This document shows positions 1 through 64,000 of a DNA stretch of 64,000 nt, in pieces (within the stretch, counting starts at the first letter, position 1; each line of letters opens with the position of its first letter). The DNA lies in the NCBI GenBank assembly GCA_035457485.1, contig DATIBO010000006.1, forward strand, positions 562,659-626,658. Direction: 5' to 3'. Both the position numbers and the translations under genes were made by a program. Below the pieces are notes generated by a model. It did not search any database. It was not told the origin of the DNA and was given only the letters and a program-made list of their open reading frames with translations. The DNA comes from Candidatus Saccharimonadales bacterium. GTDB taxonomy: Bacteria; Patescibacteriota; Saccharimonadia; Saccharimonadales; EFPC-124.

Positions 1-579
1 ATCATCTTGAGTTCTACTTCTCAGACTCCTGTTCGCTACGAGATCCCAGGCTTCAAGCAGCTAACAGTTAAGTCTAACGATCATGTTGATGCAGGTGACC
101 GCTTAACAAGTGGTTCGATTAACCTACATGACTTGATGAAGCTTAAAGGTGTCGAAGCAACTCAACGTTATATTATTAACGAAGTTTTGCGCATCTATGC
201 TGCTCAGGGACAAAACATTGCCGACAAACACCTTGAGGTGATTGTTCGCCAAATGTTTAGCCGCGTGCAGATTGAAGATCCAGGCGACAGCCTGTTCGTA
301 ACTGGCGACATTGCTTCTAAGGCTGCTGTGGTTGAAACCAACAAACAGCTTGTGGCCGAAGGCAAGGAGCCAACGCAGTTCACTCAGTTACTGCTTGGAA
401 TCACAAAGGTTTCGATCTGGAGTGACAGCTTCTTATCGGCAGCTTCATTCCAAGATACGACTCGCGTACTAATTAGCGCGGCAACCAGCGGACGTGTAGA
501 CAACCTATACGGTCTAAAGGAAAACGTGATCATTGGTCGCAAGATTCCTGTGGGAACTGGTGCAAAAGAAGGCGCGTAG
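1..579 (+). CDS. rpoC: DNA-directed RNA polymerase subunit beta', C-terminal end (5' part lies off-window)
   Basis: Frame is open from nt 1. Typical beta' C-terminus (...LKENVIIGRKIPVGTG). Lies upstream of rpsL as in many bacteria. Confidence 0.85.
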   Translation: MILSSTSQTPVRYEIPGFKQLTVKSNDHVDAGDRLTSGSINLHDLMKLKGVEATQRYIINEVLRIYAAQGQNIADKHLEVIVRQMFSRVQIEDPGDSLFVTGDIASKAAVVETNKQLVAEGKEPTQFTQLLLGITKVSIWSDSFLSAASFQDTTRVLISAATSGRVDNLYGLKENVIIGRKIPVGTGAKEGA

Positions 580-654
580 CCTTAAAACTTGGCGGTGGGG
601 TATTTACACTCGCCGCCAAGCGAACTTATACTAAAAGGCAGGGCAAGGGGGTTA

Positions 655-2340
655 ATGAAGGGTTTACTAAAAGGCGAGAAAATTGTTTTGCTTGCCGGCA
701 TTTTTACAGTAGTAGTTGCGATATTTTTTGCTTGGGTCGCGAATATTTCACGTTCTAGTGAAATCTTTTACTCGCAGACTGGGTGTACTGTTTCGACGCA
801 GCTCGTTAATTCTTGCCGGGCTTGGCTTGGCGCAACGGCAGGCGGTTATGCGCAAGTAGGATCCGACCTCAACACTCAGCTTAACTTTTTTAACAAGCGA
901 CTGAATGACGCATCTGTTTTAACTGACGCATCTAAAAGCGTAGCCATCGACAAAAAAATGGACATTGCACATGTTTATCATCCACAAGGGACGAACTTAT
1001 TTAGCGGGTCGGCGAGCGCAGTCTTAAATAACAATAGCTTCCCATACGTTTTTGTAAACTGGAAACCCCTACCAGCTGGCTATAAATGGAAAGACGCTAA
1101 CGGCAGTAATTCAACAGTAAACAATTACATTGCTCAAGGCGCCCAAGCTGTAAAGGGCCTGGGTAGTCGCAAGATCTTTTTAACCATTTGGCACGAACCA
1201 GAGAATGATGTTTCGAGCGGAAACTGCACCTCTAATGCGGGTGGTGCGAGCATGGGAAGTCCGAGTGAATATGTCGATATGTGGCGCAATGTGCGCAGTA
1301 TTTTTGATGCGCAAGGCGTTGGCAATGTGGTCTGGGTAATGAATTATATGGGCTTTTCAAACTGGGATTGTTTAGTTGCGAAGCTTTATCCAGGAAATGC
1401 CTACGTGGATTGGATCGTCTATGATCAATACGGGTCTGGCACGACTGGATTTAATGCCAGTGTGGAACGTTTTTACAACTTTTTAAGCAACAATAGTAAC
1501 AACACTACAAACTACAACTCTAAAATTTGGGGATTAGCCGAGCACGGATACAATAATGTCAGTAGCCAGTCAAATGACGCGCGCGCTCGTGATTATTGGA
1601 CTGAGGGTAAAAACGCGGTTTTAGCAAACAAGTTTCCTAAAATTAAAATGTGGGTGGTTTTCGACACAAGCACTAACGGATCTTCGCGTGTGGGCTATAA
1701 TTTTTCGGGTGGTGTAGATGTTGCAGAACAAACTGAATTTAACGGTTTTGCGACCGCGGTTCTGGGTGTCTCAGCACCAACGGCACCGCCGCCTCCACCA
1801 CCATCAGTTCCAACTCCGCCTCCTCCTACCGAGCCAACTCCAACTAATCCTACCCCAACAAATCCTACACCAACCGTACCAAGTCCATCACCAAACTCAC
1901 CGTCACCTGCTGCTCAAGAGCCGGTTACGAGTTCGGGTGCGATTAACGTAGCAGTTATCGAGCAGGTTCAACAGGGTGAACAAGTCGTTGTTGATGCGGC
2001 AGCCCTTGCCGCCCAAGAGATTGTGGTACGCACGGAATACTACGTGAATGGTCGATTAACTCAGGTGCTAACTGAGCCGCCATTCGCCTTCGACACAGGG
2101 TTATTGTTGCCGGGTGATCACACAATCACACAACATACCTATTTTAGTGACGGCAGCGGGATGGTGCGTAGCGAAAGTGTTACGATTGAACACGCAAAAC
2201 CAAACTCAAGTGCATCGGCCCAACCAAAAACACAATGGCAGATTGCGTTAGCATACACTTTACCTACACTGGGGGTGGTAGGGGCAATTACGGTTTTGTT
2301 CGTACTATTTAGAAGAGGTATCCTGCACTGGCCACTTTAG
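655..2340 (+). CDS. Cell-surface clan GH-A-like (GH5/GH26-like) glycoside hydrolase with Pro/Thr-rich linker and C-terminal sorting-signal-like anchor
   Basis: ATG at 655 follows AAGGGGG; the track start at 589 is a TTG without an RBS. N-terminal TM/signal anchor. 'IWHEPEND' and 'LAEHG' resemble the acid/base and nucleophile strands of TIM-barrel hydrolases. C-terminus is LPTLG, a hydrophobic stretch, then RRG. Confidence 0.55.
   Translation: MKGLLKGEKIVLLAGIFTVVVAIFFAWVANISRSSEIFYSQTGCTVSTQLVNSCRAWLGATAGGYAQVGSDLNTQLNFFNKRLNDASVLTDASKSVAIDKKMDIAHVYHPQGTNLFSGSASAVLNNNSFPYVFVNWKPLPAGYKWKDANGSNSTVNNYIAQGAQAVKGLGSRKIFLTIWHEPENDVSSGNCTSNAGGASMGSPSEYVDMWRNVRSIFDAQGVGNVVWVMNYMGFSNWDCLVAKLYPGNAYVDWIVYDQYGSGTTGFNASVERFYNFLSNNSNNTTNYNSKIWGLAEHGYNNVSSQSNDARARDYWTEGKNAVLANKFPKIKMWVVFDTSTNGSSRVGYNFSGGVDVAEQTEFNGFATAVLGVSAPTAPPPPPPSVPTPPPPTEPTPTNPTPTNPTPTVPSPSPNSPSPAAQEPVTSSGAINVAVIEQVQQGEQVVVDAAALAAQEIVVRTEYYVNGRLTQVLTEPPFAFDTGLLLPGDHTITQHTYFSDGSGMVRSESVTIEHAKPNSSASAQPKTQWQIALAYTLPTLGVVGAITVLFVLFRRGILHWPL
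1774..1923 (+). repeat. Coding low-complexity Pro/Thr/Ser linker (PPPPPP, PTPTN x2, SPSP)
   Basis: Direct reading of the translated sequence APTAPPPPPPSVPTPPPPTEPTPTNPTPTNPTPTVPSPSPNSPSP. Confidence 0.8.
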
Positions 2341-2341
2341 G

Positions 2342-2370
2342 TTGATTTTTAAAGCCACAACTGTTATAGT
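2342..2370 (+). promoter_or_regulatory. Sigma70-type promoter of the rpsL operon (TTGATT-17-TATAGT, TGn-extended)
   Basis: Hexamers and 17-nt spacing read directly, about 130 nt upstream of the rpsL GTG. Confidence 0.5.
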
Positions 2371-2500
2371 AGCTAATGAGTTTCACTTCGGATAAGTTTT
2401 ATGGGACAGGTGTGTAACATTTAACTGCCGTTAAAGTAGAAGATGACCTTGCACTTACCATGCAGGCTAATCTTAAACCAATTTTAAGAGGAGCACTCTA

Positions 2501-2914
2501 GTGCCAACAATTAACCAATTAGTTCGCAAGCCGCGCAAAACGGCTGCTAAAAAAAGCAAGTCTGTGGCCCTTGGTCGCATTCACAACGCTCTTCAGGGCA
2601 AATATTACGAAGCAAACGCTCCGCTAAAGCGCGGTGTTTGTATTAAAGTTACTACTCGTACTCCACGTAAGCCGAACTCTGCGCTTCGTAAAGTTGCACG
2701 TGTTCGCTTGAACAACGGCTACGAAGTTTGGGCTTACATCGGTGGCGAAGGTCATAACCTACAGGAACACGCAGTTGTGTTGATCCGTGGTGGTCGTGTG
2801 CCTGATCTTCCGGGTGTACGCTATCACATTGTTCGCGGTACCCTTGACTTACAAGGTGTGAAAGACCGCAAAAAAGCCCGTAGCAAATACGGCACCAAGA
2901 AGGAGAGCAAATAA
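2501..2914 (+). CDS. rpsL: 30S ribosomal protein S12
   Basis: [11 protein letters not shown]... is the canonical S12 N-terminus. GTG start with GAGGAG RBS. Confidence 0.97.
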
Positions 2915-3393
2915 TGCCTCGCAAAAAGACTAAATCCCTACAACGTAAACTTTCACCAGATCGTAAATACAACAGCGTTTTGGTTCAACGTTTAATCAAC
3001 AAGACCATGCTAAGCGGTAAAAAACAGCTTGCTGAACGCTCTGTTTACGAAGCTATGGCTTTAGCTGCAAAAAAACTCAAGAGTGATGATCCGCTTGTAG
3101 TTTTTGAGCGCGCTATTAAGAACGTTTACCCAAATGTAGAAGTTAAAAGCCGTCGTGTTGGTGGTGCTAACTTCCAGATTCCATTCCCTGTTCAAGGTAA
3201 TCGTCAGCAACACTTGGCGTTTATGTGGTTCGTGCAAGCTGCACGTTCTCGTAAAGGTATGCCGATCGCTCAGCGATTGAGTGCCGAGATTGTTGATGCG
3301 CATAACCAAATGGGTGGCGCTTACAAAAAGCGTGAAGACACCCATAAAATGGCAGAAGCAAACCGCGCTTTTGCTCACTTTGCTCGCGGTTAA
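2914..3393 (+). CDS. rpsG: 30S ribosomal protein S7
   Basis: Canonical S7 sequence, with start overlapping the rpsL stop. Confidence 0.97.
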   Translation: MPRKKTKSLQRKLSPDRKYNSVLVQRLINKTMLSGKKQLAERSVYEAMALAAKKLKSDDPLVVFERAIKNVYPNVEVKSRRVGGANFQIPFPVQGNRQQHLAFMWFVQAARSRKGMPIAQRLSAEIVDAHNQMGGAYKKREDTHKMAEANRAFAHFARG

Positions 3394-3410
3394 TAAACCA
3401 ACGGTTAATA

Positions 3411-3442
3411 AAAATAGCTCCCGTAAAAAGGAGCTATTTTTA
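3411..3442 (+). terminator. Rho-independent terminator after rpsG
   Basis: ATAGCTCC / GGAGCTAT stem followed by a T-run. Confidence 0.7.
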
Positions 3443-3965
3443 TTTATAAGTTTGGGGTGATGGCCCTCGTCCGTATTGCACGAGGGCCATCGCCGATAGA
3501 AGTTTCAGATGGCCGGCTTCTTAGCTCTGCTGTTCATGTAGGCCAGGTATGGATCTGTGGCAGCGACCGCGACAACGTGCTTGAAGCTTGGCGCTCGCTT
3601 GCGGTCAGGCGTACGCAAGAGCTTTACCAGAATGCCAGTTCGACCGCCGATGTAGTAGTCGATCCCGTCGACCTGATACACAGCGTCGGGGCCGTGCGTC
3701 CAGTCGACTCGAAAAACGCACGCCAATCGGGCAGACGTTTCAGGCGCCTTGGGGTCGTAGATGACGATTGTTCGCTTGCGCACCATCTCTCTGAAGTCGG
3801 TGTAAACCGAGGCTTCCAACAGCGCCCCCAGCGGGATGGTGCCGATGTCACCCGTTCGCAAGTAACTCTCGAGTGCCTCCTTTGGGAGCTTCTCTGGGTC
3901 CATGCCATACAGCTTGGGTGTTGCGGTCTTTCCGGTCATCGTCTCGCACCTTTCTATCAGACGAC
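3443..3965. other. GC-rich segment A (putative foreign DNA) between rpsG and fusA
   Basis: Abrupt GC rise relative to the flanks. ORFs open in several frames on both strands, as expected for high-GC DNA. Confidence 0.6.
3505..3939 (-). CDS. Hypothetical protein (144 aa), GC-rich, no family recognised
   Basis: Balanced protein-like composition, unlike the Arg/Ser/Cys/Trp-rich antisense ORF 3457..3978. On the minus strand an AT-rich TATAAT and a GAAAGG RBS precede the ATG. A 12-bp perfect hairpin (3459-3491) lies downstream. Confidence 0.6.
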   Translation of the reverse strand: MTGKTATPKLYGMDPEKLPKEALESYLRTGDIGTIPLGALLEASVYTDFREMVRKRTIVIYDPKAPETSARLACVFRVDWTHGPDAVYQVDGIDYYIGGRTGILVKLLRTPDRKRAPSFKHVVAVAATDPYLAYMNSRAKKPAI

Positions 3966-4029
3966 CGAGGTATTATAAAATATACTAAGTCTTTGAGCAA
4001 ATCCACGCTTAGTATCAGCGCTAACCTAA

Positions 4030-4059
4030 TTGAATTTCTATCTGTTTATATGATATAAT
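4030..4059 (+). promoter_or_regulatory. Promoter of fusA (TTGAAT-18-TATAAT)
   Basis: Hexamers read directly upstream of fusA. Confidence 0.5.
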
Positions 4060-4115
4060 GGGCCAAATTGCTCTTTTGGCATGCCTTTAGAGTTTTTAAT
4101 AAATAACGAGGACAT

Positions 4116-6191
4116 ATGGCCACAGATTTAAAGAAATTCCGAAACATTGGTATTATCGCGCACATCGATGCGGGTAAAACTACAACTACCGAAGGTATTT
4201 TGTACCGAACCGGTTTGAGTCACAAAATTGGTGCAGTTCACGAAGGTGAAACTACAACCGACTGGATGGAACAAGAACGTGAACGTGGTATCACAATTAC
4301 TTCTGCTGCCGTGACTTGTTTCTGGAAAGACCACAAAATCAACATCATCGACACTCCTGGACACATCGACTTTACTGCAGAAGTTGAGCGTTCCTTGCGC
4401 GTGCTCGACGGTGCTGTAGTTGTATTCGACGGTAAAATGGGCGTAGAAGCTCAAACCGAAACTGTATGGCGCCAGGCCAACAAATACGGTGTGCCTCGTA
4501 TTTGCTTTATTAACAAAATAAACCAAACTGGCGGTGATTTTTACAAATCTCTTGAGAGTATTCATGCTCGCCTAAGCAAACGCGCATTGCCAATTCACTT
4601 GCCAATCGGTTTTGAACAGAGTATTAACGGCGTTGTTGATCTTGTAAGCATGAAGGCATACACCTACAAAGAATTTGCCGACAAAGAGTTGATTGAGGGC
4701 GAGATTCCTGCTGACATGCTTGAAAAAGCTAAAAATGCTCGCACATTGCTCGTAGAAGCTGCCGTTGAAGCAGATGACACACTGTTTGAAAAGTATCTTG
4801 AGGGCGGCGAAGAATCAATTAGTGAAGCCGAACTAAAAGCTGCTATTCGTGCATCTGTTTTGACAGGTGAATTCTACATAGTAACTGGTGGAGACGGTCG
4901 TGGTGTGATCGTAGAAAAAGTTCTTGACCTTGTTAACGACTATTTGCCAAGCCCGCTAGACATTAGCGCTATTTGGGGTACTCACCCTAAAACTGGTGAC
5001 AAAATTGAACGCAAGCCAAGCGCAACCGAACCTATGTCGGCACTTGCTTTTAAAGTTGCAACAGACCCATTCGTTGGTAAATTGATTTTCGTACGTGTTT
5101 ACAGTGGTAAAATTAGCGCCGGTAGCTACATTTTTAACGCGACGACAGGTGAAAAAGAGCGCGTAGGTCGCTTGGTTCGCATGCATGCCGACAAACGAGA
5201 AGACATTACCGAAATCGAAGCTGGTGATATCGCAGCTGTTGTGGGTCTAAAAGATACCACAACCGGTACGACTTTGTGTGATCCAGCCAACCCAATCATT
5301 CTTGAAAGTATTGATTTCCCAGAACCTCCAGTAAGTATTGCGATTGAGCCAAAGACTAAAGCCGACCAAGAGAAAATGGCCCTAGCCCTTCAGCGATTAG
5401 CCGAAGAAGACCCAACTTTCCGTGTTCACACGGATCAAGAAACTGGTCAGACCATTATTAGCGGTATGGGCGAGCTTCACCTTGAGATCATTGTCGATCG
5501 AATGAAGCGTGAGTTTAAGGTTGAAGCAAATATCGGCCAGCCTCAGGTTGCTTACCGTGAAACAATCAAAAAACTTACCGAAATCGAAGGCAAGTACATC
5601 AAGCAATCTGGTGGTCGTGGTCAGTATGGTCACGTATGGCTTAAACTTGAACCAAATGAAGTTGGTAAGGGCTTTGAGTTCATCGATGAGATTAAAGGTG
5701 GTGTGGTTCCTCAGGAATACCGCAACCCTGTTAAAAACGGTATCGAAGAAACTCTTAACGGTGGTGTGATTGCTGGATATCCAGTAGTTGACGTTAAAGC
5801 GACTCTATATGACGGTAGTTATCACGAAGTTGACTCAAGTGAAATGGCCTTTAAAATGGCCGGTGCACTTGCGGCTCGTGAAGGTGTACGCAAAGCCGCT
5901 CCAGTATTACTCGAACCTGTGATGAAGGTTGTAGTTGTTACCCCAGAAGACTTCATGGGTGACGTAATTGGTGGTCTAAACTCTAAACGCGGCCGTATTG
6001 AGTCTATGGTGGACCTTGCTGGTGGCGCTAAAGAGATTACCGCAATTGTTCCTTTGGGCGAAATGTTTGGTTACACAACCGAACTTCGCAGCTCGACTCA
6101 AGGTCGCGCAAGCTCAAGCATGGAGCTAGCTCAGTACGAAGAAGTTCCAAACAACGTCGCTGAAGCAATTATTGCTAAGCGCGCTAAGTAA
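4116..6191 (+). CDS. fusA: Elongation factor G
   Basis: [10 protein letters not shown]1 motif, DTPGH motif, full-length EF-G architecture. Confidence 0.97.
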
Positions 6192-6242
6192 TTAAAGACA
6201 AGCAAGAGTAGGTTAAGACCGGGCTCTTGCTATGCTTTAAAT

Positions 6243-7316
6243 ATGGAAAAAAGTTTAGTTTGGAATTTCAGATCGTCCAGCCATGCCGATTTTGAGCAAA
6301 TTAATAAGGGCGGCCAACACTTAATTTTTGAAGACCCGTACTTTAAGCAGTTAGCTGAAGAATGCGGTATGCCTGATATCCGTCAGGTTCTTAGATTTAA
6401 TTTTCAAGAATACATTCAACGACAGCGTACACTGCCAAGTGAGCGACATTTTGAGGCTGTGTCAGATCTAGCTACGATTCAAAATTATAGGTTTTCTCGC
6501 TTGCGCGAAACATTTGGTAATGATATTCCGGATCAATCCACGGTTGTTAAGCAAGTTTATTTCCGAAAAGAACATCTTGATCAAATCTGGAGCCACTACA
6601 ACGGAATCCCGGAAGGGATGTATCAAACCGCAATGGACCATGTGGGGTGGGCACTAGTAACTTTTCAGGATCAGTTGCGCGATTTGCGCCCTGATGACTT
6701 GGCGTTTCGGATACCTTATGCCGAACGAAACGGTTCGGATAAGGAGTTCTATAGCGAGGTGAACCATCGTTGGTTGATTAACCCGTTTGCCACGCCGACC
6801 GAAGAAGAAATTAGACAGTTTCATTCAGTTCAGCCTAGCGATGAGCTTGTGGAGCTTTTGATCGACTGTGAATCTAACGAACTTCGCAGGAACAAAGCTA
6901 TCGAAGTGATCGACAAGACCATTGGACACGCACTTTTAACTGGTGAACCCATCGACATTAGCGGCAAGGGTAATATTTTTATAAGCAAAGAGGGTGATTT
7001 GTGGGCGCCCGATATTCTATTTCCGATTCCTGAGCCAATTCTAGATTTTATTCCGGAAATTGTACTGAGAATTCAAAACAACTTTGGTCCAATCGCGAAA
7101 GAACTAAACTTTTTACTTAACGGGTTGGGTTTTGTGAGATCTATAAATTATCTTGCAGCACTGTTTAATCGGCCCGAGCGCATTATGCTTTTTGAGAACA
7201 TGGATATTAATCCGCAAACCTGGGATAAAGTTTACGATTTTTTAACAAACTTGAGTACGTATAAACAACTGCATGCTGATACAATGAGCTATCACAAAAC
7301 TAATAGTGACTCTTAA
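6243..7316 (+). CDS. Hypothetical protein (357 aa)
   Basis: Long ORF at background GC. No recognisable motif. Confidence 0.6.
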   Translation: MEKSLVWNFRSSSHADFEQINKGGQHLIFEDPYFKQLAEECGMPDIRQVLRFNFQEYIQRQRTLPSERHFEAVSDLATIQNYRFSRLRETFGNDIPDQSTVVKQVYFRKEHLDQIWSHYNGIPEGMYQTAMDHVGWALVTFQDQLRDLRPDDLAFRIPYAERNGSDKEFYSEVNHRWLINPFATPTEEEIRQFHSVQPSDELVELLIDCESNELRRNKAIEVIDKTIGHALLTGEPIDISGKGNIFISKEGDLWAPDILFPIPEPILDFIPEIVLRIQNNFGPIAKELNFLLNGLGFVRSINYLAALFNRPERIMLFENMDINPQTWDKVYDFLTNLSTYKQLHADTMSYHKTNSDS

Positions 7317-7351
7317 TGCACCCTGTATAATTGTCAAAAATAAGGTTTTTT

Positions 7352-7963
7352 ATGAGTGAAGTACCGAGCTCTAACGAGCGACACAAGATGGAAGTTAGTA
7401 AAGCTCACGAAGCGCTGAATTCGTTGGCAGAGTTAGAATCGCATGAAGGGATGGAAATCGCTGTTCGACTAGCGTCGGTGATTGAGTCCTCGTTTGATTT
7501 GAGCTCACAAGATAAAGTCGCCTCAGCTAGTAAAACAATCGAGCGTTTAGTTCTAGATTATTCGGTAGACGATACGGAGTCGGCTGCGGACAAGTTTTTG
7601 GTGAAGCTGGGGCTGGTTGCAGATGCCGCTTCGGTTGTTTTAGCCGGTAACCAGTCTAAGTTCAACAGAGACCAGCTGGCCGATCTAATGTTTCGTGTGG
7701 TCAAAATTTTCCCTAACAGTCGGGAGTATCGTGATTTTCTAGGTAAGGCCTTGGCGCCTTTTATAATGTTTAGGTGTGAGTATGCGGGAGTGTATGCACA
7801 GGGTAATGATATCGATCAGATGGCTTTGGCCGAGGGCTTACTAGAAGAAGGCGAGTGGTTTTTGAGCCGAATGCGAGAATATGAACTCGGGCCTGCTTCG
7901 CTGCACAACATTCTTAAGAACACGGCCAAAAGCTCGCGCCGCCAAATGCGGGGTAAAAAATAG
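7352..7963 (+). CDS. Hypothetical helical protein (about 203 aa)
   Basis: ATG at 7352 is preceded by TGTATAAT (7324-7331) and TAAGG. The track start at 7331 is a TTG inside the -10 box. Confidence 0.55.
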   Translation: MSEVPSSNERHKMEVSKAHEALNSLAELESHEGMEIAVRLASVIESSFDLSSQDKVASASKTIERLVLDYSVDDTESAADKFLVKLGLVADAASVVLAGNQSKFNRDQLADLMFRVVKIFPNSREYRDFLGKALAPFIMFRCEYAGVYAQGNDIDQMALAEGLLEEGEWFLSRMREYELGPASLHNILKNTAKSSRRQMRGKK

Positions 7964-7972
7964 CTCCACCTC

Positions 7973-8001
7973 TTTACACAAGGAGCTCGTATCTGTATAA
8001 T
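7973..8001 (+). promoter_or_regulatory. Promoter of tuf (TTTACA-17-TATAAT, TGn-extended)
   Basis: Hexamers read directly. Confidence 0.55.
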
Positions 8002-8068
8002 TTGATGCATACGTCGCACGACGCTTTTGTGCACGTGCGAATAAAATAATTTAAGGAGAAATCTACAT

Positions 8069-9253
<1,185 letters not shown>

Positions 9254-9270
9254 TCTTAGTAAACTACGCA

Positions 9271-9305
9271 AAAAGAGTCGCAAGTATGCGGCTCTTTTTG
9301 TTTTG
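9271..9305 (+). terminator. Rho-independent terminator after tuf
   Basis: AAAGAGTCGC / GCGGCTCTTT stem plus T-run. Confidence 0.7.
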
Positions 9306-10290
9306 GGTGAAATAATAAGTTCGGTTAGGCGGGCCCGATCTCTGCGCAGTGGCAGTGATCGGGCCCGCGAACGGACAGGAGGTCAGCAGGTCCGGGCCTC
9401 GGCGTACGGGTAGTTCGTGACGCAGTTGCGGTTGAACGGAACCGGGGCCAGCGACTTGGGGTCGAGGACGCGGTCCGTCCAGGTGAACACGAAGTCGTAG
9501 GTCTTGCTGGTGTCGAACGAGTAGTCGTTGACGTTCGGGGCCCACACGTAGGTCTTGCCGCCGTCCTCGCTCATGTAGTTCATGAACGGGATGACGTTGT
9601 CGCCGGCATAGTAGCGGATCCCCACGACGGTGTTCATCTTGGTGATGGCGCCGTTGACGACGATCGCCGGGGTGGACCGCGGCGCGTCGATCACGACCAG
9701 CCAGCCCTCGCTCGGCATCTCGTTGTTCGAGATGGGGTTCAGGCTGTCCCGGTTGGTGATGAACATGATCTTGCCGGTGCTGAGCGCGTTGTCCACGGCC
9801 AACTGGCCCTTGACGAGTCGGAAGTGCATGGCGCCGTTCTGGCACGGGTTGAGCTTGGTCAGGTCCAGCTTGTTGACGTCGAACTTGATGCCGCTCCGGG
9901 GGTTGCCCGGGTCGCAGTTCTCGAACGCCGCCTTACCGTGGATGTAGTCCAGGTAGGCGACCAGGTTCTGGCGCTGGATCACCGAGGTCTTCGGGTTGCA
10001 GATGGTGGCCATCACCAGGGTGTAGGTGTCGGTCGGCTGGGCCGGCGCCGGGTCGTTGCACCCGTAGTAGGCGTCCACCGCCGGCGAGCTGCTGCTCGTG
10101 GGCGAGGACGTGACGCTCGGGGCGGCACTGGGCGACGTGGCCATGGCGGCCGACGGCGAGGCACTGGGCTTGGTCCACTGCTGGGCGGGCTGGCTCGACT
10201 CGCTGCATCCGGCCGCCACGAGGGCGAGCAGAGTGAGAGCGGTGAGCAGCGCCGTGCGCTTGTTGCGCATGTCTCCTCCAGATGGGAATG
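9306..10290. other. GC-rich segment B (putative foreign DNA) downstream of tuf
   Basis: 60-mer 9421-9480 has 42/60 G+C, against 26/60 for tuf 8101-8160 (hand counts). A 12-bp perfect GC hairpin sits at 9328-9367. Confidence 0.7.
9383..10270 (-). CDS. Secreted lipoprotein (295 aa), GC-rich, Ser/Pro-rich linker, Cys-containing C-terminal domain
   Basis: Signal peptide with lipobox LVAAG|C. GGAGGAG RBS. All other ORFs in this interval look like antisense or shadow ORFs. Confidence 0.75.
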   Translation of the reverse strand: MRNKRTALLTALTLLALVAAGCSESSQPAQQWTKPSASPSAAMATSPSAAPSVTSSPTSSSSPAVDAYYGCNDPAPAQPTDTYTLVMATICNPKTSVIQRQNLVAYLDYIHGKAAFENCDPGNPRSGIKFDVNKLDLTKLNPCQNGAMHFRLVKGQLAVDNALSTGKIMFITNRDSLNPISNNEMPSEGWLVVIDAPRSTPAIVVNGAITKMNTVVGIRYYAGDNVIPFMNYMSEDGGKTYVWAPNVNDYSFDTSKTYDFVFTWTDRVLDPKSLAPVPFNRNCVTNYPYAEARTC

Positions 10291-10390
10291 TCCGTCTATA
10301 CGCCTATGTTGTGGCGTAATAGCGAACACTATCATATAACAAAGTATAAGATAAGTCAATACGATAGTACTTGTGTAATGCAAAATAATA

Positions 10391-10399
10391 TGTTATAAT
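10391..10399 (+). promoter_or_regulatory. Extended -10 (TGTTATAAT) upstream of the sortase gene
   Basis: Read directly, 22 nt upstream of the ATG. Confidence 0.45.
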
Positions 10400-10421
10400 T
10401 TGCACAATAACGTAGGATTAT

Positions 10422-11165
10422 ATGCGCAAGAAGACCCCTGTTAAATCGAGAAAAACCGCTTTTAAAATGCCGAAAATGAATCCTGCCCCCGTTGCCGGTA
10501 TTTTGGTAGCGTTTGCTGCTCTAGCATTTTTTAATGCCCAGTTAATCTCGGCCAGAGTTATGGCCTACGTGGCGCCTGCCGATCTTTCAAACGCTAGCCA
10601 AGAGCTTCACACGTCGAACATGGTCGACCCAGCCGAGACTCGTCTGAGTATCCCAAAAATCTCGGTCGACGCTCCAGTTGTTTACGGAATGGGTAAAGTT
10701 GAAGATTACTACGTCCAAAAGGCGCTCGAAGATGGCGTACTCCACTTTGGTGGCTCGCCAACGCCTGGACAGCCGGGAAACTCAGTTTTTGTCGGCCACT
10801 CTAGTAACCAGCCCTGGGCGCCGGGTGATTATAAGTTTGTATTTATGATGCTAGATAAACTTGAAGTTGGTGACAAGATCTTTTTAACATACAAAGGCAC
10901 CCGCTACACCTATGACGTAACCGAGAAAAAGGTCGTAAAACCTAACGATGTATCAGTGCTAGAAGGCAGTAAAACGCCTACAGCTACTTTTATCACCTGT
11001 ACACCGCTTGGCACAAACACAAATCGTTTAGTAATAAAAGCCAAACTTAGCGATCCAGTCTTTGCTAATGAAGACATGGAGGGCTTAAAGAGAAGCGCTC
11101 CTGAGCTCAACGCAGCTTTGCCCGGCCAAGGCTACTCTACTGTCGAGTCATTGACACAACAATAA
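10422..11165 (+). CDS. Sortase family transpeptidase
   Basis: N-terminal TM anchor. Catalytic His (VFVGHS), TxxTC (TFITCTP) and Arg (NRLVIKA). Confidence 0.85.
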   Translation: MRKKTPVKSRKTAFKMPKMNPAPVAGILVAFAALAFFNAQLISARVMAYVAPADLSNASQELHTSNMVDPAETRLSIPKISVDAPVVYGMGKVEDYYVQKALEDGVLHFGGSPTPGQPGNSVFVGHSSNQPWAPGDYKFVFMMLDKLEVGDKIFLTYKGTRYTYDVTEKKVVKPNDVSVLEGSKTPTATFITCTPLGTNTNRLVIKAKLSDPVFANEDMEGLKRSAPELNAALPGQGYSTVESLTQQ

Positions 11166-11169
11166 TATA

Positions 11170-11206
11170 AAAAATGCGCCGTTTCACAAGTGGCGCATTT
11201 TATTTT
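11170..11206. terminator. Bidirectional terminator between the sortase and GT2 genes
   Basis: AAATGCGCC / GGCGCATTT stem flanked by an A-run and a T-run. Confidence 0.7.
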
Positions 11207-12405
11207 TACTGACCAATCTGGGCCCGACGTTTTACGCCTTCCCATGCTAGTACTTTTTTACCGTGTTTGCTGCGATCACGACCCAAAATCACAACCTCTA
11301 CAAAACACCAGATAAACACAAGTAGGCTTACCCAGCGGTAAATGTATAGGTGTGGGAATGCATTAAAAATATCCCAGCGATTACTGCGCATTGCCGCAAA
11401 GGCGGCTACCACGGCGGCAACTATCACGTCGATCATAAAGGTTGCGGCGATAATCTCTGCAAAGCCGCGTTCGGCGGCAATAATCGGCATGACAACAACA
11501 TAGCTTGTGAACATTGCCAAGTTTAAACCTACTTGGTAACTAAGGTAGGCGTCGAGTTTGCTGATTTTTGTACCAATTTTATGAGTAAATAGGCCTTGCA
11601 ATACACCTTTATTCCAGCGATGAATTTGTTTCACAAAGTCGCGAAAGGTTAATGGGTCTTGAGTGTACGCAACAGCTTCTTCTATAAACTGGATTGTCCC
11701 AAGGTTCTTGCGGTGAATCTGTAAGGTTACGTCGAAATCTTCGGCAAGAGCACCCGTATTAAACGCCACCTGTCTAAAAACGTCCGATCTAAAACAAGAT
11801 GTAGGGCCGGGGATAATCGATATAATTCCAGCTAAATCTTGGAAACGTCGCACAATATCCATACCAATCGCATATTCAACGACGCGGAACTGACCAACAA
11901 TCGAACCTTTTAGACTACGGATGTAACCAGTAGCGGCAGCGTTACTGACTCGCAAGTTTTTACGGAAAACCTTAAAGTAGTTACTAGAAAAAGATCCATC
12001 ACCATCAGCTAAGTGAATCCATTTGTAGCGCTCTACAAGATCAAATTTGCGAGCAGCTTTGGTGAGGGCCAATCCCTTACCGCTACGCTTTACTCGCATT
12101 ACGTTTTCGCGACCAAGCACACTTTTAGCGACCGCACTTGTTTTGTCATTCGAAAAATCATCGACAACGTAAATGTCGCTTGGTTTCATGCCCGCTGCGA
12201 TCGCCGAACGCAAAGTATACTCAAGCACTTGCTCTTCGTTGTGGGCTGAAATTAGCAAACAAAGTGTATTTTTGCGACCACCAGTGACTTGGCGGACGGC
12301 TTGCTCGACCTTGAAAACGCTAAGGTTCTCGGTGCTTATCTTAGGACGACGAGTAGTTTTTACTTTGCGCCTCGGAACTGCTATCTGACGTGACTGATTT
12401 TTCAT
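11206..12405 (-). CDS. Processive family-2 glycosyltransferase (PNAG/chitin/cellulose-synthase-like)
   Basis: DDFSNDKT and DGDGS motifs, Q-x-x-R-W (QIHRW), C-terminal TM helices. Confidence 0.8.
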   Translation of the reverse strand: MKNQSRQIAVPRRKVKTTRRPKISTENLSVFKVEQAVRQVTGGRKNTLCLLISAHNEEQVLEYTLRSAIAAGMKPSDIYVVDDFSNDKTSAVAKSVLGRENVMRVKRSGKGLALTKAARKFDLVERYKWIHLADGDGSFSSNYFKVFRKNLRVSNAAATGYIRSLKGSIVGQFRVVEYAIGMDIVRRFQDLAGIISIIPGPTSCFRSDVFRQVAFNTGALAEDFDVTLQIHRKNLGTIQFIEEAVAYTQDPLTFRDFVKQIHRWNKGVLQGLFTHKIGTKISKLDAYLSYQVGLNLAMFTSYVVVMPIIAAERGFAEIIAATFMIDVIVAAVVAAFAAMRSNRWDIFNAFPHLYIYRWVSLLVFIWCFVEVVILGRDRSKHGKKVLAWEGVKRRAQIGQ

Positions 12406-13301
12406 TATTGTGCCTTCTGCTTATCGTAAGCGTTTAAAGCTTCTTCCATCGTGACTATGCGAATTTGGCTATCCTTAATAGTGGCCATTTGCTCGTCTAA
12501 CTGTTTGGGTGTGACGGCGTAATAATCTTCAGATTCATCTTCGATCTGGTGGTAGATCAATATGATCCACGCATTTTTTTCTTTTGCAGCCTCTATAAAA
12601 CGGATAATTTGGTCGACGGTTGTGGTGCGCCGTATACTGAACGCACTAATTTGGTAGGGGTTAAAATTACTACGCATGTTAAATGATCCGTCATAAAGAG
12701 TGTCAATATCAGCATCAGTATTGCGATGGGAGCGGTAGTATTTTTGAATCTCGTTGATAACCTCTTGGTTCTGGCGGTTAAGTGGTGAAGCAAAATCTTT
12801 GACTTCTTTGCCAACTAACTTCGAGATCGCATCGCGTGACTCTTTAAGTTCAAACTCTAGCTCCTCGTGATTAAGCGAAGTTAGGTCATTATGGCTAACG
12901 GTGTGAGATTGAATATCGTGACCAGCTCGGTGTAGTGAAATAATCTGGTCGCGCGACAAATAATTTAAGAAGTCGAGTGATCCGCTTAAAACGTATTGGG
13001 TTGTGCGAATGCCGTGTTTGTCTAAAATTGGCGCACCTTTGCTGTAAACGCTCTCCCAGCCATCGTCAAACGTAACACTGATCATCGGTTCGTCAAAAAG
13101 CCTTACTTCCCCTGGTTCTGGCTGTAAAGTCTGCAAAGTAATTGTGTGGCGTTGGTCGGCAAAAAATGTATTTTTAACCCAAACGCCTACTGATAATATC
13201 GGCAAAAGTGTAACACAAATAGCAATGGCCGAAAGAACGAACTTGTTAGCTCGCTTTAGTTTTCGGCCGTTGCCTTGTGCTGATTTTTTAGGGCTTACCA
13301 T
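12405..13301 (-). CDS. Polysaccharide deacetylase (NodB/CE4 domain), membrane anchored
   Basis: TFDDG and HTVSH motifs. Stop overlaps the GT2 start. Start placed at ATG 13301; the track start at 13361 would overlap the upstream micro-ORF. Confidence 0.8.
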   Translation of the reverse strand: MVSPKKSAQGNGRKLKRANKFVLSAIAICVTLLPILSVGVWVKNTFFADQRHTITLQTLQPEPGEVRLFDEPMISVTFDDGWESVYSKGAPILDKHGIRTTQYVLSGSLDFLNYLSRDQIISLHRAGHDIQSHTVSHNDLTSLNHEELEFELKESRDAISKLVGKEVKDFASPLNRQNQEVINEIQKYYRSHRNTDADIDTLYDGSFNMRSNFNPYQISAFSIRRTTTVDQIIRFIEAAKEKNAWIILIYHQIEDESEDYYAVTPKQLDEQMATIKDSQIRIVTMEEALNAYDKQKAQ

Positions 13302-13318
13302 ATGCCCGTTGCTGGCTG

Positions 13319-13489
13319 TTAGGCTGTAAACTTGGCGGTGCGAGAATAAATGACGCCCCACACAAGCATTCCTAACGCCATCGCAACAGCAATCTGAACT
13401 GTTACTTCAGATCCTGTGTTTGGTAGAATCGCAACAACTGCTGGAGCCGTTGCAGCCAAAATATGTTGGTCGTTATACATGCCTGCCAT
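13319..13489 (-). CDS. 56-aa micro-protein made of a short N-terminus plus an LPNTG sorting-signal-like C-terminus
   Basis: MAGMYNDQHILAATAPAVVAILPNTGSEVTVQIAVAMALGMLVWGVIYSRTAKFTA. Preceded by a GAGGA RBS and the promoter at 13521-13549. First gene of the deacetylase-GT2 operon. Below the 60-aa cutoff of the ORF track. Confidence 0.55.
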   Translation of the reverse strand: MAGMYNDQHILAATAPAVVAILPNTGSEVTVQIAVAMALGMLVWGVIYSRTAKFTA

Positions 13490-13520
13490 TCCTCTGTAGG
13501 TAAGTTAATAATCTAGATTG

Positions 13521-13549
13521 TTTATACACTTTTGTTATTAAAAAGTCAA
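13521..13549 (-). promoter_or_regulatory. Promoter (TTGACT-17-TATAAA, TGn-extended) for the micro-ORF/deacetylase/GT2 operon
   Basis: Reverse-complement reading. Spacing counted as 17 nt. Confidence 0.55.
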
Positions 13550-13777
13550 GTCTAATATAATCATAAAGTAGTAATGTCAATGCTTATGGTTAGAATTACA
13601 GTAGTGGAGTTAGATCCAAGCGAACGGTGACGAATTATGTTATAAATAGTATTTAAAGTATTAACGCTTTACTTTTTTACCCTGAATAGTTTATAATCAC
13701 GACATAAATTAATCGCAACGACAACTCGCTGGGTTACAAAGTATTCACCAGAGAGGTTACGTTGCACGGAGTATTAA

Positions 13778-14101
13778 ATGACCCCAACCCCAGAAGTAAA
13801 GCAGCGAATTCGTATTCGCCTAAAAGCTTACGACCACAAAGTGATCGACCAATCTGCCAAACAGATTATAGATACAGCACTTCGCACTGGCGCTAGCATC
13901 TCAGGTCCTGTGCCTTTGCCAACTCGCAAAAGCACTTACACAGTAGTAAAAAGCCCGCACGTGTACAAAAAAGGTGGTGAACACTTTGAAATGCGCGTTC
14001 ATAAACGCTTGATCGACATCACAAGCCCGACACCTAAAACAATCGATTCATTGCAAAACCTTAGCTTGCCAGCTGGTTGCGACGCCGAAATTCGAATGTA
14101 G
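13778..14101 (+). CDS. rpsJ: 30S ribosomal protein S10
   Basis: [16 protein letters not shown]... canonical S10. Confidence 0.97.
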
Positions 14102-14119
14102 TCTAGCTCGAAATAAAAA

Positions 14120-14148
14120 ATGCCCTCGACATAGTTGGGGGTATTTTA
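14120..14148 (+). terminator. Terminator-like hairpin plus T-run directly after rpsJ
   Basis: GCCCTC / GGGGGT stem (one G-U pair) followed by TATTTT. Confidence 0.45.
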
Positions 14149-14215
14149 GTGAGGCTCATTGATGCGGCTAGCAAAGTTGCCCACACGATCAATGTAGGTT
14201 AAACTTAAAATACTT

Positions 14216-14485
14216 ATGGCTAAACAAAAACCTCAAAAAAACGAAACCGATAGCATTTACTTTTTAAAACTCGTTCTATATATTTTAGCCGGCTCGTTCT
14301 GGTTGCGTTTTAGTGAACCCTTGCAGATCGGTGACTGGATAATTGGCGCGGTGCCGGTCGGACTAGTAATTGGCTTGATTTTCGCGCATCACGATCATTT
14401 TCAGCTTGACCGCAAAGTTGAATACGCCGTTCTTTTGATTGCAACTATAATTAGTTTCTTTTTGCCAACCGGAATTATTGTATAG
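14216..14485 (+). CDS. Small membrane protein (89 aa)
   Basis: Three hydrophobic segments. No family recognised. Confidence 0.55.
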   Translation: MAKQKPQKNETDSIYFLKLVLYILAGSFWLRFSEPLQIGDWIIGAVPVGLVIGLIFAHHDHFQLDRKVEYAVLLIATIISFFLPTGIIV

Positions 14486-14540
14486 TTTTGTTCGATCGTA
14501 TAAGCTTAAACTAAGTACGTAAACTACTTTGGGGTATTTA

Positions 14541-15860
14541 GTGAAGCAAAAAACCGACCTACAAAAGTATCAGCAAGAGATTGAAAGACAGCTAAATAGT
14601 ATTGCGCCCGTGTTTGCTAAGGCAGCGATTGGGGATTTTTCGCAGAATGTAAAGATCCCGCGCCATAAAAGCGAGCTGACGGAATTTTTTATTGGTGTGC
14701 AGCTTATTCTCAGTGCGATTCGAGACAAAATAAGTCAACTTGAAACTTCTGTTAAGGACCTTAAAGCCGCTAACAAACTTATCGAAAACGAAAAAACGCG
14801 CGTCGAAGCGATCTTAAACAGTTTAGGTGATGGTCTAATCACCTTTAGTAAATCTGGCCGCACAACGTTTGTTAATGACATGGCGACGAAAATGATTGGC
14901 CCTAATGCCAGTAAGCCCGGGCAAGACATAAATAAGCTTCTAGCTTTAAAACATCGAACCGGACTGGATATTAGCGAGTCGGAGAACCCGTTTAAGATTG
15001 CACTGGCTAAAAAGAAACAGGTCACCTCGAGGCTAAATATAGGAACGCCGTACTATTTTGTTAACGCCGACAATGTGACAATTAGGATTGCATTAACCAT
15101 AACGCCGATCAGACTAGATCACTCGTTTTCGGGTGCAGTAGTTATTTTTAGAGATATAACAGATGAAGCGAATGCTGACCGCGCTAAAAGCGAAATTGTT
15201 TCACTAGCGTCACATCAGCTCAGAACGCCGCTCACAACTGTTAGATGGTATATAAACGAATTAGTAAAACATAGTTTGACACCAAAGAAGCGTACGCAGT
15301 ACTTGGCGCAGATCCAGGCTTCCAACCAGCGCATGATTGACCTTGTAGAGCACTTGTTAAACGTGTCTCGGATCGAACTCGGCACGCTCTCGCTTGATAT
15401 TGAACCTGTTAACCTAACTGAGCAAGTCGACGGCGTCATAGAAGATTTGACTGTGCGGATCAAAGAAAAGAATCTAAAAATCATTAAAAATTTTGAAAAC
15501 GCACCCGCCAAAGTTTACGCCGACAAAGATAGTCTGCGTATTATACTGCAAAATTTAATTTCTAACGCCGAGGAATATTCTAATGAAAATTCATCAATAG
15601 AAATAACTGTGACCAAACAAGATAAGCACGCGCTTGTAAAGGTAGCTGACAAAGGTTGCGGAATTCCCGCCGATCAGCAATACCACATTTTTACTAAGCT
15701 TTTTAGAGCAACCAATGCCAACAATATGTCCACGACCGGCTCGGGGTTGGGTCTGTATATCTCAAAAGCGCTGATTGAGCAGATGAAAGGTAAGATCTGG
15801 TTTACCTCTAAAGAAGGCGTGGGGACAACGATGTTTATAACGATACCGTTAAAAAAGTAA
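14541..15860 (+). CDS. Cytoplasmic PAS-domain sensor histidine kinase
   Basis: H-box SHQLRTPLT and G2 box GSGLGLYISK; no TM segment. GTG at 14541 follows GGGG, with an alternative TTG at 14529. Confidence 0.85.
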   Translation: MKQKTDLQKYQQEIERQLNSIAPVFAKAAIGDFSQNVKIPRHKSELTEFFIGVQLILSAIRDKISQLETSVKDLKAANKLIENEKTRVEAILNSLGDGLITFSKSGRTTFVNDMATKMIGPNASKPGQDINKLLALKHRTGLDISESENPFKIALAKKKQVTSRLNIGTPYYFVNADNVTIRIALTITPIRLDHSFSGAVVIFRDITDEANADRAKSEIVSLASHQLRTPLTTVRWYINELVKHSLTPKKRTQYLAQIQASNQRMIDLVEHLLNVSRIELGTLSLDIEPVNLTEQVDGVIEDLTVRIKEKNLKIIKNFENAPAKVYADKDSLRIILQNLISNAEEYSNENSSIEITVTKQDKHALVKVADKGCGIPADQQYHIFTKLFRATNANNMSTTGSGLGLYISKALIEQMKGKIWFTSKEGVGTTMFITIPLKK

Positions 15861-15869
15861 GGAGTAATT

Positions 15870-16241
15870 ATGGCTAAAAAAATACTGATCATTGAGGACG
15901 AAAAACCGTTGGCAAACATGCTGGCGACAAAACTGCATGACGAAGGCTATGAAACAGATGTGGCTTTTGATGGCGAGCAGGGGTTAAAAAGAGCTTTGGA
16001 GTGGGATCCTAACCTGGTCTTATTAGACCTCGTAATGCCCAAAATGGATGGCATGACAATGTTGCGCCGTTTGCGCGACGACGATAAAGGCAAAAACCTA
16101 CATGTCATTCTACTTACTAACCTTAGTGATACATCCAAAGTTTATGAAGCGGTAACGTTGGGAGTTAAAGACTATTTAGTCAAAACCAACTGGGATCTTG
16201 ATGAGATTATCGAGGAAATTAAGAGTAAAATAGAGGAATAG
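15870..16241 (+). CDS. Single-domain (CheY-like) response regulator
   Basis: Receiver-domain motifs (IIEDE, LLDLVMPKMDG, conserved K). No output domain. Confidence 0.85.
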   Translation: MAKKILIIEDEKPLANMLATKLHDEGYETDVAFDGEQGLKRALEWDPNLVLLDLVMPKMDGMTMLRRLRDDDKGKNLHVILLTNLSDTSKVYEAVTLGVKDYLVKTNWDLDEIIEEIKSKIEE

Positions 16242-16261
16242 TACGACAAAGTTTTTAACTA

Positions 16262-16291
16262 TTGACTCTCAGAGGTGGTATCTGTTATACT
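16262..16291 (+). promoter_or_regulatory. Promoter of rplC and downstream genes (TTGACT-18-TATACT), followed by a roughly 100-nt structured leader
   Basis: Hexamers read directly. The leader contains a CTTGGTA...TACCAAG helix (16340-16377). Confidence 0.5.
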
Positions 16292-16396
16292 ACCCGATGT
16301 AACTTTCTATCAAGATTAAATTTAAGAAGTCTTGGTACGCTTGCAGGTCCGGGAACGGAAACCGCTAGATACCAAGATTTTCTAATGGGAGAACGC

Positions 16397-17011
16397 ATGA
16401 AAGCGCTACTCGGTACCAAAATCGGTATGACCCAGATCCTTCAGGAGGATGGTGTTGCTGTTCCAGTAACTATCATTCAAGCTGGCCCATGTACTGTCAC
16501 TCAGGTGAAGTCCGTAGAAAAAGACGGATACAGCGCAGTACAGATTGGGTACGGACAGGGTAAGAACCTGAGCAATGCCACAAAAGGCCACGTAAAAGCG
16601 GCCAACGCAAACCCTAATCATTTGCGCGAAGTTCGCGTTGACGAATTGCCAGAAGGCGTTACTGTAGGTTCTAACCTAGATGTAACAACCTTTGAAGTTG
16701 GCGAACAAGTTGACGTAACTGGTACGAGCAAAGGTAAAGGTTTTGCGGGAAACATTAAGCGTCACAACTTTAACGCACAACCACGCAGCCACGGTTCAAA
16801 AGCTTATGCTCGCCGCCCTGGTTCAATCGGTTCAATGTACCCACAACGTGTGTTCAAAGGTAAAAAGATGGCCGGCCGAATGGGCGGTGATCAGGTTACT
16901 GTTAAGAACCTCGAAATTGCATTGATCGATGTAGAGCGTAATCTTATTGGCGTTAAAGGTGCAATCCCAGGCCCTCGTCGCGGTCTCGTGATGATTGGAG
17001 GTACCAAATAA
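16397..17011 (+). CDS. rplC: 50S ribosomal protein L3
   Basis: MKALLGTKIGMTQ is the canonical L3 start, after a GGGAGA RBS. The track ORF from 16262 reads through the promoter and leader. Confidence 0.95.
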   Translation: MKALLGTKIGMTQILQEDGVAVPVTIIQAGPCTVTQVKSVEKDGYSAVQIGYGQGKNLSNATKGHVKAANANPNHLREVRVDELPEGVTVGSNLDVTTFEVGEQVDVTGTSKGKGFAGNIKRHNFNAQPRSHGSKAYARRPGSIGSMYPQRVFKGKKMAGRMGGDQVTVKNLEIALIDVERNLIGVKGAIPGPRRGLVMIGGTK

Positions 17012-17607
17012 TGGCCGAAACTAAAACAACTCTACCAAAAAATGTTTTTGCGGTAGAAGTACCTAACCACGAACTGCTTAAGTTGGCTTACGAAGCTTAC
17101 TTGGCAAATGGTCGTGGCAATTACGCTAAAACCTTGACTCGAGGTTTGGTGAGCGGTGGTGGTAAAAAACCATGGAAGCAAAAAGGCACAGGTCGTGCAC
17201 GTTTTGGTTCTAGTCGTAACCCAATCTGGCGAAAAGGTGGTATCGTATTTGGTCCAACTGGTACTGAAAACTACAGCAAAACAATCGCTACAGGCGCTAA
17301 ACGAGTAGCTTTGCGACAGGCTCTTACTGTTGCTAACCAAGCTGGCCGTATTTTGGTTGTAGATGATATCAAAGCTACAGGCAAAACTGCTGAAATGGTC
17401 AAGTTCTTGGCTAGTCACAAAGCAGAAGGCAATGTAGTTATTGCTGTTGACACTAAAAACGATATGGTTGTTCGCGCAACAAACAACATCCAAGACGTTA
17501 AATTAGTTCAAGCTAAATACCTAAACGTATTCACGATTTTAAACGCTGACATGCTTATTTTGACTAAGCCTGCGGTTGCTATGATCGAAGAATGGCTAGG
17601 AGCGTAG
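17011..17607 (+). CDS. rplD: 50S ribosomal protein L4
   Basis: Sequence and operon position. Confidence 0.95.
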   Translation: MAETKTTLPKNVFAVEVPNHELLKLAYEAYLANGRGNYAKTLTRGLVSGGGKKPWKQKGTGRARFGSSRNPIWRKGGIVFGPTGTENYSKTIATGAKRVALRQALTVANQAGRILVVDDIKATGKTAEMVKFLASHKAEGNVVIAVDTKNDMVVRATNNIQDVKLVQAKYLNVFTILNADMLILTKPAVAMIEEWLGA

Positions 17608-17611
17608 AGTC

Positions 17612-17908
17612 ATGGAATTAAAAATCATCCCACACATCAGTGAGAAAACTTACGCACAAAGCCTAAACAACGTATATGTGTTTAAAGTCCCAGCAACTGC
17701 TAACAAGCAAATTGTTGCAGACGCTGTTGCTAAGCAATACGACGTGAAGGTTGAAGACGTAAAAATTATCATTGCAAAAGGCAAAGTTAAGACTAGCTAT
17801 CGTGGCGGAAAACCAGTTAAAGGCCAACGTCGCGATATTAAAAAAGCTTATGTTCGCCTTGCAGAAGGTAGTAAAATTGCAATGTTTGAGCAAGAGGAGA
17901 CTAAGTAA
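17612..17908 (+). CDS. rplW: 50S ribosomal protein L23
   Basis: Sequence and operon position. Confidence 0.95.
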   Translation: MELKIIPHISEKTYAQSLNNVYVFKVPATANKQIVADAVAKQYDVKVEDVKIIIAKGKVKTSYRGGKPVKGQRRDIKKAYVRLAEGSKIAMFEQEETK

Positions 17909-18744
17909 TGGCTATTAAAGCAATGAAACCAACTACTCCAGCTCAGCGAGGCATGACAAGTCAAGACTTTAGCATGGTTACTACCAAAAAACCTTTGCGA
18001 AGCTTGCTTAAGATCAAAAAGTCTACTGCTGGACGAAACAACACTGGCCGTATTACTACTCGACACCGCGGTGGTGGTGTAAAGCAGTTCTACCGTCTTG
18101 TTAATCACAACTTGCCTGCCGGTACAATTGCTACCGTTGAACAGATTGAATACGACCCAAACCGCAGTGCGCGAATTGCTCGTATCAAAGATCAAAACAA
18201 CCTTTACCACTATGTTATTGCTGATGCGAACATGACAAAAGGTGTGAAGATTCAAGCTGGCGCAGATGCTGCGATCGAAAATGGCAACCGCTTGCCACTA
18301 AGCAACGTTCCTGTTGGTTCGTTTGTTTACAACATCGAATTGCAGCCGGGTAAAGGTGGTCAAATGGTGCGATCTGCTGGCGCAAAAGCTCAGCTTATCG
18401 CTCGCGAAGGCGACTACGCCCAGTTGCGCTTGCCGAGTGGCGAAATCCGCAAAGTGCGCGTAGAGTGTATGGCTAGCCTAGGCGCCGTTGGTAACGAACA
18501 ACATCAAAACGTGAAGATTGGTTCAGCTGGTCGTAAGCGTCGAATGGGTATTCGCCCAACAGTTCGTGGTGTCGTGCAAAACGCTGTTGATCACCCACAC
18601 GGTGGTGGTGACGGTGGTCGTCACGGTAGCGGTAAAGCACCTCGTAGCCCATGGGGTCAGTTGACTCTTGGTTACAAGACTCGTCGCCGCAAAGCAACTA
18701 ATAAATATATCGTGCGCAATCGCCACGAGGCTAAGAGGAAGTAA
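17908..18744 (+). CDS. rplB: 50S ribosomal protein L2
   Basis: Canonical L2 (..HPHGGGDG..). Confidence 0.97.
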
Positions 18745-18746
18745 CT

Positions 18747-19010
18747 ATGAGTCGTTCACTTAAAAAAGGACCTTTTGTAGACCCAAAACTTGCAAAAAAA
18801 GTTGCTGCACTTGGCGCTGACGACCGTACAGTAATTAAAACTTGGGCTCGCTCAAGTACAATTACTCCAGATATGGTTGGACGCAACTTTGCAGTTCACA
18901 ATGGTAAAGTACATGTACCAGTTTTTGTAAGTGAAAACATGGTTGGACACAAGTTAGGCGAATTCAGCCCAACTCGTAAATTCCGTGGTCACGCGAAGAA
19001 GGACAAATAA
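18747..19010 (+). CDS. rpsS: 30S ribosomal protein S19
   Basis: [11 protein letters not shown] canonical. Confidence 0.97.
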
Positions 19011-19012
19011 CC

Positions 19013-19405
19013 ATGGCAGAGATGATTAAAGTACAAGCAACAGCTAAAGGTGTTCGCCAAAGTCCGCGTAAAATCGGCTTGGTTAGCGCACTTGTTCGTG
19101 GTCGAACTGTAGCTGATGCTCTAACAATTTTAGGACACACTCCAAAGCGTGCCGCAAGTCCCGTTGCTAAGGTGATTGCATCTGCAAAAGCCAACGCAAT
19201 CAGCAAAGGCTTGGCCGAAAAAAGCTTGCGCATTGACCAGCTTCAAGTTACTTCTGGTCCACGTCTAAAGCGATACATGCCAGCAGCTCAAGGCCGCGCA
19301 CTTCCGTTCATGAAGCGCTCAAGCCACATTTTGGTTGTTTTAGGCGGCGAAATGAAGCCTAAAAAAGTTGCTGCAAAAGCTGAAACTAAAAAGGAGGCTA
19401 AGTAA
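19013..19405 (+). CDS. rplV: 50S ribosomal protein L22 (Lys/Ala-rich C-terminal tail)
   Basis: Sequence and operon position. Confidence 0.95.
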   Translation: MAEMIKVQATAKGVRQSPRKIGLVSALVRGRTVADALTILGHTPKRAASPVAKVIASAKANAISKGLAEKSLRIDQLQVTSGPRLKRYMPAAQGRALPFMKRSSHILVVLGGEMKPKKVAAKAETKKEAK

Positions 19406-20037
19406 TGGGTCAAAAAGTAAATCCAATTAGCATGCGCCTTCAGGTTCACAAAAACTGGAGCAGTAAGTGGTTTAGTGCTAACAAGCGCGAATACGCCGAA
19501 TGGCTTAGACAAGATCTAGAGGTTCGCCGAGTTATTGAAAGTAAGTTCTCAACTCGCGCAACTATTCAAAAAATCGACATTGAGCGTGCTCCAAACCTAG
19601 TGACTGTAACCGTTCACACAGCTAAGGCTGGTGTGGTCATTGGTCGCGGTGGCGCTGGTGCTCAAGAATTAAAAGCTGCAATCGAGAAAATTTTGCAAAA
19701 ACCTGCTCGTCTTAACATTGAAGAAGTTAAGCGCCCAGAACTTGCTGCAAAACTTGTTGCAGAGAACATTGCTCGTCAGATGGAACGTCGCATTAGCTGG
19801 CGTCGTGCTGTAAAAATGGCTGCTCAAAACACCATGAATGCAGGCGCTAAGGGTGTTCGTATCGAGGTTGCTGGCCGTTTGGGCGGCGCCGAGATGAGCC
19901 GACGCGAAAAAGAAATCCAAGGTAGCGTACCTTTGCACACTTTGCGCGCCGACATCGACTACCATCTTGCGACAGCCCAAATCCCTAACGCCGGCATTGT
20001 TGGCGTAAAGGTTTGGATCTATAAGGGGGAAGCGTAA
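19405..20037 (+). CDS. rpsC: 30S ribosomal protein S3
   Basis: MGQKVNPI canonical. Confidence 0.97.
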
Positions 20038-20038
20038 C

Positions 20039-20452
20039 ATGTTACTTCCAAAGAAAACTAAATTCCGCAAAGTTCGTATTGGCAAAAATACCGGTATTGC
20101 AACTCGCGGTCACTACATTGCATTCGGCGATTACGCTTTGCAGTCACAAGAAAACGACCGCATTACCTCTCGCCAAATCGAGGCAGCTCGTCAGGCGATG
20201 ACTCGTTACATCAAGCGTGGTGGTAAAATCTGGATCCGTATTTTTCCGCATACCCCAGTTACCAAAAAACCAGCCGATGTAAAAATGGGTGGTGGTAAAG
20301 GTAACCCAGAATACTTCGCGGCAAAGGTTAAGGCCGGCACCGTTTTATTCGAAATGAAGGGTGTCACCGAAGACATTGCACGCGAAGCTATGCGTCTTGC
20401 AGCCCACAAACTACCAGTTAAAACTAAGTTCATCATGAGAGAGGAGGTCTAA
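20039..20452 (+). CDS. rplP: 50S ribosomal protein L16
   Basis: [11 protein letters not shown] canonical. Confidence 0.97.
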
Positions 20453-20453
20453 A

Positions 20454-20690
20454 ATGGCTGAAACTAAAAAAGTTAAGGCGGTTAATGACTTCCGCGCTAT
20501 GAGTGAAAAAGACTTACAGCAAAAAGTTGCTGAGCTTAAAAAGCAGTTGGTTGAATTTCATCGTTCAAACGCTGCCAACGAGCTTGCAAGCAGCGCTGTA
20601 ATTGGTAAAACCCGCAAAGAAATTGCTAAAGCACTAAGCGTGCTTAGTGAGAAGCAAGTGGCAACAGCCGAGAAAGAACAGGAGAAATAA
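20454..20690 (+). CDS. rpmC: 50S ribosomal protein L29
   Basis: Operon position and sequence. Confidence 0.9.
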   Translation: MAETKKVKAVNDFRAMSEKDLQQKVAELKKQLVEFHRSNAANELASSAVIGKTRKEIAKALSVLSEKQVATAEKEQEK

Positions 20691-20692
20691 CT

Positions 20693-21019
20693 ATGGCCCG
20701 TAAACTAGTTGGTATGGTTACCTCGGACGTACAGGACAAGACTATTACTGTGGCTGTTAGCCGTAGTGTAACCCACCCAATGTATGGCAAACGCTATACA
20801 GTAACTAAAAAATTTGCCGTTCACGATGAGAAAAACGAAGCTCACGTTGGCGACAAAGTAGAAATTGGCGAAACTCGCCCTATTAGCAAACGCAAAAGCT
20901 GGACATTGAGTAAAATTATCGAGACTGGCCACGCGCAAGTTGAGATTAAAGGCGAAGAGTTAGTTGCTGATGCTGAAACAGTGCGTCGCAAGAACAAAGA
21001 CTCGGAGGCTGAGGAATAG
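20693..21019 (+). CDS. rpsQ: 30S ribosomal protein S17 (C-terminal extension)
   Basis: Operon position and sequence. Confidence 0.93.
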   Translation: MARKLVGMVTSDVQDKTITVAVSRSVTHPMYGKRYTVTKKFAVHDEKNEAHVGDKVEIGETRPISKRKSWTLSKIIETGHAQVEIKGEELVADAETVRRKNKDSEAEE

Positions 21020-21022
21020 ATT

Positions 21023-21391
21023 ATGATTCAGCAAGAGTCTCGATTAAAAGTAGCTGACAACAGCGGTGCCCGAAGCCTATTATGTATTCGTGTTTTAGGT
21101 GGTACTGCCCGTCGCTACGCACGTGTGGGTGACATTATTGTTGCCAGCGTCAAAGATGCAAACCCAAGCGGTGGCATTAAAAAGAAAAGCATTGTTAAAG
21201 CGGTAGTTGTTCGCACAATTGCTCCAATCCGCCGTAAAGACGGAAGTGTAGTGCGTTTTGACGAAAACGCAGCAGTCATCATTGGCGACGACAAGATGCC
21301 AAAGGCTACTCGTGTATTCGGTCCAATTCCACGCGAACTTCGCGAAGCTGGCTACATGAAGATCATCAGCTTAGCACCGGAGGTTCTGTAA
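21023..21391 (+). CDS. rplN: 50S ribosomal protein L14
   Basis: [16 protein letters not shown] canonical. Confidence 0.97.
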
Positions 21392-21708
21392 TGAAGATTC
21401 GCATTAACGATACAGTAAAAGTTATAAGCGGCGCTCACAAAGGCAAAGTTGCTAAAGTTGTAAGCGTTCAACCTAAAGACGGCACTGTTAAACTAGAGGG
21501 CATTGGCCTTCGAAAACGTTTTGTTAAGCCAAGCACAGTAAACCCACAAGGCGGTTCACGCGACATTCACGTTGCAATGCCGGTAAGTAAAGTTGCTTTG
21601 GTTAACCCAGCGGACAGCAAAAAAACAACTCGCGTTGGTTTTGAAGTTAAAAAAGACGGCAGTAAAGTTCGCATCGCGAAACAAGCTGACAACAAGGAGA
21701 TTAAGTAA
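21391..21708 (+). CDS. rplX: 50S ribosomal protein L24
   Basis: KOW motif; operon position. Confidence 0.95.
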   Translation: MKIRINDTVKVISGAHKGKVAKVVSVQPKDGTVKLEGIGLRKRFVKPSTVNPQGGSRDIHVAMPVSKVALVNPADSKKTTRVGFEVKKDGSKVRIAKQADNKEIK

Positions 21709-22283
21709 TGGCTACTAAAACAGTTGCTGACACAGCACGCCTGAAAGCTCTTTACAAAGAGAAGCTTGCTCCTAAACTTCAAAAAGAACTAAACCTTGGC
21801 AACATCAATGAAGTTCCAAAACTTGAAAAAATCGTTTTGAACGTTGGTATTGGCAAGCATAAAGACGACAAAAGCTATCACGAAGCAGTTGTTAACACTT
21901 TGCGTAAAATTACTGGTCAACAACCAGTTGATAAAATCGCCAAAAAGTCGATTGCAACTTACAAAATCCGCCGCGGCATGAACCGCGTTGGCGTAAGTGT
22001 GACTTTACGCGACAAACGAATGTATGAATTCCTAGATCGCTTGATCAACGTTTCGATTCCTCGTTTGCGCGACTTTCACGGTGTTAGTGCCAAAGCCTTC
22101 GACAAACAAGGTAACTACAGCCTAGGCTTCACGGATCAATCTATCTTTTCGGAGTTAGGTTTTGAAGACACAACAACTGCCCACGGCTTACAGGTTAACT
22201 TTAGTATTAAGTCACAAGGTCCAGCGCATTCACGCGCGCTACTCGAAGCTTTTGGAATGCCGTTTGTAAAGGAGGCTAAGTAA
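21708..22283 (+). CDS. rplE: 50S ribosomal protein L5
   Basis: Sequence and operon position. Confidence 0.96.
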
Positions 22284-22552
22284 TGGCTAAAAAATCAATT
22301 CTTGCTCGCGACGCTAAGCGCCACGCAATGTACGAAAAGTACGCTGCAAAACGCGCTGAGCTAAAAGCAGCCGGCGATTTAGAAGGCCTAGCTTTGCTAC
22401 CACGCAACAGCAGTCCAACTCGCCGCAAAAACCGCAGTGTAGCAACAGGTCGACCACGCGGATATATGCGAAAATTCGGTCTTGATCGAATCACTTTCCG
22501 CGAACAAGCCAGCAAAGGCCAGATTCCTGGTGTAACAAAGAGTAGCTGGTAG
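22283..22552 (+). CDS. rpsN: 30S ribosomal protein S14, long Cys-free form
   Basis: 89 aa, no CxxC pairs, ends ...GVTKSSW. Confidence 0.95.
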
Positions 22553-22562
22553 GAGTAAAACA

Positions 22563-22964
22563 ATGAGTATGCAAACATCTGACCCTATCGCTGATCTACT
22601 AACTCGTATTCGTAACGCTATTGCCGTTAACAAGAATGAAATTGTAGTCCCAGCGAGCAAACTTAAGCTAACAGTAGCTGAACAGCTTAAAAAAGCTGGC
22701 TACCTAAGTGCAGTTAAGTTTGTTGATGCAAAACCACGAGGCAGCATCGTTATTACAATTAACGAAGTTGACGAACCGGTTAAAATTACAGAAATCACTC
22801 GTTTAAGCAAACCTGGACGACGTGTCTACACTAAGACTACTGAGATCCCTCGCGTTAAGAGTGGTCGTGGTATCGTTTTAGTATCGACTAGCCAGGGTGT
22901 AATGACTGGTGATCAAGCTAAAAAAGCTCGCCTTGGTGGTGAGTTAATCTGCAAAGTATATTAG
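22563..22964 (+). CDS. rpsH: 30S ribosomal protein S8
   Basis: DPIADLLTRIRNA canonical. Confidence 0.97.
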   Translation: MSMQTSDPIADLLTRIRNAIAVNKNEIVVPASKLKLTVAEQLKKAGYLSAVKFVDAKPRGSIVITINEVDEPVKITEITRLSKPGRRVYTKTTEIPRVKSGRGIVLVSTSQGVMTGDQAKKARLGGELICKVY

Positions 22965-22976
22965 TAAGGAGATAAC

Positions 22977-23513
22977 ATGAGTCGAATCGGAAAACTACCT
23001 ATCCAGATTCCAAGCGGTGTGACAATCACGGTTGACGACCAATTTGTTAAAGTCACTGGCCCAAAAGGCACGCTTGAGCAATTTACAATGCCGCTTATCG
23101 ATGTAAAAGTCGAAGGTGATGCAGCAGTAGTAACTCGTCAAAACGACGAGCAAGAAGCACGCGCAAAGCATGGTTTAATGCGAGCGCTTATCAACAACAT
23201 GGTTGTTGGTGTAACAAAAGGCTTCGAGAAGAAACTAGAACTTAACGGTGTAGGTTACCGTGTTAGCGGTGGTGGTCAATCGCTTGAAATGAGCCTTGGC
23301 TTCTCTCACCCAGTTAAGTTTAGCGCACCTCAAGGTGTTCAGTTGGCAGTCGATAAAAACCTTATTACTGTTAGCGGAGTTAACAAGCAACAAGTTGGCC
23401 AAGTCGCAGCCGAAATTCGCGCACTTAAAAAACCAGAGCCTTACAAAGGTAAAGGTATTAAGTATGTTGATGAGCAGATTTTGCGTAAAGCCGGCAAGAC
23501 AGGAGCTAAATAA
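22977..23513 (+). CDS. rplF: 50S ribosomal protein L6
   Basis: MSRIGKLPI canonical. Confidence 0.97.
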   Translation: MSRIGKLPIQIPSGVTITVDDQFVKVTGPKGTLEQFTMPLIDVKVEGDAAVVTRQNDEQEARAKHGLMRALINNMVVGVTKGFEKKLELNGVGYRVSGGGQSLEMSLGFSHPVKFSAPQGVQLAVDKNLITVSGVNKQQVGQVAAEIRALKKPEPYKGKGIKYVDEQILRKAGKTGAK

Positions 23514-23866
23514 TGAATAAGCTACTTAAAAAACTAGCTAACCTTGGTTTGCGAAAAAACCGCGTACGCGCGAAGATTATTGGAACAAGCGAACGTCCAC
23601 GTTTGGCTGTTTTCATTAGTAACCAACATGTTCATGCACAAATTATTGACGACAGCAAAGCTGTGACAATTGTAAGTAGTACATCTGTTAAAGCCGCCGC
23701 TAAGGGTAGCTTGAGCGAAAAAGCTGCTTGGGTCGGCGAAGACATTGCTAAAAAAGCAAAAAAAGCTGGCGTAACAAAAGTTATGCTTGATCGTGGTGGT
23801 CGTAAATATGAAGCTCGCTTGAAGGCACTTGCCGAAGCAGCAAGAAAAGGTGGATTGGAGTTCTAA
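23513..23866 (+). CDS. rplR: 50S ribosomal protein L18
   Basis: Sequence and operon position. Confidence 0.95.
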   Translation: MNKLLKKLANLGLRKNRVRAKIIGTSERPRLAVFISNQHVHAQIIDDSKAVTIVSSTSVKAAAKGSLSEKAAWVGEDIAKKAKKAGVTKVMLDRGGRKYEARLKALAEAARKGGLEF

Positions 23867-23867
23867 T

Positions 23868-24497
23868 ATGCCAAACGCAGTAAATATTGAAAGACAACCT
23901 CAAGGTCAGCACCGCAACAACGACCGACGAAATGATCGTCGTTCTCCGCGAAACGACGCGCCTGCTCAAGAAAAAATCTTTACCGAATACGTTATCAATG
24001 TTGATCGCGTAGCACGCGTGGTAAAAGGTGGTCGCAGATTCCGCTTTAAAGCACTAGTTGCCGTCGGCGACAGCAAACAGCGTGTTGGCGTTGGTGTTGC
24101 TAAAGGCCAAGATGTACAAAGTGCAATCGCTAAAGCTGTTGACCGCGCTAAAAAATCTTTGGTGACTATCCCAATCGTTAACTCAACAATTCCCCATGAA
24201 GTTGAGTCTAAAATCGGCGGCGCTAAGATTATGATCATGCCTGCTGCTCCCGGTACAGGTATTATTACCGGCGGTACAATGCGCGCGATCATTGGTTTGA
24301 CAGGGATCACCAACTTACTTGGTAAATCGCTTGGTTCAACCAACAAGGTTAACAACGCGTACGCTGTCATCGATGCTTTAAGCAAATTGGTTCCAGCCGA
24401 CCAGTGGGTTAACAAGCCTAGCCGCAAAGCTAAAAAAGCAGAAACCAAGGCAGAAGAAAAACCTGCTAAAGTTGCTGCTAAGAAAGAGGCAAAATAA
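23868..24497 (+). CDS. rpsE: 30S ribosomal protein S5 (N-terminal basic and C-terminal Lys/Ala-rich extensions)
   Basis: ATG at 23868 follows GGAG. The track start at 23829 overlaps rplR. S5 core present (VVKGGRRFRF). Confidence 0.95.
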   Translation: MPNAVNIERQPQGQHRNNDRRNDRRSPRNDAPAQEKIFTEYVINVDRVARVVKGGRRFRFKALVAVGDSKQRVGVGVAKGQDVQSAIAKAVDRAKKSLVTIPIVNSTIPHEVESKIGGAKIMIMPAAPGTGIITGGTMRAIIGLTGITNLLGKSLGSTNKVNNAYAVIDALSKLVPADQWVNKPSRKAKKAETKAEEKPAKVAAKKEAK

Positions 24498-24973
24498 TGA
24501 AGTTTCACGAACTACAGACTGATGCTAAAAAGAACAAAAAGCGCGTAGGCCGTGGTATCAGCGCCGGTCAAGGTAAAACTGCCGGCCGTGGTACTAAGGG
24601 TCAAAAAGCTCGAACTGGTAAAAAAATCCGCGCAACGTTTATGGGTGGCCAGGGTTCATTGGTACAGCGAATTCCTAAGAACAAAGGCTTTAAGAGCCTA
24701 CGTGTTCCAGCTCAGGTTGTCTATACTTCAGCGCTAGAAGAACTTGCCGGTAAAACTGCCGATAACATGACAATGTTTGAAGCCGGTTTAATCAGCACTC
24801 CTTATCATTCAGTAAAAATTATCGTTAGCGGCGAGCTAAACGGCAAAGTTACTGTTAAGGCGCAGGCAGCTTCTGAAGGTGCTCGTCAGATGATCGAGAA
24901 AGCTGGTGGTAGCTTCGAAGCTGTAGATGTTCCAACTTTGCCAGCTAGTACTCGCAAAAAAGAAGAAAAATAG
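24497..24973 (+). CDS. rplO: 50S ribosomal protein L15
   Basis: Start overlaps the rpsE stop (TAATG), so there is no room for rpmD. Confidence 0.95.
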   Translation: MKFHELQTDAKKNKKRVGRGISAGQGKTAGRGTKGQKARTGKKIRATFMGGQGSLVQRIPKNKGFKSLRVPAQVVYTSALEELAGKTADNMTMFEAGLISTPYHSVKIIVSGELNGKVTVKAQAASEGARQMIEKAGGSFEAVDVPTLPASTRKKEEK

Positions 24974-24986
24974 TTATAAAACTAGC

Positions 24987-25017
24987 AAAAAACGTCGCCA
25001 AGTAAGCGGCGTTTTTT
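24987..25017 (+). terminator. Rho-independent terminator after rplO
   Basis: GC stem (CGTCGCC / GGCGGCG, imperfect) followed by TTTTTT. Confidence 0.6.
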
Positions 25018-25089
25018 GTTTGTAAGGCAATAAAAAGTGGTAAAATTCACAAATCTTTAGCAAATGGGGGTAGCATCTGTTACTATTAA

Positions 25090-26517
25090 ATGTATATGAA
25101 TTGGAAGAATATCTTAAAATCGCTTAAAAGCCGCGAGATGCTTAAAAGGCTGCTAATCGTTGTCGGACTTATAGTAATTTATCGTTTTTTGGCGCATATA
25201 CCGGTACCGCTAGCTGAGCCAACTCAACTTAAAGACGTTTTAACTAACGTCCTGGCCAGCACAGATCTTGGTGGTTTCTTAAATATTTTAACTGGTGGCG
25301 CTCTGGCTAATCTTTCTATTGTCTTAGTCGGTCTTTCGCCATATATCACCGCATCTGTCGTGACTCAACTTCTCACCAAGGCTATCCCTCAACTTGAGGA
25401 GCTGCACAAAGAAGGTGAAACTGGTCGTCGTAAAATCCAGCAGTGGACTCGTATTATTACTTTGCCGCTGGCAATTTTGCAATCCGTTGCATTTATATTT
25501 ATTTTGAGGCAAACCATTTTGGCCGGTAACGTTGGTACAGACATAACCGCCAACACATCTATTTTGCAATGGGTTGTTATGATAACTGCAATGACGGGTG
25601 GAGCCATGCTGCTAATGTGGATGGGTGAACTTATGACCGAGCAGGGCGTTGGCAACGGTATGTCGCTTTTGATTTTTGCAGGAATCGCAAGTCAATTACC
25701 GCAAACCCTCGGCACCCTAGGAACTTCATTAACTAATGTTGCGACAGATGCGGATAAACTTAATGTTTTTGGATGGTTTACACTACCGATCAATGCAATC
25801 GCTTTTTGGGTCACACTGGCCATTGTGCTTCTAAGCTTACTGGGAATATATTTGGTCGTGAAGATCAATGAGGCGCAGCGCATTATTACAATTAACTATG
25901 CTAAGCGTATTCAGGGTAATCGTGCCTACGGAGGTGTAGCGAGTATTTTACCGATCAAACTAATTACGGCAGGTGTTATTCCCGTGATTTTCGCCGTGGC
26001 ATTCTTGGCATTACCAGCTTTCATCGGGCAATTGTTGGTTTCGACTAACAATACTCAGTGGCAAGAAATTGGTTCTAACCTTGTCCAGTGGTTTCAGACC
26101 CCTAATGCTCAACTGTTTGCCACAGGTGATATGACAACTCTGATCTACCCGTCACTGTACCTTTTGTTAGTTGTGATGTTTACATATTTTTACACGAGCA
26201 TTGTGTTTAATGCTCATGAAATTGCCGAGAACCTGCAAAAACAAGGTGGCTTTGTGGCCAATGTTCGACCTGGGGTTCAGACTGAAAAATACCTTAGTAC
26301 TATTGTCAACCGTTTGACCTTGTTTGGATCTCTGGCGCTGGGGTTGATTGCAATCACGCCATTTGTGTTCGAATTCGTTGGAGCTAAGTTTGGCCTTCAG
26401 TTACAAAACCTAGCAGTAGGGGGCACAAGCTTGCTACTGGTTGTGTCTATTACTCTAGAAACCTTGAGACAAATCAATTCTCGTGCATTGATGGTGACCT
26501 ACGATCAAGACTATTAA
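25090..26517 (+). CDS. secY: Preprotein translocase subunit SecY
   Basis: 10-TM SecY sequence. Start is at 25090 or ATG 25096. Confidence 0.95.
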   Translation: MYMNWKNILKSLKSREMLKRLLIVVGLIVIYRFLAHIPVPLAEPTQLKDVLTNVLASTDLGGFLNILTGGALANLSIVLVGLSPYITASVVTQLLTKAIPQLEELHKEGETGRRKIQQWTRIITLPLAILQSVAFIFILRQTILAGNVGTDITANTSILQWVVMITAMTGGAMLLMWMGELMTEQGVGNGMSLLIFAGIASQLPQTLGTLGTSLTNVATDADKLNVFGWFTLPINAIAFWVTLAIVLLSLLGIYLVVKINEAQRIITINYAKRIQGNRAYGGVASILPIKLITAGVIPVIFAVAFLALPAFIGQLLVSTNNTQWQEIGSNLVQWFQTPNAQLFATGDMTTLIYPSLYLLLVVMFTYFYTSIVFNAHEIAENLQKQGGFVANVRPGVQTEKYLSTIVNRLTLFGSLALGLIAITPFVFEFVGAKFGLQLQNLAVGGTSLLLVVSITLETLRQINSRALMVTYDQDY

Positions 26518-26584
26518 AAACTTAATTAAGTGTCGCATTTTGCCCCTTTTTTGCTACAATTAGCGTAGAAAGGGGGATTAAGGT

Positions 26585-26719
26585 ATGCAAGAAGAAAAAA
26601 ATATGGACAACTGCGGTTGCGACTGTGAAATGTGCAAGCAAGGTCGTCACCACGAATGTCCAACAGGTAAATGTACTTGGAAGGACGCCGACAAAGACGA
26701 AGATGAAGAAGACGAATAG
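26585..26719 (+). CDS. 44-aa Cys/His-rich miniprotein with acidic tail (putative metal binding)
   Basis: MQEEKNMDNCGCDCEMCKQGRHHECPTGKCTWKDADKDEDEEDE. Has an AGGGGG RBS, a TGCTACAAT extended -10 upstream and its own terminator at 26736-26766. Confidence 0.55.
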   Translation: MQEEKNMDNCGCDCEMCKQGRHHECPTGKCTWKDADKDEDEEDE

Positions 26720-26735
26720 TCTCTGAATCTACAAA

Positions 26736-26766
26736 ATAAGCCCGAAATATTGGGCTTATTTTTTTG
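26736..26766 (+). terminator. Rho-independent terminator
   Basis: ATAAGCCC / GGGCTTAT stem plus T-run. Confidence 0.75.
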
Positions 26767-26846
26767 CATGTTGACCAAACATGTTTTGATTTGTAATATT
26801 AGGGCAAGACAAATCGCAACGTTAGCGATGGATATTTAAATAACAC

Positions 26847-26875
26847 TTTACAACAGAGGAAAATATCTGTATAAT
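26847..26875 (+). promoter_or_regulatory. Promoter of infA (TTTACA-17-TATAAT, TGn-extended)
   Basis: Read directly. Confidence 0.55.
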
Positions 26876-26890
26876 CAGTCACTGTAGCTT

Positions 26891-27115
26891 ATGGCCAGTA
26901 CTAAAGAAGTAATAAAACTTACCGGACGTGTTGTTGAAGCCCTGCCGGGTGCTAAGTTTATTGTGGAATTAGAAAATGGTCATAAAATCGAAGGGCATAT
27001 CGCTGGTAAAATGCGAAAGCATTATATCCGCTTAGTGCCTGGAGACAAAGTAGAAGTTGAGTTAACCCCTTACGATCTCACAAAGGGCAGAATCATCTTC
27101 CGCTTACGGGATTAA
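26891..27115 (+). CDS. infA: Translation initiation factor IF-1
   Basis: S1-like IF-1 sequence, 74 aa. Confidence 0.95.
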
Positions 27116-27144
27116 TATTATATAAACGCCAAGGAGTAGGCCCG

Positions 27145-27261
27145 GTGAAGGTGCAACCAAGCGTCAAAAAAATCAGCCCAGACGACCAGCTAGTACGCCG
27201 TAAAGGCAGGCTGTATGTCATTAACAAACGTAAACCTAAGCATAAACAGAGGCAAGGCTAG
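27145..27261 (+). CDS. rpmJ: 50S ribosomal protein L36, Cys-free (zinc-independent) form
   Basis: [50 protein letters not shown] start. Not in the ORF track (38 aa). Confidence 0.85.
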
Positions 27262-27263
27262 TT

Positions 27264-27650
27264 ATGGCACGTATCGCAGGCGTTACAATTCCAACTGACA
27301 AGCAAGTGCAAATTGCTCTTACTTACATTTACGGCATTGGTCCCAAATTTGCTGCGGATATTTTAGCTGCAACAAAAATTGAACCAACTGCGCGTGTTAA
27401 AGACCTATCAGAAAACGAACTACAGAAGATTCGTGACGAAATCAGCGCCAACTACAACGTAGAAGGTGAACTTCAGCGTGTAGTTGTTGGCAATATCAAA
27501 CGTCTTAAAGACATTAAGTCTTACAGAGGTGTCCGTCATGCTGCTAACCTACCAAGCCGTGGTCAACGCACAAAAACAAATGCGCGAACTCGTCGCGGCA
27601 AAAAAGTTACTGTGGGCGGTACTAAAAAGAAGGTAGCGTCTAAGACGTAG
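27264..27650 (+). CDS. rpsM: 30S ribosomal protein S13
   Basis: MARIAGV canonical. Confidence 0.97.
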   Translation: MARIAGVTIPTDKQVQIALTYIYGIGPKFAADILAATKIEPTARVKDLSENELQKIRDEISANYNVEGELQRVVVGNIKRLKDIKSYRGVRHAANLPSRGQRTKTNARTRRGKKVTVGGTKKKVASKT

Positions 27651-27658
27651 GAATTAAT

Positions 27659-28048
27659 ATGGCAGATACACAATCAACCAAGAAGAAGCAAAAACGAACA
27701 GTACCATCCGGTGCTATGCATGTTAAAGCTACTTTCAACAACACAATTGTTACTTTTACAGACAAAAAAGGCGACGTTCTTACAGTTGCTAGCGCGGGTG
27801 CTATGGGTTTTCGTGGTTCTAAAAAAGGAACTGCCTACGCTGCACAGGTTGCTAGCGAAAAGGCTGGAACTGCTGCCAAGCAAACCTATGGCGTAAAATC
27901 TGTTGATGTTTTTGTTAAAGGCATTGGCCTTGGTCGCGACGCCGCGATCCGCGCTTTGCAAAACCTAGACATAGCTATCGAAAGTATCCAGGATAAAACC
28001 GGTGTCCCACATGGTGGCGTTCGCTCACGAAAGGCAAGGAGAGTATAA
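27659..28048 (+). CDS. rpsK: 30S ribosomal protein S11
   Basis: Sequence and operon position. Confidence 0.97.
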   Translation: MADTQSTKKKQKRTVPSGAMHVKATFNNTIVTFTDKKGDVLTVASAGAMGFRGSKKGTAYAAQVASEKAGTAAKQTYGVKSVDVFVKGIGLGRDAAIRALQNLDIAIESIQDKTGVPHGGVRSRKARRV

Positions 28049-28049
28049 A

Positions 28050-28670
28050 ATGGCTAGAGATCGAAGCCCAATTGTAAAACAGTCTCGCCGTGAAGGCTTT
28101 GCCTTGCACGTTAAGGCACATAAAATTATGGCCAAAAAGACTGGCATCCCTGGCGTTCACGCTCAGCGATCTGGTCGCGGTAAAGCAAGCTTGTATTCTA
28201 TGCAGCTTCGCGAAAAGCAAAAAGTTCGCCGACTATACGGCCTACTTGAAAAACAGTTTGCTAACACAATGAAAGAAGCAAGTCGCAGCAAAGGCCAGTC
28301 TGGTCAGGTGCTATTGCAACTTTTGGAACGCCGCTTAGACAACGTAATTTACCGAGCTGGTTGGGCTGTAAGCCGTCGTGGTTCACGCCAATTAGTTAGC
28401 CACGGCCATCTAATGGTTAATGGAACTCGTGTTAATATTCCAAGCTTGCGTGTTCGCGAAGGCGATGTAATTACCGTTCGTCCAAGCAGTGCAAAAACTC
28501 ACTACTTCGCTGGTCTTGATGCAATTGTTAAAGACACAAATCAACCTAGCCTTAGCTGGTTGAAGAGTGACCACAAGAAGATGACAATTACTATAACTGG
28601 CCTACCTACCCGCGAAGAAGCCGACCAAGATATTAAAGAACAGCTCATCGTTGAGTATTACTCACGTTAG
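28050..28670 (+). CDS. rpsD: 30S ribosomal protein S4
   Basis: MARDRSPIVKQSRREG at ATG 28050 after GGAGAG. The track start at 28002 overlaps rpsK. Confidence 0.95.
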   Translation: MARDRSPIVKQSRREGFALHVKAHKIMAKKTGIPGVHAQRSGRGKASLYSMQLREKQKVRRLYGLLEKQFANTMKEASRSKGQSGQVLLQLLERRLDNVIYRAGWAVSRRGSRQLVSHGHLMVNGTRVNIPSLRVREGDVITVRPSSAKTHYFAGLDAIVKDTNQPSLSWLKSDHKKMTITITGLPTREEADQDIKEQLIVEYYSR

Positions 28671-28703
28671 ACTTTTAAAAGAAGGCAAAGGAGAAAGCCG
28701 CGA

Positions 28704-29624
28704 ATGAAAGTCATTCACAACCCAACACTAGCGCACGTTGAAGAGCATAACTCTACAAGTGCAACATTTGTTATCGAGCCACTTCATACTGGCTACGGTA
28801 TGACTCTTGGTAACAGCCTACGACGCGTGTTACTAAGCAGTATTGCCGGTGCAGCTGCAACAGCTTTTAAAATCGAGGGCACAACCCACGAATTTACAAC
28901 TGTTAAAGGTGTAAAAGAGGATGTCGTTGACATCATGCTCAACGTCAAAAATATTTACTTTAAGAGCCACGCTGATGCTCCTATAACTCTACGATTAGAG
29001 AAAAAAGGTGCTGGCGTTGTTACTGCTGCCGACATCAAGCTTACCGCTGACATCGAAGTAGTAAATAAAGATGCTGTTATTGCAACAATCGACGATCCAA
29101 AAGGTTCGTTGGTTATGGACATTGTTGTTGATTCTGGTCGCGGTTATCGCACGATCGAAGAATCGGCTGCAAAACGCACTCAGGGCGATCTAATCGCTTT
29201 GGATGCAATGTTCAGCCCAGTTATGCGCGTTCGCTACAAAGTTGAAAACACTCGTGTTGGCCAAGCAACTGACTTAGATAAACTAAGCATTACAATCGAC
29301 ACAGACGGTACAATCAGCCCACGCGACGCATTCGAAGAGGCTGCGGCTATCTTGATCAACCAGTATACTGCTTTGGCAGGTTCTACTCGTGTTGTTGCTG
29401 GCCCAACTGTTGGTAGCAAAGAAGACCTAGATAGCAATCAGCTTATGACCCCAATTGAAGACCTAAACCTAACAGCCCGAACAACTAACTCATTGATCAA
29501 TAACGACATTCGTACTATTCACGACTTAGTTACTTTGAGTGAGTCTGACCTTCGTGAACTTAAAGGCTTTGGAAGCAAAGCTTTAGACGAAGTTAAAGAA
29601 AAGATGGCGGAGTTGGAGCTCTAA
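28704..29624 (+). CDS. rpoA: DNA-directed RNA polymerase subunit alpha
   Basis: N-terminal and C-terminal alpha domains; operon position. Confidence 0.96.
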   Translation: MKVIHNPTLAHVEEHNSTSATFVIEPLHTGYGMTLGNSLRRVLLSSIAGAAATAFKIEGTTHEFTTVKGVKEDVVDIMLNVKNIYFKSHADAPITLRLEKKGAGVVTAADIKLTADIEVVNKDAVIATIDDPKGSLVMDIVVDSGRGYRTIEESAAKRTQGDLIALDAMFSPVMRVRYKVENTRVGQATDLDKLSITIDTDGTISPRDAFEEAAAILINQYTALAGSTRVVAGPTVGSKEDLDSNQLMTPIEDLNLTARTTNSLINNDIRTIHDLVTLSESDLRELKGFGSKALDEVKEKMAELEL

Positions 29625-29625
29625 T

Positions 29626-30069
29626 ATGCATCGTCACGGATATAAAGGTCGAAAATTTGGCTTAGAACGCGATCAACGCAAAGCTCTAATCAAGGGCTTA
29701 GCTACGTCGCTTATCGAAAAGACAAGTATCGAGACCACACTGGAAAAAGCTAAAGAAATTCGCCCATACGTAGAAGCTTTAGTGACCAAGGCAAAAAAAG
29801 GCGACTTACACAGCCGTCGCCAAATTATTGCCAGCCTAAGTACAATTAGCGCTGCCCATAAACTAGTTGATCAGATTGCTCCAAAGCTAAAAGATCGTCA
29901 AGGCGGTTACCTGCGTATCAAAACTACTCGTTTACGCGTAGGCGACAACGCCCAGATGGCAACAATTAGCTTTGTTGACGATGTTAACGTTGTAGAGGCG
30001 CCAGTTGTTAAGAAGGCTGCTCCAAAAGCAACCGCCAAGCCTAAGGCTGAGCCGAAAGGTAAGGAGTAA
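29626..30069 (+). CDS. rplQ: 50S ribosomal protein L17 (Lys/Ala/Pro-rich tail)
   Basis: Sequence and position. Confidence 0.95.
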   Translation: MHRHGYKGRKFGLERDQRKALIKGLATSLIEKTSIETTLEKAKEIRPYVEALVTKAKKGDLHSRRQIIASLSTISAAHKLVDQIAPKLKDRQGGYLRIKTTRLRVGDNAQMATISFVDDVNVVEAPVVKKAAPKATAKPKAEPKGKE

Positions 30070-30071
30070 TC

Positions 30072-30509
30072 ATGAATAAAACATACTCGCAGAAACCTGC
30101 TGAAGTGACGCGCAAATGGGTTGTTGTTGACGCTAGCGAAGACAACTTAGGCCGCGTAGCTACTACTGTTGCTAAGTACCTAATTGGTAAATACAAACCA
30201 AGCTACACTGCCCATATTGACGGTGGCGACTTTGTGGTAGTTGTAAACGCTGCAAAAGTTAAAGTTAGCGGCACCAAAATGGACGACAAGATGTACTATC
30301 GCCACTCTGGATTCCCAGGCGGAATTAAAGAACGTACTCTTAAAGAGCAGTTAGAAATCAACCCAGCCAAAGTTATTGAGCTCGCCGTAACTGGTATGCT
30401 TCCAAAAAACAAGCTAGTTGATGGCCGACTAAAACGACTAAAGATTTTTGCTGGCGCTGACCACAATCACGCAGCACAATCACCTGTTAAAGTTGAGGTA
30501 GAAAGATAA
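30072..30509 (+). CDS. rplM: 50S ribosomal protein L13
   Basis: Canonical L13. Confidence 0.96.
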   Translation: MNKTYSQKPAEVTRKWVVVDASEDNLGRVATTVAKYLIGKYKPSYTAHIDGGDFVVVVNAAKVKVSGTKMDDKMYYRHSGFPGGIKERTLKEQLEINPAKVIELAVTGMLPKNKLVDGRLKRLKIFAGADHNHAAQSPVKVEVER

Positions 30510-30904
30510 TGACTAAAAGCTATTTTTACGGGCTAGGCCGTCGTAAATCTTCAACAGCTCGTGCTCGTTTAACAACTGGCAAGGGTCTGGTGACAATTAA
30601 TGACAAAAAAGCCGAAGATTACCTAAGCAGCAACGAAGCTTGGACAGCAGAATTGATCCAGCCTCTTAAGCTTATCGGTAAAGAAAAAGACTTTGATGTT
30701 AGTGTGCGAGTGACCGGTGGTGGTCATGCAGGTCAAGTTGATGCAATTAAGCTTGCTATTAGCAAAGCTTTAGCTGGCATGAACGACGACTTACGTGGAA
30801 CACTAAAGAAAGCTGGCTTGCTTATGCGCGATAGCCGCGAAAAAGAACCGAAGAAATACGGTTTACGCAGCGCTCGCAAACGCGAACAGTTTTCAAAGCG
30901 TTAA
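30509..30904 (+). CDS. rpsI: 30S ribosomal protein S9
   Basis: Canonical S9, ends ...QFSKR. Confidence 0.96.
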   Translation: MTKSYFYGLGRRKSSTARARLTTGKGLVTINDKKAEDYLSSNEAWTAELIQPLKLIGKEKDFDVSVRVTGGGHAGQVDAIKLAISKALAGMNDDLRGTLKKAGLLMRDSREKEPKKYGLRSARKREQFSKR

Positions 30905-30923
30905 TTACAGATTACTACAAATT

Positions 30924-30947
30924 ACCGGCTTGCATGCCGGTTTTTTG
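30924..30947 (+). terminator. Rho-independent terminator after rpsI
   Basis: ACCGGC / GCCGGT stem plus TTTTTT. Confidence 0.75.
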
Positions 30948-30996
30948 TTTTAGCTAAAATCAACCTTGAAAAACCAGGCAACCAAGAGCATACTGT

Positions 30997-32067
30997 ATGA
31001 CGATGAATCTTGTTCAACTTGTAGGAATTGTTTTGTTTGGCTTAATTTTAGCCTTAATTTTTAATATTAATGGGATTCAAAACTCTAATTGGTATCAGCT
31101 GCTGATTGCACTATTGTTAGCAACCGGTCTATATGCAAGCACCTACGGAATAGACCTAAAAGAAGCCAAGCAACACCTTAAGCTAATTTTAAGCGCAGTC
31201 ACGATTGGTGTGTTTTTAAAAGCGGCAATAATTGGGGTTACTTTGTGGTTAGCGTTTCAGGATCCTTTCTTTTTGATACTAGGAATAGTTGTCGCTCAGA
31301 TCGACCCACTGTCGGTATCGGCATTATTGCAAGACAACCGAATGTCTAAAAAGGCAAAAGCGATCCTAAGCTCTTGGGCATCATTCGACGATCCAATGAC
31401 GGTGATATTGGCTATTTACGCCCCAATTATAATCGTGCAGGTATTCGGTAGTGGCGCTATAAATTTATCAACCACAGATGCGAGCGTTGGCTTGTGGTCG
31501 TACATAACCGAGCTAGGACTCAATCTTGGCCTCGCTGCACAGGCCTTTTGTCTGTATACAGTAATTCGATTTTATTCCAAGCAAGTTTCCGCCTGGCTTG
31601 CATTCGGCGTGTCGCTTTTGGTTTATGTTTTGTTAGCAATAGCATTTTCGATATCGGTAATATATTTTATGATGCTAGGCGTAGCCTTAATAGGCTTGTT
31701 CCTACGCCCGCCAATTGAAAAATACATAAATTTGGCAACCAAATACGCTTTGGTGATTGCTACGTTACTGCTGGGTATCCTACTAGTTGGCGGGGTGAAT
31801 ATCGTAGCAGGAATTGCATTAGGATTCATGGCCTACCTAGCGCAAATCATTGTAGGATTCATTTTGACTCGCAAATTACCAAAAAAAGACAGCTGGCATA
31901 TAGCTTTTGCTCAGCAAAATGGTATCACTGCAATAATTTTAGCCTTGGTGTTTGAACCATTACATTCAGGAACTGTTGCTATCGTAGCGCCAGCAATCCT
32001 GGTTGTTAACTGCCTCCACTACATCATAAATATGGTCCTCGACAAACACGTATTAAGTAAAATATAA
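30997..32067 (+). CDS. Polytopic membrane protein, possibly cation:proton antiporter-like
   Basis: About 10 TM segments. 'AQIDPLSV' resembles the CPA-family TDP motif. Assignment is weak. Confidence 0.45.
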   Translation: MTMNLVQLVGIVLFGLILALIFNINGIQNSNWYQLLIALLLATGLYASTYGIDLKEAKQHLKLILSAVTIGVFLKAAIIGVTLWLAFQDPFFLILGIVVAQIDPLSVSALLQDNRMSKKAKAILSSWASFDDPMTVILAIYAPIIIVQVFGSGAINLSTTDASVGLWSYITELGLNLGLAAQAFCLYTVIRFYSKQVSAWLAFGVSLLVYVLLAIAFSISVIYFMMLGVALIGLFLRPPIEKYINLATKYALVIATLLLGILLVGGVNIVAGIALGFMAYLAQIIVGFILTRKLPKKDSWHIAFAQQNGITAIILALVFEPLHSGTVAIVAPAILVVNCLHYIINMVLDKHVLSKI

Positions 32068-32185
32068 TACAATTATGAGCAATAATTCTTGGCAAAAACA
32101 AAAATCCTGGCGACAGTAGTTTTTATTGTAAACTTTTGCCGCCGAGTAGGCGGTTTTTTATTAATTAACGTATAATAAGGCTATT

Positions 32186-33217
32186 ATGAAAACAATCCTA
32201 ACCGGAATCAGATCCAATAACGAACTTACAATCGGCAACTATTTGGGCGCAATTTTACCGATTATTGACATGGCCAAAACCAAAGCAGGCGAGTACCAAA
32301 TAAACATGTTCGTGCCCGACCTACATAGTTTTACTACCCCGATCGACCACACTAAGTTGTACGAGCAGAGTTTAAACAATGTACGAGTCTTTGTCGCTGC
32401 AGGATTACCACTAGGTAACGAAAATATTCATGTTTATCGACAAAGCTACGTGCCAGCGCACAGTGAGCTAACATGGATTTTGGACTGCTTTACCGGTTTT
32501 GGCGAAATGAGTCGAATGACACAGTTTAAGGATAAGTCCGAAAAACTTGCCGAAGATCGAGTTAGCGTGGGCTTATTTAACTATCCAGTTCTTATGGCTG
32601 CCGATATTTTGCTTTACAATGCCGAACTTGTTCCAGTTGGCGACGATCAAGCTCAGCACATTGAATTCGCTCGCGATATTGCCGAGCGCATGAACGCTAA
32701 GTTTGATAGCCTATTTACTGTGCCACTGCCTGTAAAAAAACAGCACGAGTTTTTTGGTAAAGATCAAGGACTGCGTATTCGTGATTTAATGGATCCAACT
32801 AAAAAAATGAGCAAGAGCGACGAAACCGGCAAGGGCGTCATTTTTATGACCGACGCACCAGAAGTTGCCGCTAAAAAAATAATGAGCGCGACAACCGACA
32901 GTCTTGCCGAAATTGACTTTGATATGCAAAAACGCCCAGGTATTAGTAACCTCCTGCAGATTCTAGCCCTGTTTGGCGACCAAGATTTGCAAACCGTGAT
33001 CGCAAAATACAAAGGCCAAACTCAGTACGGCGAGCTTAAGAAAGATGTGGCCAAAGTAGTTAGTGAGTTTTTGAGTAGCTTTCAAAGTAACTTAAAAGCA
33101 GTTAGCGACGAACAAATCTTGACTAAACTTAAACAAAGCGAAGCCAAAATGAATAAAGTTGCCAACGAAACTTTGCTTAAAGTGCAGCAATCCGTAGGAC
33201 TGCGACCCAAAAAATAA
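32186..33217 (+). CDS. trpS: Tryptophan--tRNA ligase
   Basis: Class I motifs (TIGNYLG as a HIGH variant, KMSKS). Length and sequence fit TrpS. Confidence 0.85.
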   Translation: MKTILTGIRSNNELTIGNYLGAILPIIDMAKTKAGEYQINMFVPDLHSFTTPIDHTKLYEQSLNNVRVFVAAGLPLGNENIHVYRQSYVPAHSELTWILDCFTGFGEMSRMTQFKDKSEKLAEDRVSVGLFNYPVLMAADILLYNAELVPVGDDQAQHIEFARDIAERMNAKFDSLFTVPLPVKKQHEFFGKDQGLRIRDLMDPTKKMSKSDETGKGVIFMTDAPEVAAKKIMSATTDSLAEIDFDMQKRPGISNLLQILALFGDQDLQTVIAKYKGQTQYGELKKDVAKVVSEFLSSFQSNLKAVSDEQILTKLKQSEAKMNKVANETLLKVQQSVGLRPKK

Positions 33218-34059
33218 TGCGACTTGACGTTTATTTGGCAACTTACTGGCCCGAGAATTCCCGTGCGACCTGGCAAAAACTTTGTAAAACTGGCCACGTT
33301 TTAGTAAACGGCAAAGTTGAAACATCACCAAAAGCTGAGATTGGTGAAGACGATGAAGTTAAAATTGTCGAAACAGAGAAAGTCGATTTTACTGGTCAAA
33401 CATTGCCAGTCATCTACGAAGACGATGATGTAATAGTAATAAACAAACCGTCAGGCGTTCTAACACACGCGAAAGGCGAACTTAACGACGAGTTTACTGT
33501 TGGCGAGTTTATGAAACCCCGTACTACTGACGGCGCCGGAACAAACCGGCCCGGAATCGTGCATAGGTTAGATCGCGAGACATCGGGTGTAATAATTGCC
33601 GCAAAAAATAACGAGTCAAAACGTTGGCTGCAAAAGCAGTTCGCCACGCGGAAAGTTAAAAAAACGTACATGGCGCTTGTTGAGGGTAGGCCAAAAGAAC
33701 ATTCGGCAAACATTGATTTACCAATTTTGCGGAATCCCAAAAAACCACAAACTTTTAAGGTAGATCCTAACGGTAAGCCAGCGCAAACATTTTACGACAC
33801 TGTAGAAAACTTTAAAAGTTACACTTTATTGCGTCTAAAACCGTTCACCGGACGAACCCACCAGCTTCGAGTACACTTAAATTACATCGGTTGCCCGATT
33901 GTTGGCGATAAACTCTACGGTCACGAACCACCTAAAGCGTTAGGTAGACTATTCTTGCATGCCGCCGAGCTAGAACTAACTTTACCTAATCGCGAGCGCA
34001 AGGTTTTTAAGGCCGAATTGCCACCCGAACTACAAAACTTTTTAAAAAACTTAAAATAA
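33217..34059 (+). CDS. RluA-family 23S rRNA pseudouridine synthase (S4 domain plus catalytic HRLDRETSG)
   Basis: Motif HRLDRETSGVI; N-terminal S4-like domain. Confidence 0.85.
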   Translation: MRLDVYLATYWPENSRATWQKLCKTGHVLVNGKVETSPKAEIGEDDEVKIVETEKVDFTGQTLPVIYEDDDVIVINKPSGVLTHAKGELNDEFTVGEFMKPRTTDGAGTNRPGIVHRLDRETSGVIIAAKNNESKRWLQKQFATRKVKKTYMALVEGRPKEHSANIDLPILRNPKKPQTFKVDPNGKPAQTFYDTVENFKSYTLLRLKPFTGRTHQLRVHLNYIGCPIVGDKLYGHEPPKALGRLFLHAAELELTLPNRERKVFKAELPPELQNFLKNLK

Positions 34060-34877
34060 TGCATGATCTACTAATTAATAATTTTACAAAGCAAACGCTG
34101 CAGAATATTGCAAAGGACCCTCCTCACGCTTTGTTATTTGCTGGACCCCTGGGGGTTGGTAAGTTAACATTGGCTAAAGCCTGGGCCAAAAGTTTAAATG
34201 CATTTGCCGAAGTTGTGGAACCTGAAGAAAAGGGAAGTATTACTATAGAAACAGTTCGGAGTTTGTACAGAAAAACCAGCGGCAAACAAGCTGAGCGGCA
34301 AGTGATAATAATTGATCATGCCGAAACAATGGGGGTCGAGGCACAGAATGCATTCTTAAAATTACTTGAAGAGCCGCGACAGAACGTGACTTTTATTTTG
34401 ACTGCCATAAGCGCTCAGCAGCTACTTGCAACGATTAACTCACGACTTCAAACGGTGAGCGTTAACCCGGTTAGTCCTAACGATCTCAAAAAGCTAATAG
34501 CAAAAAAGTCGCCTAAGCTGTCCCCGCAAGAAACGGCTCAAATTTTGTTTATAGCACAAGGCAGGCCGGCAATTTTAAACAGGATTTTAGCCGACAACAC
34601 CGTTTTAGAGCAATACAAAAACATTATGCAATCCGCTAAAAAGTTGATTAGCGAAACACAGTATGATCGTTTGGCTACAGTTAACGACCTAGTTAAAGAC
34701 AAGGGCACTTTAATAGCGACACTCGAGGCAATGATCACAATGACAGCTATGCAAATTACAAAATCTCCAAACGAGCGCTGGTTTAAATTGGCAGATTCTC
34801 TCGAGGAATGCCTGCAAAGTTTGCTGCAAAATGGCAACCCTCGCGCACAACTTGTTAATTTTTTCTTGAGTTATTAG
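34059..34877 (+). CDS. holB: DNA polymerase III subunit delta'
   Basis: GPLGVGK P-loop variant; IIDHAE...AQNAFLKLLEEP. Confidence 0.75.
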   Translation: MHDLLINNFTKQTLQNIAKDPPHALLFAGPLGVGKLTLAKAWAKSLNAFAEVVEPEEKGSITIETVRSLYRKTSGKQAERQVIIIDHAETMGVEAQNAFLKLLEEPRQNVTFILTAISAQQLLATINSRLQTVSVNPVSPNDLKKLIAKKSPKLSPQETAQILFIAQGRPAILNRILADNTVLEQYKNIMQSAKKLISETQYDRLATVNDLVKDKGTLIATLEAMITMTAMQITKSPNERWFKLADSLEECLQSLLQNGNPRAQLVNFFLSY

Positions 34878-34897
34878 TGATATAATAAAGTTCGAGT

Positions 34898-35566
34898 ATG
34901 TTTAGTATTCCATTAATTGCAATATTCGGCGGCATCAGCATTTGGCTTTTTACAAGGTCAACTACTGAAGTTAAAGGCCAGCAACTACCCGAGCGAATTA
35001 CCGAAAAGCTCGACAAACTTTGGCAAATTGCGCAGGAAGGCCTGCAGGAGCAAAAATATCTACGCGCCGAAAAGGCTTTGCTTACGATTTTGCGTGTAGA
35101 TGAGCGTAACGCTGCCGCTTACAACCGACTTGGGATCTTATACGCAAAGCAACGCGCTTTTAATGACGCAATCGAATGTTTTGAAATTGCGCAGAGCTTG
35201 GAGCCTAGTGCGTCGAGCTTGCACAACGTTGGTTTAATCTACTACGAGACTGGTCAGTACGAAAAGGCTGCTCTGGCTTTCGAGCAAGCAATCGAGATGG
35301 AAAGTGAGCTCTCGGCCCGACAAGTGGCATATGCTAAAGTTCAAGAAAAGCTTGGGAACAACAAAAAAATGATCGAAGCACTAGAAAAGGCAGTCGAACT
35401 TGAGCCGCACCCACAATCACTTAAGATTCTGGCCGACGCATACGAACGAATAGGCGAAATGGAACTTGCAGAGACCATCAAAAAGAAAATAGAAAAAATA
35501 ATCGCCTCGCCTCAGCCACAGCAACTGCCAAAGCAAATTCAGCAGCCTCGACGCATGGTAATGTAG
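34898..35566 (+). CDS. TPR-repeat protein with N-terminal TM anchor
   Basis: Repeated TPR consensus (AxxYNxLGxxY...). Confidence 0.75.
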   Translation: MFSIPLIAIFGGISIWLFTRSTTEVKGQQLPERITEKLDKLWQIAQEGLQEQKYLRAEKALLTILRVDERNAAAYNRLGILYAKQRAFNDAIECFEIAQSLEPSASSLHNVGLIYYETGQYEKAALAFEQAIEMESELSARQVAYAKVQEKLGNNKKMIEALEKAVELEPHPQSLKILADAYERIGEMELAETIKKKIEKIIASPQPQQLPKQIQQPRRMVM

Positions 35567-36294
35567 TGGACGATTACGATCAAATTTTTGGCGATAAGAA
35601 AACCGTTTTAGTGGTTACCGCCCACCCTGACGACCTGGACGCCATGTGCGGCGGAACTGTCGCCAGACTCACTGCAGACGGTAAACGCGTAATAAGTATC
35701 AAGACGACAACCGGAAATAATGGTTCGCGCGATAGTAAAATTAGCCCTGCATTTTTAGCTAAAAAGCGACAAACAGAGGACGCGAGAGCAATGAAAACGC
35801 TAGGCTTGGATCCGCGTGATTCTGTAAATCTTGGCTTTGATGATGGGTCTATCGAGAACTCTAAAGAGGTGGTTGAACGAATTAGTTACTATATTCGCAA
35901 ATTTCAGCCGCAAATTATAATCACCCTCAACCCAGAAAAAATTTTGATTAGCAAGCAAGGTAAAACTTGGGTTAATCACCGCGATCATCGCAACACTGCT
36001 GCAGCGACAGTTGATGCGACCTACCCGTTTAGTCGTGATCTGTCATTTTTTGCAAAGCAATTTGATGACCCAAAAATCAAACCTTCAAAGTGTAACGAAA
36101 TACTCTTCGCAGACTACTGTCCCGGTGAAAAGCAAGTAAAAATCAAAATCGATGATTTTACTGGGCAAAAGCAAAAGGCACTAGAATCCCATGCCTCACA
36201 GTTTAACGAAGAAGCAGTTAAAGACGTGATGAATATCTATAGCGTCAAGCAGAGCGACTCAACTTTTGAATCTTTCAGACACGTGAGCTTTTGA
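35566..36294 (+). CDS. PIG-L/LmbE-family N-acetylglucosaminyl deacetylase
   Basis: VVTAHPDDLDAMCGGT signature. Confidence 0.8.
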   Translation: MDDYDQIFGDKKTVLVVTAHPDDLDAMCGGTVARLTADGKRVISIKTTTGNNGSRDSKISPAFLAKKRQTEDARAMKTLGLDPRDSVNLGFDDGSIENSKEVVERISYYIRKFQPQIIITLNPEKILISKQGKTWVNHRDHRNTAAATVDATYPFSRDLSFFAKQFDDPKIKPSKCNEILFADYCPGEKQVKIKIDDFTGQKQKALESHASQFNEEAVKDVMNIYSVKQSDSTFESFRHVSF

Positions 36295-36336
36295 TCTTGA
36301 AAAAACGGGTCAAATGCGATAAAATCTTAGAGTCAT

Positions 36337-36412
36337 GCCGGCATAGCTCAGTGGCCAGAGCGGCTGTTTTGTAAACAGCGGGTCGTGGGTTCAAATCCCT
36401 CTGCCGGCTCCA
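36337..36412 (+). tRNA. tRNA-Thr (anticodon UGU), CCA encoded
   Basis: Manual cloverleaf fold. Anticodon loop is TTTGTAA. One U-U mismatch in the T stem. Confidence 0.85.
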
Positions 36413-36417
36413 TATTA

Positions 36418-36503
36418 GCCGAGATAGCGAAGTGGTCAAACGCATCTGACTGTAAATCAGACGACTTATGTCTTCGGGGGTTCGACTCCCTCTCTCGGCA
36501 CCA
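36418..36503 (+). tRNA. tRNA-Tyr (anticodon GUA), long variable arm, CCA encoded
   Basis: Manual cloverleaf fold. Anticodon loop is CTGTAAA. Confidence 0.88.
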
Positions 36504-36516
36504 AGAGTTATAAATT

Positions 36517-36678
36517 ATGAAAAAGAACTCAACAATCGTAATAATTTTAGGGGTAAGCATAGCTTTAATTATTGCTGCTGTCGGCTTCATTTTCTACAAA
36601 CAAAAACAAGTTGATCAGGGCTGCACTACGTACTACAACTCAAGTGGCGAAGAACTGTACAAAGACTGTATCAATTAG
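36517..36678 (+). CDS. 53-aa small membrane-anchored or secreted peptide with two C-terminal Cys
   Basis: MKKNSTIVIILGVSIALIIAAVGFIFYKQKQVDQGCTTYYNSSGEELYKDCIN. Weak AAGAG RBS. Below the ORF-track cutoff. Confidence 0.4.
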   Translation: MKKNSTIVIILGVSIALIIAAVGFIFYKQKQVDQGCTTYYNSSGEELYKDCIN

Positions 36679-36762
36679 TAAGTAGCTATTGCTTTTTACT
36701 GTTTTAATGATATTATTAATCAAATTAAGCTAATTGGCTTAATTCCGCTGTAAGGAGGCAGC

Positions 36763-37176
36763 TTGGCTCAGCCGCCAAGAATTGTGGTGACCGTGCCCTG
36801 GCAAATGAGTATCGCTGTAGGGAAGATCGCCCCAATAAGACCGTATTCGCTAGAACAACCCGCGATTGGTGATTCCTTCACACGAGAAGTCGCTGCGCGG
36901 TTGATCCGCCAGTCCCTGAGAATGGGGCAATGGTGCGGCGTTAGGCTAGAAGACATAGTGCGAATTGCCGAGGAGGAAATTCGGGAGCGTGACGCACATG
37001 TCGAAAGCCTGGTGTATTCGCACGGAGTTAATTGGATTGCAAGTAAGATGTATCGACTAGTCGATACAGGCATGGTCGGGGTGCTCGACGAACGCTTCAA
37101 CTACTTCGCCCCCACAGACTATTTAACGCGACTACTGCCTAAACGCAGACCACACAACGCACGCTGGAATCAGTAA
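36763..37176 (+). CDS. Hypothetical protein (137 aa), moderately GC-elevated
   Basis: TTG start 6 nt after AAGGAGG. GC-rich hairpin terminator at about 37185-37212. No family recognised. Confidence 0.55.
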   Translation: MAQPPRIVVTVPWQMSIAVGKIAPIRPYSLEQPAIGDSFTREVAARLIRQSLRMGQWCGVRLEDIVRIAEEEIRERDAHVESLVYSHGVNWIASKMYRLVDTGMVGVLDERFNYFAPTDYLTRLLPKRRPHNARWNQ

Positions 37177-37268
37177 CAGCAAGGGCGCACGACTTCGGTA
37201 CGGCGCCCTTTGACACCTAAGACTTGAGAATTTTGCCAAAAAAAGGTAAAATAACCCCTGTTGCATAC

Positions 37269-37343
<75 letters not shown>

Positions 37344-37345
37344 CG

Positions 37346-37374
37346 TTGTAATCAATGGTTTTATCTGTTATAAT
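37346..37374 (+). promoter_or_regulatory. Promoter of rpmG (TTGTAA-17-TATAAT, TGn-extended)
   Basis: Read directly. Confidence 0.5.
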
Positions 37375-37405
37375 TTAAGTCAACTGTTAATATTTAAGGT
37401 TTAAA

Positions 37406-37606
37406 ATGGCTAAAAAAAGCGAAAAACGTAAGATTGTCGGACTTGTTAACGCAGCTGGCGAACGTCATTACTACACTACAAAAAACACCCAGAACACCCC
37501 TGGTAAACTTGAAATGATGAAATACAACCCAACTACTCGCAAACGCGAGCTTTACAAAGAATCTGCTAAAAACTTGGGTCGTAACGAAGTTAAAAAACGC
37601 AAATAG
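37406..37606 (+). CDS. rpmG: 50S ribosomal protein L33, Cys-free form
   Basis: L33-like (..YYTTKN..KLEMMKYNPTTRK..), no Cys, basic C-terminal tail. Confidence 0.85.
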   Translation: MAKKSEKRKIVGLVNAAGERHYYTTKNTQNTPGKLEMMKYNPTTRKRELYKESAKNLGRNEVKKRK

Positions 37607-38233
37607 CTATTCTGGCAATTTTGTACTATCTAATTGGGCCGCCATCCAGGAGCCCAATTTTAGTATGTTTTCGAGTAGGCGCATATTAATATGAGTATCT
37701 TTTGCATAAATAAATAGTTGATCGTCGTTTATTTCAACATCTAAATGCCTAAAGTTTTGTGTTAAGGTATTCACTATAGCTGGCGAAAGAAGCATTCTGG
37801 CGGCAGGATATCGAACCGGATCAATTAGAACAGTTGCACCTACATCAGTAAAAGCACCACTCATATCTTTTAGCTTTGTGAATCCAACGGCTAAATTGGC
37901 AAAAAATGTTTCATCATGGTGCTGGTTGTCAATAAAAATATGCGGTAAGTTGGATTGCTTTAGATCAAACTGAAAAATAAGCCATTTATAGTTAACAGTC
38001 GCTTTTCCTGGAAAGTGCAGGGTGTTAGTACGTTGCAGCAGAATAACGTCGTGGCCTTCAAAGTAACCAACGGTGTAGAAGTTGTCTTCGTGACTCGTGC
38101 TGGCTGTCGCCCCTAAAACCATGGTATGGTCGTCTTGCAACCCCACGTGCCCAAAGTAAACAAAGTGAAGCTTGTCAGCAAATTTTTTAACAACAAGCTT
38201 AGTAGTAAAATGTTTTACTTTTTGCACCACCAT
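37607..38233 (-). CDS. Hypothetical protein (208 aa)
   Basis: Long ORF at background GC. No family recognised. Confidence 0.55.
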   Translation of the reverse strand: MVVQKVKHFTTKLVVKKFADKLHFVYFGHVGLQDDHTMVLGATASTSHEDNFYTVGYFEGHDVILLQRTNTLHFPGKATVNYKWLIFQFDLKQSNLPHIFIDNQHHDETFFANLAVGFTKLKDMSGAFTDVGATVLIDPVRYPAARMLLSPAIVNTLTQNFRHLDVEINDDQLFIYAKDTHINMRLLENILKLGSWMAAQLDSTKLPE

Positions 38234-38305
38234 TTGATCTTAGTATAGCAAGCTGTGCACGCAGGGCAAAGTTGCACAATTTAACTAAAATTGTATAATT
38301 AGCTC

Positions 38306-39277
38306 ATGCCAGAGGTAATATCTACAAGAACAATCTCTAATTTAGGCTTGAGTAACCGCCGTAGGTTTTTTAGTGGAATCAAGAGTACTCGGAAGTTTAT
38401 TGAGCGCGCAGGCGCCGACGGTTTAGCTTGGACACCACTAAATTCGCGCTTAACTAGCGAACTAAGGCGAGAAATTGCCGCGGGCCGGTTTGAAAATACT
38501 GTTGGACGAGTAGCACTAATAGCCTCAATGGATCAAACTTTTGCGCAAACCGCCGAGCAAAGCCGGGCGAACTATCTGGAACGCAAAGCAAGCGGTGAAA
38601 GTTATGTGCGGCGCGCTTTAAAGCTCGGACGCGAAGCCGTAGAGCGCTGCATAATGCCACCGTCACAAGAATCTATGAACGACATAAAAATGGTCGCTGA
38701 AGCCGATGGCCAAAGTTACATTCTTACAAACTTATATGTTGGTCGCTACGACCTTACCGACACCATGACAGCTCCGTTTGATTCGTCGGTTCAACTGACC
38801 CCAGACGTACTTGAAGAGCTGGGCGTAGCAGAAATGCAGCATCTACCAGACCAACTAGACGAGCATGGAATTTACAATCTTTCGTTTAGCGGCTACAACG
38901 CCGAGCGCAACTCGCTGACCGGTAAAACACAAATGCCTGACTGGCGCGAATGGCTACCCGAATACGCCCAAATGGGCTACATAAAACAGATCGCAATTAG
39001 CCTTAACCGAACCGATCTACCAAGTCAAACCGGCGAACAAGCTGCAAAAAATACCCACACCCTAGGCCACGAGCTAGTCAAGGACGAGCCAGACTTAACT
39101 AGGTTAGGCGACCTACCAGAGCAGCTACGTACAATCGTAGAAAACTCATTTTTTAACAGAAAGCTACACGTAAACTTGCGCGGCAACCTGCACAAATACA
39201 AACCAGATCAAATTCGTAAAATCTTTGAAAACATCGAAAAAATCGCCGGCCTACGACGACCAGGCGAACTGTTATAG
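38306..39277 (+). CDS. Hypothetical protein (323 aa), apparently leaderless mRNA
   Basis: TTGCAC-16-TATAAT (38272-38299) ends 6 nt before the ATG. Confidence 0.55.
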   Translation: MPEVISTRTISNLGLSNRRRFFSGIKSTRKFIERAGADGLAWTPLNSRLTSELRREIAAGRFENTVGRVALIASMDQTFAQTAEQSRANYLERKASGESYVRRALKLGREAVERCIMPPSQESMNDIKMVAEADGQSYILTNLYVGRYDLTDTMTAPFDSSVQLTPDVLEELGVAEMQHLPDQLDEHGIYNLSFSGYNAERNSLTGKTQMPDWREWLPEYAQMGYIKQIAISLNRTDLPSQTGEQAAKNTHTLGHELVKDEPDLTRLGDLPEQLRTIVENSFFNRKLHVNLRGNLHKYKPDQIRKIFENIEKIAGLRRPGELL

Positions 39278-39313
39278 AAAATCGCCGTAAAAAAGTGTAT
39301 AATACAGCAGTCG

Positions 39314-39389
39314 TAGGGGCATAGTACAACGGTTAGTATAAAGGTCTCCAAAACCTTAGATCGTGGTTCGATTCCACGTGCCCCTGCCA
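39314..39389 (+). tRNA. tRNA-Trp (anticodon CCA), CCA encoded
   Basis: Manual cloverleaf fold. Anticodon loop is CTCCAAA. GTGTATAAT promoter lies upstream. Confidence 0.88.
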
Positions 39390-39492
39390 TGAATTTTCAC
39401 AAAGTCTACAGATGTAAGTGTAGACTTTTTTGCTACGAAAAAAGTTTGATTTTCATTCTCTCCTCCGGTTCGTTGCTATAATCTCTTAAGAC

Positions 39493-40395
39493 ATGGACAT
39501 ACTCGTAAAACTTTTACCCACGTTTGGCTTGATAGGTCTCGGTTACTTCCTTAAACGACAGGGCATATTTAATGCCGACTTAGGTCGAACCTTGCTCAAA
39601 TTTGTATTTTTGGTGGCCGCGCCTGTACTGACATTGCGGTCAATAAGCCAGCTACATCTCGATTCTTCGCTGCTCGCTATTTTCATATTGCCTCTAGTGC
39701 TAACCGCTGCGTCATACGTCTTAGTTAAACCACTCGAGAAGAGAGTTAACCTCAAGCCCAAACAATTTGCAGTATTTCTCATGGCTACAATGGCCGTCAA
39801 TTCTGGATTCACACTTCCATTCGTAATGTCTATTGCTGGGGATGATGGCGCAGCAAGAGTGGCACTTTTTAACGTTTTGAACGGCTTCATGGTTTTTGGC
39901 TGGGTGTATTCGATTGCTATTTCCTACGGCCATCGAGAAAACCTACGTAAAATAGATATACTGAAAGCAGTTACTGTTACGCCGGCTTTCATTACGCTAA
40001 TTGTTGCGCTCGCCATGAACTTCACTAGTACTGAGATTCCTAGCTGGATAAGCCCGACAGTGAATATGCTGGCAGATCTAACTGCGCCACTAATTTTGCT
40101 TGCCCTTGGACTTATCTTAGAACCTCGGCTCATGTTCCCGACGCAGACGTTTCAGTCGCTATTTATCCGAATGGTAGGTGGGCTAGCAATTGGTGTTGCG
40201 TTCGTAATAGTATTCGGCTTGACGGGCGTGGACAGGATAGCCGTGTTGATCCTAGCGGCTTCGCCCGTTGGTTTTAATGCCGTAACATTTTCGTCCTTAG
40301 AGAAACTAGACGATACATTTGCGGCTAGCATTGTTAGTATGGGGCTGCTCGCCGGCCTAGTACTTATATCTATATTAACGGTACTCCTTAGCTAG
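39493..40395 (+). CDS. AEC-family (auxin efflux carrier / permease) transporter
   Basis: About 10 TM segments; typical AEC N- and C-terminal sequences. Confidence 0.7.
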   Translation: MDILVKLLPTFGLIGLGYFLKRQGIFNADLGRTLLKFVFLVAAPVLTLRSISQLHLDSSLLAIFILPLVLTAASYVLVKPLEKRVNLKPKQFAVFLMATMAVNSGFTLPFVMSIAGDDGAARVALFNVLNGFMVFGWVYSIAISYGHRENLRKIDILKAVTVTPAFITLIVALAMNFTSTEIPSWISPTVNMLADLTAPLILLALGLILEPRLMFPTQTFQSLFIRMVGGLAIGVAFVIVFGLTGVDRIAVLILAASPVGFNAVTFSSLEKLDDTFAASIVSMGLLAGLVLISILTVLLS

Positions 40396-40519
40396 AATCT
40401 TCATCCATAACAGCTCTAATCTCTTCAATATCAACTTTATCTAGCTCACCGGGAGTTATCTTAGCGAACTGAAACCCCTGCCAGGAATTTTCGTATCTGT
40501 TAATTACGATTTTCTTCAT
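40388..40519 (-). CDS. 43-aa micro-protein, WQG[FW]Q family copy 1
   Basis: MKKIVINRYENSWQGFQFAKITPGELDKVDIEEIRAVMDEDSS. GAGGAAA RBS. Convergent with the AEC gene, overlapping its end by 8 nt. Confidence 0.55.
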   Translation of the reverse strand: MKKIVINRYENSWQGFQFAKITPGELDKVDIEEIRAVMDEDSS

Positions 40520-40537
40520 AGCTATTAAATTTCCTCA

Positions 40538-40554
40538 TCTGTTAAAAAGTTCGA
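40538..40554. repeat. 17-nt conserved box TCTGTTAAAAAGTTCGA, copy 1 (5' UTR of micro-ORF 1)
   Basis: Identical 17-mer at 41687-41703. Confidence 0.7.
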
Positions 40555-40601
40555 GTCCTGACACTGGGAGAACGGGCTGAACTTTGGTATTATTAGCGAA
40601 T

Positions 40602-41501
40602 ATGAAAGCCAAAAAAGCCTCTCGTGCGCCAATCGGCGCAAGCCTGATAGTACTGTCGTCAGTTTTTTACGCTACATATGGTGTATGGACCGTACTCATG
40701 GGCAATTTTTTTGGTAGTTTTACGGCTAGCGCCCTACGCTGCCTATTAGTACTCGGCGGTTTAATCATCGTCGCCATTGCGCGTCGAGAACTACAAAAAA
40801 TTAACTGGCGTCGTGACCGTAAATGGTTAGTGACTATGGTTATCTCGTCAATTTTTGTTTCTGCGCCGCTATATTATGCGGTCTTAAATGCCGGCATTGG
40901 CATAAGCCTTGCCATTGCTTATATTGGCATCGTCATCGGTATGTTTATGTTTGGCTGGTTGTTTGAAGGCGAACGATTTACTAGAGAAAAATTAGTGGCA
41001 ACTATGCTAGGTGTATTCGGCATCGTGTTAGTATTTTCACCGAGCATTAAATTAGGTGGTTGGCTGGCGCTTGTCGGCGCATTAGTGGCCGGATTAGCAA
41101 CTGCCGCCAACATGGCGACGGCTAAAAAAGTTCCATATAACGGGTCACAATCTGCCATTTTAGTATGGGGATCTGGCGTAATCGCAAATGTGCCCCTAGT
41201 TTTCCTACTTGGAGAGCCGCTGCCATCAATTGGATGGCATGTCCAATGGATATACCTGCTATTGTTCGCAGTCGCATCCTTAGTAGCTTCGTGGACGTTT
41301 ATTAAAGGACTAAAGTTGGTGGAGGCAGGCGCAGCAGGTATTTTGGGCTTACTAGAAGTCGTATTTGGAGTACTATTCGGTGTCATCTTCTTCCATGAAC
41401 GCCCTAGTCTCGTGGTTCTGATTGGAATTGCAAGTATCGTTGCTGCTGCGGCCATACCGTACTTGCAGCACTACAATGCCCGGAGGGGCACATTAGATTA
41501 A
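40602..41501 (+). CDS. DMT-superfamily (EamA-like) transporter, apparently leaderless
   Basis: 10 TM segments forming two EamA-like halves. TATTAT (40588-40593) lies 8 nt before ATG 40602. Confidence 0.7.
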   Translation: MKAKKASRAPIGASLIVLSSVFYATYGVWTVLMGNFFGSFTASALRCLLVLGGLIIVAIARRELQKINWRRDRKWLVTMVISSIFVSAPLYYAVLNAGIGISLAIAYIGIVIGMFMFGWLFEGERFTREKLVATMLGVFGIVLVFSPSIKLGGWLALVGALVAGLATAANMATAKKVPYNGSQSAILVWGSGVIANVPLVFLLGEPLPSIGWHVQWIYLLLFAVASLVASWTFIKGLKLVEAGAAGILGLLEVVFGVLFGVIFFHERPSLVVLIGIASIVAAAAIPYLQHYNARRGTLD

Positions 41502-41677
41502 CCTGAGCCTGGGTCGAAAAGCTCGCGAATCTCATCAACATCCACTTTTTCAAGTTCCTCATCTGTAGGAGTTTGATTCCCGAACTGCCACCCCTGCCAG
41601 ATCAAGTTTGAAGTATTGTGACCGAACCTCACCTCTGTTGAGTTTTTTGTTTTTCTAAGATTTGACATTTTACGCAT
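41498..41677 (-). CDS. 59-aa micro-protein, WQG[FW]Q family copy 2
   Basis: MRKMSNLRKTKNSTEVRFGHNTSNLIWQGWQFGNQTPTDEELEKVDVDEIRELFDPGSG. AGAGG RBS. Overlaps the DMT stop by 4 nt. Confidence 0.55.
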   Translation of the reverse strand: MRKMSNLRKTKNSTEVRFGHNTSNLIWQGWQFGNQTPTDEELEKVDVDEIRELFDPGSG

Positions 41678-41686
41678 ACATCAACC

Positions 41687-41703
41687 TCTGTTAAAAAGTT
41701 CGA
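41687..41703. repeat. 17-nt conserved box TCTGTTAAAAAGTTCGA, copy 2
   Basis: Identical to 40538-40554. Confidence 0.7.
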
Positions 41704-41742
41704 TTCCATTCTCTCGTTAATATCTTTTGTTATAGTAGATCT

Positions 41743-42729
41743 ATGCAAAACACACAAACACCACAATCCGTTCCAGAGCACCTTGTTAAAGCAAATCCTA
41801 AATTGTGGCAAGTTGCCAATGAGATCAACTGGGAAGAGCTAGACCCAAACCTAAGTATTGTCGTAGGCAGTTCGTTTGTTGACCCTGCTGACCCATTTGG
41901 GCTAATGGGCAATCCATTCGCAGTTGCAGTTGGTACTAATGTTGCCGGGCTAGATGCAAACGAGCGTCTAGAGATCGCCAAACGAACAAACACGCCAGAG
42001 ACCGTCTTTATAAATAGCTGTGAGCACAATGAGACAAACAACTATGCCATTAACCTTACCGTTTATACGCCCTCCGGTTCTGAAATGGGAGCCTGTGCAC
42101 ACGGATTTTTAGGAGCAATTCAAACGTTGCTTCAAACTGGAAAAATTTCAGCCAATTCTACTTTGTCGATCGTGACCACACTCAACACCTCAGCGAATGC
42201 TACTATTGACGAGCTCGGCAATATTGCTCTTGAATTTCAAGCTGCTGCACCGCAGTCACTAGTAGTCGACGGCGAAACACTTACCAATATTTACAGTATT
42301 TCGCTGGGTGATTACAAAAACTGCGGCGTGCTTTCTGTGGGTTCACCAAAACTTACTATTGAAATAGCACCAGAGGTCTTCGACAGCCTTCAGCGTAATC
42401 TGGGAAAAATAGACTACGAAGCACTCCTGAAGTTCCAGGACAGCGGTAAGGTTAACGGCATTCATATATTTTGCCGAAATCTTCAAACTATGCTCCCAGA
42501 AAAGTGTATTCAAAACAACGCCTATTCTGGCCCAGACAACCTGGCCGATCGCGCAACCGGTGTGTCAAATGCGGCCCAGATCAGCGCCGATGAAAATATT
42601 AAGGTAGGCCAATCGCTTAAGGTTACACAGTACAGTTTTAGCGGGCCCTCAGCCATCCTTGCGTTAACAAAACTCGAAAATGGGAAAATCATGGTTGGTG
42701 GTGCAACTGCACTGTTTAATGTAGAGTAG
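41743..42729 (+). CDS. PhzF-family (DAP-epimerase fold) isomerase-like protein, leaderless
   Basis: GNPFAV...PETVFI motif pattern typical of PhzF. TGTTATAGT ends 6 nt before the ATG. Confidence 0.6.
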   Translation: MQNTQTPQSVPEHLVKANPKLWQVANEINWEELDPNLSIVVGSSFVDPADPFGLMGNPFAVAVGTNVAGLDANERLEIAKRTNTPETVFINSCEHNETNNYAINLTVYTPSGSEMGACAHGFLGAIQTLLQTGKISANSTLSIVTTLNTSANATIDELGNIALEFQAAAPQSLVVDGETLTNIYSISLGDYKNCGVLSVGSPKLTIEIAPEVFDSLQRNLGKIDYEALLKFQDSGKVNGIHIFCRNLQTMLPEKCIQNNAYSGPDNLADRATGVSNAAQISADENIKVGQSLKVTQYSFSGPSAILALTKLENGKIMVGGATALFNVE

Positions 42730-42733
42730 ACAT

Positions 42734-42910
42734 TTAGCGGTCATTACTTTCAAGGAGTAATTTTCGTAATCGACCCAGTGATTCTTCATTGTAATTGTCT
42801 ATCCAAAACATTCGATCGGCCAACTGCCACCCCTGCCATGAAATTATCCAATAACTACAGATTGAACTGTAGATATTTTTATTTGGTAAAATAGAATCAT
42901 GGATAACCAC
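42734..42910 (-). CDS. Divergent third WQGWQ copy; start unclear (GTG?), possibly 5'-truncated or decaying
   Basis: ...SYWIISWQGWQLADRMFWIDNYNEESLGRLRKLLLESNDR. No ATG upstream of the motif. Lacks the 17-nt box. Confidence 0.3.
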   Translation of the reverse strand: MVIHDSILPNKNIYSSICSYWIISWQGWQLADRMFWIDNYNEESLGRLRKLLLESNDR

Positions 42911-42915
42911 GAGAA

Positions 42916-43044
42916 GTTGGATTTAACGTTGTGACGTTCTCATCACTAGAGAAGCTTGATGATACGTTTGCGGCAAGTATCGTAAGTACGGGGCTACTCG
43001 CTGGTCTGGTACTTATATCTGCGTTGACTATATTCCTTGGCTAA
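42916..43044 (+). pseudogene. 3' remnant (42 codons plus stop) of a second AEC-family transporter gene
   Basis: VGFNVVTFSSLEKLDDTFAASIVSTGLLAGLVLISALTIFLG matches the C-terminus of 39493..40395 at 36/42 residues. An in-frame stop lies just upstream, at 42904. Confidence 0.8.
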
Positions 43045-43126
43045 CACAGCGCGGGTTACCGCTTAATTGCTACCGCCAAACAACTAGCGACAAATACCCG
43101 TACCCTTTGCGAATTAAAATTCATAA

Positions 43127-43675
43127 CTATTTTAAAACCAAAAACTCTAGCGTAGTTCGCTGACCTAACTCTGTAATACGAGTTTTTTTAAGATTTACAT
43201 GATTCAAGCCTTCGAACAACTTTTGACCATCGCCTAAGATCACAGGTACAATGCTGACTTGGAGTTCGTCAATTAATCCGGCATTCAACAGCCGTGTGGC
43301 GACATTCGGCCCGCCTACCACCATTACGTTTTTACTGCCCGCAGCTTGCTTGGCCTGTTCAACCGCCTTTGCGGCATTATTTACAAATGTAAAACTTAAT
43401 CTATCGTTGCTTTTTGGAGTTTTTGCCGGAGCTTGTTCGGTGATTACGAAAATTGGAGTCTGATATTCGTAAGAGTCCGCGTAAGCATCCGGGTCGTCGG
43501 CCATTTCAAAAGTCCGTCTTCCCATTACAACTGCGCCGGTATTTGCGATTGATTCTTTCATAAAATCGCTTTCTGTAAACTCTTTAAAATCTGGGTAGAG
43601 TTCGGCTACGCTGCCGTTTTTGTCGTTAATAAAACCATCTACTGAGACGCTCATTCCAAAAATAACTTTAGCCAT
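43127..43675 (-). CDS. Dihydrofolate-reductase-like (RibD C-terminal domain) family protein
   Basis: MAKVIFGMSVSVDGFI... typical of this family. AGGAG RBS before ATG 43675. Confidence 0.75.
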   Translation of the reverse strand: MAKVIFGMSVSVDGFINDKNGSVAELYPDFKEFTESDFMKESIANTGAVVMGRRTFEMADDPDAYADSYEYQTPIFVITEQAPAKTPKSNDRLSFTFVNNAAKAVEQAKQAAGSKNVMVVGGPNVATRLLNAGLIDELQVSIVPVILGDGQKLFEGLNHVNLKKTRITELGQRTTLEFLVLK

Positions 43676-43750
43676 AAAACTCCTGTTTTTTACTATTATA
43701 GCTACCAAACGTCTTGTTGTCGTTGGTGATTTGTTTTAGTATTAATTTTT

Positions 43751-44584
43751 ATGTCAGAAACAGCTGTTAATACCTATTTGAATAGTCAATTTGTGCGTGA
43801 GCTTGAACGGCTAGGTGTTGCAAATGATACAACCGACACAAATGAAAAGCTTTTTAGAAAAATTGAGTGGGCGTTGCGAACACGCCTTATTGCAGGGCGA
43901 CTGGCGCTACGATATTACCAAAATCCACAAAGATTAATGCACGGAACCTACTTAAGGTATGAGGAAACTGGTGGCGTTTTAAAGCCGAACGCGCCCTGTA
44001 GAACTGATCGCCAGGGAAGGCTCTACCCAATGGGTCGGGCTGCAGTTTGCGCTACTCTAAACGACATTGAGCAGCCAATTCGAAAGGCCTTGCTTCATCA
44101 TAGGCGACCAGAGATGAGTGGAGTCAGAATCTCGCTTTATCGTTGGAAAGATTCGCTAGGACGACCTTGGAATTTTACAACCCAAGCCGCGTTAGATCGC
44201 CTGCAAGATGGCGCAATGGGCACGGTTATGTTCTGGCAAATGCATCAGCAAATACCACCGTTTTATGATGAAGCTACCGGTGAGACCTACGACAACGAAC
44301 GATGGATTTATGAAGATGTAAAGGTCAATAACGATCAATGGACAACCGTTGGATACGAAGATCTTAAGCTGGACTACGAATCGGGAATTCCTAGTCCAAA
44401 TCAGGATTTGTTCGTAATAAACGCTCCCGAGCAGGATGCGTTTGCGTTCCTGGATCTTTTATTAAAGCATGATAATTTTATTGATCTTGCAGACAAGGTA
44501 GGGATTGATATTTATCCTTTGAGTGGCTATTTCCCGTCGGACTTGAATCCTTACGTAATTAAGGCTACTCATTCAAGGAGGTAG
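43751..44584 (+). CDS. Hypothetical protein (277 aa)
   Basis: Long ORF at background GC. No family recognised. Confidence 0.55.
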   Translation: MSETAVNTYLNSQFVRELERLGVANDTTDTNEKLFRKIEWALRTRLIAGRLALRYYQNPQRLMHGTYLRYEETGGVLKPNAPCRTDRQGRLYPMGRAAVCATLNDIEQPIRKALLHHRRPEMSGVRISLYRWKDSLGRPWNFTTQAALDRLQDGAMGTVMFWQMHQQIPPFYDEATGETYDNERWIYEDVKVNNDQWTTVGYEDLKLDYESGIPSPNQDLFVINAPEQDAFAFLDLLLKHDNFIDLADKVGIDIYPLSGYFPSDLNPYVIKATHSRR

Positions 44585-44614
44585 CCCCGTCCCGCATAAC
44601 TCAGCGGGACAGGG
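44585..44614. terminator. GC-rich hairpin between the convergent genes
   Basis: CCCCGTCCCGC / GCGGGACAGGG stem (one mismatch), 8-nt loop. Confidence 0.55.
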
Positions 44615-44617
44615 CCT

Positions 44618-45898
44618 TTACACCCGAGCTGCTTGCAGTTTTTGCTGACTGCGCCGAAGCAAGTCACGGAATTCGACTCGAAGGAAGCTGTCCTCTGGTG
44701 CCTCGTTGAGTCTCTTCATGATGTGAAGGACCAGATCGTAGAGGTCACCGCAGTACACCGACCGGTTACGATAACCTATGCTTCCGTCGGGCAGAAGTTT
44801 CGCCCTCTCTGAAGGCAGACCGCCGCCACAGATCGAGAAGATGTCGCACGACTGACATTCAGACGCGCCTTCCGGGATTCCGCGTTCGTCGGTCATCCTC
44901 AGGATCCAGTACAGAGCGCGTGTCGCCTTGTCGTCGAACACGTTCAGGCCGAAGAGAGAATCCTCGCCTTGCTCGACGCTCTTGTACCAATCGGGGAGGG
45001 CGTAACTGCCATCTACGTCGACAGCGATAGCACCCATGATCCACGGGCCGATCATTTCGATGTTTTCGAACCACGCCAGCTCAAAATCGAGAGCGTAGCC
45101 AGCAATGTGCTGGATGATCTTTTCGAAGATCAAAATTCGGGGTTGCATCTTTTGCTCGACCCAGTGATCGAACAGGCGGCTGTACCAGTCGCCGTACGGA
45201 TTGTAGCCGTCCTCGACAGTCACGATGCCCGGTGGCGGTTCGTCCCAGTTGCCTAGCGGGCGAAGCGGGTCGATCGGCACGCCGAACTGCGACATGTAAT
45301 CGAGCCACGTTGCGGGGTCACGGTTAAACTGCGTGTACGACAGAATCGCGTCCAAAAGCCCCTTGTACCGTGGCTTACGTAGAATGTTCAGGCCACGCAA
45401 AACATCCGCGTGGCTGCTACGCCCGTTGTGGTAAAGGCGCATACCGTTGAATGCTTCGTCGCCATCCAGGCTGACACCGACGGTGATGCCCAGGCGGAAG
45501 AACTCTTCGGCGATCGCCTCTGTCAGCATTGTCGCGTTCGTTTGAACACTGATGTCGACCAAGACGCCAGGCAGCATGCTCCGAATCGAAGCGAATAGGC
45601 GGAAAATCGCCATACTCGCCAGCAGAGGCTCGCCACCATGCAGCACGATGCTGGTCGCCGAGAGTTGGTGCTCGCGCACATACTCAACGATCCGCTTAAT
45701 CGTCGTGCGTGCCGTCTTGACGGTCATCGCTTTAGGCAGATCTCGCCATGACTGATCCTTTAGGAAGAACATGTAGCAGTACGGTTCGCACTTAAGATTG
45801 CACCGGCGGTGAATCTTAATCACAAACTGCCTGGAGACATGCCTCTTTTCTATCCGGATCCGGCGAGGTCTCCTCAGCTCCTCTAGAGGAATATGCAA
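44618..45898 (-). CDS. Radical SAM/SPASM-domain peptide-maturase-like protein, FxsB-like, with CX3CX3C cluster motif
   Basis: ...HRRCNLKCEPYCYMF..DQSW..VLHGGEPLL..SLDGD..GRSSH..CQSCDIFSICGGG..SVYCGDL. TTG start 6 nt after AAGGAG. Confidence 0.75.
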   Translation of the reverse strand: MHIPLEELRRPRRIRIEKRHVSRQFVIKIHRRCNLKCEPYCYMFFLKDQSWRDLPKAMTVKTARTTIKRIVEYVREHQLSATSIVLHGGEPLLASMAIFRLFASIRSMLPGVLVDISVQTNATMLTEAIAEEFFRLGITVGVSLDGDEAFNGMRLYHNGRSSHADVLRGLNILRKPRYKGLLDAILSYTQFNRDPATWLDYMSQFGVPIDPLRPLGNWDEPPPGIVTVEDGYNPYGDWYSRLFDHWVEQKMQPRILIFEKIIQHIAGYALDFELAWFENIEMIGPWIMGAIAVDVDGSYALPDWYKSVEQGEDSLFGLNVFDDKATRALYWILRMTDERGIPEGASECQSCDIFSICGGGLPSERAKLLPDGSIGYRNRSVYCGDLYDLVLHIMKRLNEAPEDSFLRVEFRDLLRRSQQKLQAARV

Positions 45899-46025
45899 TT
45901 TCAGCTCCTTAGGTGCGCGGCATCGTTGCCGTAAGTGTATTTTATCACTTGAATAAAAATCGTTTTAATGCAAACCTAAAAGTACAACACGAGGTGTTGA
46001 AGAATGGCCAGAGGAGGTGAAAAAT

Positions 46026-46328
46026 ATGAGCCTGGTCACAGAGCTGGTAAAGCCCGGTCCGACCGATCTGCGGGAGATCCGCATGAATCGGTTGCGTGGT
46101 GAGATGGGAGCACGTGTCCGCCCGCGCAAGCGCGGTGGGTCGCGCCGCCCGCCGAACCGCGAGCCTTACATGCCGTTCACGATCGGATCCTCGAGTCGAC
46201 GTCGCGGCAGTGACGTTCCGTGGACACTGATGGCCGCCGCATTCCAGTCGAGCGGAGCCAGACGTCTGCGCGTGTTCCGGCGCCGTGTTGGCGTGTACGT
46301 CACCGTACACGCGCGTGTGCTCGGCTGA
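46026..46328 (+). CDS. Arg-rich 100-aa ORF of doubtful coding status
   Basis: Strong GAGGAGG RBS 8 nt before the ATG, and the highest GC at third positions of this frame. However, composition is extreme (Arg/Gly/Pro) and no family was recognised. Confidence 0.3.
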   Translation: MSLVTELVKPGPTDLREIRMNRLRGEMGARVRPRKRGGSRRPPNREPYMPFTIGSSSRRRGSDVPWTLMAAAFQSSGARRLRVFRRRVGVYVTVHARVLG

Positions 46329-46345
46329 TCAGCTGAGCAGTACAC

Positions 46346-46382
46346 GCAAAAAAGCCCGGTTCCCTCATTGCGGAACCGGGCC
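46346..46382 (-). terminator. Rho-independent terminator of the Mur-ligase gene
   Basis: CCCGGTTCC / GGAACCGGG stem followed, on the minus strand, by TTTTTT. Confidence 0.75.
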
Positions 46383-46391
46383 GCATCAAAC

Positions 46392-47774
46392 TTATCTAAC
46401 TTTGCTTGCTAGCTCGTTGGCAACGTCATCGTAACCCGAAACGGTCATGCTTAAAATTACGTCACCAGGTTCAGAGTTCTCGACCACTTGCGTAACTAAG
46501 TCGGATCGATCTGGTACGAAAACAGAGTTATTCTTAAGGTCATCTGGTAAACCATCAATTATCTCTTGCCCGCTAACTGTACGTTGATTAGCAAGTTCAC
46601 GCGCAGGTTCGACATCGCACATATATAGTTTGTCGGCGCCATCAAAGGCCTGATAATACTCTTTAAGCAAAGTCTGCGTGCGCGAGTATGTATGTGGCCG
46701 ATAAATTACAATCAGCCGTCGGCCGGAAAAATGCAACTTTGCTGCTTCGATAGTGGTTTTAACTTCGGTAGGGTGGTGGGCGTAATCGTCAATTACCGTG
46801 ATTTTGTCGTTCACCAAAATATTAAACCGCCTAAAAGCGCCTTTAAAAGTGGCCGCGCCTCGCTTAATTTGGTCAAAACTTAGTCCCTCATTTAAAGTGG
46901 CCGCGACAGCCGCCAGACTGTTAGCAACGTTGTGTTTGCCGTAAACTGAAGCCGTGAGTTCCCCAAGCGACTCACCGTTCTTAATAACCTGATAGCTTAT
47001 GCCTTTTTCATTAAAGTCTATGTTTTTAGCCGTAAAGTTGCCAGACCGTAAACTATAAGTTATAACTTGTGCTGCAGAGCTTTTACTAACTTCAAGCGCA
47101 AGTTCGTCGTCGGCGCAAACAATCATTTTACCTATTTTTGGCAGATCGCCAACAAGTTTTTTAAAAGCATTTAAATATGAGTCCATAGTAGGATAGGCAT
47201 CTGGGTGATCGTGTTCAATCGAAGTCAAAATCAAAGTGTCGGGATGGTAATAATTGAATTTAGGCTGATCATCGAGTGTGGATGCCTTGTATTCATCTGC
47301 CTCAACCACTACGATTTTGGCGTTCTCGAGACGCGAACTCGATTTAAAGTTAAATGGTCTAACGCCAATTAAATAGTCGGGCTTAAGCCCAGCAGATTCA
47401 ATAATCCAGGCAATTAGCGATGTAGTGGTTGTTTTGCCGTGAGTTCCCGCAACGGCAATTACTTTTTTGCCCATTGTGAGCTGGCCAAAAAGCTCGGCAA
47501 AAGATAAAATTTTCAAATTGCGTTCGCGTGCTTCTTTAATAATTGGATGGTCTTCTTTGCCATGATGACCGCTAATTACTATGGTATCTACATCTTTTAA
47601 AAGCTCTGGGCTATATTTGGTGGTCCAGTTCAGCGAATTTTCATCGAGCCAATCACTCATCGGAGGACCGGCGGTTTCATCTAGGCCGCTAACTATAAAG
47701 CCTTGTTGTTGTGAAGCCAGGGCGAGCCCCCCCATGGCATGACCGGCGATCCCCAAAAAGAATAGATGTTTCAT
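46392..47774 (-). CDS. Mur ligase family, Mpl-like (UDP-MurNAc:tripeptide ligase) or MurC-like
   Basis: N-terminus GIAGHAMGGLA...PPMS resembles Mpl. GTHGKTTT P-loop. Confidence 0.75.
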   Translation of the reverse strand: MKHLFFLGIAGHAMGGLALASQQQGFIVSGLDETAGPPMSDWLDENSLNWTTKYSPELLKDVDTIVISGHHGKEDHPIIKEARERNLKILSFAELFGQLTMGKKVIAVAGTHGKTTTTSLIAWIIESAGLKPDYLIGVRPFNFKSSSRLENAKIVVVEADEYKASTLDDQPKFNYYHPDTLILTSIEHDHPDAYPTMDSYLNAFKKLVGDLPKIGKMIVCADDELALEVSKSSAAQVITYSLRSGNFTAKNIDFNEKGISYQVIKNGESLGELTASVYGKHNVANSLAAVAATLNEGLSFDQIKRGAATFKGAFRRFNILVNDKITVIDDYAHHPTEVKTTIEAAKLHFSGRRLIVIYRPHTYSRTQTLLKEYYQAFDGADKLYMCDVEPARELANQRTVSGQEIIDGLPDDLKNNSVFVPDRSDLVTQVVENSEPGDVILSMTVSGYDDVANELASKVR

Positions 47775-47832
47775 AAAATGATTTTAGCAAACAAAAACGA
47801 GGGAGCAAAAACTGCCGCCCTCGTTTTACTCA

Positions 47833-48471
47833 TTACAAAGCTTGAACCGGCCAGACCTGGAAGTTTGGACACCAGGCAGTAACTGGCGAAGTCACACTTA
47901 GGTATCCAACATCGTTCGGAGGATAAACCCTAAGTTTAGTCGCCCCAGTTTTACATTCTCCATTTGTAAAGTTTGCTTGGTTACTTACGCTAATTGGTGC
48001 TTTAACCTTTGTATTTGGCGCAAGCGACAGTTTAGCTTCTGGTGCGTTAGCAACACGGTTTGCCGGCTCGCCGACTATATTACCGTTGCTATTGACAAAC
48101 GAAACTCCAGGGTAACCAAACAAAGCACATGTTCTACTGCCTGTGTTGGTAAAGATCAAATCATACGAAAGCGTTCCAGCGCCGGTACCACTTCCTTCTT
48201 GAACAGTAAGTGACAGCTCATCTGTATTACATGTAGTTTCTGTAGTTGTCTTTGGTGGCGCTAGCAAAGTAGCCGCAGCCGTGGCCTTAACTTGCTCAAG
48301 CTCGGCAAGACTGGTTTCTTGCGCAGCTTTTTGCTCCTGTTCTTTTACAGACTTGCCATAAAAATATCCGCCAATCGCCGCAGCAATCAGCAAGACCAGT
48401 GCCACGACAACCACGATAATTAACGTATTAGATGATTTATTTGTTTGGGGTGGGGGTGTTTCGTATTCCAT
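47833..48471 (-). CDS. Membrane-anchored DUF4232-like protein
   Basis: N-terminal TM. 'LIFTNTGSRTCALFGYPGVSF' pattern typical of DUF4232. Confidence 0.65.
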   Translation of the reverse strand: MEYETPPPQTNKSSNTLIIVVVVALVLLIAAAIGGYFYGKSVKEQEQKAAQETSLAELEQVKATAAATLLAPPKTTTETTCNTDELSLTVQEGSGTGAGTLSYDLIFTNTGSRTCALFGYPGVSFVNSNGNIVGEPANRVANAPEAKLSLAPNTKVKAPISVSNQANFTNGECKTGATKLRVYPPNDVGYLSVTSPVTAWCPNFQVWPVQAL

Positions 48472-48533
48472 AACTAAATTATATATTGTTAAGCATTAGC
48501 GTCAACAAAAACAAGTTATTATATAATTAAGTC

Positions 48534-49019
48534 ATGTATAAGCACGAACCAAAAGAATACTTATGTCCATTTTGCCACTTTTTAGCCGGAAACGAAGATA
48601 AATATAACAACACCGAGGACATCGTCTATCAAACTAAGTTAGCGACGGCGTTTGTTTCCCCGAAATGGTGGATCAACAATCCAGGGCATGTTTTGGTCGT
48701 TCCTAATGGCCATTACGAAAATATTTATAACATTCCCGACGAGCATCTGGCCGAAGTTGCCAAAGTTACTAAAAAAGTCGCCATAGCAATTCGCGAAACA
48801 TACAACTGTGCCGGAACCTCGACTCGCCAGCACAACGAGCCCGCGGGCAACCAAGATGTGTGGCATTTACACGTTCACGTATTTCCACGCCACGAAAGCG
48901 ACGACCTGTACTTAAACACTAACGAACATCGATTCGTAAATGAGGCCGAGCGCAAGCCCTACGCGGACAAACTCAAGGCTTATTTTGCTAAACAAACCGA
49001 CCAGCTTGTGTTAACGTAG
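48534..49019 (+). CDS. HIT-family nucleotide hydrolase/transferase, leaderless
   Basis: HLHVHVFPR histidine triad. TATAAT ends 6 nt before the ATG. Confidence 0.85.
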   Translation: MYKHEPKEYLCPFCHFLAGNEDKYNNTEDIVYQTKLATAFVSPKWWINNPGHVLVVPNGHYENIYNIPDEHLAEVAKVTKKVAIAIRETYNCAGTSTRQHNEPAGNQDVWHLHVHVFPRHESDDLYLNTNEHRFVNEAERKPYADKLKAYFAKQTDQLVLT

Positions 49020-49026
49020 TGTCATA

Positions 49027-50118
49027 ATGAAAAACTTACGCTTATATGTTTTGGGGTTAGTTGCAGCGATCATTGTGATTGAGATTGTACTATTTTTACT
49101 GCCCGCACCGAGTTTTATTAGCGACATTCAGTCTTACAAAACGTCGTTCTTGATAGTTTCACTATTTTCGGCTTTTTACTTTGGCTCAGCACTGTTATTT
49201 TTGTACGGAATTTACGACCTGCGCCCTGAGATGCGAAAATCCTACCAAATCATCACTGCAAGCATGGCCTTTTTTGGGATAGTAAACTTGCAGTATCCAG
49301 TCTTAATTTATGCGGGATTAATTCCTGGGGTCTGGACAACTTACGGCGGGTCATTATTGATAATCATCCCCGGGGTAATTATGCACTATTGGGGCGTGCG
49401 TCATCTAGCAAGAACTTTGGGAGTCAAAACCGGCGTCACGTCTTTTCAGCTTCTCGCATTTAGCATGATTGCTGCTTGTGGCGTAGTATTTTTATTACCT
49501 CACGTTAAAGAGATACCTGAATTTTGGTTTGGAATCCATCAAATAAGTGCGACAGTTAACTTGGTTCTCAACTTATTCACGGCGCTAATTTTGCTATCTA
49601 TTATTAAAATCATAGGCCCAACTTACAAGGCGAGCCTGCGCTGGTTTACTGCCGGTGTTATCCTAAGTACAATCGGCTTTTTGCATGTAGTTGTGGCTGC
49701 TCTATTTGGCCAGAATAATGCCTACACAGATCAAGGAGCGACTGCTGCACCCTTTATTATCGTCGCTCTATTTTACTTTGTCTCCGGCTATTATTTTTGC
49801 AAGATTCGCTTTTTTGGATTGGATGAAAAGCAAAACACAAGTCATGGAATCGTCGATGCGATCGTTACGATTGCCAGCTTAGTTTCTTATCAAAAAGACA
49901 TCGACGAATTGCTAGAACGAATGAGAAACATTACTGCCCAACTAAGTCCGGGCGAAAAATTGAGCCAAATGGACGAAAAGGCATTGGTGGTAATTTATCT
50001 CCAGATTGAGCAGTACTTAATTAATTACGAAAAGTTAAAGAGCTTCACTAAAGATTCTCTACGCGCAAGGCTAAGCGTAGATGCAATCAAAACCATCGAG
50101 ACTAACACCAAGACTTGA
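49027..50118 (+). CDS. Polytopic membrane protein with cytoplasmic helical C-terminal domain
   Basis: About 8 TM segments. No family recognised. Confidence 0.6.
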   Translation: MKNLRLYVLGLVAAIIVIEIVLFLLPAPSFISDIQSYKTSFLIVSLFSAFYFGSALLFLYGIYDLRPEMRKSYQIITASMAFFGIVNLQYPVLIYAGLIPGVWTTYGGSLLIIIPGVIMHYWGVRHLARTLGVKTGVTSFQLLAFSMIAACGVVFLLPHVKEIPEFWFGIHQISATVNLVLNLFTALILLSIIKIIGPTYKASLRWFTAGVILSTIGFLHVVVAALFGQNNAYTDQGATAAPFIIVALFYFVSGYYFCKIRFFGLDEKQNTSHGIVDAIVTIASLVSYQKDIDELLERMRNITAQLSPGEKLSQMDEKALVVIYLQIEQYLINYEKLKSFTKDSLRARLSVDAIKTIETNTKT

Positions 50119-50189
50119 TTTTTTAAAGCTTTTATGTTTACATATTGTTAATCCAGCTACTTTTTAACAGATGGGCTGGCCTGAACCTA

Positions 50190-50815
50190 CGATTTTTTTG
50201 GAGTGATCACCATGACCACCGCCGCCAACGCTATTTCGGCGCTAACCCAGGAAACAACCCGGCTGCCAATGTATTACTCGACAGCGCCGGGCACCACGCG
50301 CACAGGCCGTCTGGTGCGCGAGCGCGACGGCGACCCAATCCTGCCTTGGCTCGAGCGCAAGTTCGACAGCACTCTCTACGTCGTACCTGGCATTGTGCCT
50401 ACGCTCGACCTGAGCGAGATGCTTGACAGTCTGCGTAGCCGTGCCCGAAATTCAACTCCGGGCCTTCGCTGGGCGCGCTGGTTGTCAGTGGACATCTGTG
50501 TAGGCATGCTGTGGCTCCTGGTAGCAAGCTACGACTGGTGGGCCGTGACGCCTGGGGTGCAGCTCTGGTGGACGGCCACGTTCGCCTTTGCCGGCCTCAG
50601 CGCGTTCGTTGGCTGGGACTGGCAGCGTGAGCAACCGAACATGCCCAGTCTGCACACAACCACAGTCGTGGTGGGCGTCAGTCTGACGCTTGCAGCCCTG
50701 GCGCTACTGTTCGGCACCGCATTGATGGCAACCAACATCGTCATGGGAATCTTCTCGTAGGGCAGCGGCCCTCCTCACAGTTTTGCTGGCGAAGGAGGCG
50801 CCGCAAAACTGAGAT
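50190..50815. other. GC-rich segment D
   Basis: 60-mer 50521-50580 has 41/60 G+C (hand count). Flanks are AT-rich. Confidence 0.6.
50212..50760 (+). CDS. GC-rich membrane protein (about 182 aa: soluble N-terminal half plus 3 Trp-rich TM segments)
   Basis: GGAG RBS before ATG 50212, with an alternative GTG at 50203. Hairpin downstream at about 50764-50808. Confidence 0.6.
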   Translation: MTTAANAISALTQETTRLPMYYSTAPGTTRTGRLVRERDGDPILPWLERKFDSTLYVVPGIVPTLDLSEMLDSLRSRARNSTPGLRWARWLSVDICVGMLWLLVASYDWWAVTPGVQLWWTATFAFAGLSAFVGWDWQREQPNMPSLHTTTVVVGVSLTLAALALLFGTALMATNIVMGIFS

Positions 50816-50853
50816 TATTTTATACTCAAGGCTCCCTAGGATATACTAGCGGT

Positions 50854-52854
50854 ATGGCAAATTCTTTTTCACATCCTTTAGGCGAAATAAATTTCGACAA
50901 ATACAAAATATCCGACGTCAAAGAAGTTTTAGACAACTACATTGAACTCGCAAAAAACAACGACCAAAAAATAATAGACCTAAAACCAACTGAAGTAACT
51001 TACAAGAATACCGTAATTGCATTTTGCGATGCCACCGACGAAATCGATTTTTTAAGCGGCGTGGTTGGCCATTTAGCGAGCACCTTGGGTGGCGACTGGC
51101 AGCAACAGGATCAAATCGTATCCGAACAGATAACTAAGTTGTACTCGGATCGAGGACTAAACAAAAAACTTTACAATCAGCTCTCAATCGCACAGAAGCT
51201 AGCAAAAACTGACCCAGAAAAACGACTAATCGATGAGATTATTCGTGGCTATAAACGCGGCGGAATAGATTTGCCGAAAGACAAAAAAGACCGCTTAAAG
51301 CAAATTCGGACTCAAATTTCTAAGCTTACAACCGACTTTGGGCAAAACGCAGTTAAGGCGAATGATGAAGCATTTTTGTTAGTCAAAAGCGAAAACGAGC
51401 TTGCCGGAACAGATGAATCGGATCGGCAAATTTGGGCAGAGGCCGCCAAGAATGTCGGCAGGACTGGATTCTACATTCAGTTCAGCGCTCCAAATTTTGA
51501 CAAAATCATGACACATTGTAGTGTGCAAAAAACGCGACAAGCAATGCATAAAATTTCGCGCATGCGAGCGCCCCAAAACGAAGCAATTGCTAAAAAAATT
51601 CTAGCCTTACGTCAAGAGCTAGCCGAAGTCTTGGGTTACAAAAACTACATAGAATACGTTCTTTCGGAGCGCATGGCAAAAAACCAAAAAACTGCAACGG
51701 ACTTTATAAAAATGCTTGGCGACAAATATTTGCCAACCATGCAAAAAGAGGCCGAGCAATTAGGTAATTTTATCAAGCAAAACGGCGGCGAGGAGTTAGA
51801 CATCACCGACGTAGATGGTGGCTCAAACTTTTACTACGCAAGCAAAATGTACGCCAAAAACATTGGCCTAGACATAGCAGAATTACAAGAATACTTTGTT
51901 ATGGATAACGTTTTACACGGAATGTTTGACTGCCTACAGCAACTTTACGGTGTGCGTTTTAAAAAGAACATAAATGTAGCGAAAGCCCAAAAAGATGTCG
52001 AGGTTTATGACATTTATAACGAAGGTAACGAGCACATTGGCAGAATTTGGGGTGACTGGTATGCGCGTCAGGGCAAACAGGCCGGAGCGTGGCAACACAC
52101 AATGTATTTTGCAGATCGTGACATGGGAATAAAAAAGCCGCACTTAAGCGCAGTTTGCACCAACTTTACTCCGCCTAGCAAAGGCAAGCCCTCTCTGCTT
52201 TCGCTACGCGATGTCGAAACTTTATGGCATGAATTTGGTCACGCAATGCACTGCTCGTTTAGTAATACTAAGCTAAAAGCTCAAAATGCCTATGGCACAA
52301 AATGGGATTTTGTCGAGGCCCCATCTCAAATTATGGAAAACTGGGTTTGGCAAAAAGAAGTCTTAGACAAAATAGCCAAACATTACAAAACTGGCAAAAG
52401 CCTGCCTAAAACCGTTGGGCAAAAACTTTTACAAAGTCGTGCGTTTCGCGTAGCATCAATCGCAGCTTGGACGATCGGATGGAGTGCTATCGACCTTGAA
52501 CTGCATGGAAGCTACAATCAATCCCAGTCTCTTAGTAAGTTTTACCGCCAGACCAAACAAAAGTACTGCCCGGTAACAGTGCCTGATTACGATAATAATA
52601 TATGTACGTTCACACATATCTTTGCGGGCGGCTACGCGGCTGGATACTACGGATACAAATGGGCCGAAGTTATTGAAGCTGATCTATTTAGCAAATTTTT
52701 AGCCGAGGGAATTCTAAATCCAAAAGTTGGTCACGAATATCGAGACAAAATCTTGGCACGCGGCGACGAGGTAAGCCCGGAAGTTTTAATTAAAGACTTT
52801 TTGGGTCGAGCAACCACAACGGATGCTATCTTAAAGCGTGATGGCATAAAATAA
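50854..52854 (+). CDS. M3-family zinc metallopeptidase (oligopeptidase A / Dcp-like)
   Basis: HEFGHAMH zinc motif; length 666 aa. Confidence 0.85.
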   Translation: MANSFSHPLGEINFDKYKISDVKEVLDNYIELAKNNDQKIIDLKPTEVTYKNTVIAFCDATDEIDFLSGVVGHLASTLGGDWQQQDQIVSEQITKLYSDRGLNKKLYNQLSIAQKLAKTDPEKRLIDEIIRGYKRGGIDLPKDKKDRLKQIRTQISKLTTDFGQNAVKANDEAFLLVKSENELAGTDESDRQIWAEAAKNVGRTGFYIQFSAPNFDKIMTHCSVQKTRQAMHKISRMRAPQNEAIAKKILALRQELAEVLGYKNYIEYVLSERMAKNQKTATDFIKMLGDKYLPTMQKEAEQLGNFIKQNGGEELDITDVDGGSNFYYASKMYAKNIGLDIAELQEYFVMDNVLHGMFDCLQQLYGVRFKKNINVAKAQKDVEVYDIYNEGNEHIGRIWGDWYARQGKQAGAWQHTMYFADRDMGIKKPHLSAVCTNFTPPSKGKPSLLSLRDVETLWHEFGHAMHCSFSNTKLKAQNAYGTKWDFVEAPSQIMENWVWQKEVLDKIAKHYKTGKSLPKTVGQKLLQSRAFRVASIAAWTIGWSAIDLELHGSYNQSQSLSKFYRQTKQKYCPVTVPDYDNNICTFTHIFAGGYAAGYYGYKWAEVIEADLFSKFLAEGILNPKVGHEYRDKILARGDEVSPEVLIKDFLGRATTTDAILKRDGIK

Positions 52855-52903
52855 GATCTGTTTGCCAGGGCATGATACAATAACTTAAAAGTGTACTTTG
52901 CAA

Positions 52904-53521
52904 ATGAAAACACTCTCAATTGCCAAACCATTAGTAATTTTAGTTGTCGGTTTGCCAGGTGCGGGTAAAAGCTACTTTGCCAAGCAATTCTCCGATACTT
53001 TTAGCGTGCCTCTTATTAGCAACAACCAAATTCGAGGCGAGCTTTTTGAAAAACCGCAATTTAGTGCCGACGAGAACAAAATTGTGGAGAGGATTCAGGA
53101 TCTAATGTTGCAACAACTCCTTAAAACTAAGGGCAGCGTGCTAGTTGATGACGGCATGGTAACGCGGCAAGACCGACAAAAGTTAGTGCAAATAGCTAAA
53201 AAATCTGGTTTTGATGTTTTGACTGTCTGGGTACAAACCAATCCAGATATGGCAAAAATGCGTGCAACAAAAAATCCTAACAAAACTCCAGATTACAATG
53301 TTATTCCAGAGGCACATTTTAATACGATTCAAAAAAAATTTGCTCCACCGACCGAGGATTACATAGTAATCAGCGGAATGCACACTTATACGACTCAGGC
53401 ACGAACTGTCTTACGTAAACTCGCCGCAACTCATACTGGTAAGGTTGAGCAAAGCAAAACCTCTGACTTAGCTAAATCCCGAGCCACAAAACCGCCGACG
53501 CGAGGCATTATAATTAGGTGA
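52904..53521 (+). CDS. P-loop kinase-like ATPase (AAA_33-like)
   Basis: GLPGAGKS Walker A and VLVDDG Walker B-like. ATG 52904 lies downstream of TGATACAAT. Confidence 0.65.
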   Translation: MKTLSIAKPLVILVVGLPGAGKSYFAKQFSDTFSVPLISNNQIRGELFEKPQFSADENKIVERIQDLMLQQLLKTKGSVLVDDGMVTRQDRQKLVQIAKKSGFDVLTVWVQTNPDMAKMRATKNPNKTPDYNVIPEAHFNTIQKKFAPPTEDYIVISGMHTYTTQARTVLRKLAATHTGKVEQSKTSDLAKSRATKPPTRGIIIR

Positions 53522-54219
53522 TGTCAAAGAATCAGATCGAAGATCCGGAATTCGGCGTTGTAAAGGTTAGGCGGAGTCATCTCGCAAATCGTCTAAAACT
53601 CAAAGTTGATCAATCTGGTAAGCTGCAGGTTAGTATGCCACTTGGCGTTCCTTTATTTTTTGCAAAAAGATTTATTGATGAATCGCGCGATTTCGTCCGT
53701 AAAAGCTTAAGTAAAGTTCAGCAGACAAAAGCGACATTGAGACACGGCGACTTGATTGGTAAAACTCATAAACTACACATTGGCTATGGTACAAAGTTTA
53801 GCAGTAAAATTGTCGGCACAACTTTTTTAATTGAGGTTCCAAAAGATGCACTAGTCGAATCGGCTCAAGTTCAGGACTTTATAAAGCAGGAGGCTCTTAA
53901 GGCGCTGAGATTACAATCTAAGGCGTACTTAAGTAGACGGCTTAAGGCTGTCGCCGAGCAATATGGATTTAGCTATACTAAACTTAGATTTGCCAACGCA
54001 GGCACCAGGTGGGGTAGTTGTTCTTCGAGTGGAACCATCAGTTTAAATATCTGGCTTATGCAGTTGCCACTTGAGCTTATTGATTATGTGATAGTTCACG
54101 AACTCTGCCATACCCGCGAGCTCAATCACTCAGCCAATTTTTGGTCTCAAGTTGAAATAATCTTACCAAACTTCAAGCAACTAAGAAGTAGCTTGAAGCA
54201 ACAGCAACCATACCTTTAA
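53518..54219 (+). CDS. YgjP/DUF45-like (M48-related) metal-dependent hydrolase
   Basis: HELCHTRELNHS HExxH motif. 4-nt overlap with the upstream gene. Confidence 0.75.
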   Translation: MMSKNQIEDPEFGVVKVRRSHLANRLKLKVDQSGKLQVSMPLGVPLFFAKRFIDESRDFVRKSLSKVQQTKATLRHGDLIGKTHKLHIGYGTKFSSKIVGTTFLIEVPKDALVESAQVQDFIKQEALKALRLQSKAYLSRRLKAVAEQYGFSYTKLRFANAGTRWGSCSSSGTISLNIWLMQLPLELIDYVIVHELCHTRELNHSANFWSQVEIILPNFKQLRSSLKQQQPYL

Positions 54220-54246
54220 TGCTTAGTTTGTGTCATAATTAACGCA

Positions 54247-55887
54247 ATGCCAAAGAGCAAAGCTTTTGAAAGACTTAATTTTATTTTGGAGCACTCTCCG
54301 GCTATTTTGCCTTTGGTGATGATTCCATTTGGGCTTTTGGCGCGGCAGGGTTTACTCGACGATCGCTACTATTATAACGACACAGTCTTTATGACGATCG
54401 TAACCGTGTTTTCGATTGCGTCGTTTATTTACATTTGGCGATCCGTAAAAGGCCAGGAGTCTAAGTTTGTTGACGCAGCCTTTCTGATCTTATTTAATGT
54501 TCTATCTCTGTTGTTTGTGCTTTTTGTAAGTGGTTTTTTGAGCGCATTTTTAGCAGTTTGGATCCTACTTTTAGTCAGCGCCGACATTCGTTTTAGCCAA
54601 AAAGGTTCTATATTAAGCTTTTTAGCCTTAGTAGCATCAGGTGGGCTGTTAATTTACCTTAATCCCAGCACACCTGTTAGCGAGCAACTCGAAATTGTAC
54701 AGGGCGTGTTAATTGTCGGCGCGATCGGTTACGTTATCGCCCGAATTCGATCTGCAACCATCAGCGAAAAGACCGCATTAGTAAAATCACGCAAGGAAGA
54801 AATTTACCAGAGGGAACGGCTTTTGGCCCTTGTAAATAGCATGGGTGACGCAGTCATGGCAGTGGATCAAAACGGGAATATTGGGGTATACAACTCGACT
54901 TTACTTAATTTATTGGATACAAACGTCGACTTAAATGGTCACAAAATCGACGAGGTCTTAAAGCTTTATGATGCAGATAATCATGAAGTTAATATTTTTG
55001 CCGAGGCAATGCAAAAACAAACTGTTTTTAGCCGATCAGATTTAACATACAAGTTTAATGACAATGACCAAATTAAACTTTACATTAACGTCGCACCCAT
55101 CTTACCAAGCTACCAAAGCGCCGATGAAAAGGGCTTTATTTTTATCTTGCGCGATATAACAAAAGAAAAAACACTCGAAGAGCAACGAGACGAATTCATT
55201 TCGGTCGTCAGCCACGAGCTTAGAACTCCTGTCACGATTGCCGAAGGGAACATGTCTAATATCCAGCTGTTGATTGAACGTGGTACTGATCCAAAAGTAA
55301 TTTCAGATGCCGCTAAAGACGCACATGAGCAGATTGTTTACCTTGCTAAACTAGTGAATGACTTGGCGACACTAGCCAAAGCCGAGCGCGGAACCGGCGG
55401 AGAACTTGAACAAACAGACATCAACTTAATGCTAAAAGGTTTTTACGATGAATACTCTCCGCAGGCCGATGCCAAAAAACTAAAGTTTATTTTAGACAGC
55501 CAAGTTCAATTACCTCAGCTCGTAACCAATAAGCTTTATCTACGAGAAATCTTGCAAAACTTAATCACCAACGCGCTCAAGTACACGCCTAAGGGTAGTG
55601 TTACTTTAAATGCACGTACCGACGACAAAAACTTGTACATCTCCGTGATCGACACAGGGATTGGCATAAGTAACACCGACAAACGTCGTGTGTTTGAAAA
55701 ATTCTACAGATCCGAAGATTATCGAACTCGCGAATCAAGTGGAACGGGCTTAGGTCTTTATGTATGCAAGAGCCTTGCCGAAAAATTGGGATACGAAATA
55801 ACTTTCGAAAGCGAGCTCAACAAAGGCTCACGATTTAGCGTTGTAATTCCTCTTTCAAAGGCACGGAGCGCTGCCCCTGAGAAATAA
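54247..55887 (+). CDS. Membrane-bound PAS sensor histidine kinase (no adjacent response regulator)
   Basis: About 5 N-terminal TM segments; SHELRTPVT H-box; GTGLGLYVCK. Confidence 0.85.
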   Translation: MPKSKAFERLNFILEHSPAILPLVMIPFGLLARQGLLDDRYYYNDTVFMTIVTVFSIASFIYIWRSVKGQESKFVDAAFLILFNVLSLLFVLFVSGFLSAFLAVWILLLVSADIRFSQKGSILSFLALVASGGLLIYLNPSTPVSEQLEIVQGVLIVGAIGYVIARIRSATISEKTALVKSRKEEIYQRERLLALVNSMGDAVMAVDQNGNIGVYNSTLLNLLDTNVDLNGHKIDEVLKLYDADNHEVNIFAEAMQKQTVFSRSDLTYKFNDNDQIKLYINVAPILPSYQSADEKGFIFILRDITKEKTLEEQRDEFISVVSHELRTPVTIAEGNMSNIQLLIERGTDPKVISDAAKDAHEQIVYLAKLVNDLATLAKAERGTGGELEQTDINLMLKGFYDEYSPQADAKKLKFILDSQVQLPQLVTNKLYLREILQNLITNALKYTPKGSVTLNARTDDKNLYISVIDTGIGISNTDKRRVFEKFYRSEDYRTRESSGTGLGLYVCKSLAEKLGYEITFESELNKGSRFSVVIPLSKARSAAPEK

Positions 55888-57322
55888 CAGGGTAGCAAAC
55901 ATTGCGATCTTTCCATTCAACTTCACCAAACTCGTAGCTTAGCATGCTTATTAAACCTACGATCAGTTCCTGCACTAAAACTATAGGTAGACACAAAACC
56001 GCAACAGGCCAGCTAGAAGGCTGACTACGGAATAAAACTAATCCATAGCAAATCAACAAAAGAGCACTCGTTATTAGATTTATTAGTAGCAAAAAGTCTA
56101 AATCCATCAAAAGATAAAGCGGCCATAAAAAAGGGCCTAATGTAAACACACCTACGGCTGCCAGCGCAAAAAGCATATAGTATGGCTGACGTTTAAATGT
56201 CGGATATAGGATCCTAACGGATGTGCGAACTTGGCTTCGCCACTTTTTTGCAGCAGTTATGTCGAGTTCTTTATCGCTTATTAAAAAACGATACGAATTA
56301 CGAGCAAAAAGCCGCGAAGCAAAAAACGCTTCGGGCAAAATTTTATGTCTAACAGACTTGAAACCACCAAGTTTTTTAAGGGCTTCTGTTTTAATAAGCC
56401 AGCTTTTGCTACTTACAGGCACGTGACGCTTACCAATTGGTAGCACTACCTGCCAAAAATATTGCAAAGTCCCAAAAACCGTGTTAAAACCTGTACTGAA
56501 CATATTCTGCGGCAGTACGCTGATCATTTCAACATTAGTACTTATAGCTTGAGTCATGAGTTTACTTACTGATTTTTCTCCCAAATGGGTATCCACCCCC
56601 ATAAATAAAATCCACTCACCGTTAGCGTGCTCTGCCAAAGTTTGCATGGCTTGATTTTTACCAAGCCAGCCATCGGCAGGCAATGCGCCCTGGACAAATC
56701 TAACGCCTGCGTGAGCATATGACTTTATAATTTGGGCGGTTTTGTCCTGAGAACAATCATCCAAAACAAGGATCTCGAGCTTGGGGTAGTCAGTTTGCAG
56801 CGCGGTATCGATGCATTCTATCAAAGCGTCATCCTCGTTTCGGGCAGGGATACATATACTGACAGTTGGTTTTTGTGTCAATTCGCCACTTTTAACTTTA
56901 AAATGTCGTAACGTCCAAATCACCTGCACTATCAAAGCAACTGCAACGCCAAACGAAATAGCGCTAACTAATAGTATCCAGTTTGCGCCGATCCAGGCAA
57001 AAACAATAATTGTTAAAAAAGTAGTTAATGCCAACACGAGGTTAAGCCTGGTACTATTTTTTAAAAATTCAGCGTTCAACCTACCAAAGACCAACCTACT
57101 AGCAACCAAAACGAGCCAAGCCTGAGCAATGGTCATTAAAATAATTCCAATCGAAGTCGGCATCCAGCCAACAAACGCCATACTGACCACCGTAAGCGCG
57201 CCAAAAACCTGGCCAACCATTTTGCGCTTTTGCCATAACCGATCATTGTGCGTGCTATAAAATAGTCCAATAATCGCGATCAGGAGTGGCAAAAGCCAAC
57301 ATAAAAATGGTAAATCTTGCAT
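55835..57322 (-). CDS. Integral-membrane family-2 glycosyltransferase
   Basis: ICIPARNED...VLDDCSQDKT GT2 signature flanked by TM helices. 3' end overlaps the kinase gene by 53 nt. Confidence 0.8.
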   Translation of the reverse strand: MQDLPFLCWLLPLLIAIIGLFYSTHNDRLWQKRKMVGQVFGALTVVSMAFVGWMPTSIGIILMTIAQAWLVLVASRLVFGRLNAEFLKNSTRLNLVLALTTFLTIIVFAWIGANWILLVSAISFGVAVALIVQVIWTLRHFKVKSGELTQKPTVSICIPARNEDDALIECIDTALQTDYPKLEILVLDDCSQDKTAQIIKSYAHAGVRFVQGALPADGWLGKNQAMQTLAEHANGEWILFMGVDTHLGEKSVSKLMTQAISTNVEMISVLPQNMFSTGFNTVFGTLQYFWQVVLPIGKRHVPVSSKSWLIKTEALKKLGGFKSVRHKILPEAFFASRLFARNSYRFLISDKELDITAAKKWRSQVRTSVRILYPTFKRQPYYMLFALAAVGVFTLGPFLWPLYLLMDLDFLLLINLITSALLLICYGLVLFRSQPSSWPVAVLCLPIVLVQELIVGLISMLSYEFGEVEWKDRNVCYPVISQGQRSVPLKEELQR

Positions 57323-57339
57323 AGTTTAATTCTACCAGC

Positions 57340-57368
57340 TTGACGAAGCTAATGCATGTTGGTAGTAT
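57340..57368 (+). promoter_or_regulatory. Promoter of secE-nusG (TTGACG-17-TAGTAT)
   Basis: Read directly. Confidence 0.5.
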
Positions 57369-57380
57369 TGACATTGATCA

Positions 57381-57404
57381 CCTACCATTTATGGTAGGCT
57401 TTTT
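57381..57404 (+). promoter_or_regulatory. Promoter-proximal hairpin plus U-run (possible attenuator)
   Basis: CCTACCA-TTTA-TGGTAGG followed by CTTTTT, lying between the promoter and the secE RBS. Confidence 0.35.
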
Positions 57405-57420
57405 AATATAAAGGAGCACC

Positions 57421-57705
57421 GTGGTTAAAGATGAGGCAAAAAAGCCAGGCAAAGTAAAAAGCGCCCTAAAAAGCGTTAAACTGCCGAAAGCTAAACTGGG
57501 GATGAAAATGCCAAAAAAATGGCTTAAAGCTATTGGCGGTTATTTTAGTGGCGCGGTCGTTGAACTTAAACAAGTTAAATGGCCAAACCGCAAAGCCAGC
57601 ATCAGCTTAACAGTGGCAGTAATCTTATTTACAGCAGTAATGAGCGGCTTTATTTTAGCCCTCGACTACGGGTTCGAACAACTATTTAAGCAGGTAATTT
57701 TATAA
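57421..57705 (+). CDS. secE: Preprotein translocase subunit SecE
   Basis: Lys-rich N-terminus, single C-terminal TM, 'ELKQVKWPNRK' motif, position upstream of nusG. GTG start after AAGGAG. Confidence 0.85.
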   Translation: MVKDEAKKPGKVKSALKSVKLPKAKLGMKMPKKWLKAIGGYFSGAVVELKQVKWPNRKASISLTVAVILFTAVMSGFILALDYGFEQLFKQVIL

Positions 57706-58256
57706 TGAGCACAAGCAAACGTTACGACAGCGCCAAACATTGGTATGCTATTCACACTTACAGTGGCTACGAAGAAAAGGTGGCCGAGAGTATTCGTCAG
57801 CGCGTTGACAGCGTTGACATGGCTGACAAAATCTTTGATGTAATGGTTCCAAAAGAGAAGCAAATCGAGATTAAAAACGGTAAGCGACGCGTTGCTGAAA
57901 AGAAGATTTTTCAGGGCTACGTTTTGGTTGAGATGAAACTTAGTGAAGACGCTTGGTACATTATTCGCAACACTCCGGGTGTAACTGGTTTTGTTGGTAG
58001 CGGTACCGCTCCAACCCCAGTTAGCGACGACGAAATGACAAAAATCAAAAAACGCATGGGCGTTGAAGAACCAAAACACCGCATTGATTTTGCGGTCGGC
58101 GAAGTTGTAAGTATTGTTGACGGGCCATTTAAAGGCTTTGACGGTGCGATCAACGAAATTGACACTCAAAAAGGTAAGATCAAAGTGCTGGTTAGTATGT
58201 TTGGTCGCGATACACCTGTTGAGCTCGATGCCCTACAGGTTAAAAAAGTTAGTTAG
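57705..58256 (+). CDS. nusG: Transcription termination/antitermination factor NusG
   Basis: NGN domain plus KOW (GPFKGFDG). Confidence 0.95.
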   Translation: MSTSKRYDSAKHWYAIHTYSGYEEKVAESIRQRVDSVDMADKIFDVMVPKEKQIEIKNGKRRVAEKKIFQGYVLVEMKLSEDAWYIIRNTPGVTGFVGSGTAPTPVSDDEMTKIKKRMGVEEPKHRIDFAVGEVVSIVDGPFKGFDGAINEIDTQKGKIKVLVSMFGRDTPVELDALQVKKVS

Positions 58257-58282
58257 AACCTAAATAAGTCTATATGTGAAGA

Positions 58283-58318
58283 GGTCCCCGCCAGCGATTG
58301 CCAGCGGGGACCTTTTTT
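58283..58318 (+). terminator. Rho-independent terminator after nusG
   Basis: GGTCCCCGC / GCGGGGACC stem plus TTTTTT. Confidence 0.75.
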
Positions 58319-58344
58319 CACACACGATGTTGCGCGGCCGAAGT

Positions 58345-59130
58345 TCAGCCGCCGAGGCCCTCGTACAGCCCCCGGGCGTGGAGGCGGTCGACGATGGCGA
58401 TGAGCGCCTGGATGATGGTGTAGAGCTGCTCGGCCCGCTTGAGGGTCATCTCGGGCGAGCCCTGCTCCTCCGCGGTCTGCGCGGCCGGGTGGATGTAGTC
58501 CACGTCGACCGACATGACTCGCAGGCCGTCGGCCATCGTGAAGATGACCGGAACCATCAGGCTGTCCCACTTGTCGCCGAACTCGCCGTTGTAGTTCAGC
58601 ATGTGGGGGAGGGCCTTGAGCGACCAGACCCGCGGCCCGAACCAGAAGTCGAACTCGGCACCGAGCAGGCCGGCCACGGCGCTGTTGCCCATGATCTCGG
58701 CATGCTGCTGCTCGATCGGGTACGAGGCCAGACTCGTGCGCCGCGGGACCACCAGATCGGCCTGGCCCTGCAGGACCGGGGTCGCCGCCTGGGCCAGGAG
58801 ATCCGCGAAGCTCAGCTTCTCGGGCTCCATCCAGGCGACTGCCTTGCAGCCGATGCGCTGGGAAGCGTAGAGCATCGCTTGCCGGCGACCAGCTCCCATG
58901 CTGGGCTTGCCGGTACGCGGGTCAGGACTCTCCTCGAGAATCGTGACACCGTCGATCCGCCAAACCTGCTCGAGCCACTCCTCGGGGGAGCCGCCGTCCA
59001 CGACCACCACGCGGTAGCCGAGGGCACTGAGCTTCTCGAGAGTGACCAGGGCGAGCTGCGCCCGGGTCTCCATCGCACTGCGGTACATGGTCGTCGTTGC
59101 GACCACGACCTCGGAGCGAGCATTCGTCAC
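58345..59130 (-). CDS. GT-A-fold glycosyltransferase-like protein (about 261 aa), GC-rich
   Basis: Beta-strand/Rossmann pattern VVVATTTMY...VVVVDGGS...WMEPEK. GTG start 5 nt after GAGGTG. The 282-aa track ORF extends into the AT-rich 5' UTR. Confidence 0.5.
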   Translation of the reverse strand: MTNARSEVVVATTTMYRSAMETRAQLALVTLEKLSALGYRVVVVDGGSPEEWLEQVWRIDGVTILEESPDPRTGKPSMGAGRRQAMLYASQRIGCKAVAWMEPEKLSFADLLAQAATPVLQGQADLVVPRRTSLASYPIEQQHAEIMGNSAVAGLLGAEFDFWFGPRVWSLKALPHMLNYNGEFGDKWDSLMVPVIFTMADGLRVMSVDVDYIHPAAQTAEEQGSPEMTLKRAEQLYTIIQALIAIVDRLHARGLYEGLGG

Positions 59131-59316
59131 GCTACACCTCACTTGAATCGTGCGTGATGGGCCACGATCGTAGCCCATAGCAAAAAATGCCAAATGAAAC
59201 TTTATAATTAATTAGTAATATTGTCAATATAAGTTCAGAGGTTTCGACAAAACAGAAACCATAACCCTGCGGAGGAGCGCCACGCATGGCAGCGCCCCTC
59301 CTGACGAAGACTAGGA

Positions 59317-59790
59317 TCAGTCCTCGTCGCCCGCGGCCGCGGTCAGCGCGACGTTCAGTCGCCGTGCGTTGTTGTAGTGGAACACCCGCAGGCACGCGCG
59401 CATCAGCGACCGGCTGGGCAGGCCGCATTCAGGGTGGTAGCGGCGCGGCAGCCGGCGAGCGAGTCGCACCAGAGTGTCACACGAGACAGCGCCGTCGACG
59501 ATCAGTTCGAGCTCGGTGGGTTCCGGGCTGTCTTCGAGCGACGAGAACGCGGCGAGCACGAGGCCCAGGGCGCTTTTACTCGAAACACCCAAGTCGTCCA
59601 TCATGCGGTTGATCGTCGTGCGCGCGATCTCCTCGGAAGGGAACTTCCGGATAGAACGCGCAGCGAGCAGGCCACTGAAGCCTCGGTCTCGCAGCAGAGC
59701 CACGAACGACTGCAGCGTCGCCGCTTCGCGTTCGATCTGGCTCATCGCTGCCGCCACTCGGGGCGGTAGCGAATCTCTACCGTTGCTCAT
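59317..59790 (-). CDS. Putative HTH DNA-binding protein (about 157 aa), GC-rich
   Basis: HTH-like segment PSEEIARTTINRMMDDLGV. ATG 59790 follows GGAAGAAGG. Confidence 0.45.
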   Translation of the reverse strand: MSNGRDSLPPRVAAAMSQIEREAATLQSFVALLRDRGFSGLLAARSIRKFPSEEIARTTINRMMDDLGVSSKSALGLVLAAFSSLEDSPEPTELELIVDGAVSCDTLVRLARRLPRRYHPECGLPSRSLMRACLRVFHYNNARRLNVALTAAAGDED

Positions 59791-59921
59791 GATGCCTTCT
59801 TCCGTACGTCTCACAGGCAGTGTTGCCTCGATAAACGCAAGTCACGGCGTGACAAGGTGAGATCCTGACGCGAATAAAAACGCCAAGAACTCACCTCGTC
59901 AGATTCCTGTTTTGTCAAAGT

Positions 59922-59940
59922 ATTCTGTTTTTTACAGAAT
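59922..59940. promoter_or_regulatory. Perfect inverted repeat ATTCTGT-N5-ACAGAAT in the divergent promoter region (candidate operator)
   Basis: Read directly. Lies between the HTH gene and lipoprotein gene 1. Confidence 0.3.
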
Positions 59941-59983
59941 TCGTAAATTATACACTTTATGTGGTTTTTTGCAAACCATTATT

Positions 59984-60012
59984 TTGACATTGCCGATTGA
60001 AAATGATATAAA
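59984..60012 (+). promoter_or_regulatory. Promoter TTGACA-17-TATAAA for lipoprotein gene 1
   Basis: Consensus -35 hexamer; spacing counted as 17 nt. Confidence 0.55.
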
Positions 60013-60053
60013 AAATACCGCTAAGCACACACGCATCTGCCTGAGGAGGCGGA

Positions 60054-60563
60054 ATGAAACGCACCCTGCGAGACTTCGTGATCAGCGTCGCTATCACGAC
60101 GACAATGCTCCTGACGGCCTGCGGGCCGGAGGATCTGACACCGCGCGTCATGGAATACCCGATCAGCGACAAGCAGGCGGCCGACGTTCAGGCTCAGTTC
60201 CCCGGCATCGTCGGTGCAGGATTCCAGGTCCGACGGTCCGGCACAATCTACCGCACAACGGACAATACGCTCCGCTCCTGGATCACATGGGAAAACCCGG
60301 TCACCAACTGGAAAATCCGCACATTCATCCAGGATGACCCGGCCGACGGTGCCGCTCTGGTGGTGCGCAACGAGCCCCGAATGGAGCTCCGCGTCGAGTT
60401 GGACGGCAAAACGTACGCCTGCAGTGCGGGCGTCGTACCGGGCAGCCTCACCAAGGGGATGCTCGGCAAGCTCGTCGCGCTCAAGCCGACCGACGATCCG
60501 AGCAAGTGGGTCATCGATGGTAACCATTGGAGCTGCCGCGAGGTCGACGGTTCCGCAGTCTAA
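60054..60563 (+). CDS. GC-rich lipoprotein 1 (169 aa)
   Basis: Signal peptide with lipobox LLTA|C. GAGGAGG RBS. Confidence 0.7.
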   Translation: MKRTLRDFVISVAITTTMLLTACGPEDLTPRVMEYPISDKQAADVQAQFPGIVGAGFQVRRSGTIYRTTDNTLRSWITWENPVTNWKIRTFIQDDPADGAALVVRNEPRMELRVELDGKTYACSAGVVPGSLTKGMLGKLVALKPTDDPSKWVIDGNHWSCREVDGSAV

Positions 60564-60647
60564 CGTGAGGTGACAGCATGGTCCTGGGTGAGCTACGGCG
60601 CGCCTGGGACCTTGTCATTTTAAAGAGTCCCTGGGGGTTTAAATAAA

Positions 60648-60676
60648 TTGACTAAAATACAATTTTATGTTAATAT
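60648..60676 (+). promoter_or_regulatory. Promoter TTGACT-17-TAATAT for lipoprotein gene 2
   Basis: Read directly. Confidence 0.5.
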
Positions 60677-60723
60677 ATAAAACCGGAATACTCAGCACCT
60701 ACAACTGTTGCCCTGGAGGCACA

Positions 60724-61224
60724 ATGAACGTCCGTAAACTTGGCGTGGCCGTGAGTCTGTTCGCAGCGCTCCTGTACACTGCCGGCTGCGGTGGTGACGT
60801 CGAGAGCGACCAGGACACTAAAATCCCCGGCCCACGTGTCGAGAAGATGGTCCAGGCGACCACAACCTACAAGACCGTGGCGGCGACCAACTCCACCCTG
60901 AAGTTCGTAGACTACGAGGGTCACACCTACGTGGTCATGATGACCAGCCAGGACCCGCGAAGCGTGGAGCCGTGGTTCGGCATCATGCTCGACGGCGCCG
61001 GCCACATCAAGGCGAACGCGCCGATCCAGGTGATCTGGCCCTCCGACAATCCCTACCAGAACTTCTGGTGTAGTCGCGTCGGCCTCACCGAGCTCACACC
61101 CTCGAACATCGAGCAGGTCAAGATGGTGTGGATCTCCATGGTCAAGCCCGAACACGCCGACTACTGGACCTGGAAGGAAGGCCCGGCCCAGCTCAGCTGG
61201 AGCTGCCGGCTGCGTCATAGCTAA
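60724..61224 (+). CDS. GC-rich lipoprotein 2 (166 aa), possible distant paralogue of lipoprotein 1
   Basis: MNVRKLGVAVSLFAALLYTAG|C lipobox with a GGAGG RBS. Shares a C-S...KP...W...WSCR pattern with lipoprotein 1. Confidence 0.7.
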   Translation: MNVRKLGVAVSLFAALLYTAGCGGDVESDQDTKIPGPRVEKMVQATTTYKTVAATNSTLKFVDYEGHTYVVMMTSQDPRSVEPWFGIMLDGAGHIKANAPIQVIWPSDNPYQNFWCSRVGLTELTPSNIEQVKMVWISMVKPEHADYWTWKEGPAQLSWSCRLRHS

Positions 61225-61280
61225 AACTGAGTTTCCAAGAGCCTGTGCCCCGTGCCCAGGCTCTTGTAATATTCATATGG

Positions 61281-61309
61281 TTGCAAAAAATACAAATATA
61301 ACGTATAAT
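61281..61309 (+). promoter_or_regulatory. Promoter of rplK-rplA (TTGCAA-17-TATAAT)
   Basis: Read directly. Confidence 0.55.
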
Positions 61310-61345
61310 CTACCTCAGTTACGCACTCCGTAAACAATAAAATAA

Positions 61346-61374
61346 GTGGGAGGCATGAAAGCCGCTTGAACCAC
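61346..61374 (+). promoter_or_regulatory. Structured leader element, copy 1 (GTGGGAGGC-loop-GCCGCT-N4-CCAC), candidate L1-binding autoregulatory site
   Basis: Near-identical helix-forming arms to 61822-61851, with different loop sequences. Confidence 0.45.
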
Positions 61375-61387
61375 AAAGGAGTTTTTT

Positions 61388-61813
61388 ATGGCAAAAGTTG
61401 TCAAAGCTAATCTTAAAATGCGCATCCCTGGCGGCCGCGCGACTGCTGGTCCTCCAGTTGGTTCTATCTTAGGTCAGCACGGTCTAAACCTTATGGATTT
61501 TGTTAGCGGCTTTAACGAGCGCAGCAAAGACTACATGGGCAAAGACGTTATTGTGCATGTAAAAGTTTACGAAGACCGTACTTACGACTACGAGATTATC
61601 GGTCAACCAGTCGACGACATGATCCGCGAAGCAATTGGAATCCAAAAAGGTTCTGGCAAACCACACACCGACAAAGTTGGTAAAATTAGCCAAGAAAAAG
61701 TTCGCGAAATCGCCGAAAAGAAGATGACCGTACTAAACGCAAATGATATCGACGCGGCTATGAAAGTTGTAGCCGGAACTGCGCGTAGCATGGGTGTTGA
61801 AGTAGAAAAATAA
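61388..61813 (+). CDS. rplK: 50S ribosomal protein L11
   Basis: Canonical L11 (PPVGSILGQHG). Confidence 0.97.
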   Translation: MAKVVKANLKMRIPGGRATAGPPVGSILGQHGLNLMDFVSGFNERSKDYMGKDVIVHVKVYEDRTYDYEIIGQPVDDMIREAIGIQKGSGKPHTDKVGKISQEKVREIAEKKMTVLNANDIDAAMKVVAGTARSMGVEVEK

Positions 61814-61821
61814 TAAGCATT

Positions 61822-61851
61822 GTGGGAGGCTCGAAAAGCCGCTCGCACCAC
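61822..61851 (+). promoter_or_regulatory. Structured leader element, copy 2, directly upstream of the rplA RBS
   Basis: GTGGGAGGC TCGAAAA GCCGCT CGCA CCAC. Confidence 0.45.
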
Positions 61852-61861
61852 AGGAGACAAT

Positions 61862-62797
61862 ATGGCTAAAGAAGAAATCGCAAAAAGCGAAGAACTAGAG
61901 ACTACTGCTGTAGCCGCAGAAGAAACCGCTACCGAGGGGCCAAAAGCTGAAAAAACCAGCGCAAAAGCCGGTAAGCGCAGCGAGAAGGCTCAAAAAGAAA
62001 CTGAAGCTAAAATCGCTAAAGAAGAGCGCAAAAGCAAAGGCGATACAACACCACAAGAAGGTGCCGAAGTTAAAGTTGCTCAAAAGCAAAACCCAACTCG
62101 CAGCAAGCTAGAACGCCGTGGCAAAAACTACCGCAAAGTAGCTGAACTTGTTGAAAAAGGCAAAGCCTACAGTCTTAAAGAGGCTCTAGAACTTGCTACA
62201 AAAACAAGTGTTGGTAAATTTGACGCAACCGTTGAGTTGCACTTAAACCTTAATGTAGATCCACGTCAAGCTGACCAAAACTTGCGCGGCACCGTAAGTC
62301 TACCAAACGGTACAGGCAAAACTGTTCGTGTTGCAGCTTTTGTATCGGCCGACCAAGTTGAAGCAGCTAAAAAAGCTGGCGCTGACATTGCCGGCGAAGA
62401 CGACTTTTTGCAGTTGCTAGACAAAGGCGAGTTAAACTTTGACATTTTGATTAGCACACCACAGCTTATGGGCAAACTTGGTAAGTACGCACGTACTTTA
62501 GGCCCTAAGGGCTTAATGCCAAACCCCAAGAGCGGTACAGTTACGACTGCAGTCGCTAAAGCTGTTAAAGAAGCTAAGACTGGTAAAGTTGAATACCGCG
62601 TTGACAAGCAATCTATTGTTCACCAAGGCGTGGGCAAAGTGAGTTTTGGTGGCGACAAGCTTTACGAGAACGCAAAAATGTTTGTTGAAAACCTACAAAA
62701 CAACAAGCCGGCTAGCGTTAAAGGTGCTTTGATCAAGAGTATAGCTGTAACTACTACTATGGGTCCTGGCATCAAAGTTGACACTAGTAATCTATAG
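61862..62797 (+). CDS. rplA: 50S ribosomal protein L1 with an N-terminal Lys/Glu/Ala-rich extension of about 80 aa
   Basis: ATG 61862 follows CAGGAG. The L1 core begins near ...RGKNYRKVAELV. The track start at 61820 lies inside the leader element. Confidence 0.9.
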   Translation: MAKEEIAKSEELETTAVAAEETATEGPKAEKTSAKAGKRSEKAQKETEAKIAKEERKSKGDTTPQEGAEVKVAQKQNPTRSKLERRGKNYRKVAELVEKGKAYSLKEALELATKTSVGKFDATVELHLNLNVDPRQADQNLRGTVSLPNGTGKTVRVAAFVSADQVEAAKKAGADIAGEDDFLQLLDKGELNFDILISTPQLMGKLGKYARTLGPKGLMPNPKSGTVTTAVAKAVKEAKTGKVEYRVDKQSIVHQGVGKVSFGGDKLYENAKMFVENLQNNKPASVKGALIKSIAVTTTMGPGIKVDTSNL

Positions 62798-62813
62798 GCT
62801 ATAATTAGCCTGA

Positions 62814-63125
62814 ATGAATCGAAATCGTCTTAATAGGGACCCTAACCGCCACGGAGGCTACAATGTTAGCGCAGAGTTTAGCGACGGAATTGGCTATGTT
62901 CCAAACGCTGAGCGCCGTGGTCCTTCCATGGGCGGCCGGGCTGTGGAGCTAAACAAAAGACGAGACGGCTTAGACACCGAATATCAGAGAGTACTTGGAG
63001 CAATGGCTTCAGTACTCGCTGATTCTGGTGAACCTGACGAAAAACCGCGCCCAGCCGAAGCTGAAGACGACGAAATTATCAATTTTCCTTTAGACAAAAA
63101 AGACGACTATAATCTAGCTGCCTAA
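62814..63125 (+). CDS. Hypothetical protein (103 aa)
   Basis: ORF only. No family recognised. Confidence 0.45.
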   Translation: MNRNRLNRDPNRHGGYNVSAEFSDGIGYVPNAERRGPSMGGRAVELNKRRDGLDTEYQRVLGAMASVLADSGEPDEKPRPAEAEDDEIINFPLDKKDDYNLAA

Positions 63126-63144
63126 GTTCTGTTATGCTTATAGC

Positions 63145-63882
63145 ATGAGTATTTTAATTGGCATAACTGGAGCAATTGGCAGCGGTAAAACCACCTTTTC
63201 GGACTTTTTGGCCGCCGCGGAGCCAAGCCACACAATTTATGAAACTTGGCATGTTGTAGGCGAAATCGCTACGGCGTTTAACCAGGCCTTAAAGGCCGAG
63301 TTAGAATTTGAAACTTTTAAAAATAAACTTGAGCTCGCAAACCAAGCGCTGATTTGGCTTCCCGACGCGATCAGTGAGTATACGCACTTTGACTTGACGT
63401 GGAATCAACTTGCAATCACCAAGCGCGACCAACTAGAAAACTCAGCTCTATATGAAAAACTTTGGATTTATTTAGACCATGTCAGCAAAAATCCAAGTCT
63501 ACTAAATACCACGATCACAACTGCCAACAAAGAGACTTACCGTCCACTTTTGCAGTGGGTAGGTGCATATCTTGTAGCCAAAGCCAGCAAAACAATCTGG
63601 TATGACGAGATTTTTAGGAGGATAGAACTACGCGACAAAGACACGAATTTAGTGATTATAAATGGGGTACGGTACCCGAGTGACGCTGAGATAGTACGAA
63701 AACATGGTGGCAAAATTATAGAGATTGTACGGCCGCAAGCTAAGGATAAAGTTCAAGACCCAACCGAATCATCTAGAAACGAGATAGAAGCTGATGTAAT
63801 TATCAGAAACGAAGGCAACTTAGACGATCTAGCTCAACAGGCGTATGACCTATTAAATAACCTAAAATCTCGATGGGATTAA
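63145..63882 (+). CDS. P-loop NTPase, dephospho-CoA-kinase / dNMP-kinase-like, leaderless
   Basis: GITGAIGSGKTT Walker A. TCTGTTATGCT ends 6 nt before the ATG. Confidence 0.55.
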   Translation: MSILIGITGAIGSGKTTFSDFLAAAEPSHTIYETWHVVGEIATAFNQALKAELEFETFKNKLELANQALIWLPDAISEYTHFDLTWNQLAITKRDQLENSALYEKLWIYLDHVSKNPSLLNTTITTANKETYRPLLQWVGAYLVAKASKTIWYDEIFRRIELRDKDTNLVIINGVRYPSDAEIVRKHGGKIIEIVRPQAKDKVQDPTESSRNEIEADVIIRNEGNLDDLAQQAYDLLNNLKSRWD

Positions 63883-63883
63883 A

Positions 63884-64000
63884 ATGACTAATTACGATGT
63901 ATATTTGTTTGATTTAGACGGAACCCTAACCGATACCTCAAAAATTTGGCTAGAGATCTACAGAGACGCCTTAAAAGAATTTGGAATATCGGGCCTAACC
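63884..64000 (+). CDS. HAD-superfamily hydrolase, N-terminal fragment (3' end off-window)
   Basis: MTNYDVYLFDLDGTLTDT is the DxDGT motif I. Confidence 0.7.
   Translation, partial: MTNYDVYLFDLDGTLTDTSKIWLEIYRDALKEFGISGLT

What the first reader, a model, noticed from the sequence alone, without database searches (positions are those of the whole stretch)
9306..10290. Actinobacterial-style GC-rich lipoprotein directly downstream of tuf
The 295-aa product has a classic Gram-positive lipoprotein signal (MRNKRTALLTALTLLALVAAG|C). This is followed by a Ser/Pro/Ala-rich tether typical of high-GC Gram-positive lipoproteins, and then a roughly 220-aa Cys-containing domain of unknown function. The gene is about 70% GC in a roughly 43% GC context. 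It keeps a GC-rich perfect hairpin (9328-9367) as its 3' end and has a GGAGGAG RBS. It is one of three GC-rich lipoproteins in the window, suggesting selective retention of foreign surface proteins.
Basis: partly seen in the sequence, partly recalled or inferred. Interest (0 to 1): 0.55.

Follow-up and report, generated by a model that had tools for sequence, protein, structure and literature searches.

The report
Native surface lipoprotein with extreme GC3
This gene for a small surface-anchored protein of a Saccharimonadales (CPR) bacterium looks imported from a high-GC host, but its only relatives are in other Saccharimonadales, most are equally G/C-rich at silent codon positions, and the encoded amino acids are native-like, so an actinobacterial import is unlikely and what keeps it GC-rich is unknown.

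Summary
A 295-aa ORF (9383-10270, minus strand) lies convergent with tuf. It has a lipobox signal, a Ser/Pro/Ala linker, a six-Cys domain, a GGAGGAG ribosome-binding site and a GC-rich 3' hairpin (9329-9368). GC is 65.5%, not 70%. GC3 is 0.966 against 0.408 +/- 0.045 for 70 native genes.

The "actinobacterial import" reading is not supported. A search of 1.84 billion representative proteins found about nine real relatives. Every contig recovered has 41-56% GC. Six loci, the window included, can be tied to Saccharimonadales. Five of them carry the gene in or next to the variable tuf-rpsJ interval. Two pattern scans of GTDB species genomes and searches of phages, plasmids, IMG/VR, Pfam and PDB found nothing.

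Nine of ten independent members are themselves GC3-rich (0.73-0.97) against neighbours at 0.34-0.67. Their synonymous sites are scrambled between C and G. The target's amino-acid usage matches native proteins. So the GC excess is purely synonymous and appears to persist within this lineage.

Best reading: a native, fast-evolving, membrane-anchored surface protein whose transcript is held GC-rich. I favour selection on the mRNA; biased gene conversion or an unsampled cassette pool remain possible. Function and fold are unknown.

The parts
10331..10359 (-). Sigma-70-type promoter, TTGACT-17 nt-TATGAT.
   Evidence: The scan gave 10 of 12 matches. It aligns with the near-consensus ATTGACTTT-N17-TAtaAT promoter found upstream of all 12 family genes. 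It lies in a 24-30% GC stretch.
10271..10324 (-). 5' UTR of about 55 nt. It has a small stem-loop (core about 10300-10317, TACGCC/GGCGTA) and the GGAGGAG ribosome-binding site at 10273-10279.
   Evidence: The 78-nt stretch 10268-10345, which also includes the -10 region, folds at -24.8 kcal/mol, z = -4.2. Comparable UTR hairpins and GAGGAGG sites occur in the homologues. The transcription start is inferred, not shown.
10208..10270 (-). Signal peptide, residues 1-21 (MRNKRTALLTALTLLALVAAG).
   Evidence: It has a positive n-region (R2, K4, R5) and a hydrophobic core, and the model predicts a helix over residues 3-21. The lipobox patterns match.
10205..10207 (-). Cys22 codon (TGC), the predicted lipidation site and first residue of the mature protein.
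   Evidence: The lipobox reads V-A-A-G-C. Cys at this position is not conserved in the family: only the target and P0011 have it.
10076..10204 (-). Low-complexity Ser/Pro/Ala/Thr linker, residues 23-65.
   Evidence: pLDDT is 28-37. This is the most GC-rich part of the gene, at 70-76%. Its length varies among homologues.
9386..10075 (-). Globular domain, residues 66-295. It has helices at about 63-110 and a beta-rich part at about 146-266. Three Cys pairs are proposed: C71/C92, C119/C143 and C284/C295. Family motifs are PC(P/Q)NG and TYDxVFTW.
   Evidence: The family alignment shows C119 invariant and C143 nearly invariant. The AF2 model built on a 13-sequence alignment has pLDDT 70-90 over most of 141-280. 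There are no Pfam, PDB or Foldseek matches.
9383..9385 (-). Stop codon TGA.
9329..9368 (-). GC-rich hairpin in the 3' UTR, with no T-run. It starts 15 nt after the stop codon.
   Evidence: Similar strong GC-rich hairpins follow the other GC3-rich family genes shown; L003's is not evident by eye and L002's contig ends before it. They also follow all eight GC3-rich genes of the window. The sequences are unrelated to each other, so this is not a repeated element.
9269..9300 (.). Bidirectional intrinsic terminator shared with tuf (CAAAAAGAGTCGCA/TGCGGCTCTTTTTG).
   Evidence: DNA homology with the relative's locus L012 runs through tuf and this terminator to position 9305 and then stops.

Best explanation
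The gene encodes a lineage-restricted, fast-evolving cell-surface protein native to Saccharimonadales. It is not a recent actinobacterial import.

Mechanism (inferred): a strong sigma-70 promoter drives a transcript with a structured 5' UTR and a near-perfect Shine-Dalgarno sequence. The product is exported by Sec. In this copy it is lipid-modified at Cys22 and cleaved; in most relatives an uncleaved N-terminal helix does the anchoring instead. A disordered linker of about 43 residues holds a domain of about 230 residues, stabilised by disulfides, outside the membrane. There it probably contacts the host cell, phage or the environment. Its very rapid divergence fits that role.

The extreme GC3 is a property of the transcription unit that is kept up within this lineage. 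My preferred cause is selection on the mRNA: a G/C-saturated body, a 5' stem-loop with a strong Shine-Dalgarno sequence, and a 3' stem-loop would together give a long-lived or specially translated message.

Likelihoods:
- Native family rather than actinobacterial import: about 0.8.
- Surface-anchored (lipo)protein: about 0.6.
- mRNA-level selection as the cause of the GC3: about 0.35.
For: Distribution:
- phmmer against 1.84 billion representatives gave 10 hits besides the query, one of them probably spurious.
- All contigs recovered have 41-56% GC.
- L003, L010 and L004 cluster with named Saccharimonadales proteins.
- L012, L002, L010 and L003 are syntenic with the window: tuf is 82.7% nt identical, S10 94-96% aa, sortase 72% aa.
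- Nothing was found in two pattern scans of 185,579 GTDB species genomes, two scans of JGI metagenome contigs, IMG/VR, or phages and plasmids.

Family-wide anomaly:
- Nine of ten independent members, plus two paralogues, have GC3 0.73-0.97 against neighbours at 0.34-0.67.

Persistence:
- Flanking genes share the same codon at only 0.35-0.45 of conserved residues, which is close to saturation.
- At fourfold sites of family orthologues where both end in G or C, the base is the same in only 0.54-0.69 of cases. That is near random, yet the sites remain G/C.

Synonymous-only enrichment:
- The target has GC1 0.52, FYMINK 0.27 and K/(K+R) 0.55. Native proteins have 0.54, 0.28 and 0.60. Phage phiC31 has 0.65, 0.18 and 0.38.

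Transcript-shaped boundaries:
- The promoter region has 18-32% GC and the shift to high GC occurs at the UTR and start codon. All members have a near-consensus promoter of the same type. Strong 3' hairpins follow the GC3-rich genes.

Anchoring:
-.
Against: - No expression, half-life or localisation data exist.
- The lipobox test used patterns written from memory, and lgt/lspA were not seen in the window.
- The fold is only moderately confident (pLDDT 65) and has no structural neighbour, so the function is a guess.
- The taxonomy of L001, L007, L008 and L011 is unconfirmed.
- One positional counterpart (L012) has native GC3 of 0.43, and one member (L011) has high-GC-type amino acids. The trait is therefore not universal.
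- The tuf-rpsJ slot is presence/absence variable and family proteins are only 24-40% identical. Cassette replacement rather than divergence in place cannot be excluded.
- GC-rich non-coding flanks also fit a regional process such as biased gene conversion.
- Highly expressed native genes such as tuf have low GC3 (0.37). G/C-ending codons are therefore not the general 'optimal' set here.
Confidence: 0.45

Rival explanations
1. GC-biased gene conversion at a recombination hot spot. The gene sits in a hypervariable slot between highly conserved anchors (tuf, rpsJ, sortase) in a naturally competent lineage. Frequent allele exchange, or conversion among paralogues with GC-biased mismatch repair, would drive silent sites and nearby non-coding DNA toward G/C. 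Selection would keep the promoter AT-rich and hold the protein sequence.
For: - The slot is variable among relatives, and paralogues exist in L001 and L007.
- GC-richness extends into the 5' UTR (0.44-0.62) and the 3' flank (0.64-0.76), not only the codons.
- Saccharibacteria are naturally competent (PMC10633639).
- A link between recombination and GC3 in bacteria has been reported (PMC4450053).
Against: - From my own recollection of that literature, which I did not re-read here, the reported bacterial effects are a few percent of GC3, not a rise from 0.41 to 0.97.
- A bias that strong should also push nearly neutral replacements such as K to R or I to V toward GC. The target's K/(K+R) of 0.55 and NKIYF of 0.26 are native.
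- Unrelated single-copy GC3-rich genes in the window show the same anatomy.
Confidence: 0.2
2. Cassette turnover from an unsampled high-GC gene pool. Divergent alleles of this family would circulate on a mobile element or phage with high GC, perhaps one shared between Saccharimonadales and their hosts. They would repeatedly replace one another at conserved slots, so each copy is young in its present genome and has not yet ameliorated.
For: - Family proteins are only 24-40% identical while tuf and S10 are 94-97% identical.
- The slot is empty or otherwise occupied in L014.
- GC3 values form a series (0.43, 0.73, 0.80... 0.97) that could be read as stages of amelioration.
- L011's member has high-GC-type amino acids with a decayed GC3.
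- Neighbouring GC3-rich ORFans in L001 and L007 cannot be aligned although PolA is 92% identical.
Against: - No family member was found on any high-GC or viral contig in any collection searched.
- The target shows the reverse of amelioration: foreign-looking GC3 with native-looking GC1, GC2 and amino acids.
- Every cassette already has a native-type AT-rich consensus promoter abutting the GC-rich body.
- No integrase or significant flanking repeats were seen; the only 12-nt direct repeat has p of about 0.08.
Confidence: 0.15
3. One reading: a recent horizontal import of a lipoprotein gene from a high-GC Actinomycetota host, retained because it serves at the symbiont surface.
For: - GC3 of 0.966, a TGA stop, and codon choices (ACC, GGC, CTG, CCG, AAG, and so on) are typical of actinomycetes.
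- A GC-rich hairpin without a T-run resembles the 'I-shaped' actinobacterial terminators (my own knowledge).
- The signal peptide and Ser/Pro/Ala tether weakly resemble mycobacterial LppK over the N-terminus only (E = 0.012, far below the cutoff).
- Cultivated Saccharibacteria live on Actinobacteria and take up DNA (PMC10633639).
- Three other GC-rich genes in the window do have high-GC-type amino-acid usage.
Against: - No actinobacterial homologue exists among 1.84 billion representatives or the GTDB species genomes.
- All relatives lie in mid-GC contexts, several of them Saccharimonadales, often at the same locus.
- Amino-acid composition is native: GC1 is 0.52, against 0.65 even in 63.6%-GC phage phiC31.
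- The GC boundary falls at the transcript start, behind the same type of near-consensus promoter that every family member has.
Confidence: 0.08

Closest known systems
Gram-positive / actinobacterial lipoproteins with a Ser/Pro/Ala tether (e.g. mycobacterial LppK, NF053526; SP_0198 family, NF040528)
   Same: An N-terminal signal peptide with a lipobox Cys, followed by a low-complexity linker and a small globular domain. The presumed anchoring mode is the same.
   Different: Similarity is confined to residues 1-59 or 7-73 (signal plus linker). Scores are 15-16 bits against cutoffs of 100-125. The globular domain is unrelated to any Pfam, NCBIfam or PDB entry. Most family members lack the lipobox Cys.
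Compositionally atypical genomic islands acquired by horizontal transfer
   Same: A sharp, gene-sized compositional discontinuity next to conserved housekeeping genes, in a slot that varies among relatives.
   Different: The shift is GC-up rather than the usual AT-up. It affects only synonymous sites. The gene has no outside donor, and the shift recurs in nearly all homologues in different genomes.
Large GC-rich (lgr) genes of Protochlamydia amoebophila (PMC2216083)
   Same: A lineage-specific gene family with no homologues in other organisms, named for G+C content above that of its genome, in an obligately host-associated bacterium.
   Different: The lgr genes are 5.6-kb leucine-rich-repeat genes described as recent duplications within one genome (abstract). 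Here the genes are short, encode secreted Cys-containing proteins, and the trait spans several genomes separated by saturated synonymous divergence.
GC-biased gene conversion signatures in bacteria (PMC4450053)
   Same: Higher GC3 associated with recombination, independent of genome-wide mutation bias.
   Different: The magnitude here is extreme and gene-specific, and nearly neutral amino-acid choices show no GC shift.
mRNA stabiliser architectures (5' stem-loop or STAB-SD elements, REP-like 3' stem-loops; cited from my own knowledge of ompA, cryIIIA and the E. coli REP literature)
   Same: A 5' UTR hairpin, a very strong Shine-Dalgarno sequence close to the 5' end, and a stable 3' stem-loop upstream of the real terminator.
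   Different: In known cases the coding body is not recoded to G/C-ending codons. No stability measurement exists here. The 3' hairpins are not a repeated sequence family.

Membership tests
Bacterial lipoprotein (Lgt/LspA substrate) | An N-terminal signal peptide with a positively charged n-region and a hydrophobic h-region. | tested here: met
   The peptide is MRNKRTALLTALTLLALVAAG. R2, K4 and R5 are positive, and the model predicts a helix over residues 3-21.
Bacterial lipoprotein (Lgt/LspA substrate) | A lipobox [LVI][ASTVI][GAS]C with the Cys within about 15-35 residues of the start. | tested here: met
   LVAAG-C22 matches the G+LPPv2 and PS00013 regular expressions, which I wrote from memory. 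Position -3 is Ala rather than Leu. SignalP and LipoP were not available.
Bacterial lipoprotein (Lgt/LspA substrate) | The genome encodes Lgt and LspA. | not testable with these tools
   A motif scan of the 64-kb window found neither. The remaining roughly 825 kb of the genome was not available.
Bacterial lipoprotein (Lgt/LspA substrate) | The lipidated Cys is conserved across orthologues. | tested here: not met
   Only the target and P0011 have it. P0011's close relatives P0013 and P0014 have Leu there, and the other members have a plain hydrophobic anchor. Lipidation, if real, is specific to this copy.
Horizontally acquired gene from high-GC Actinomycetota | The closest homologues are in the donor clade. 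| tested here: not met
   All hits lie on 41-56% GC contigs, and six loci can be tied to Saccharimonadales. There were no hits in GTDB species genomes, phages or plasmids.
Horizontally acquired gene from high-GC Actinomycetota | Donor-like composition at all three codon positions and in amino-acid usage. | tested here: not met
   GC3 of 0.97 is donor-like. GC1 of 0.52, FYMINK of 0.27 and K/(K+R) of 0.55 match native genes and differ from the actinophage control. That control is a single phage.
Horizontally acquired gene from high-GC Actinomycetota | Absent from the same locus in related genomes, as expected for a recent insertion. | tested here: inconclusive
   A family member is present at the tuf/rpsJ/sortase slot in L002, L012, L010 and L003. 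It is absent from L014. The slot is variable.
Sortase substrate (the neighbouring gene is a sortase) | A C-terminal LPXTG-type sorting signal followed by a hydrophobic tail. | tested here: not met
   The C-terminus reads ...CVTNYPYAEARTC, with no LPXTG-like motif or tail. The neighbouring gene matches the Sortase family PF04203.
Any curated protein family (Pfam, NCBIfam, PDB) | A significant profile or structural match for the globular domain. | tested here: not met
   Pfam gave no hits for the target or for ten members. The best PDB profile hit had E = 0.056. Foldseek against PDB and BFVD gave best E values of 0.04-0.06 with TM about 0.1.

The most novel reading that the evidence does not exclude
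Saccharimonadales may keep a class of accessory, mostly surface-protein genes at near-saturated G/C third positions inside 45-55% GC genomes. This would be through selection on the transcript itself, giving an 'armoured', long-lived or conditionally translated mRNA with a consensus promoter, a 5' stem-loop and strong Shine-Dalgarno sequence, a GC3-rich body and a 3' stem-loop. That would be a gene-specific codon regime not previously described in bacteria. A more extreme version is that the codon usage is tuned to the high-GC host's translation system, because the message or the gene acts inside the host.
Probability: 0.3. Interest if true: 0.85.

Novelty: new variant of a known kind. Interest (0 to 1): 0.62.

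Why it matters
GC-rich islands in episymbiont genomes are routinely read as gene transfer from the host. This case shows that reading can fail. The GC excess is purely synonymous, it recurs across a family found only on mid-GC contigs, several of them demonstrably Saccharimonadales, and it survives saturated synonymous divergence.

If a selective or conversion-based force keeps particular transcripts G/C-saturated, three things follow.
- It would be a new handle on gene regulation or recombination in CPR bacteria.
- It would flag a set of fast-evolving surface proteins as candidates for host recognition.
- It would caution against composition-based HGT calls in these lineages.

The question is experimentally tractable, because Saccharibacteria can now be genetically manipulated (PMC10633639).

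Tried and rejected
- Word-indexed homology searches returned almost nothing: the query alone, then 2 and then 3 proteins. The first alignment query was swamped by words from the low-complexity linker.
- Pattern scans of GTDB genomes (twice), JGI metagenome contigs (twice) and IMG/VR found no confirmed relative.
- tblastn against phages and plasmids gave no match.
- The single-sequence AF2 model was useless (pLDDT 32). The model from 13 sequences (pLDDT 65) gave no Foldseek neighbour in PDB or BFVD. MPT63 appeared at rank 11 with probability 0.09 and I disregarded it.
- A PDB profile search gave only E = 0.056 to an O-glycan protease, which is not significant.
- Rfam found nothing in the UTRs.
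- A mobile cassette with a target-site duplication: the 12-nt flanking repeat is matched in 16 of 200 shuffles, and other loci show only shared terminator tails. Rejected as evidence.
- A REP-like repeated element: the 3' hairpins have unrelated sequences. Rejected.
- Homology of the target to the other two GC-rich lipoproteins in the window: rejected by profile search.
- Sortase substrate: no sorting signal.
- The exact-sequence contig look-up for the query's own record was not on file.
- Literature searches found no description of GC3-rich gene classes in Saccharibacteria within the held library. This does not prove that none exists.
- Organism names could not be obtained for L001, L007, L008 or L011.
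Full report
**1. What is there**

The window has 45.5% GC and carries many ribosomal-protein and translation genes. The query protein is identical to HSE29570.1 from a 'Candidatus Saccharimonadales bacterium' MAG, on an 889-kb contig.

- The ORF runs from 9383 to 10270 on the minus strand and encodes 295 aa. It is convergent with tuf (8069-9253) and divergent from a sortase gene (10422-11165; PF04203).
- The product starts MRNKRTALLTALTLLALVAAG|C and matches two lipobox patterns.
- Residues 23-65 are Ser/Pro/Ala/Thr-rich and predicted disordered. The remaining roughly 230 aa carry six Cys.
- A TTGACT-17-TATGAT promoter lies at 10359-10331. The stretch around the 5' UTR (10268-10345) is structured, z = -4.2.
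- GGAGGAG lies four bases before the ATG.
- A GC-rich hairpin at 9329-9368 follows the stop codon; the 66-nt segment holding it folds at -35 kcal/mol. Next comes the bidirectional terminator shared with tuf, at 9269-9300.
- GC is 65.5%, split as GC1 0.52, GC2 0.48 and GC3 0.966. Seventy native ORFs have GC3 of 0.408 +/- 0.045.

Only the '70% GC' figure needs correcting.

**2. Relatives and where they live**

There is no Pfam or NCBIfam family; only signal-and-linker noise scored, at 15-16 bits. An exhaustive phmmer search against 1.84 billion representatives found 10 other proteins, one of which (a 1065-aa repeat protein) is probably spurious. They form a family built on a domain of about 190 residues. 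It has an invariant or nearly invariant Cys pair (C119/C143), a frequent C-terminal pair, and the motifs PC(P/Q)NG and TYDxVFTW.

I recovered the contigs of all members. None is high-GC; backgrounds are 41-56%.

| Locus | Evidence for its lineage or position |
|---|---|
| L012 | The family gene is convergent with a tuf that is 96% aa and 82.7% nt identical to the window's. DNA homology ends at 9305, just before the GC-rich block. |
| L002 | Carries the closest homologue (40% aa), divergent from a sortase 72% identical to the window's. |
| L010 | The gene lies between rpsJ (S10 94% identical) and the 3' end of tuf. |
| L003 | The gene lies next to rpsJ (S10 96% identical). |
| L003, L010 | Their S10 proteins fall in a 90% cluster with named Saccharimonadales or Saccharibacteria proteins. 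|
| L004 | Its UvrC falls in a 90% cluster with a named Saccharimonadales protein. |
| L001, L007, L008, L011 | Could not be named. |

Pattern scans of 185,579 GTDB species genomes (twice), JGI metagenome contigs (twice) and IMG/VR found nothing. tblastn against phage and plasmid collections also found nothing. The tuf-rpsJ interval is a variable slot: in another Saccharimonadales genome (L014, tuf 83.6% nt identical) it holds an unrelated 114-aa ORF of ordinary composition.

**3. The unexpected result**

Nearly every family member is compositionally anomalous in its own genome.

| Member | GC3 |
|---|---|
| Window | 0.97 |
| L008 | 0.96 |
| L001 | 0.95 |
| L002 | 0.89 |
| L007 | 0.89 |
| L004 | 0.88 |
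| L003 | 0.81 |
| L010 | 0.80 |
| L011 | 0.73 |
| L012 (the exception) | 0.43 |
| Paralogues in L001 / L007 | 0.85 / 0.78 |

Neighbouring Pfam-annotated genes sit at 0.34-0.67.

Between genome pairs, flanking genes use the same codon at only 35-45% of conserved residues, which is close to saturation. In the family orthologues, fourfold sites where both copies end in G or C carry the same base in only 54-69% of cases. The expectation for random choice is roughly 52% given the C:G ratio. Silent sites have therefore turned over while remaining G/C. A single ancestral import should have ameliorated over that time.

**4. The enrichment is synonymous only**

| Measure | Target | Native window proteins | Phage phiC31 (63.6% GC, GC3 0.77) |
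|---|---|---|---|
| GC1 | 0.52 | 0.54 | 0.65 |
| FYMINK | 0.27 (0.32 in the domain) | 0.28 | 0.18 |
| GARP | 0.27 | 0.26 | 0.34 |
| K/(K+R) | 0.55 | 0.60 | 0.38 |
| NKIYF | 0.26 | 0.26 | 0.17 |

Sources. A donor with GC3 near 0.97 would be expected to be more extreme than phiC31. That expectation rests on the known correlation among codon positions (Muto and Osawa), which I cite from memory. The pattern is also the reverse of amelioration, in which silent sites decay first.

Three other GC-rich genes of the window (50203-50760, 58345-59193, 59317-59814) do show high-GC-type amino-acid usage, with K/(K+R) 0.08-0.27 and NKIYF 0.12-0.14. They are better candidates for true imports. The window's GC-rich genes are therefore heterogeneous.

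**5. Shape of the GC-rich block**

The pattern is the same across the family loci:
- GC is 0.18-0.32 at positions -100 to -51, where a near-consensus ATTGACTTT-N17-TAtaAT promoter aligns in all 12 genes.
- GC rises in a 5' UTR of about 50 nt that carries a small hairpin and a GAGGAGG-type Shine-Dalgarno sequence.
- GC stays high through the CDS.
- The block ends in a long GC-rich hairpin without a T-run.
- Where enough downstream sequence is available, a separate native-style terminator usually follows.

All eight GC3-rich genes of the window have strong 3' hairpins, at -22 to -37 kcal/mol. Three of the four perfect GC-rich hairpins in the 64 kb are at such gene ends. The hairpin sequences are unrelated to one another, so this is not a repeat family. 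The GC-rich unit is essentially the transcript.

**6. Interpretation**

The protein is most likely a membrane-anchored extracytoplasmic protein. In this copy the anchor would be a lipid on Cys22. In most relatives an N-terminal hydrophobic helix lacking the Cys would do the job. A flexible linker would hold the domain away from the membrane, and paired conserved cysteines suggest disulfides; both points are inferences.

The domain's fold is only moderately predicted (helices, then a beta-rich part; pLDDT 65) and has no significant neighbour in PDB or BFVD. The biochemical function is therefore unknown. Three features fit a role at the interface with the host, phage or environment:
- Rapid divergence: 24-40% identity where S10 and tuf are 94-97% identical.
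- Presence/absence variation of the slot.
- Paralogy.

Four explanations for the GC3 were weighed.

- (a) Selection on the transcript is preferred, at about 0.35 within the overall model. The enrichment is confined to silent sites, follows transcript boundaries, and comes with features known elsewhere to stabilise mRNA.
- (b) GC-biased gene conversion at a recombining hypervariable locus in a naturally competent lineage (PMC10633639, PMC4450053) explains the GC-rich flanks. It should also have shifted K/R and I/V usage, which it has not.
- (c) Turnover from an unsampled high-GC cassette pool explains the divergence, the GC3 series and L011. It does not explain the absence of any high-GC carrier or the native amino-acid usage.
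- (d) Direct import from an actinobacterial host is the least supported.

**7. Comparison with the known, and verdict**

As a protein, this is a new, uncharacterised, lineage-restricted family of surface-anchored proteins. That is an ordinary kind of thing. As a compositional phenomenon it departs from the usual 'atypical island means HGT' picture. I found no description of it in the searchable literature.

- Interest: 0.62.
- Novelty: new variant of a known kind.
- The lipoprotein reading is plausible but specific to this copy.

Noticed in passing
window 58257-61387: A 3.1-kb GC-rich insert sits between nusG (57705-58256) and rplK (61388-61813), which are normally adjacent. It holds at least four genes: 58345-59193(-), 59317-59814(-), 60054-60563(+) and 60721-61224(+). 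Each has its own AT-rich promoter region and a GC-rich 3' hairpin. The first two have high-GC-type amino-acid usage (K/(K+R) 0.27 and 0.09), so they may be genuine imports. The last two are lipoprotein-like. None has a Pfam match.
   Followed up: partly
window 50203-50760 (+): A GC-rich (62%, GC3 0.75) 185-aa membrane-protein ORF with strongly high-GC-type amino-acid usage (K/(K+R) 0.08, NKIYF 0.12). It has a 3' GC hairpin and no Pfam match.
   Followed up: partly
window 44618-46328: A GC-rich radical SAM gene (44618-45898, minus strand; PF04055; GC3 0.70) lies divergent from a small Arg-rich 103-aa ORF (46017-46328, plus strand; GC3 0.71) that has its own AGAGGAGG ribosome-binding site. This could be a peptide-modification pair. 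I did not examine it further.
   Followed up: no
window 3459-3939: A GC3-rich (0.72) 144-aa ORF at 3505-3939(-) has no Pfam match. It is followed by a perfect 11-bp GC-rich hairpin at 3459-3491.
   Followed up: partly
window 9254-13777, compared with L010, L003, L012 and L014: The tuf-rpsJ interval is a variable slot in Saccharimonadales. Here it holds the target, a sortase, a GT2 glycosyltransferase and a polysaccharide deacetylase. In L010 it holds the family gene plus two small ORFs. In L014 it holds only an unrelated 114-aa membrane ORF.
   Followed up: partly
window 10259-10270 and 10422-10433: The target and the divergently transcribed sortase gene begin with almost the same 12 nt (ATGCGCAACAAG and ATGCGCAAGAAG, encoding MRNK and MRKK). 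Together they form a 12-nt inverted repeat 151 nt apart.
   Followed up: no
window 9310-9321 and 10383-10394: A 12-nt direct repeat (AAATAATAAGTT and AAATAATATGTT) brackets the promoter, CDS and hairpin unit. Sixteen of 200 shuffles give an equally good match, so it is probably chance.
   Followed up: yes
L001 1732-4744 and 11782-12417; L007 2449-2829 and 6008-9809: Related contigs (PolA 92% identical) carry several further GC3-rich (0.77-0.91) ORFs, nearly all without a Pfam match (one has a UCP032817-like hit), at syntenic slots. Two of them are family paralogues. Others, such as L001 3617-4744 and L007 6994-8037, cannot be aligned with each other.
   Followed up: partly
L011 227-901 and L012 965-1537: Two family members break the pattern. 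P0005 (L011) has high-GC-type amino acids (K/(K+R) 0.10, GC1 0.63) but a GC3 of only 0.73. P0010 (L012) sits at the same tuf-adjacent slot as the target but has a native GC3 of 0.43.
   Followed up: partly
L004, L007, L008, L010 and the L001/L007 paralogues, downstream of the family genes: After the GC-rich hairpin, the native terminators have a similar shape (CACC...GGTG followed by a T-run). In L007 and in the L001 paralogue the same terminator tail also lies upstream of the promoter, which gives the units a modular, cassette-like look.
   Followed up: partly

Follow-up and report, generated by a model that had tools for sequence, protein, structure and literature searches.

A conserved module of the Saccharimonadia brings a sortase together with polysaccharide synthesis genes through a microprotein that has an LPNTG sorting signal and no passenger; on balance, we think it probable that this microprotein is both a dedicated sortase substrate and a membrane partner of a GT2 enzyme similar to HAS and chitin synthases. 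The established role of sortases is to attach folded surface proteins or pilins to the cell wall, and the Saccharimonadia (TM7) are a large uncultivated lineage of ultrasmall epibionts of Actinobacteria. This lineage retains a sortase with a single substrate nearby, which lacks a passenger and is inseparable from a HAS/chitin-synthase-like enzyme. The comparative picture suggests that sortase processing and surface-polysaccharide synthesis are linked in an undescribed way, and we found no published account of the cassette.

The window, that is, the whole 64-kb stretch of DNA analysed, comes from a Candidatus Saccharimonadales MAG. The cassette in it is small, with four genes including that for a peptide of 53 residues; the micro-ORF, CE4, and GT2 genes are on the minus strand, and the sortase gene is convergent with them. 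The features are as follows.

13521..13549, minus strand: putative promoter-like sequence TTGACT-17-TATAAA, read from the sequence, 5' of the micro-ORF
13490..13494, minus strand: Shine-Dalgarno sequence GAGGA, 9 nt 5' of the 13480 ATG
13319..13480, minus strand: microprotein gene, 53 aa plus stop, MYNDQHILAATAPAVVAILPNTGSEVTVQIAVAMALGMLVWGVIYSRTAKFTA; NCBI HSE29574.1
13427..13480, minus strand: N-terminal tail of the microprotein, residues 1-18, disordered in the AF2 model (pLDDT about 50-55)
13412..13426, minus strand: LPNTG sortase motif, residues 19-23
13322..13411, minus strand: TM helix and short basic tail, residues 24-53 (AF2 helix 24-52)
12405..13301, minus strand: CE4 polysaccharide deacetylase, 298 aa, PF01522, with an N-terminal signal-anchor, TFDDG, and HTVSH
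11206..12405, minus strand: membrane GT2 synthase, 399 aa, with DD, DGD, ED, QIHRW, and three C-terminal TM helices
11171..11201, no strand assigned: hairpin with a 14-bp stem and a T-run, in the gap where the GT2 and sortase genes converge
10422..11165, plus strand: sortase, 247 aa, PF04203, with an N-terminal TM anchor and the catalytic His (FVGHS), Cys (TCTP), and Arg (NRLVI)

The micro-ORF stop is separated from the CE4 start by 17 nt, and the CE4 stop and GT2 start overlap by 1 nt. The convergent sortase gene, placed by an earlier note on this DNA at about 2.2 kb, is found 40 nt from the GT2 end and about 2.15 kb from the micro-ORF.

The micro-ORF had been read from its first ATG, at 13489, as a protein of 56 aa (the ORF 13319-13489 on the minus strand reads MAGMYNDQHILAATAPAVVAILPNTGSEVTVQIAVAMALGMLVWGVIYSRTAKFTA). 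Translation almost certainly begins at the second ATG, at 13480, and yields 53 aa, because GAGGA is 9 nt upstream of this codon but directly abuts the first ATG (0 nt), the orthologue L006 has ATA in place of the first ATG, most orthologues begin with MY, and NCBI calls the 53-aa form. The remaining orthologues include a large subgroup that begins with MSG and a few with one extra residue before Y; GGAG- or GAGG-like sequences occur 5-10 nt upstream of the MY start in orthologues. Thus a translation signal, the lack of which had been named as a reason to discard the ORF, is present as a Shine-Dalgarno sequence. Since these sequences are conserved and dN/dS is 0.09-0.30, the micro-ORF is, by comparative measures, a real gene under purifying selection.

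The microprotein is conserved across hundreds of Saccharimonadia genomes, its homologues forming at least 222 clusters, nearly all of 49-60 aa; an exhaustive search yielded 14 remote matches, mostly of 51-60 aa. The L, P, T, and G of the motif, together with W41 and G42, are invariant in 108 of 108 aligned members (the motif N is present in 98 of them), and LPNTG as such is carried by 117 of 138 unique members. Conservation in orthologous operons, suggested earlier as the way to judge the finding, therefore holds for both the micro-ORF and its LPxTG. The tail before the motif comprises 18 residues in this microprotein and a median of 21 (range 16-27) in the family. It consists of A, T, V, G, and S to about 80%, with 19% Thr and a net charge of -1 to +1, and has the N-terminal motif M[YS]GxGxVLGA[TS], position 2 being Y in 63, S in 42, and T in 2 of the 108 members; it is moderately hydrophobic (median maximum 15-residue Kyte-Doolittle value 1.48). 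The AF2 helix 24-52 has a core pLDDT > 90, and the maximum 19-residue Kyte-Doolittle hydropathy of the TM segment has a family median of 2.2. In the per-position family alignment A31, G37, L38, W41, G42, and Y45 stand out as conserved TM positions. As judged from this alignment, the conservation of the TM helix exceeds that expected of a generic anchor; its helical periodicity is only marginal (p about 0.05).

The previously proposed succession of an LPXTG motif, a hydrophobic stretch, and a basic tail (SRTAKFTA) agrees with the profile search, where the micro-ORF scores 18.6 bits with the TIGR01167 LPXTG_anchor model (cutoff 15.9). The statement that an N-terminal signal peptide is missing is likewise borne out: only 18 residues precede the motif, and neither a Sec signal peptide nor a passenger domain was detected in the microprotein by Pfam and NCBIfam profiles. 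Because no other credible sorting signal occurs in the 64-kb window and the motif is invariant family-wide, this sorting signal goes, on the evidence of the alignments, far beyond chance. No further LPXTG protein was found within 5 kb in about 50 loci. The sortase matches PF04203 (E=4.5e-27, 94.7 bits, cutoff 26.6) and TIGR01076 (70.3 bits, cutoff 39.35), and its catalytic His, Cys, and Arg align to those of the class C sortase 8t28. It falls below the cutoff of every class A-F model (NCBIfam NF0337xx), the best being class C with 77 bits against a cutoff of 160, and D, E, and F scoring under class C. The cassette resembles canonical LPXTG systems in its LPNTG, hydrophobic helix, and basic tail, and in the catalytic His-Cys-Arg sortase encoded alongside; in contrast to canonical substrates, the microprotein has no Sec signal peptide or passenger, and its TM segment is conserved in sequence.

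The micro-ORF precedes CE4-GT2 in all 26 GT2-orthologue loci with enough upstream DNA, and a sortase gene is located within 3 kb in 26 of 28 loci, directly adjacent in 19 and co-directional in L010 and L011, while the flanking genes vary from locus to locus. In the reverse test, starting from microprotein matches, a GT2 gene adjoins in 5 of 5 cases and a sortase gene in 4 of 5. Thus the first of two earlier readings, that of a minimal sortase substrate, is strongly supported by the invariant LPxTG and the syntenic sortase. A second clade (L014, L056, L057, L060, L061, and L068) has no sortase within 5 kb; it retains GT2 and the microprotein together, with CE4 present and the microprotein gene downstream of GT2. 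CE4 is adjacent in 43 loci, and two loci are without it (L054 and L072). It follows from this second clade and these two loci that the constant pair is the microprotein and GT2. The only Saccharibacterium for which Tn-seq data are available apparently lacks the cassette.

The assignment of the second gene to the CE4/NodB deacetylases, made earlier from TFDDG and HTVSH, is upheld by both motifs, which carry the Asp-His-His metal and catalytic residues, and by PF01522 (E=4.1e-24, 85.3 bits, cutoff 23.1); with NodB TIGR04243 the protein scores 33.6 bits (cutoff 240). Its start is the ATG at 13301, as in the orthologue gene calls, without overlap with the micro-ORF. A start at GTG 13361, which had been seen as a threat to the ORF organization, was rejected since the orthologue gene calls match 13301.

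The synthase had been described as a processive GT2 with QxxRW, and indeed QIHRW is present and PF13632, PF13641, and PF00535 are matched; D83, D134, D136, E222, D223, Q260, R263, and W264 are invariant in 116 GT2 sequences. Its AF2 model (pLDDT 90.8), of GT-A fold, has HAS, Chs1, and BcsA as best Foldseek matches (E=1e-14 to 1e-9). In fold, the model comes closest to class I HAS and chitin synthases (PDB 8smn, 7sp9, 8sne, and 8k3p; TM-scores 0.60-0.70 over the query), and the D, DxD, ED, and QxxRW motifs are common to both; however, the identity is 13-16%, and HAS has six TM helices whereas GT2 has only three, all after the catalytic domain and none N-terminal. Therefore GT2 may need helices from partner proteins. 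Recurrent neighbours across loci are GH6, GH18, and GH46, with CBM_5_12 also among the neighbours; the recurrent glycoside hydrolases suggest a beta-1,4, chitin/chitosan-like product. In the NCBIfam search GT2 scored 83.4 bits with PgaC_IcaA (TIGR03937), far under the cutoff of 422.3, and gave no NodC match at E below 0.1. Of the PNAG/chitin-like enzyme pair proposed earlier, the PNAG part finds no support in the PgaC_IcaA score, and the chitin-like part is favoured by the fold and the GH neighbours.

A mechanism for the module can be proposed as follows. The micro-ORF, CE4, and GT2, with the order and junctions given above, would be co-transcribed and translationally coupled. The single helix of the microprotein, predicted at its C-terminus, would insert into the membrane and keep the basic tail on the inner side, so that the nearly uncharged tail of about 20 residues and LPNTG would be on the outer face; this orientation is derived from the positive-inside rule and the known YidC-type insertion of short N-tails, for example in the Pf3 coat protein, and, since a Sec signal peptide is missing, export of the N-tail is assumed. 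The helix face formed by A31, G37, L38, W41, G42, and Y45 might dock on the three-helix TM bundle of GT2. By homology and by the GH6, GH18, and GH46 neighbours, GT2 would make and extrude a beta-1,4 GlcNAc-type chain, which the membrane-anchored CE4 would partly deacetylate outside. The sortase would cut between T and G of LPNTG and move the resulting 22-residue peptide to an amine, most likely that of lipid II or peptidoglycan, as in canonical sorting, and the TM stub would remain with the synthase. As a result, the wall would hold a short conserved peptide at the glycan exit site, and one may speculate that it ties the glycan, or its synthase, to the wall; as cleavage would detach the wall peptide from the helix, a simple tether for the synthase is not a necessary consequence. 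The second earlier reading, in which the synthase has a small membrane partner, is made plausible by the conserved TM helix and the constant GT2 neighbour, but its clause that LPNTG is coincidental was rejected in view of the invariant LPxTG and of the sortase, syntenic in 26 of 28 loci.

A more tentative possibility is that the missing passenger is the polysaccharide, and that the cassette makes a covalent peptide-glycan conjugate, either by ligation to GlcN amines freed by CE4 or with the glycan on the Tyr/Ser/Thr-rich tail. The second route, which we regard as unlikely, would have a Tyr, Ser, or Thr hydroxyl at residue 2-3, or else the Thr-rich tail, carry a glycan primed or attached at GT2, the tail emerging with the chain and the sortase anchoring the conjugate to peptidoglycan. 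It would account for the needlessness of a passenger domain, and it is in agreement with the composition of position 2, with the Thr content of the tail, and with the universal presence of GT2 as a neighbour, even where CE4 or an adjacent sortase is missing. A surface glycoprotein of Actinomyces oris is reportedly an earlier example of a sortase substrate that is glycosylated, the glycan being attached before the protein is anchored to the wall; unlike the microprotein, it is said to be a secreted protein of normal size glycosylated by an LCP enzyme, and the cassette contains no separate protein glycosyltransferase or LCP enzyme. Moreover, we know of no GT2 of the HAS, chitin synthase, or cellulose synthase type with a peptide primer, priming would need the N-terminus of the tail at the cytoplasmic active site, and AF2 gives the tail no structure.

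The other route to a conjugate, which seems distinctly improbable, makes the sortase a peptide-polysaccharide ligase with a logic similar to that of NodABC: CE4 would expose GlcN amines on the GT2 chain as the nucleophile for the sortase, and the moderately hydrophobic 22-residue peptide, amide-linked to the glycan, would act as a membrane or wall anchor. Here all four genes would be needed and would be enough, without a further enzyme; CE4 is adjacent in the 43 loci counted above, the tail is moderately hydrophobic, and the CE4 domain, sortase domain, and LPNTG are all predicted, from the sequences and the positive-inside rule, to be outside the membrane. In addition, sortase A is reported to accept amino sugars in vitro, although to our knowledge no natural sortase uses a sugar amine, and the C2 amine of GlcN is hindered. 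The likeness to NodC, NodB, and NodA, by analogy only, is that of a compact GT2 and CE4 with an acyl-transfer enzyme that could act on the freed amine; in contrast, CE4 and the sortase are predicted here to lie outside the cytoplasm, a peptide would replace the fatty acid as acyl donor, and the NodB and NodC family scores are far below cutoffs. Cassettes without CE4, and a second clade with CE4 but without an adjacent sortase, also argue against this ligation.

We give little credence to a role as synthase subunit only, where the microprotein would be an IcaD/PgaD-like TM subunit, LPNTG would be structural or a docking element and never cleaved, and the sortase adjacency would reflect some other shared function. 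IcaD and PgaD, of the PNAG synthases IcaA and PgaC, are likewise tiny TM proteins, encoded together with a membrane GT2 and a CE4 in one operon, and the highly conserved TM helix, the constant GT2 neighbour with its three TM helices, and the second clade without adjacent sortase would all conform to such a role. However, IcaD and PgaD have two TM helices as against one here, and the microprotein shows no homology to them (no Pfam match, and TIGR01167 as the sole NCBIfam match). What is more, its invariant L, P, T, and G stand at sorting-signal spacing, followed by a TM segment and basic tail, above the TIGR01167 cutoff, and the syntenic sortase has no other substrate nearby. Finally, that the ORF does not encode a functional protein, and is either left over from a decayed surface-protein gene or the regulatory leader (uORF) of the operon, is very improbable and appears effectively refuted by the comparative data already: the ORF is indeed very short, domain-free, and first in the operon in this window, but its dN/dS and its constant size over at least 222 clusters argue against this, and the gene downstream of GT2 in the second clade is incompatible with a leader.

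In the PEP-CTERM/exosortase system (EpsH/XrtA), exopolysaccharide loci are genetically linked with a C-terminal sorting signal and an enzyme dedicated to its processing, as in the module described here, and many of the substrates are small, low-complexity, and rich in Thr, Ser, Gly, and Ala, resembling the microprotein (PMC1569441). Signal and enzyme are both unrelated, however: PEP-CTERM and a polytopic exosortase there, LPXTG and a cysteine transpeptidase sortase here; the present cassette also differs in its monoderm CPR host and in having one substrate per cassette. If the microprotein is a covalent glycan handle, or a cleavable subunit that couples the synthesis of the glycan to the assembly of the wall, it would reveal a new principle of monoderm envelope building, relevant to how ultrasmall cells build their host-contact surface. 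A conjugate, if formed, would anchor surface glycans in a previously unknown manner and would extend the natural repertoire of sortases by a new class of reaction or substrate. The microprotein family is also of practical use for annotation.

As regards transcription signals, the promoter that had been called good is present in its TTGACT-17-TATAAA form, but as a resemblance to consensus only: a promoter scan of the region counted 8 promoter-like sites versus 6.1 +/- 2.2 in shuffles, no excess, under a rule that requires T at position 6 of the -10 hexamer and so excludes TATAAA and leaves this site unlisted. The hairpin between the convergent GT2 and sortase genes is a probable bidirectional terminator.

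Sequence comparison across homologous loci establishes a conserved module, made up of a passenger-less LPXTG microprotein and a HAS/chitin-synthase-like GT2, usually with a CE4 deacetylase and usually with a dedicated sortase. In the window the microprotein, CE4 and GT2 genes are tightly packed in one minus-strand operon (13480-11206), and sortase, GT2 and CE4 are each present in one copy.

Gene order in the str/S10 stretch described here (4116-17011)
4116-6191, fusA
6243-7316 and 7331-7963, two unknown ORFs between fusA and tuf
8069-9253, tuf, followed by a GC island and then the sortase
10422-11165, plus strand, sortase (PF04203, E=4.5e-27), convergent with GT2
11206-12405, minus strand, GT2 (QIHRW; PF13632, PF13641, PF00535), with a 1-nt overlap with the CE4 stop
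12405-13301, minus strand, CE4 deacetylase (PF01522, E=4e-24; TFDDG, HTVSH), starting 17 nt after the micro-ORF
13319-13480, minus strand, microprotein (micro-ORF)
13778-14101, rpsJ, beyond the microprotein
14216-14485, 89-aa membrane ORF
14529-15860, histidine kinase
15870-16241, response regulator
about 16385-17011, rplC

A hairpin with a 14-bp stem and a T-run lies in the 40-nt gap between GT2 and sortase. A search for riboswitches and other RNA families in and around the operon found none, the sole match being a sub-threshold sRNA at the terminator. The sequence TTGACT-17-TATAAA, proposed in the earlier note as the promoter of the micro-ORF, is indeed present at 13549-13521; promoter-like sites occur in this AT-rich region at a frequency not above that in shuffles.

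The microprotein (NCBI accession HSE29574.1, on an 889-kb contig) scores 18.6 bits against the TIGR01167 LPXTG-anchor model, whose curated cutoff is 15.9. Its start is almost certainly the second ATG, at 13480, with GAGGA 9 nt upstream; the first ATG is not conserved, being ATA in one homologous locus (L006). Most orthologues begin with MY, a large subgroup with MSG, and in a few the Y is preceded by one additional residue. A start at the second ATG gives a protein of 53 aa that begins with an 18-residue tail, continues with LPNTG and a helix, and ends in the tail SRTAKFTA; ...PAVVAILPNTGSEVT... is a candidate stretch for sortase cleavage. As judged from the sequence, the micro-ORF is a real gene, and its dN/dS ratio against five orthologues is 0.09-0.30, with synonymous sites near saturation. 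Used alone as query in a word-index homology search, the microprotein matched only itself. HMMER, run exhaustively over 1.8 billion representatives, gave 14 matches at E up to 1e-3, 12 of which are 51-77 aa long (mostly 51-60), the other two being long proteins of 2056 and 611 aa. A 36-member profile recovered at least 222 clusters (90% identity), nearly all of 49-60 aa; they come from Saccharimonadales or Saccharibacteria, and the database names are only "LPXTG-motif cell wall-anchored protein" or "hypothetical".

Among 108 aligned microproteins L19, P20, T22, G23, W41 and G42 are invariant, and M1, N21, A31, G37, L38 and Y45 are at least 90% conserved. The motif is LPNTG in 117 of 138 unique sequences, and LPSTG, LPVTG, LPKTG, LPDTG, LPQTG or LPLTG, or in two cases LPxAG, in the remainder. 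The tail before the motif (median 21 residues, range 16-27) consists to about 80% of A, T, V, G and S, has a net charge between -1 and +1 and carries a conserved M[Y/S]GxGxVLGA[T/S] motif. N-tails that are short and nearly uncharged can use a YidC-type route of insertion, which may account for export of this tail, as it has no signal peptide. The AF2 model of the microprotein alone, built from the 108-sequence alignment, has one confident helix (24-52) and a disordered tail; the conserved transmembrane positions fall on one helical face, the periodicity test being marginal (p ~0.05).

Homologous loci from other genomes and metagenomes (L-numbers) were collected by fetching the contigs of GT2 homologues and scanning metagenome contigs with a GT2 alignment, the latter yielding 53 loci; a contig scan with one GT2 as query gave nothing but remote GT2s that are not orthologous, from Clostridia, Pseudomonas and others. 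In every locus, ORFs in all six frames were compared with the microprotein HMM and with the CE4, GT2 and sortase of the window, and synteny was counted over non-redundant GT2 orthologues. The micro-ORF lies on the same strand, just before CE4-GT2, in each of the 26 loci that extend 1250 nt or more upstream. Of the 28 loci that extend 900 nt or more downstream, 26 have a sortase within 3 kb, directly adjacent in 19; the sortase is usually convergent, and in L010 and L011 it follows GT2 immediately in the same direction. In the reverse test, on five microprotein matches picked regardless of context, a GT2 adjoined all five and a sortase four. Other sorting-signal ORFs were found neither within 5 kb of the cassette in any locus nor elsewhere in the 64-kb window.

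Two kinds of variants delimit the core of the module. In a second GT2 clade (clade II: L014/15, L056, L057, L060, L061 and L068; GT2s about 41-44% identical to that of the window) the genes run GT2-micro-large CE4 or GT2-CE4-GH6-micro, the sorting motif reads LPVTG or LPQTG, and there is no sortase within 5 kb. In CE4-less variants (L054, 733-2048; L072, 409-2548) the microprotein is directly followed by GT2, and in L072, a 12-kb contig in a bin labelled Polaromonas sp. that is probably mis-binned, a convergent sortase comes next. These variants leave GT2 as the one constant partner of the microprotein; sortase and CE4 are common but dispensable as its immediate neighbors.

The GT2 scores 83 bits against the PgaC/IcaA equivalog, far below the cutoff of 422. 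In its AF2 model (116 homologues, pLDDT 90.8), a GT-A domain and interface helices are accompanied by just three transmembrane helices, all C-terminal (283-313, 315-341 and 350-373). A Foldseek search of the PDB places hyaluronan synthases first (8smn, 7sp9, 8sne; TM-score 0.64-0.70), with chitin synthases and BcsA as runners-up. Residues D83, D134, D136, E222, D223, Q260, R263 and W264 are invariant in the 116 homologues. Some GT2 homologue proteins, P0015, P0025 and P0037 (607-611 aa) and P0081 (523 aa), far exceed the usual 350-420 aa and may be fusions, for example with CE4. GH6 genes are linked to the cassette in clade II (L056, 7567-8745), upstream in L011 (2671-3753) and near L014 (2589-3428), reminiscent of the Streptomyces cslA-glxA-cslZ locus, where cslZ encodes a GH6 enzyme. 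GH18 lies beside the cassette in L069, and a GH46 chitosanase and a CBM_5_12-bearing GT2 in L071. Together with CE4, these recurrent neighbors lead us to favor a beta-1,4-linked, partly deacetylated chitin/chitosan-like product over beta-1,6 PNAG. The catalytic His, Cys and Arg of the sortase align with those of the class C sortase 8t28, and no class-specific NCBIfam model reached its cutoff. Both CE4 and sortase have a basic N-terminus followed by one transmembrane segment, for which the positive-inside rule predicts catalytic domains on the outside, the expected location of LPNTG.

The earlier note had offered two non-exclusive views of the microprotein, as a minimal sortase substrate and as a small IcaD/PgaD-like synthase subunit with a coincidental LPNTG. 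Coincidence is ruled out, since LPxTG is invariant and the sortase is syntenic. The unusually conserved helix and the presence of GT2 as universal neighbor make physical association with the synthase likely. The reading that we prefer, with somewhat better than even confidence, is that both ideas are true at once and the microprotein is a sortase substrate and a synthase partner. Its helix would dock on the synthase, the sortase would cleave between LPNT and G, and the released 22-residue peptide would be transferred to an acceptor amine, lipid II or peptidoglycan being the default. It is rather unlikely that the tail carries the glycan, via Tyr, Ser or Thr at position 2-3 or via a Thr-rich stretch, so that the polysaccharide is the passenger. 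Slightly less probable still is ligation of the peptide by the sortase to GlcN amines generated by CE4, a NodABC-like logic that is weakened by the CE4-less cassettes. An N-in helical hairpin is unsupported, on account of the short tail, its borderline hydropathy (median 1.48) and the lack of a second helix in the AF2 model. Pilin-like polymerization is rejected for lack of a conserved tail Lys, as K, R, Q and H interchange and the window protein has none. A leader peptide or pseudogene is rejected on the basis of the clade II gene order, the dN/dS values and the uniform size in a family of at least 222 clusters.

Conceptually nearest are canonical sorting signals, IcaD and PgaD as synthase subunits, the LPXTG protein that is glycosylated in Actinomyces oris, and the link of PEP-CTERM/exosortase to EPS loci (PMC1569441). 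A full-text literature search of incomplete coverage found no published description of the microprotein or the cassette; its parts are familiar, its architecture and the implied coupling are not. In Southlakia epibionticum the EPS genes essential by Tn-seq, SEML1_0081-0083, belong to a Wzy/Wzx-type pathway and are not this cassette, an equivalent of which was not found in the annotation table (PMC10633639). Of its two sortases, SEML1_0327 was scored essential along with the adjacent PEGA-domain protein SEML1_0326, and disruption of the class E sortase SEML1_0711 gave a growth advantage (PMC10633639). Thus sortase biology matters in cultivated Saccharibacteria, though the cassette seems to be absent there.

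The flanks of the cassette vary widely, including ribosomal proteins (window and L007), uvrB with gatCAB (L008), cysS (L010), trehalase (L012) and others, so the cassette travels as a unit. In the window, and likewise in L007, it interrupts the str/S10 ribosomal-protein region, which is normally contiguous. Between tuf and sortase, positions 9200-10400 form a high-GC island (0.60-0.68 versus about 0.44 around it) that looks horizontally acquired and coincides with a 295-aa minus-strand ORF (9383-10270), whose signal peptide is of lipoprotein type (…LALVAAGC…) and which gave no Pfam match. In L007, the nearest relative with shared synteny, GT2 and sortase are separated by four inserted genes (6240-8519; one AraC-like, two of the glyoxalase family and one for DNA-alkylation repair), indicating that this junction tolerates insertions. 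Near the cassette, L012, L013, L018, L021, L023, L029, L033, L035, L037, L044, L047, L052 and L069 also encode, on the opposite strand, a second CE4 protein that is large (580-850 aa), secreted and devoid of a sorting signal; it has Big_7 domains in L013 (8114-10444) and fn3 plus dockerin in L069. A fusion of about 507 aa between HTH_3 and an EPSP-synthase/MurA-like domain adjoins the cassette in nine loci (L013, 10558-11281; L030, 7088-8623; L069, 8155-9681; and six more), and an unannotated protein of about 300 aa with no Pfam match recurs in ten (for example L023, 6748-7701). Finally, GT2 is adjoined by a pair of sortase genes, arranged in tandem or lying near each other, in L019 (2425-3993) and L059 (818-3472).

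What the first reader, a model, noticed from the sequence alone, without database searches (positions are those of the whole stretch)
44618..45898. Orphan FxsB-like radical SAM/SPASM maturase with CX3CX3C instead of the canonical CX3CX2C
The 426-aa protein follows, block by block, the pattern I recall for FxsB-family cyclophane-forming radical SAM/SPASM peptide maturases. The blocks are FV[IL]K[IV]H.RC.L.C..CY; DQSW; VLHGGEPLL; SLDGD...GRSSH; W[DE].PPP; CxxCxxxxxCGGG; and SVYC.DL. However, the SAM-cluster motif reads C-N-L-K-C-E-P-Y-C. I verified this on the DNA (tgc aat ctt aag tgc gaa ccg tac tgc). It has one extra residue between the second and third Cys. The gene is GC-elevated and starts at TTG behind a perfect AAGGAG. 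It has no other fxs genes around it and no peptide ending in FXSXX-COOH. A RiPP-type maturase in a minimal CPR genome, with a non-canonical cluster motif and no obvious substrate, is unusual. It may be inactive, it may bind the cluster differently, or it may act on a new substrate.
Basis: partly seen in the sequence, partly recalled or inferred. Interest (0 to 1): 0.75.

Follow-up and report, generated by a model that had tools for sequence, protein, structure and literature searches.

The report
FxsB-like peptide maturase with neighbouring precursor
This Saccharimonadales (CPR) genome carries a small foreign-looking two-gene cassette, a radical SAM enzyme plus the peptide it probably cross-links, and in this genome alone the enzyme has one extra proline inside its otherwise invariant iron-sulfur binding motif, which probably cripples it.

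Summary
Window 44618-45898 (-) encodes a 426-aa radical SAM protein whose SAM-cluster motif reads CNLKCEPYC (CX3CX3C). A separate Logan assembly shows the same bases. All 221 other homologous proteins and all 80 actinobacterial loci checked read CX3CX2C. So does the syntenic orthologue (63% identity, CNLNCEYC). The change is therefore a private 3-nt (ccg, Pro39) insertion.

The "orphan" interpretation does not hold. A 100-aa Arg-rich ORF with a strong RBS is transcribed divergently 127 nt upstream (46026-46328, +). It contains AAFQS. Six peptides beside relatives, five of them equally divergent from the maturase, carry [AP]F[NQ]S at or near the C-terminus. The orthologous ORF (40% identity) keeps AAFQS and the 25-29-aa tail.

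The locus is a minimal FxsA/FxsB-like three-residue cyclophane (triceptide) cassette:
- It sits just downstream of murC in at least three Saccharimonadales lineages.
- Its GC3 is 0.70 against 0.42 for host genes.
- FxsB is the best-scoring family, but below the curated cutoff (258 vs 370 bits).
- There is no HExxH domain, FxsC or AAC(3)-like gene.

The maturase is otherwise intact and not fast-evolving. Whether CX3CX3C is active is unresolved; I lean towards impaired (about 0.6). Interest is moderate.

The parts
44618..45898 (-). FxsB-like radical SAM peptide maturase, 426 aa, TTG start. It has exactly 7 Cys: 33, 37, 41, 348, 351, 357 and 383.
   Evidence: ORF and translation. NCBIfam TIGR04269 FxsB 258.2 bits (cutoff 370) and YhhB 246.6 (cutoff 445). 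Pfam Radical_SAM 44.8 bits. AF2 model pLDDT 90.6; best PDB match is the ChlB rSAM domain, TM 0.79-0.91, 30% identity. The N-terminal extension and the start position are conserved with orthologue P0002, which uses ATG there.
45776..45802 (-). SAM-cluster motif C33-N-L-K-C37-E-P39-Y-C41 (CX3CX3C). The private inserted Pro codon ccg lies at 45782-45784.
   Evidence: DNA reading. Pro39 is a window-unique insert column. The orthologue reads TGC GAA TAC TGC. 221/222 proteins and 80/80 loci are canonical.
44750..44857 (-). Auxiliary-cluster cysteines C348-x2-C351-x5-C357-GGG ... C383. Four Cys are enough for one auxiliary [4Fe-4S]; this is not a full 7-Cys SPASM motif.
   Evidence: These are invariant columns in 65- and 12-sequence alignments. 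Cys positions. No Pfam SPASM hit.
45905..45910 (-). Shine-Dalgarno AAGGAG of the maturase, 6 nt before the TTG.
   Evidence: Sequence. The orthologous locus has AAGGAGG-N6-ATG at the same place.
45939..45968 (-). Promoter-like site TTAAAA-18-TAAAAT with a TG extension. It lies in the AT-rich 127-nt divergent intergenic region.
   Evidence: Consensus scan. The stretch is conserved with L001/L087 (AGCAAGTGTTACAATAC vs TTCAAGTGATAAAATAC).
46026..46328 (+). Candidate precursor peptide gene (FxsA-like), 100 aa, 21 Arg, pI 12. RBS GGAGG at 46013-46017. Transcribed divergently from the maturase.
   Evidence: ORF. Called as a gene in the Logan assembly and present as a 100-aa protein in the representative library. 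The orthologous 107-aa ORF in L087 is 40% identical (blastp E 2e-7, dN/dS about 0.47) and is the only open frame there. GC3 is 0.72.
46236..46250 (+). Proposed core motif A-A-F73-Q-S75, an Omega1-X2-X3 (F-x-S) cyclophane site.
   Evidence: F and S are invariant in the 7-peptide alignment of this clade. Actinobacterial FxsA peptides end in AF[NQ]S[SA][ILV].
46251..46325 (+). 25-aa Arg-rich C-terminal tail after FQS. It is absent from the short precursors of more distant relatives. Its mRNA forms two hairpins, with the stop codon in a hairpin loop.
   Evidence: The tail is conserved in length (25 vs 29 aa) and in its end (AR[VL]L..G*) in L087. L092, L002 and L003 stop 0-3 aa after the Ser, and L004 stops 9 aa after it. 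RNA fold z = -2.1; palindromes.
46353..46382 (-). murC intrinsic terminator, marking the right-hand boundary of the GC-rich cassette.
   Evidence: Terminator scan. The same arrangement is seen in L087 and L092.
44586..44616 (.). GC-rich hairpin (CCCGTCCCGC-N8-GCGGGACAGGG) between the convergent maturase and 277-aa genes, marking the left-hand boundary of the cassette.
   Evidence: Read from the sequence. GC falls to host level to its left.
46392..47774 (-). murC (context anchor, host composition). The cassette lies immediately downstream in three lineages.
   Evidence: TIGR01082 murC 368.8 bits. MurC is 68-70% identical among the window, L087 and L092, all with the cassette downstream. The cassette is absent downstream of murC in L088-L090.

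Best explanation
Window 44590-46350 is a compact, horizontally derived two-gene RiPP cassette of the FxsA/FxsB (triceptide, three-residue cyclophane) kind. It is inserted just downstream of murC in a Saccharimonadales genome. The two genes are read divergently from a shared 127-nt AT-rich promoter region.

Gene 1 (46026-46328, +) encodes a 100-aa, very basic precursor whose conserved site is A-A-F-Q-S. Gene 2 (44618-45898, -) encodes an FxsB-like radical SAM enzyme with one SAM-binding [4Fe-4S] site and a four-Cys site for one auxiliary cluster.

Inferred mechanism, by analogy with characterised triceptide synthases:
1. The reduced cluster cleaves SAM to give a 5'-deoxyadenosyl radical.
2. That radical abstracts a hydrogen from C-beta of Ser75.
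3. The carbon radical adds to the ring of Phe73.
4. The auxiliary cluster takes the electron, leaving a strained F-x-S cyclophane (-2 Da).

In this genome only, a 3-nt insertion (ccg, Pro39) converts the invariant CX3CX2C into CX3CX3C. My best reading is that this is a recent private mutation that weakens or abolishes SAM-cluster function in a gene that was under purifying selection until recently.

Shown: gene identities, the motif, synteny, uniqueness of the insertion, and the intactness and normal evolutionary rate of the rest of the gene. Inferred: the enzyme-substrate pairing, the chemistry, and the effect of the insertion.
For: Family and fold:
- FxsB and YhhB are the top NCBIfam hits.
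- The closest solved structure is the ChlB rSAM domain.
- Seven Cys are invariant across the family.

Precursor:
- Five loci of the same maturase clade (window, L087, L092, L002, L003) plus L004, whose L005 is a duplicate place, have a small divergent ORF 90-135 nt upstream with [AP]F[NQ]S. L003 also has a second one downstream.
- In 18 of 80 actinobacterial FxsB loci, an ...AF[NQ]S[SA][ILV]-COOH ORF lies immediately upstream.
- The window ORF is conserved with its orthologue as the only open frame.
- It has a strong RBS.

Synteny and origin:
- murC, then the divergent ORF, then the maturase, is seen in the window, L087/L001 and L092.
- GC3 of the cassette exceeds that of host genes in every locus. 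Actinobacterial FxsB genes have mean GC3 0.88.

Insertion:
- It is unique and absent from the orthologue.
- It is reproduced in a second assembly.
- Family-level natural variants listed by RadicalSAM.org all change the first spacer (CX4-11CX2C), never the CX2C spacer (PMC9477430).
- AF2 confidence over the loop is 83, against 91 in the canonical orthologue. A short helix after the third Cys is lost in the window model.

Recency:
- There is no excess of changes at conserved sites (14 vs 15 of 83 columns).
- Branch lengths to outgroups are equal.
- dN/dS is 0.14.
Against: - No experiment links this enzyme clade to these peptides.
- The TIGR04268 FxsA model does not hit any of the clade's peptides.
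- In the window and its orthologue the FQS site is 25-29 aa from the C-terminus, unlike FxSxx-COOH peptides.
- The maturase scores below the FxsB cutoff.
- For the claim of impairment: the gene has no other lesion, the precursor gene, RBS and promoter are intact, and the lineage is not accelerated. This is equally what a tolerated insertion would look like.
- The aromatic residue directly before the third Cys is retained.
- AF2 pLDDT differences are a weak guide to mutational effects.
- Taxonomy of L002 and L004/5 was not established.
Confidence: 0.55

Rival explanations
1. The cassette and pairing are the same, but the CX3CX3C enzyme is active. The extra proline bulges out of the loop, the three Cys still ligate the cluster, and Tyr40 still packs against SAM. 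This would be a natural radical SAM enzyme with an expanded second spacer.
For: The ORF is intact and every other invariant residue is retained. Branch length equals that of the canonical orthologue, and dN/dS is 0.14. The partner precursor gene and expression signals are intact. The Tyr-Cys dipeptide is preserved. Streamlined CPR genomes are expected to purge dead genes quickly (inference).
Against: None of about 300 other homologues shows any spacing change. No family-level precedent for a changed CX2C spacer appears in canonical-fold enzymes (PMC9477430). A literature search for CX3CX3C found only a misprint and an unrelated peptide motif. The variant is private to one genome, which is what a deleterious or post-relaxation mutation looks like. 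Predicted local structure is less confident.
Confidence: 0.33
2. The insertion is not biological. It is a sequencing or assembly error, or a minority allele promoted to the consensus.
For: Only one organism or sample carries it. The exact protein is on record only in SRR25158331 and in the NCBI MAG. A pattern search for either allele in JGI metagenomes found nothing.
Against: Two different assemblies are identical over 20,450 nt, including the ccg. An in-frame 3-nt insertion in non-repetitive sequence is not a typical error of short-read consensus (inference).
Confidence: 0.04
3. The divergent ORF is not the substrate. The maturase is a true orphan acting on peptides encoded elsewhere, for example the three small WQG[FW]Q ORFs 1.7-5.5 kb away, or it has a non-RiPP role.
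For: The FxsA HMM gives no hit and there are no detectable homologues in 1.84 billion representatives. The FQS site is internal. Three paralogous small ORFs with tandem aromatic-X-X motifs lie on the same strand at 40388-42910.
Against: The F-x-S ORF next to the maturase recurs in every locus of the clade, and F and S are invariant. The WQG[FW]Q ORFs are absent from all other maturase loci fetched. They are separated from the maturase by unrelated host-composition genes.
Confidence: 0.08

Closest known systems
fxs system of Actinomycetota: FxsB maturase (TIGR04269) with FxSxx-COOH peptide FxsA (TIGR04268)
   Same: FxsB is the best-scoring family. All signature blocks are shared, as is the four-Cys auxiliary motif CX2CX5CGGG...C. 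An adjacent small peptide carries AF[NQ]S.
   Different: The score is 258 bits, against a cutoff of 370 and 468-590 for actinobacterial members. There is no fused or neighbouring alpha-KG HExxH hydroxylase, FxsC or AAC(3)-like gene. The precursor is divergent rather than co-directional. FQS lies 25 aa from the C-terminus. The peptide is not recognised by TIGR04268. The motif is CX3CX3C. The host is Saccharimonadales.
ChlB, radical SAM domain of a fused rSAM/alpha-KG-HExxH triceptide synthase (PDB 9gm3, 9gmc)
   Same: It is the closest solved structure: E 1.3e-42 by sequence, 30% identity, TM 0.79-0.91. Its C-terminal Cys pattern is the same. It forms three-residue cyclophanes (PMC12912966 references 51 and 52; PMC11499958).
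   Different: ChlB has a canonical CX3CX2C motif (aligned as C-D-YC). It has a fused hydroxylase domain, and its native site is a YDR motif.
YhhB (NF041707), a His-Asn-Arg cyclophane synthase
   Same: It is the second-best family hit, 246.6 bits over the full length. It is a triceptide synthase (PMC11499958).
   Different: The score is far below the cutoff of 445, and the neighbouring peptide has F-Q-S rather than H-N-R.
anSME and other SPASM-domain radical SAM enzymes (PDB 4k37)
   Same: They share the radical SAM core and a C-terminal cluster-binding extension. TM is 0.67-0.79.
   Different: Identity is only 20%. SPASM domains carry 7-8 Cys for two auxiliary clusters (PMC9477430). This family conserves four Cys, and the Pfam SPASM model is not hit.
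Radical SAM families with non-canonical cluster motifs (CX4-11CX2C megaclusters; ThiC CX2CX4C)
   Same: They depart from CX3CX2C while retaining three Cys.
   Different: Those variants are fixed across whole families. In canonical-fold enzymes they alter only the first spacer. Here the second spacer is altered, in a single genome.

Membership tests
Radical SAM superfamily (PF04055) | Pfam model at or above the gathering score | tested here: met
   44.8 bits vs 29.5, residues 28-176.
Radical SAM superfamily (PF04055) | CX3CX2C motif ligating the SAM-binding [4Fe-4S] cluster | tested here: not met
   The motif reads C33-x3-C37-x3-C41. Three Cys are present but the second spacer is one residue longer.
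Radical SAM superfamily (PF04055) | Partial (beta/alpha)6 barrel fold with a GGE SAM-binding motif | tested here: met
   AF2 model with pLDDT 90.6 superposes on ChlB and anSME. HGGEP lies at residues 87-91.
Radical SAM superfamily (PF04055) | Reductive cleavage of SAM to a 5'-deoxyadenosyl radical | not testable with these tools
   This needs anaerobic biochemistry.
FxsB family (TIGR04269) | HMM score at or above the curated cutoff (370 bits) | tested here: not met
   258.2 bits. The canonical-motif orthologue P0002 also fails at 269.7, so the shortfall is not caused by the insertion. P0003 of the same clade just passes at 373.4.
FxsB family (TIGR04269) | FxsB is the best-matching model over the full length | tested here: met
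   Residues 23-394 match model positions 2-362 of 363, E 1.1e-76.
FxsB family (TIGR04269) | Neighbouring FxSxx-COOH peptide (TIGR04268) | tested here: inconclusive
   The adjacent ORF has AAFQS. However, the motif is followed by 25 aa, and TIGR04268 gives no hit even at E <= 10.
FxsB family (TIGR04269) | Companion genes or domains of the fxs system (alpha-KG HExxH hydroxylase, FxsC, AAC(3)-like) | tested here: not met
   They are present in reference locus L057. tblastn of those proteins against the 64-kb window gives nothing better than E 0.4.
Triceptide synthases (three-residue cyclophane-forming enzymes) | Omega1-X2-X3 motif (aromatic residue plus a residue cross-linked at C-beta) in a co-encoded precursor | tested here: met
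   F73-Q-S75 is invariant across the clade's seven peptides. The class definition is from PMC11499958.
Triceptide synthases (three-residue cyclophane-forming enzymes) | Formation of an aromatic-to-C-beta crosslink (-2 Da) | not testable with these tools
   This needs co-expression and MS/NMR.
YhhB (NF041707) | HMM score at or above the curated cutoff (445 bits) | tested here: not met
   246.6 bits.
SPASM domain | Seven or eight Cys binding two auxiliary [4Fe-4S] clusters | tested here: not met
   Only four C-terminal Cys (348, 351, 357, 383) exist and are conserved. There is no PF13186 hit.

The most novel reading that the evidence does not exclude
The CX3CX3C enzyme is catalytically competent. 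That would make it the first canonical-fold radical SAM enzyme shown to work with an expanded second spacer. It would operate in a Saccharimonadales-specific, murC-linked minimal triceptide cassette. Its precursor has acquired a conserved Arg-rich C-terminal tail, and the cassette was originally captured from high-GC Actinomycetota, the usual hosts of these epibionts.
Probability: 0.3. Interest if true: 0.65.

Novelty: new variant of a known kind. Interest (0 to 1): 0.42.

Why it matters
Three points would matter if confirmed.

1. It is a cheap natural test of how rigid the CX2C half of the radical SAM motif is. Native enzyme, a Pro39 deletion and the canonical orthologue can be compared directly.
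2. It shows that a subgroup of ultra-small Saccharimonadales genomes has kept a RiPP cassette at a fixed site next to murC. The cassette's composition points to high-GC donors, which bears on gene flow between CPR epibionts and their actinobacterial hosts and on what peptides these epibionts make.
3. It extends the FxS triceptide class to a minimal two-gene, divergently transcribed form that current FxsA/FxsB models do not annotate. NCBI calls the enzyme only "radical SAM protein".

If the enzyme is simply dead, the finding is an ordinary young loss-of-function allele.

Tried and rejected
- **Antisense ORF.** The 121-aa ORF 45945-46310 (-), with its aromatic-rich C-terminus, was considered as the precursor. 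It was rejected because the corresponding frames are closed in L087, and only the divergent frame is open in both genomes.
- **Stop-codon loss in this genome.** I considered that the 25-aa tail came from a stop-codon loss specific to this genome. This was rejected because the orthologue has a 29-aa tail with a similar end. A stop loss in their common ancestor remains possible. L092 stops 3 aa after the Ser and is followed by its own hairpin, and the window tail region is hairpin-rich.
- **HMM searches of the small peptides.** Pfam, NCBIfam and TIGR04268 gave no hits.
- **phmmer of the 100-aa ORF** against 1.84 billion representatives returned only itself plus low-complexity noise.
These were useful as a reference set but gave no CPR relatives.
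- **Exact or gapped DNA pattern** for either allele in JGI metagenomes gave no match.
- **Other local checks.** Look-up of the NCBI 401-aa version found it not on record. Flanking direct repeats or mobile-element scars were not convincing. Rfam on 43000-48000 gave no match.
- **Literature.** A search for CX3CX3C found one misprint for NifB and one unrelated peptide motif. A search with 'fxs' was swamped by fragile X papers. The Ruel et al. ChlB paper is not held.
- **General decay of the maturase** was rejected. Deviations at conserved sites, the relative rate and dN/dS are all normal.
- **WQG[FW]Q small ORFs as substrates** showed no co-occurrence with the maturase in other loci.
Full report
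**1. The observation**

The minus-strand ORF 44618-45898 encodes 426 aa. It starts at TTG, six bases after AAGGAG. Residues 33-41 read C-N-L-K-C-E-P-Y-C, encoded at 45776-45802 as tgc aat ctt aag tgc gaa ccg tac tgc.

The region 44600-46400 has GC 0.56-0.62, against 0.455 for the window. GC3 of the gene is 0.70, against 0.41-0.44 for the flanking genes.

An identical protein is annotated by NCBI as "radical SAM protein" in a Candidatus Saccharimonadales MAG on an 889-kb contig. That annotation starts at Val26. The closest relative, P0002, shares the 25 N-terminal residues and has ATG where the window has TTG.

**2. Is the motif real and unusual?**

- In alignments, Pro39 sits in a column that is a gap in every other sequence.
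- Of 222 family proteins retrieved in two searches, 221 read CX3CX2C. The only exception is the window protein.
- All 80 actinobacterial genomic loci are canonical.
- A Logan assembly of run SRR25158331 is 100% identical to window 37286-57735, ccg included. This excludes an error of one assembler. It may rest on the same reads, and the exact protein is on record nowhere else.
- A pattern search for either allele in JGI metagenomes found nothing.
- The RadicalSAM.org survey lists natural family-level variants only in the first spacer: CX4, 5, 6, 7, 8, 9 and 11 before CX2C (PMC9477430).
- A full-text search for CX3CX3C gave only a misprint and an unrelated peptide motif.

**3. What the protein is**

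NCBIfam ranks FxsB (TIGR04269) first at 258.2 bits against a cutoff of 370. YhhB is second at 246.6 bits against a cutoff of 445. Both match over the full length. Pfam recognises the radical SAM core but no SPASM domain.

The AF2 model is confident (pLDDT 90.6). Its best solved match is the radical SAM domain of ChlB, a triceptide synthase (PDB 9gm3/9gmc; 30% identity, TM 0.79-0.91). ChlB and YhhB are described as three-residue cyclophane synthases acting on aromatic-X-X motifs (PMC11499958 and PMC12912966).

The protein has exactly seven Cys. Three are in the SAM-cluster motif. Four (C348, C351, C357, C383) are invariant across the family. That is enough for one auxiliary cluster, not the 7-8 Cys of a full SPASM domain.

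A reference actinobacterial locus (L057) has four components: an FxsA peptide, FxsB fused to an alpha-KG HExxH hydroxylase (589 bits), an AAC(3)-like protein, and FxsC. Apart from the maturase itself and the candidate FxsA-like ORF described in section 4, none has a counterpart in the 64-kb window.

**4. The gene is not an orphan**

In the nearest relatives, a small ORF lies on the opposite strand 90-135 nt upstream of the maturase and ends in an F-x-S motif:

| Locus | Peptide ending |
|---|---|
| L002 | ...GPFNSSL* |
| L003 (upstream) | ...YAFNS* |
| L003 (second peptide, downstream of the maturase) | ...FAFQS* |
| L004/5 | ...AFNSVVPAQQSV* |

The window has the same arrangement. ORF 46026-46328 (+) starts 127 nt from the maturase start, behind GGAGG. 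It encodes 100 aa with 21 Arg (pI 12) and contains ...LMAAAFQSSGARRL....

Two further loci settle the point.

- **L087** overlaps L001, which carries P0002. It shows murC (69.7% identical), a terminator, a divergent 107-aa ORF, an AT-rich promoter and the maturase with CNLNCEYC. Its ORF reads ...RTAAFQSGDLRRRR...ARLLVG*. It is 40% identical to the window ORF (pairwise E 2e-7, dN/dS about 0.47). It is the only open frame across that stretch.
- **L092** shows murC (69.5% identical), a divergent 58-aa ORF ending ...YAFQSFSP*, and then maturase P0248.

In the seven-peptide alignment, the Phe and Ser of the motif are invariant. In 18 of 80 actinobacterial FxsB loci, an ORF ending ...AF[NQ]S[SA][ILV] lies immediately upstream on the same strand. 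In one locus it is divergent.

TIGR04268 does not recognise any peptide of the window's clade. The window ORF has no detectable homologue among 1.84 billion representatives. Both results are usual for RiPP precursors.

The 25-29-aa Arg-rich tail after FQS is shared by the window and L087, so it is not damage specific to this genome. It may stem from an older stop loss. L092 stops 3 aa after the Ser and is followed by its own hairpin. The window tail is encoded by hairpin-forming sequence, with the stop codon in a hairpin loop.

**5. Origin and distribution**

The maturases of the window, P0002-P0005 and P0244-P0248 form a clade separate from actinobacterial FxsB. Their FxsB scores run from 258 to 373 bits.

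The cassette lies downstream of murC in three lineages whose MurC proteins are 68-70% identical. Three other Saccharimonadales loci, with MurC 62-63% identical, carry unrelated genes there. L003 shares other synteny with the window: the 208-aa ORF and the L33 gene.

Cassette GC3 exceeds that of the host genes in every locus:

| Locus | Cassette GC3 | Host-gene GC3 |
|---|---|---|
| Window | 0.70 | 0.41-0.44 |
| L001/L087 | 0.69 | 0.32 |
| L092 | 0.51 | 0.39 |
| L003 | 0.61 | 0.49-0.55 |

Actinobacterial FxsB genes average 0.88. The pattern fits an old capture from a high-GC donor followed by partial amelioration and vertical descent. Repeated transfers cannot be excluded, and the donor identity is inferred.

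No repeats or mobile-element scars flank the cassette. There is no Rfam match.

**6. Is the enzyme alive?**

Apart from Pro39 and one other single-residue insertion (Phe316), the window protein keeps all family-invariant residues.

- At columns that are at least 95% conserved, it deviates at 14 of 83. The canonical orthologue deviates at 15, and most of these are shared clade changes.
- It is slightly closer to outgroups than the orthologue (43.3 vs 41.5% to P0003; 43.6 vs 41.5% to P0248). NJ branch lengths are equal.
- dN/dS against the orthologue is 0.14, with saturated dS.

The insertion is therefore either recent or tolerated.

For impairment:
- the CX2C spacing is invariant across the family and across listed family-level variants;
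- the variant is private to one genome;
- proline is restrictive;
- AF2 loop confidence falls from 91 to 83, and a short helix is lost relative to the orthologue model.

For tolerance:
- the gene, its partner gene and its signals are pristine;
- the Tyr-Cys dipeptide is retained.

I put impaired or inactive at about 0.6, active at about 0.33, and artefact at about 0.04.

**7. Verdict**

The locus is a minimal, divergently transcribed FxsA/FxsB-like triceptide cassette that recurs next to murC in a Saccharimonadales subgroup. In this genome it carries a private one-codon insertion in the SAM-cluster motif. It is a new variant of a known kind. Its interest depends on whether the CX3CX3C enzyme works, which a simple co-expression experiment would decide.

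Noticed in passing
window 50145-50800 (ORF 50203-50760, +): A second GC-rich island (GC 0.62-0.63, GC3 0.75) encodes a 185-aa predicted membrane protein with no Pfam or NCBIfam family. It sits between host-composition genes 4.3 kb from the cassette and may be another high-GC acquisition.
   Followed up: partly
window 40388-40519, 41498-41677, 42734-42910 (all minus strand): Three paralogous small ORFs (43-59 aa) share WQG[FW]Q[FL]. Two of them also share ...EL[DE]KVD[IV][DE]EIR. Each abuts, convergently, the 3' end of a plus-strand gene (Mem_trans, EamA, PhzF-like). There is no family hit, and they are absent from the other maturase loci fetched.
   Followed up: partly
L092 1600-2922 (protein P0248): This relative's auxiliary-cluster motif reads CQQNHCGIYKICGGG (CX4CX5C) instead of the family's CX2CX5C. 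It is another spacing variant in the same clade, here in the auxiliary site.
   Followed up: no
L003 182-316 and 1869-2018: Two different FxS peptides (ending AFNS* and FAFQS*) flank one maturase. Both lie on the strand opposite to the enzyme.
   Followed up: no
L004 1784-2866 and 8355-8999: A second radical SAM/SPASM gene with a Cys-rich C-terminus, and a Peptidase_C39_2 gene, lie within 4 kb of the FxsB-like gene. This may be a larger RiPP neighbourhood in that organism, whose taxonomy was not established.
   Followed up: no
window 46392-47774 and loci L087-L090, L092: The region immediately downstream of murC is a variable spot among related Saccharimonadales. It holds the cassette in three lineages. 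In three others it holds unrelated genes: an FtsX/ABC pair, an AlkZ-like gene, or hypothetical genes.
   Followed up: partly
window 43751-44584 (+): A 277-aa ORF convergent with the maturase has host-like composition, no family hit, and no counterpart next to the maturase in other loci.
   Followed up: partly
window 45896-45898: The maturase uses a TTG start where the orthologue has ATG, and AAGGAG where the orthologue has AAGGAGG. This is possibly a slight down-tuning of translation in the same genome that carries the Pro insertion.
   Followed up: no
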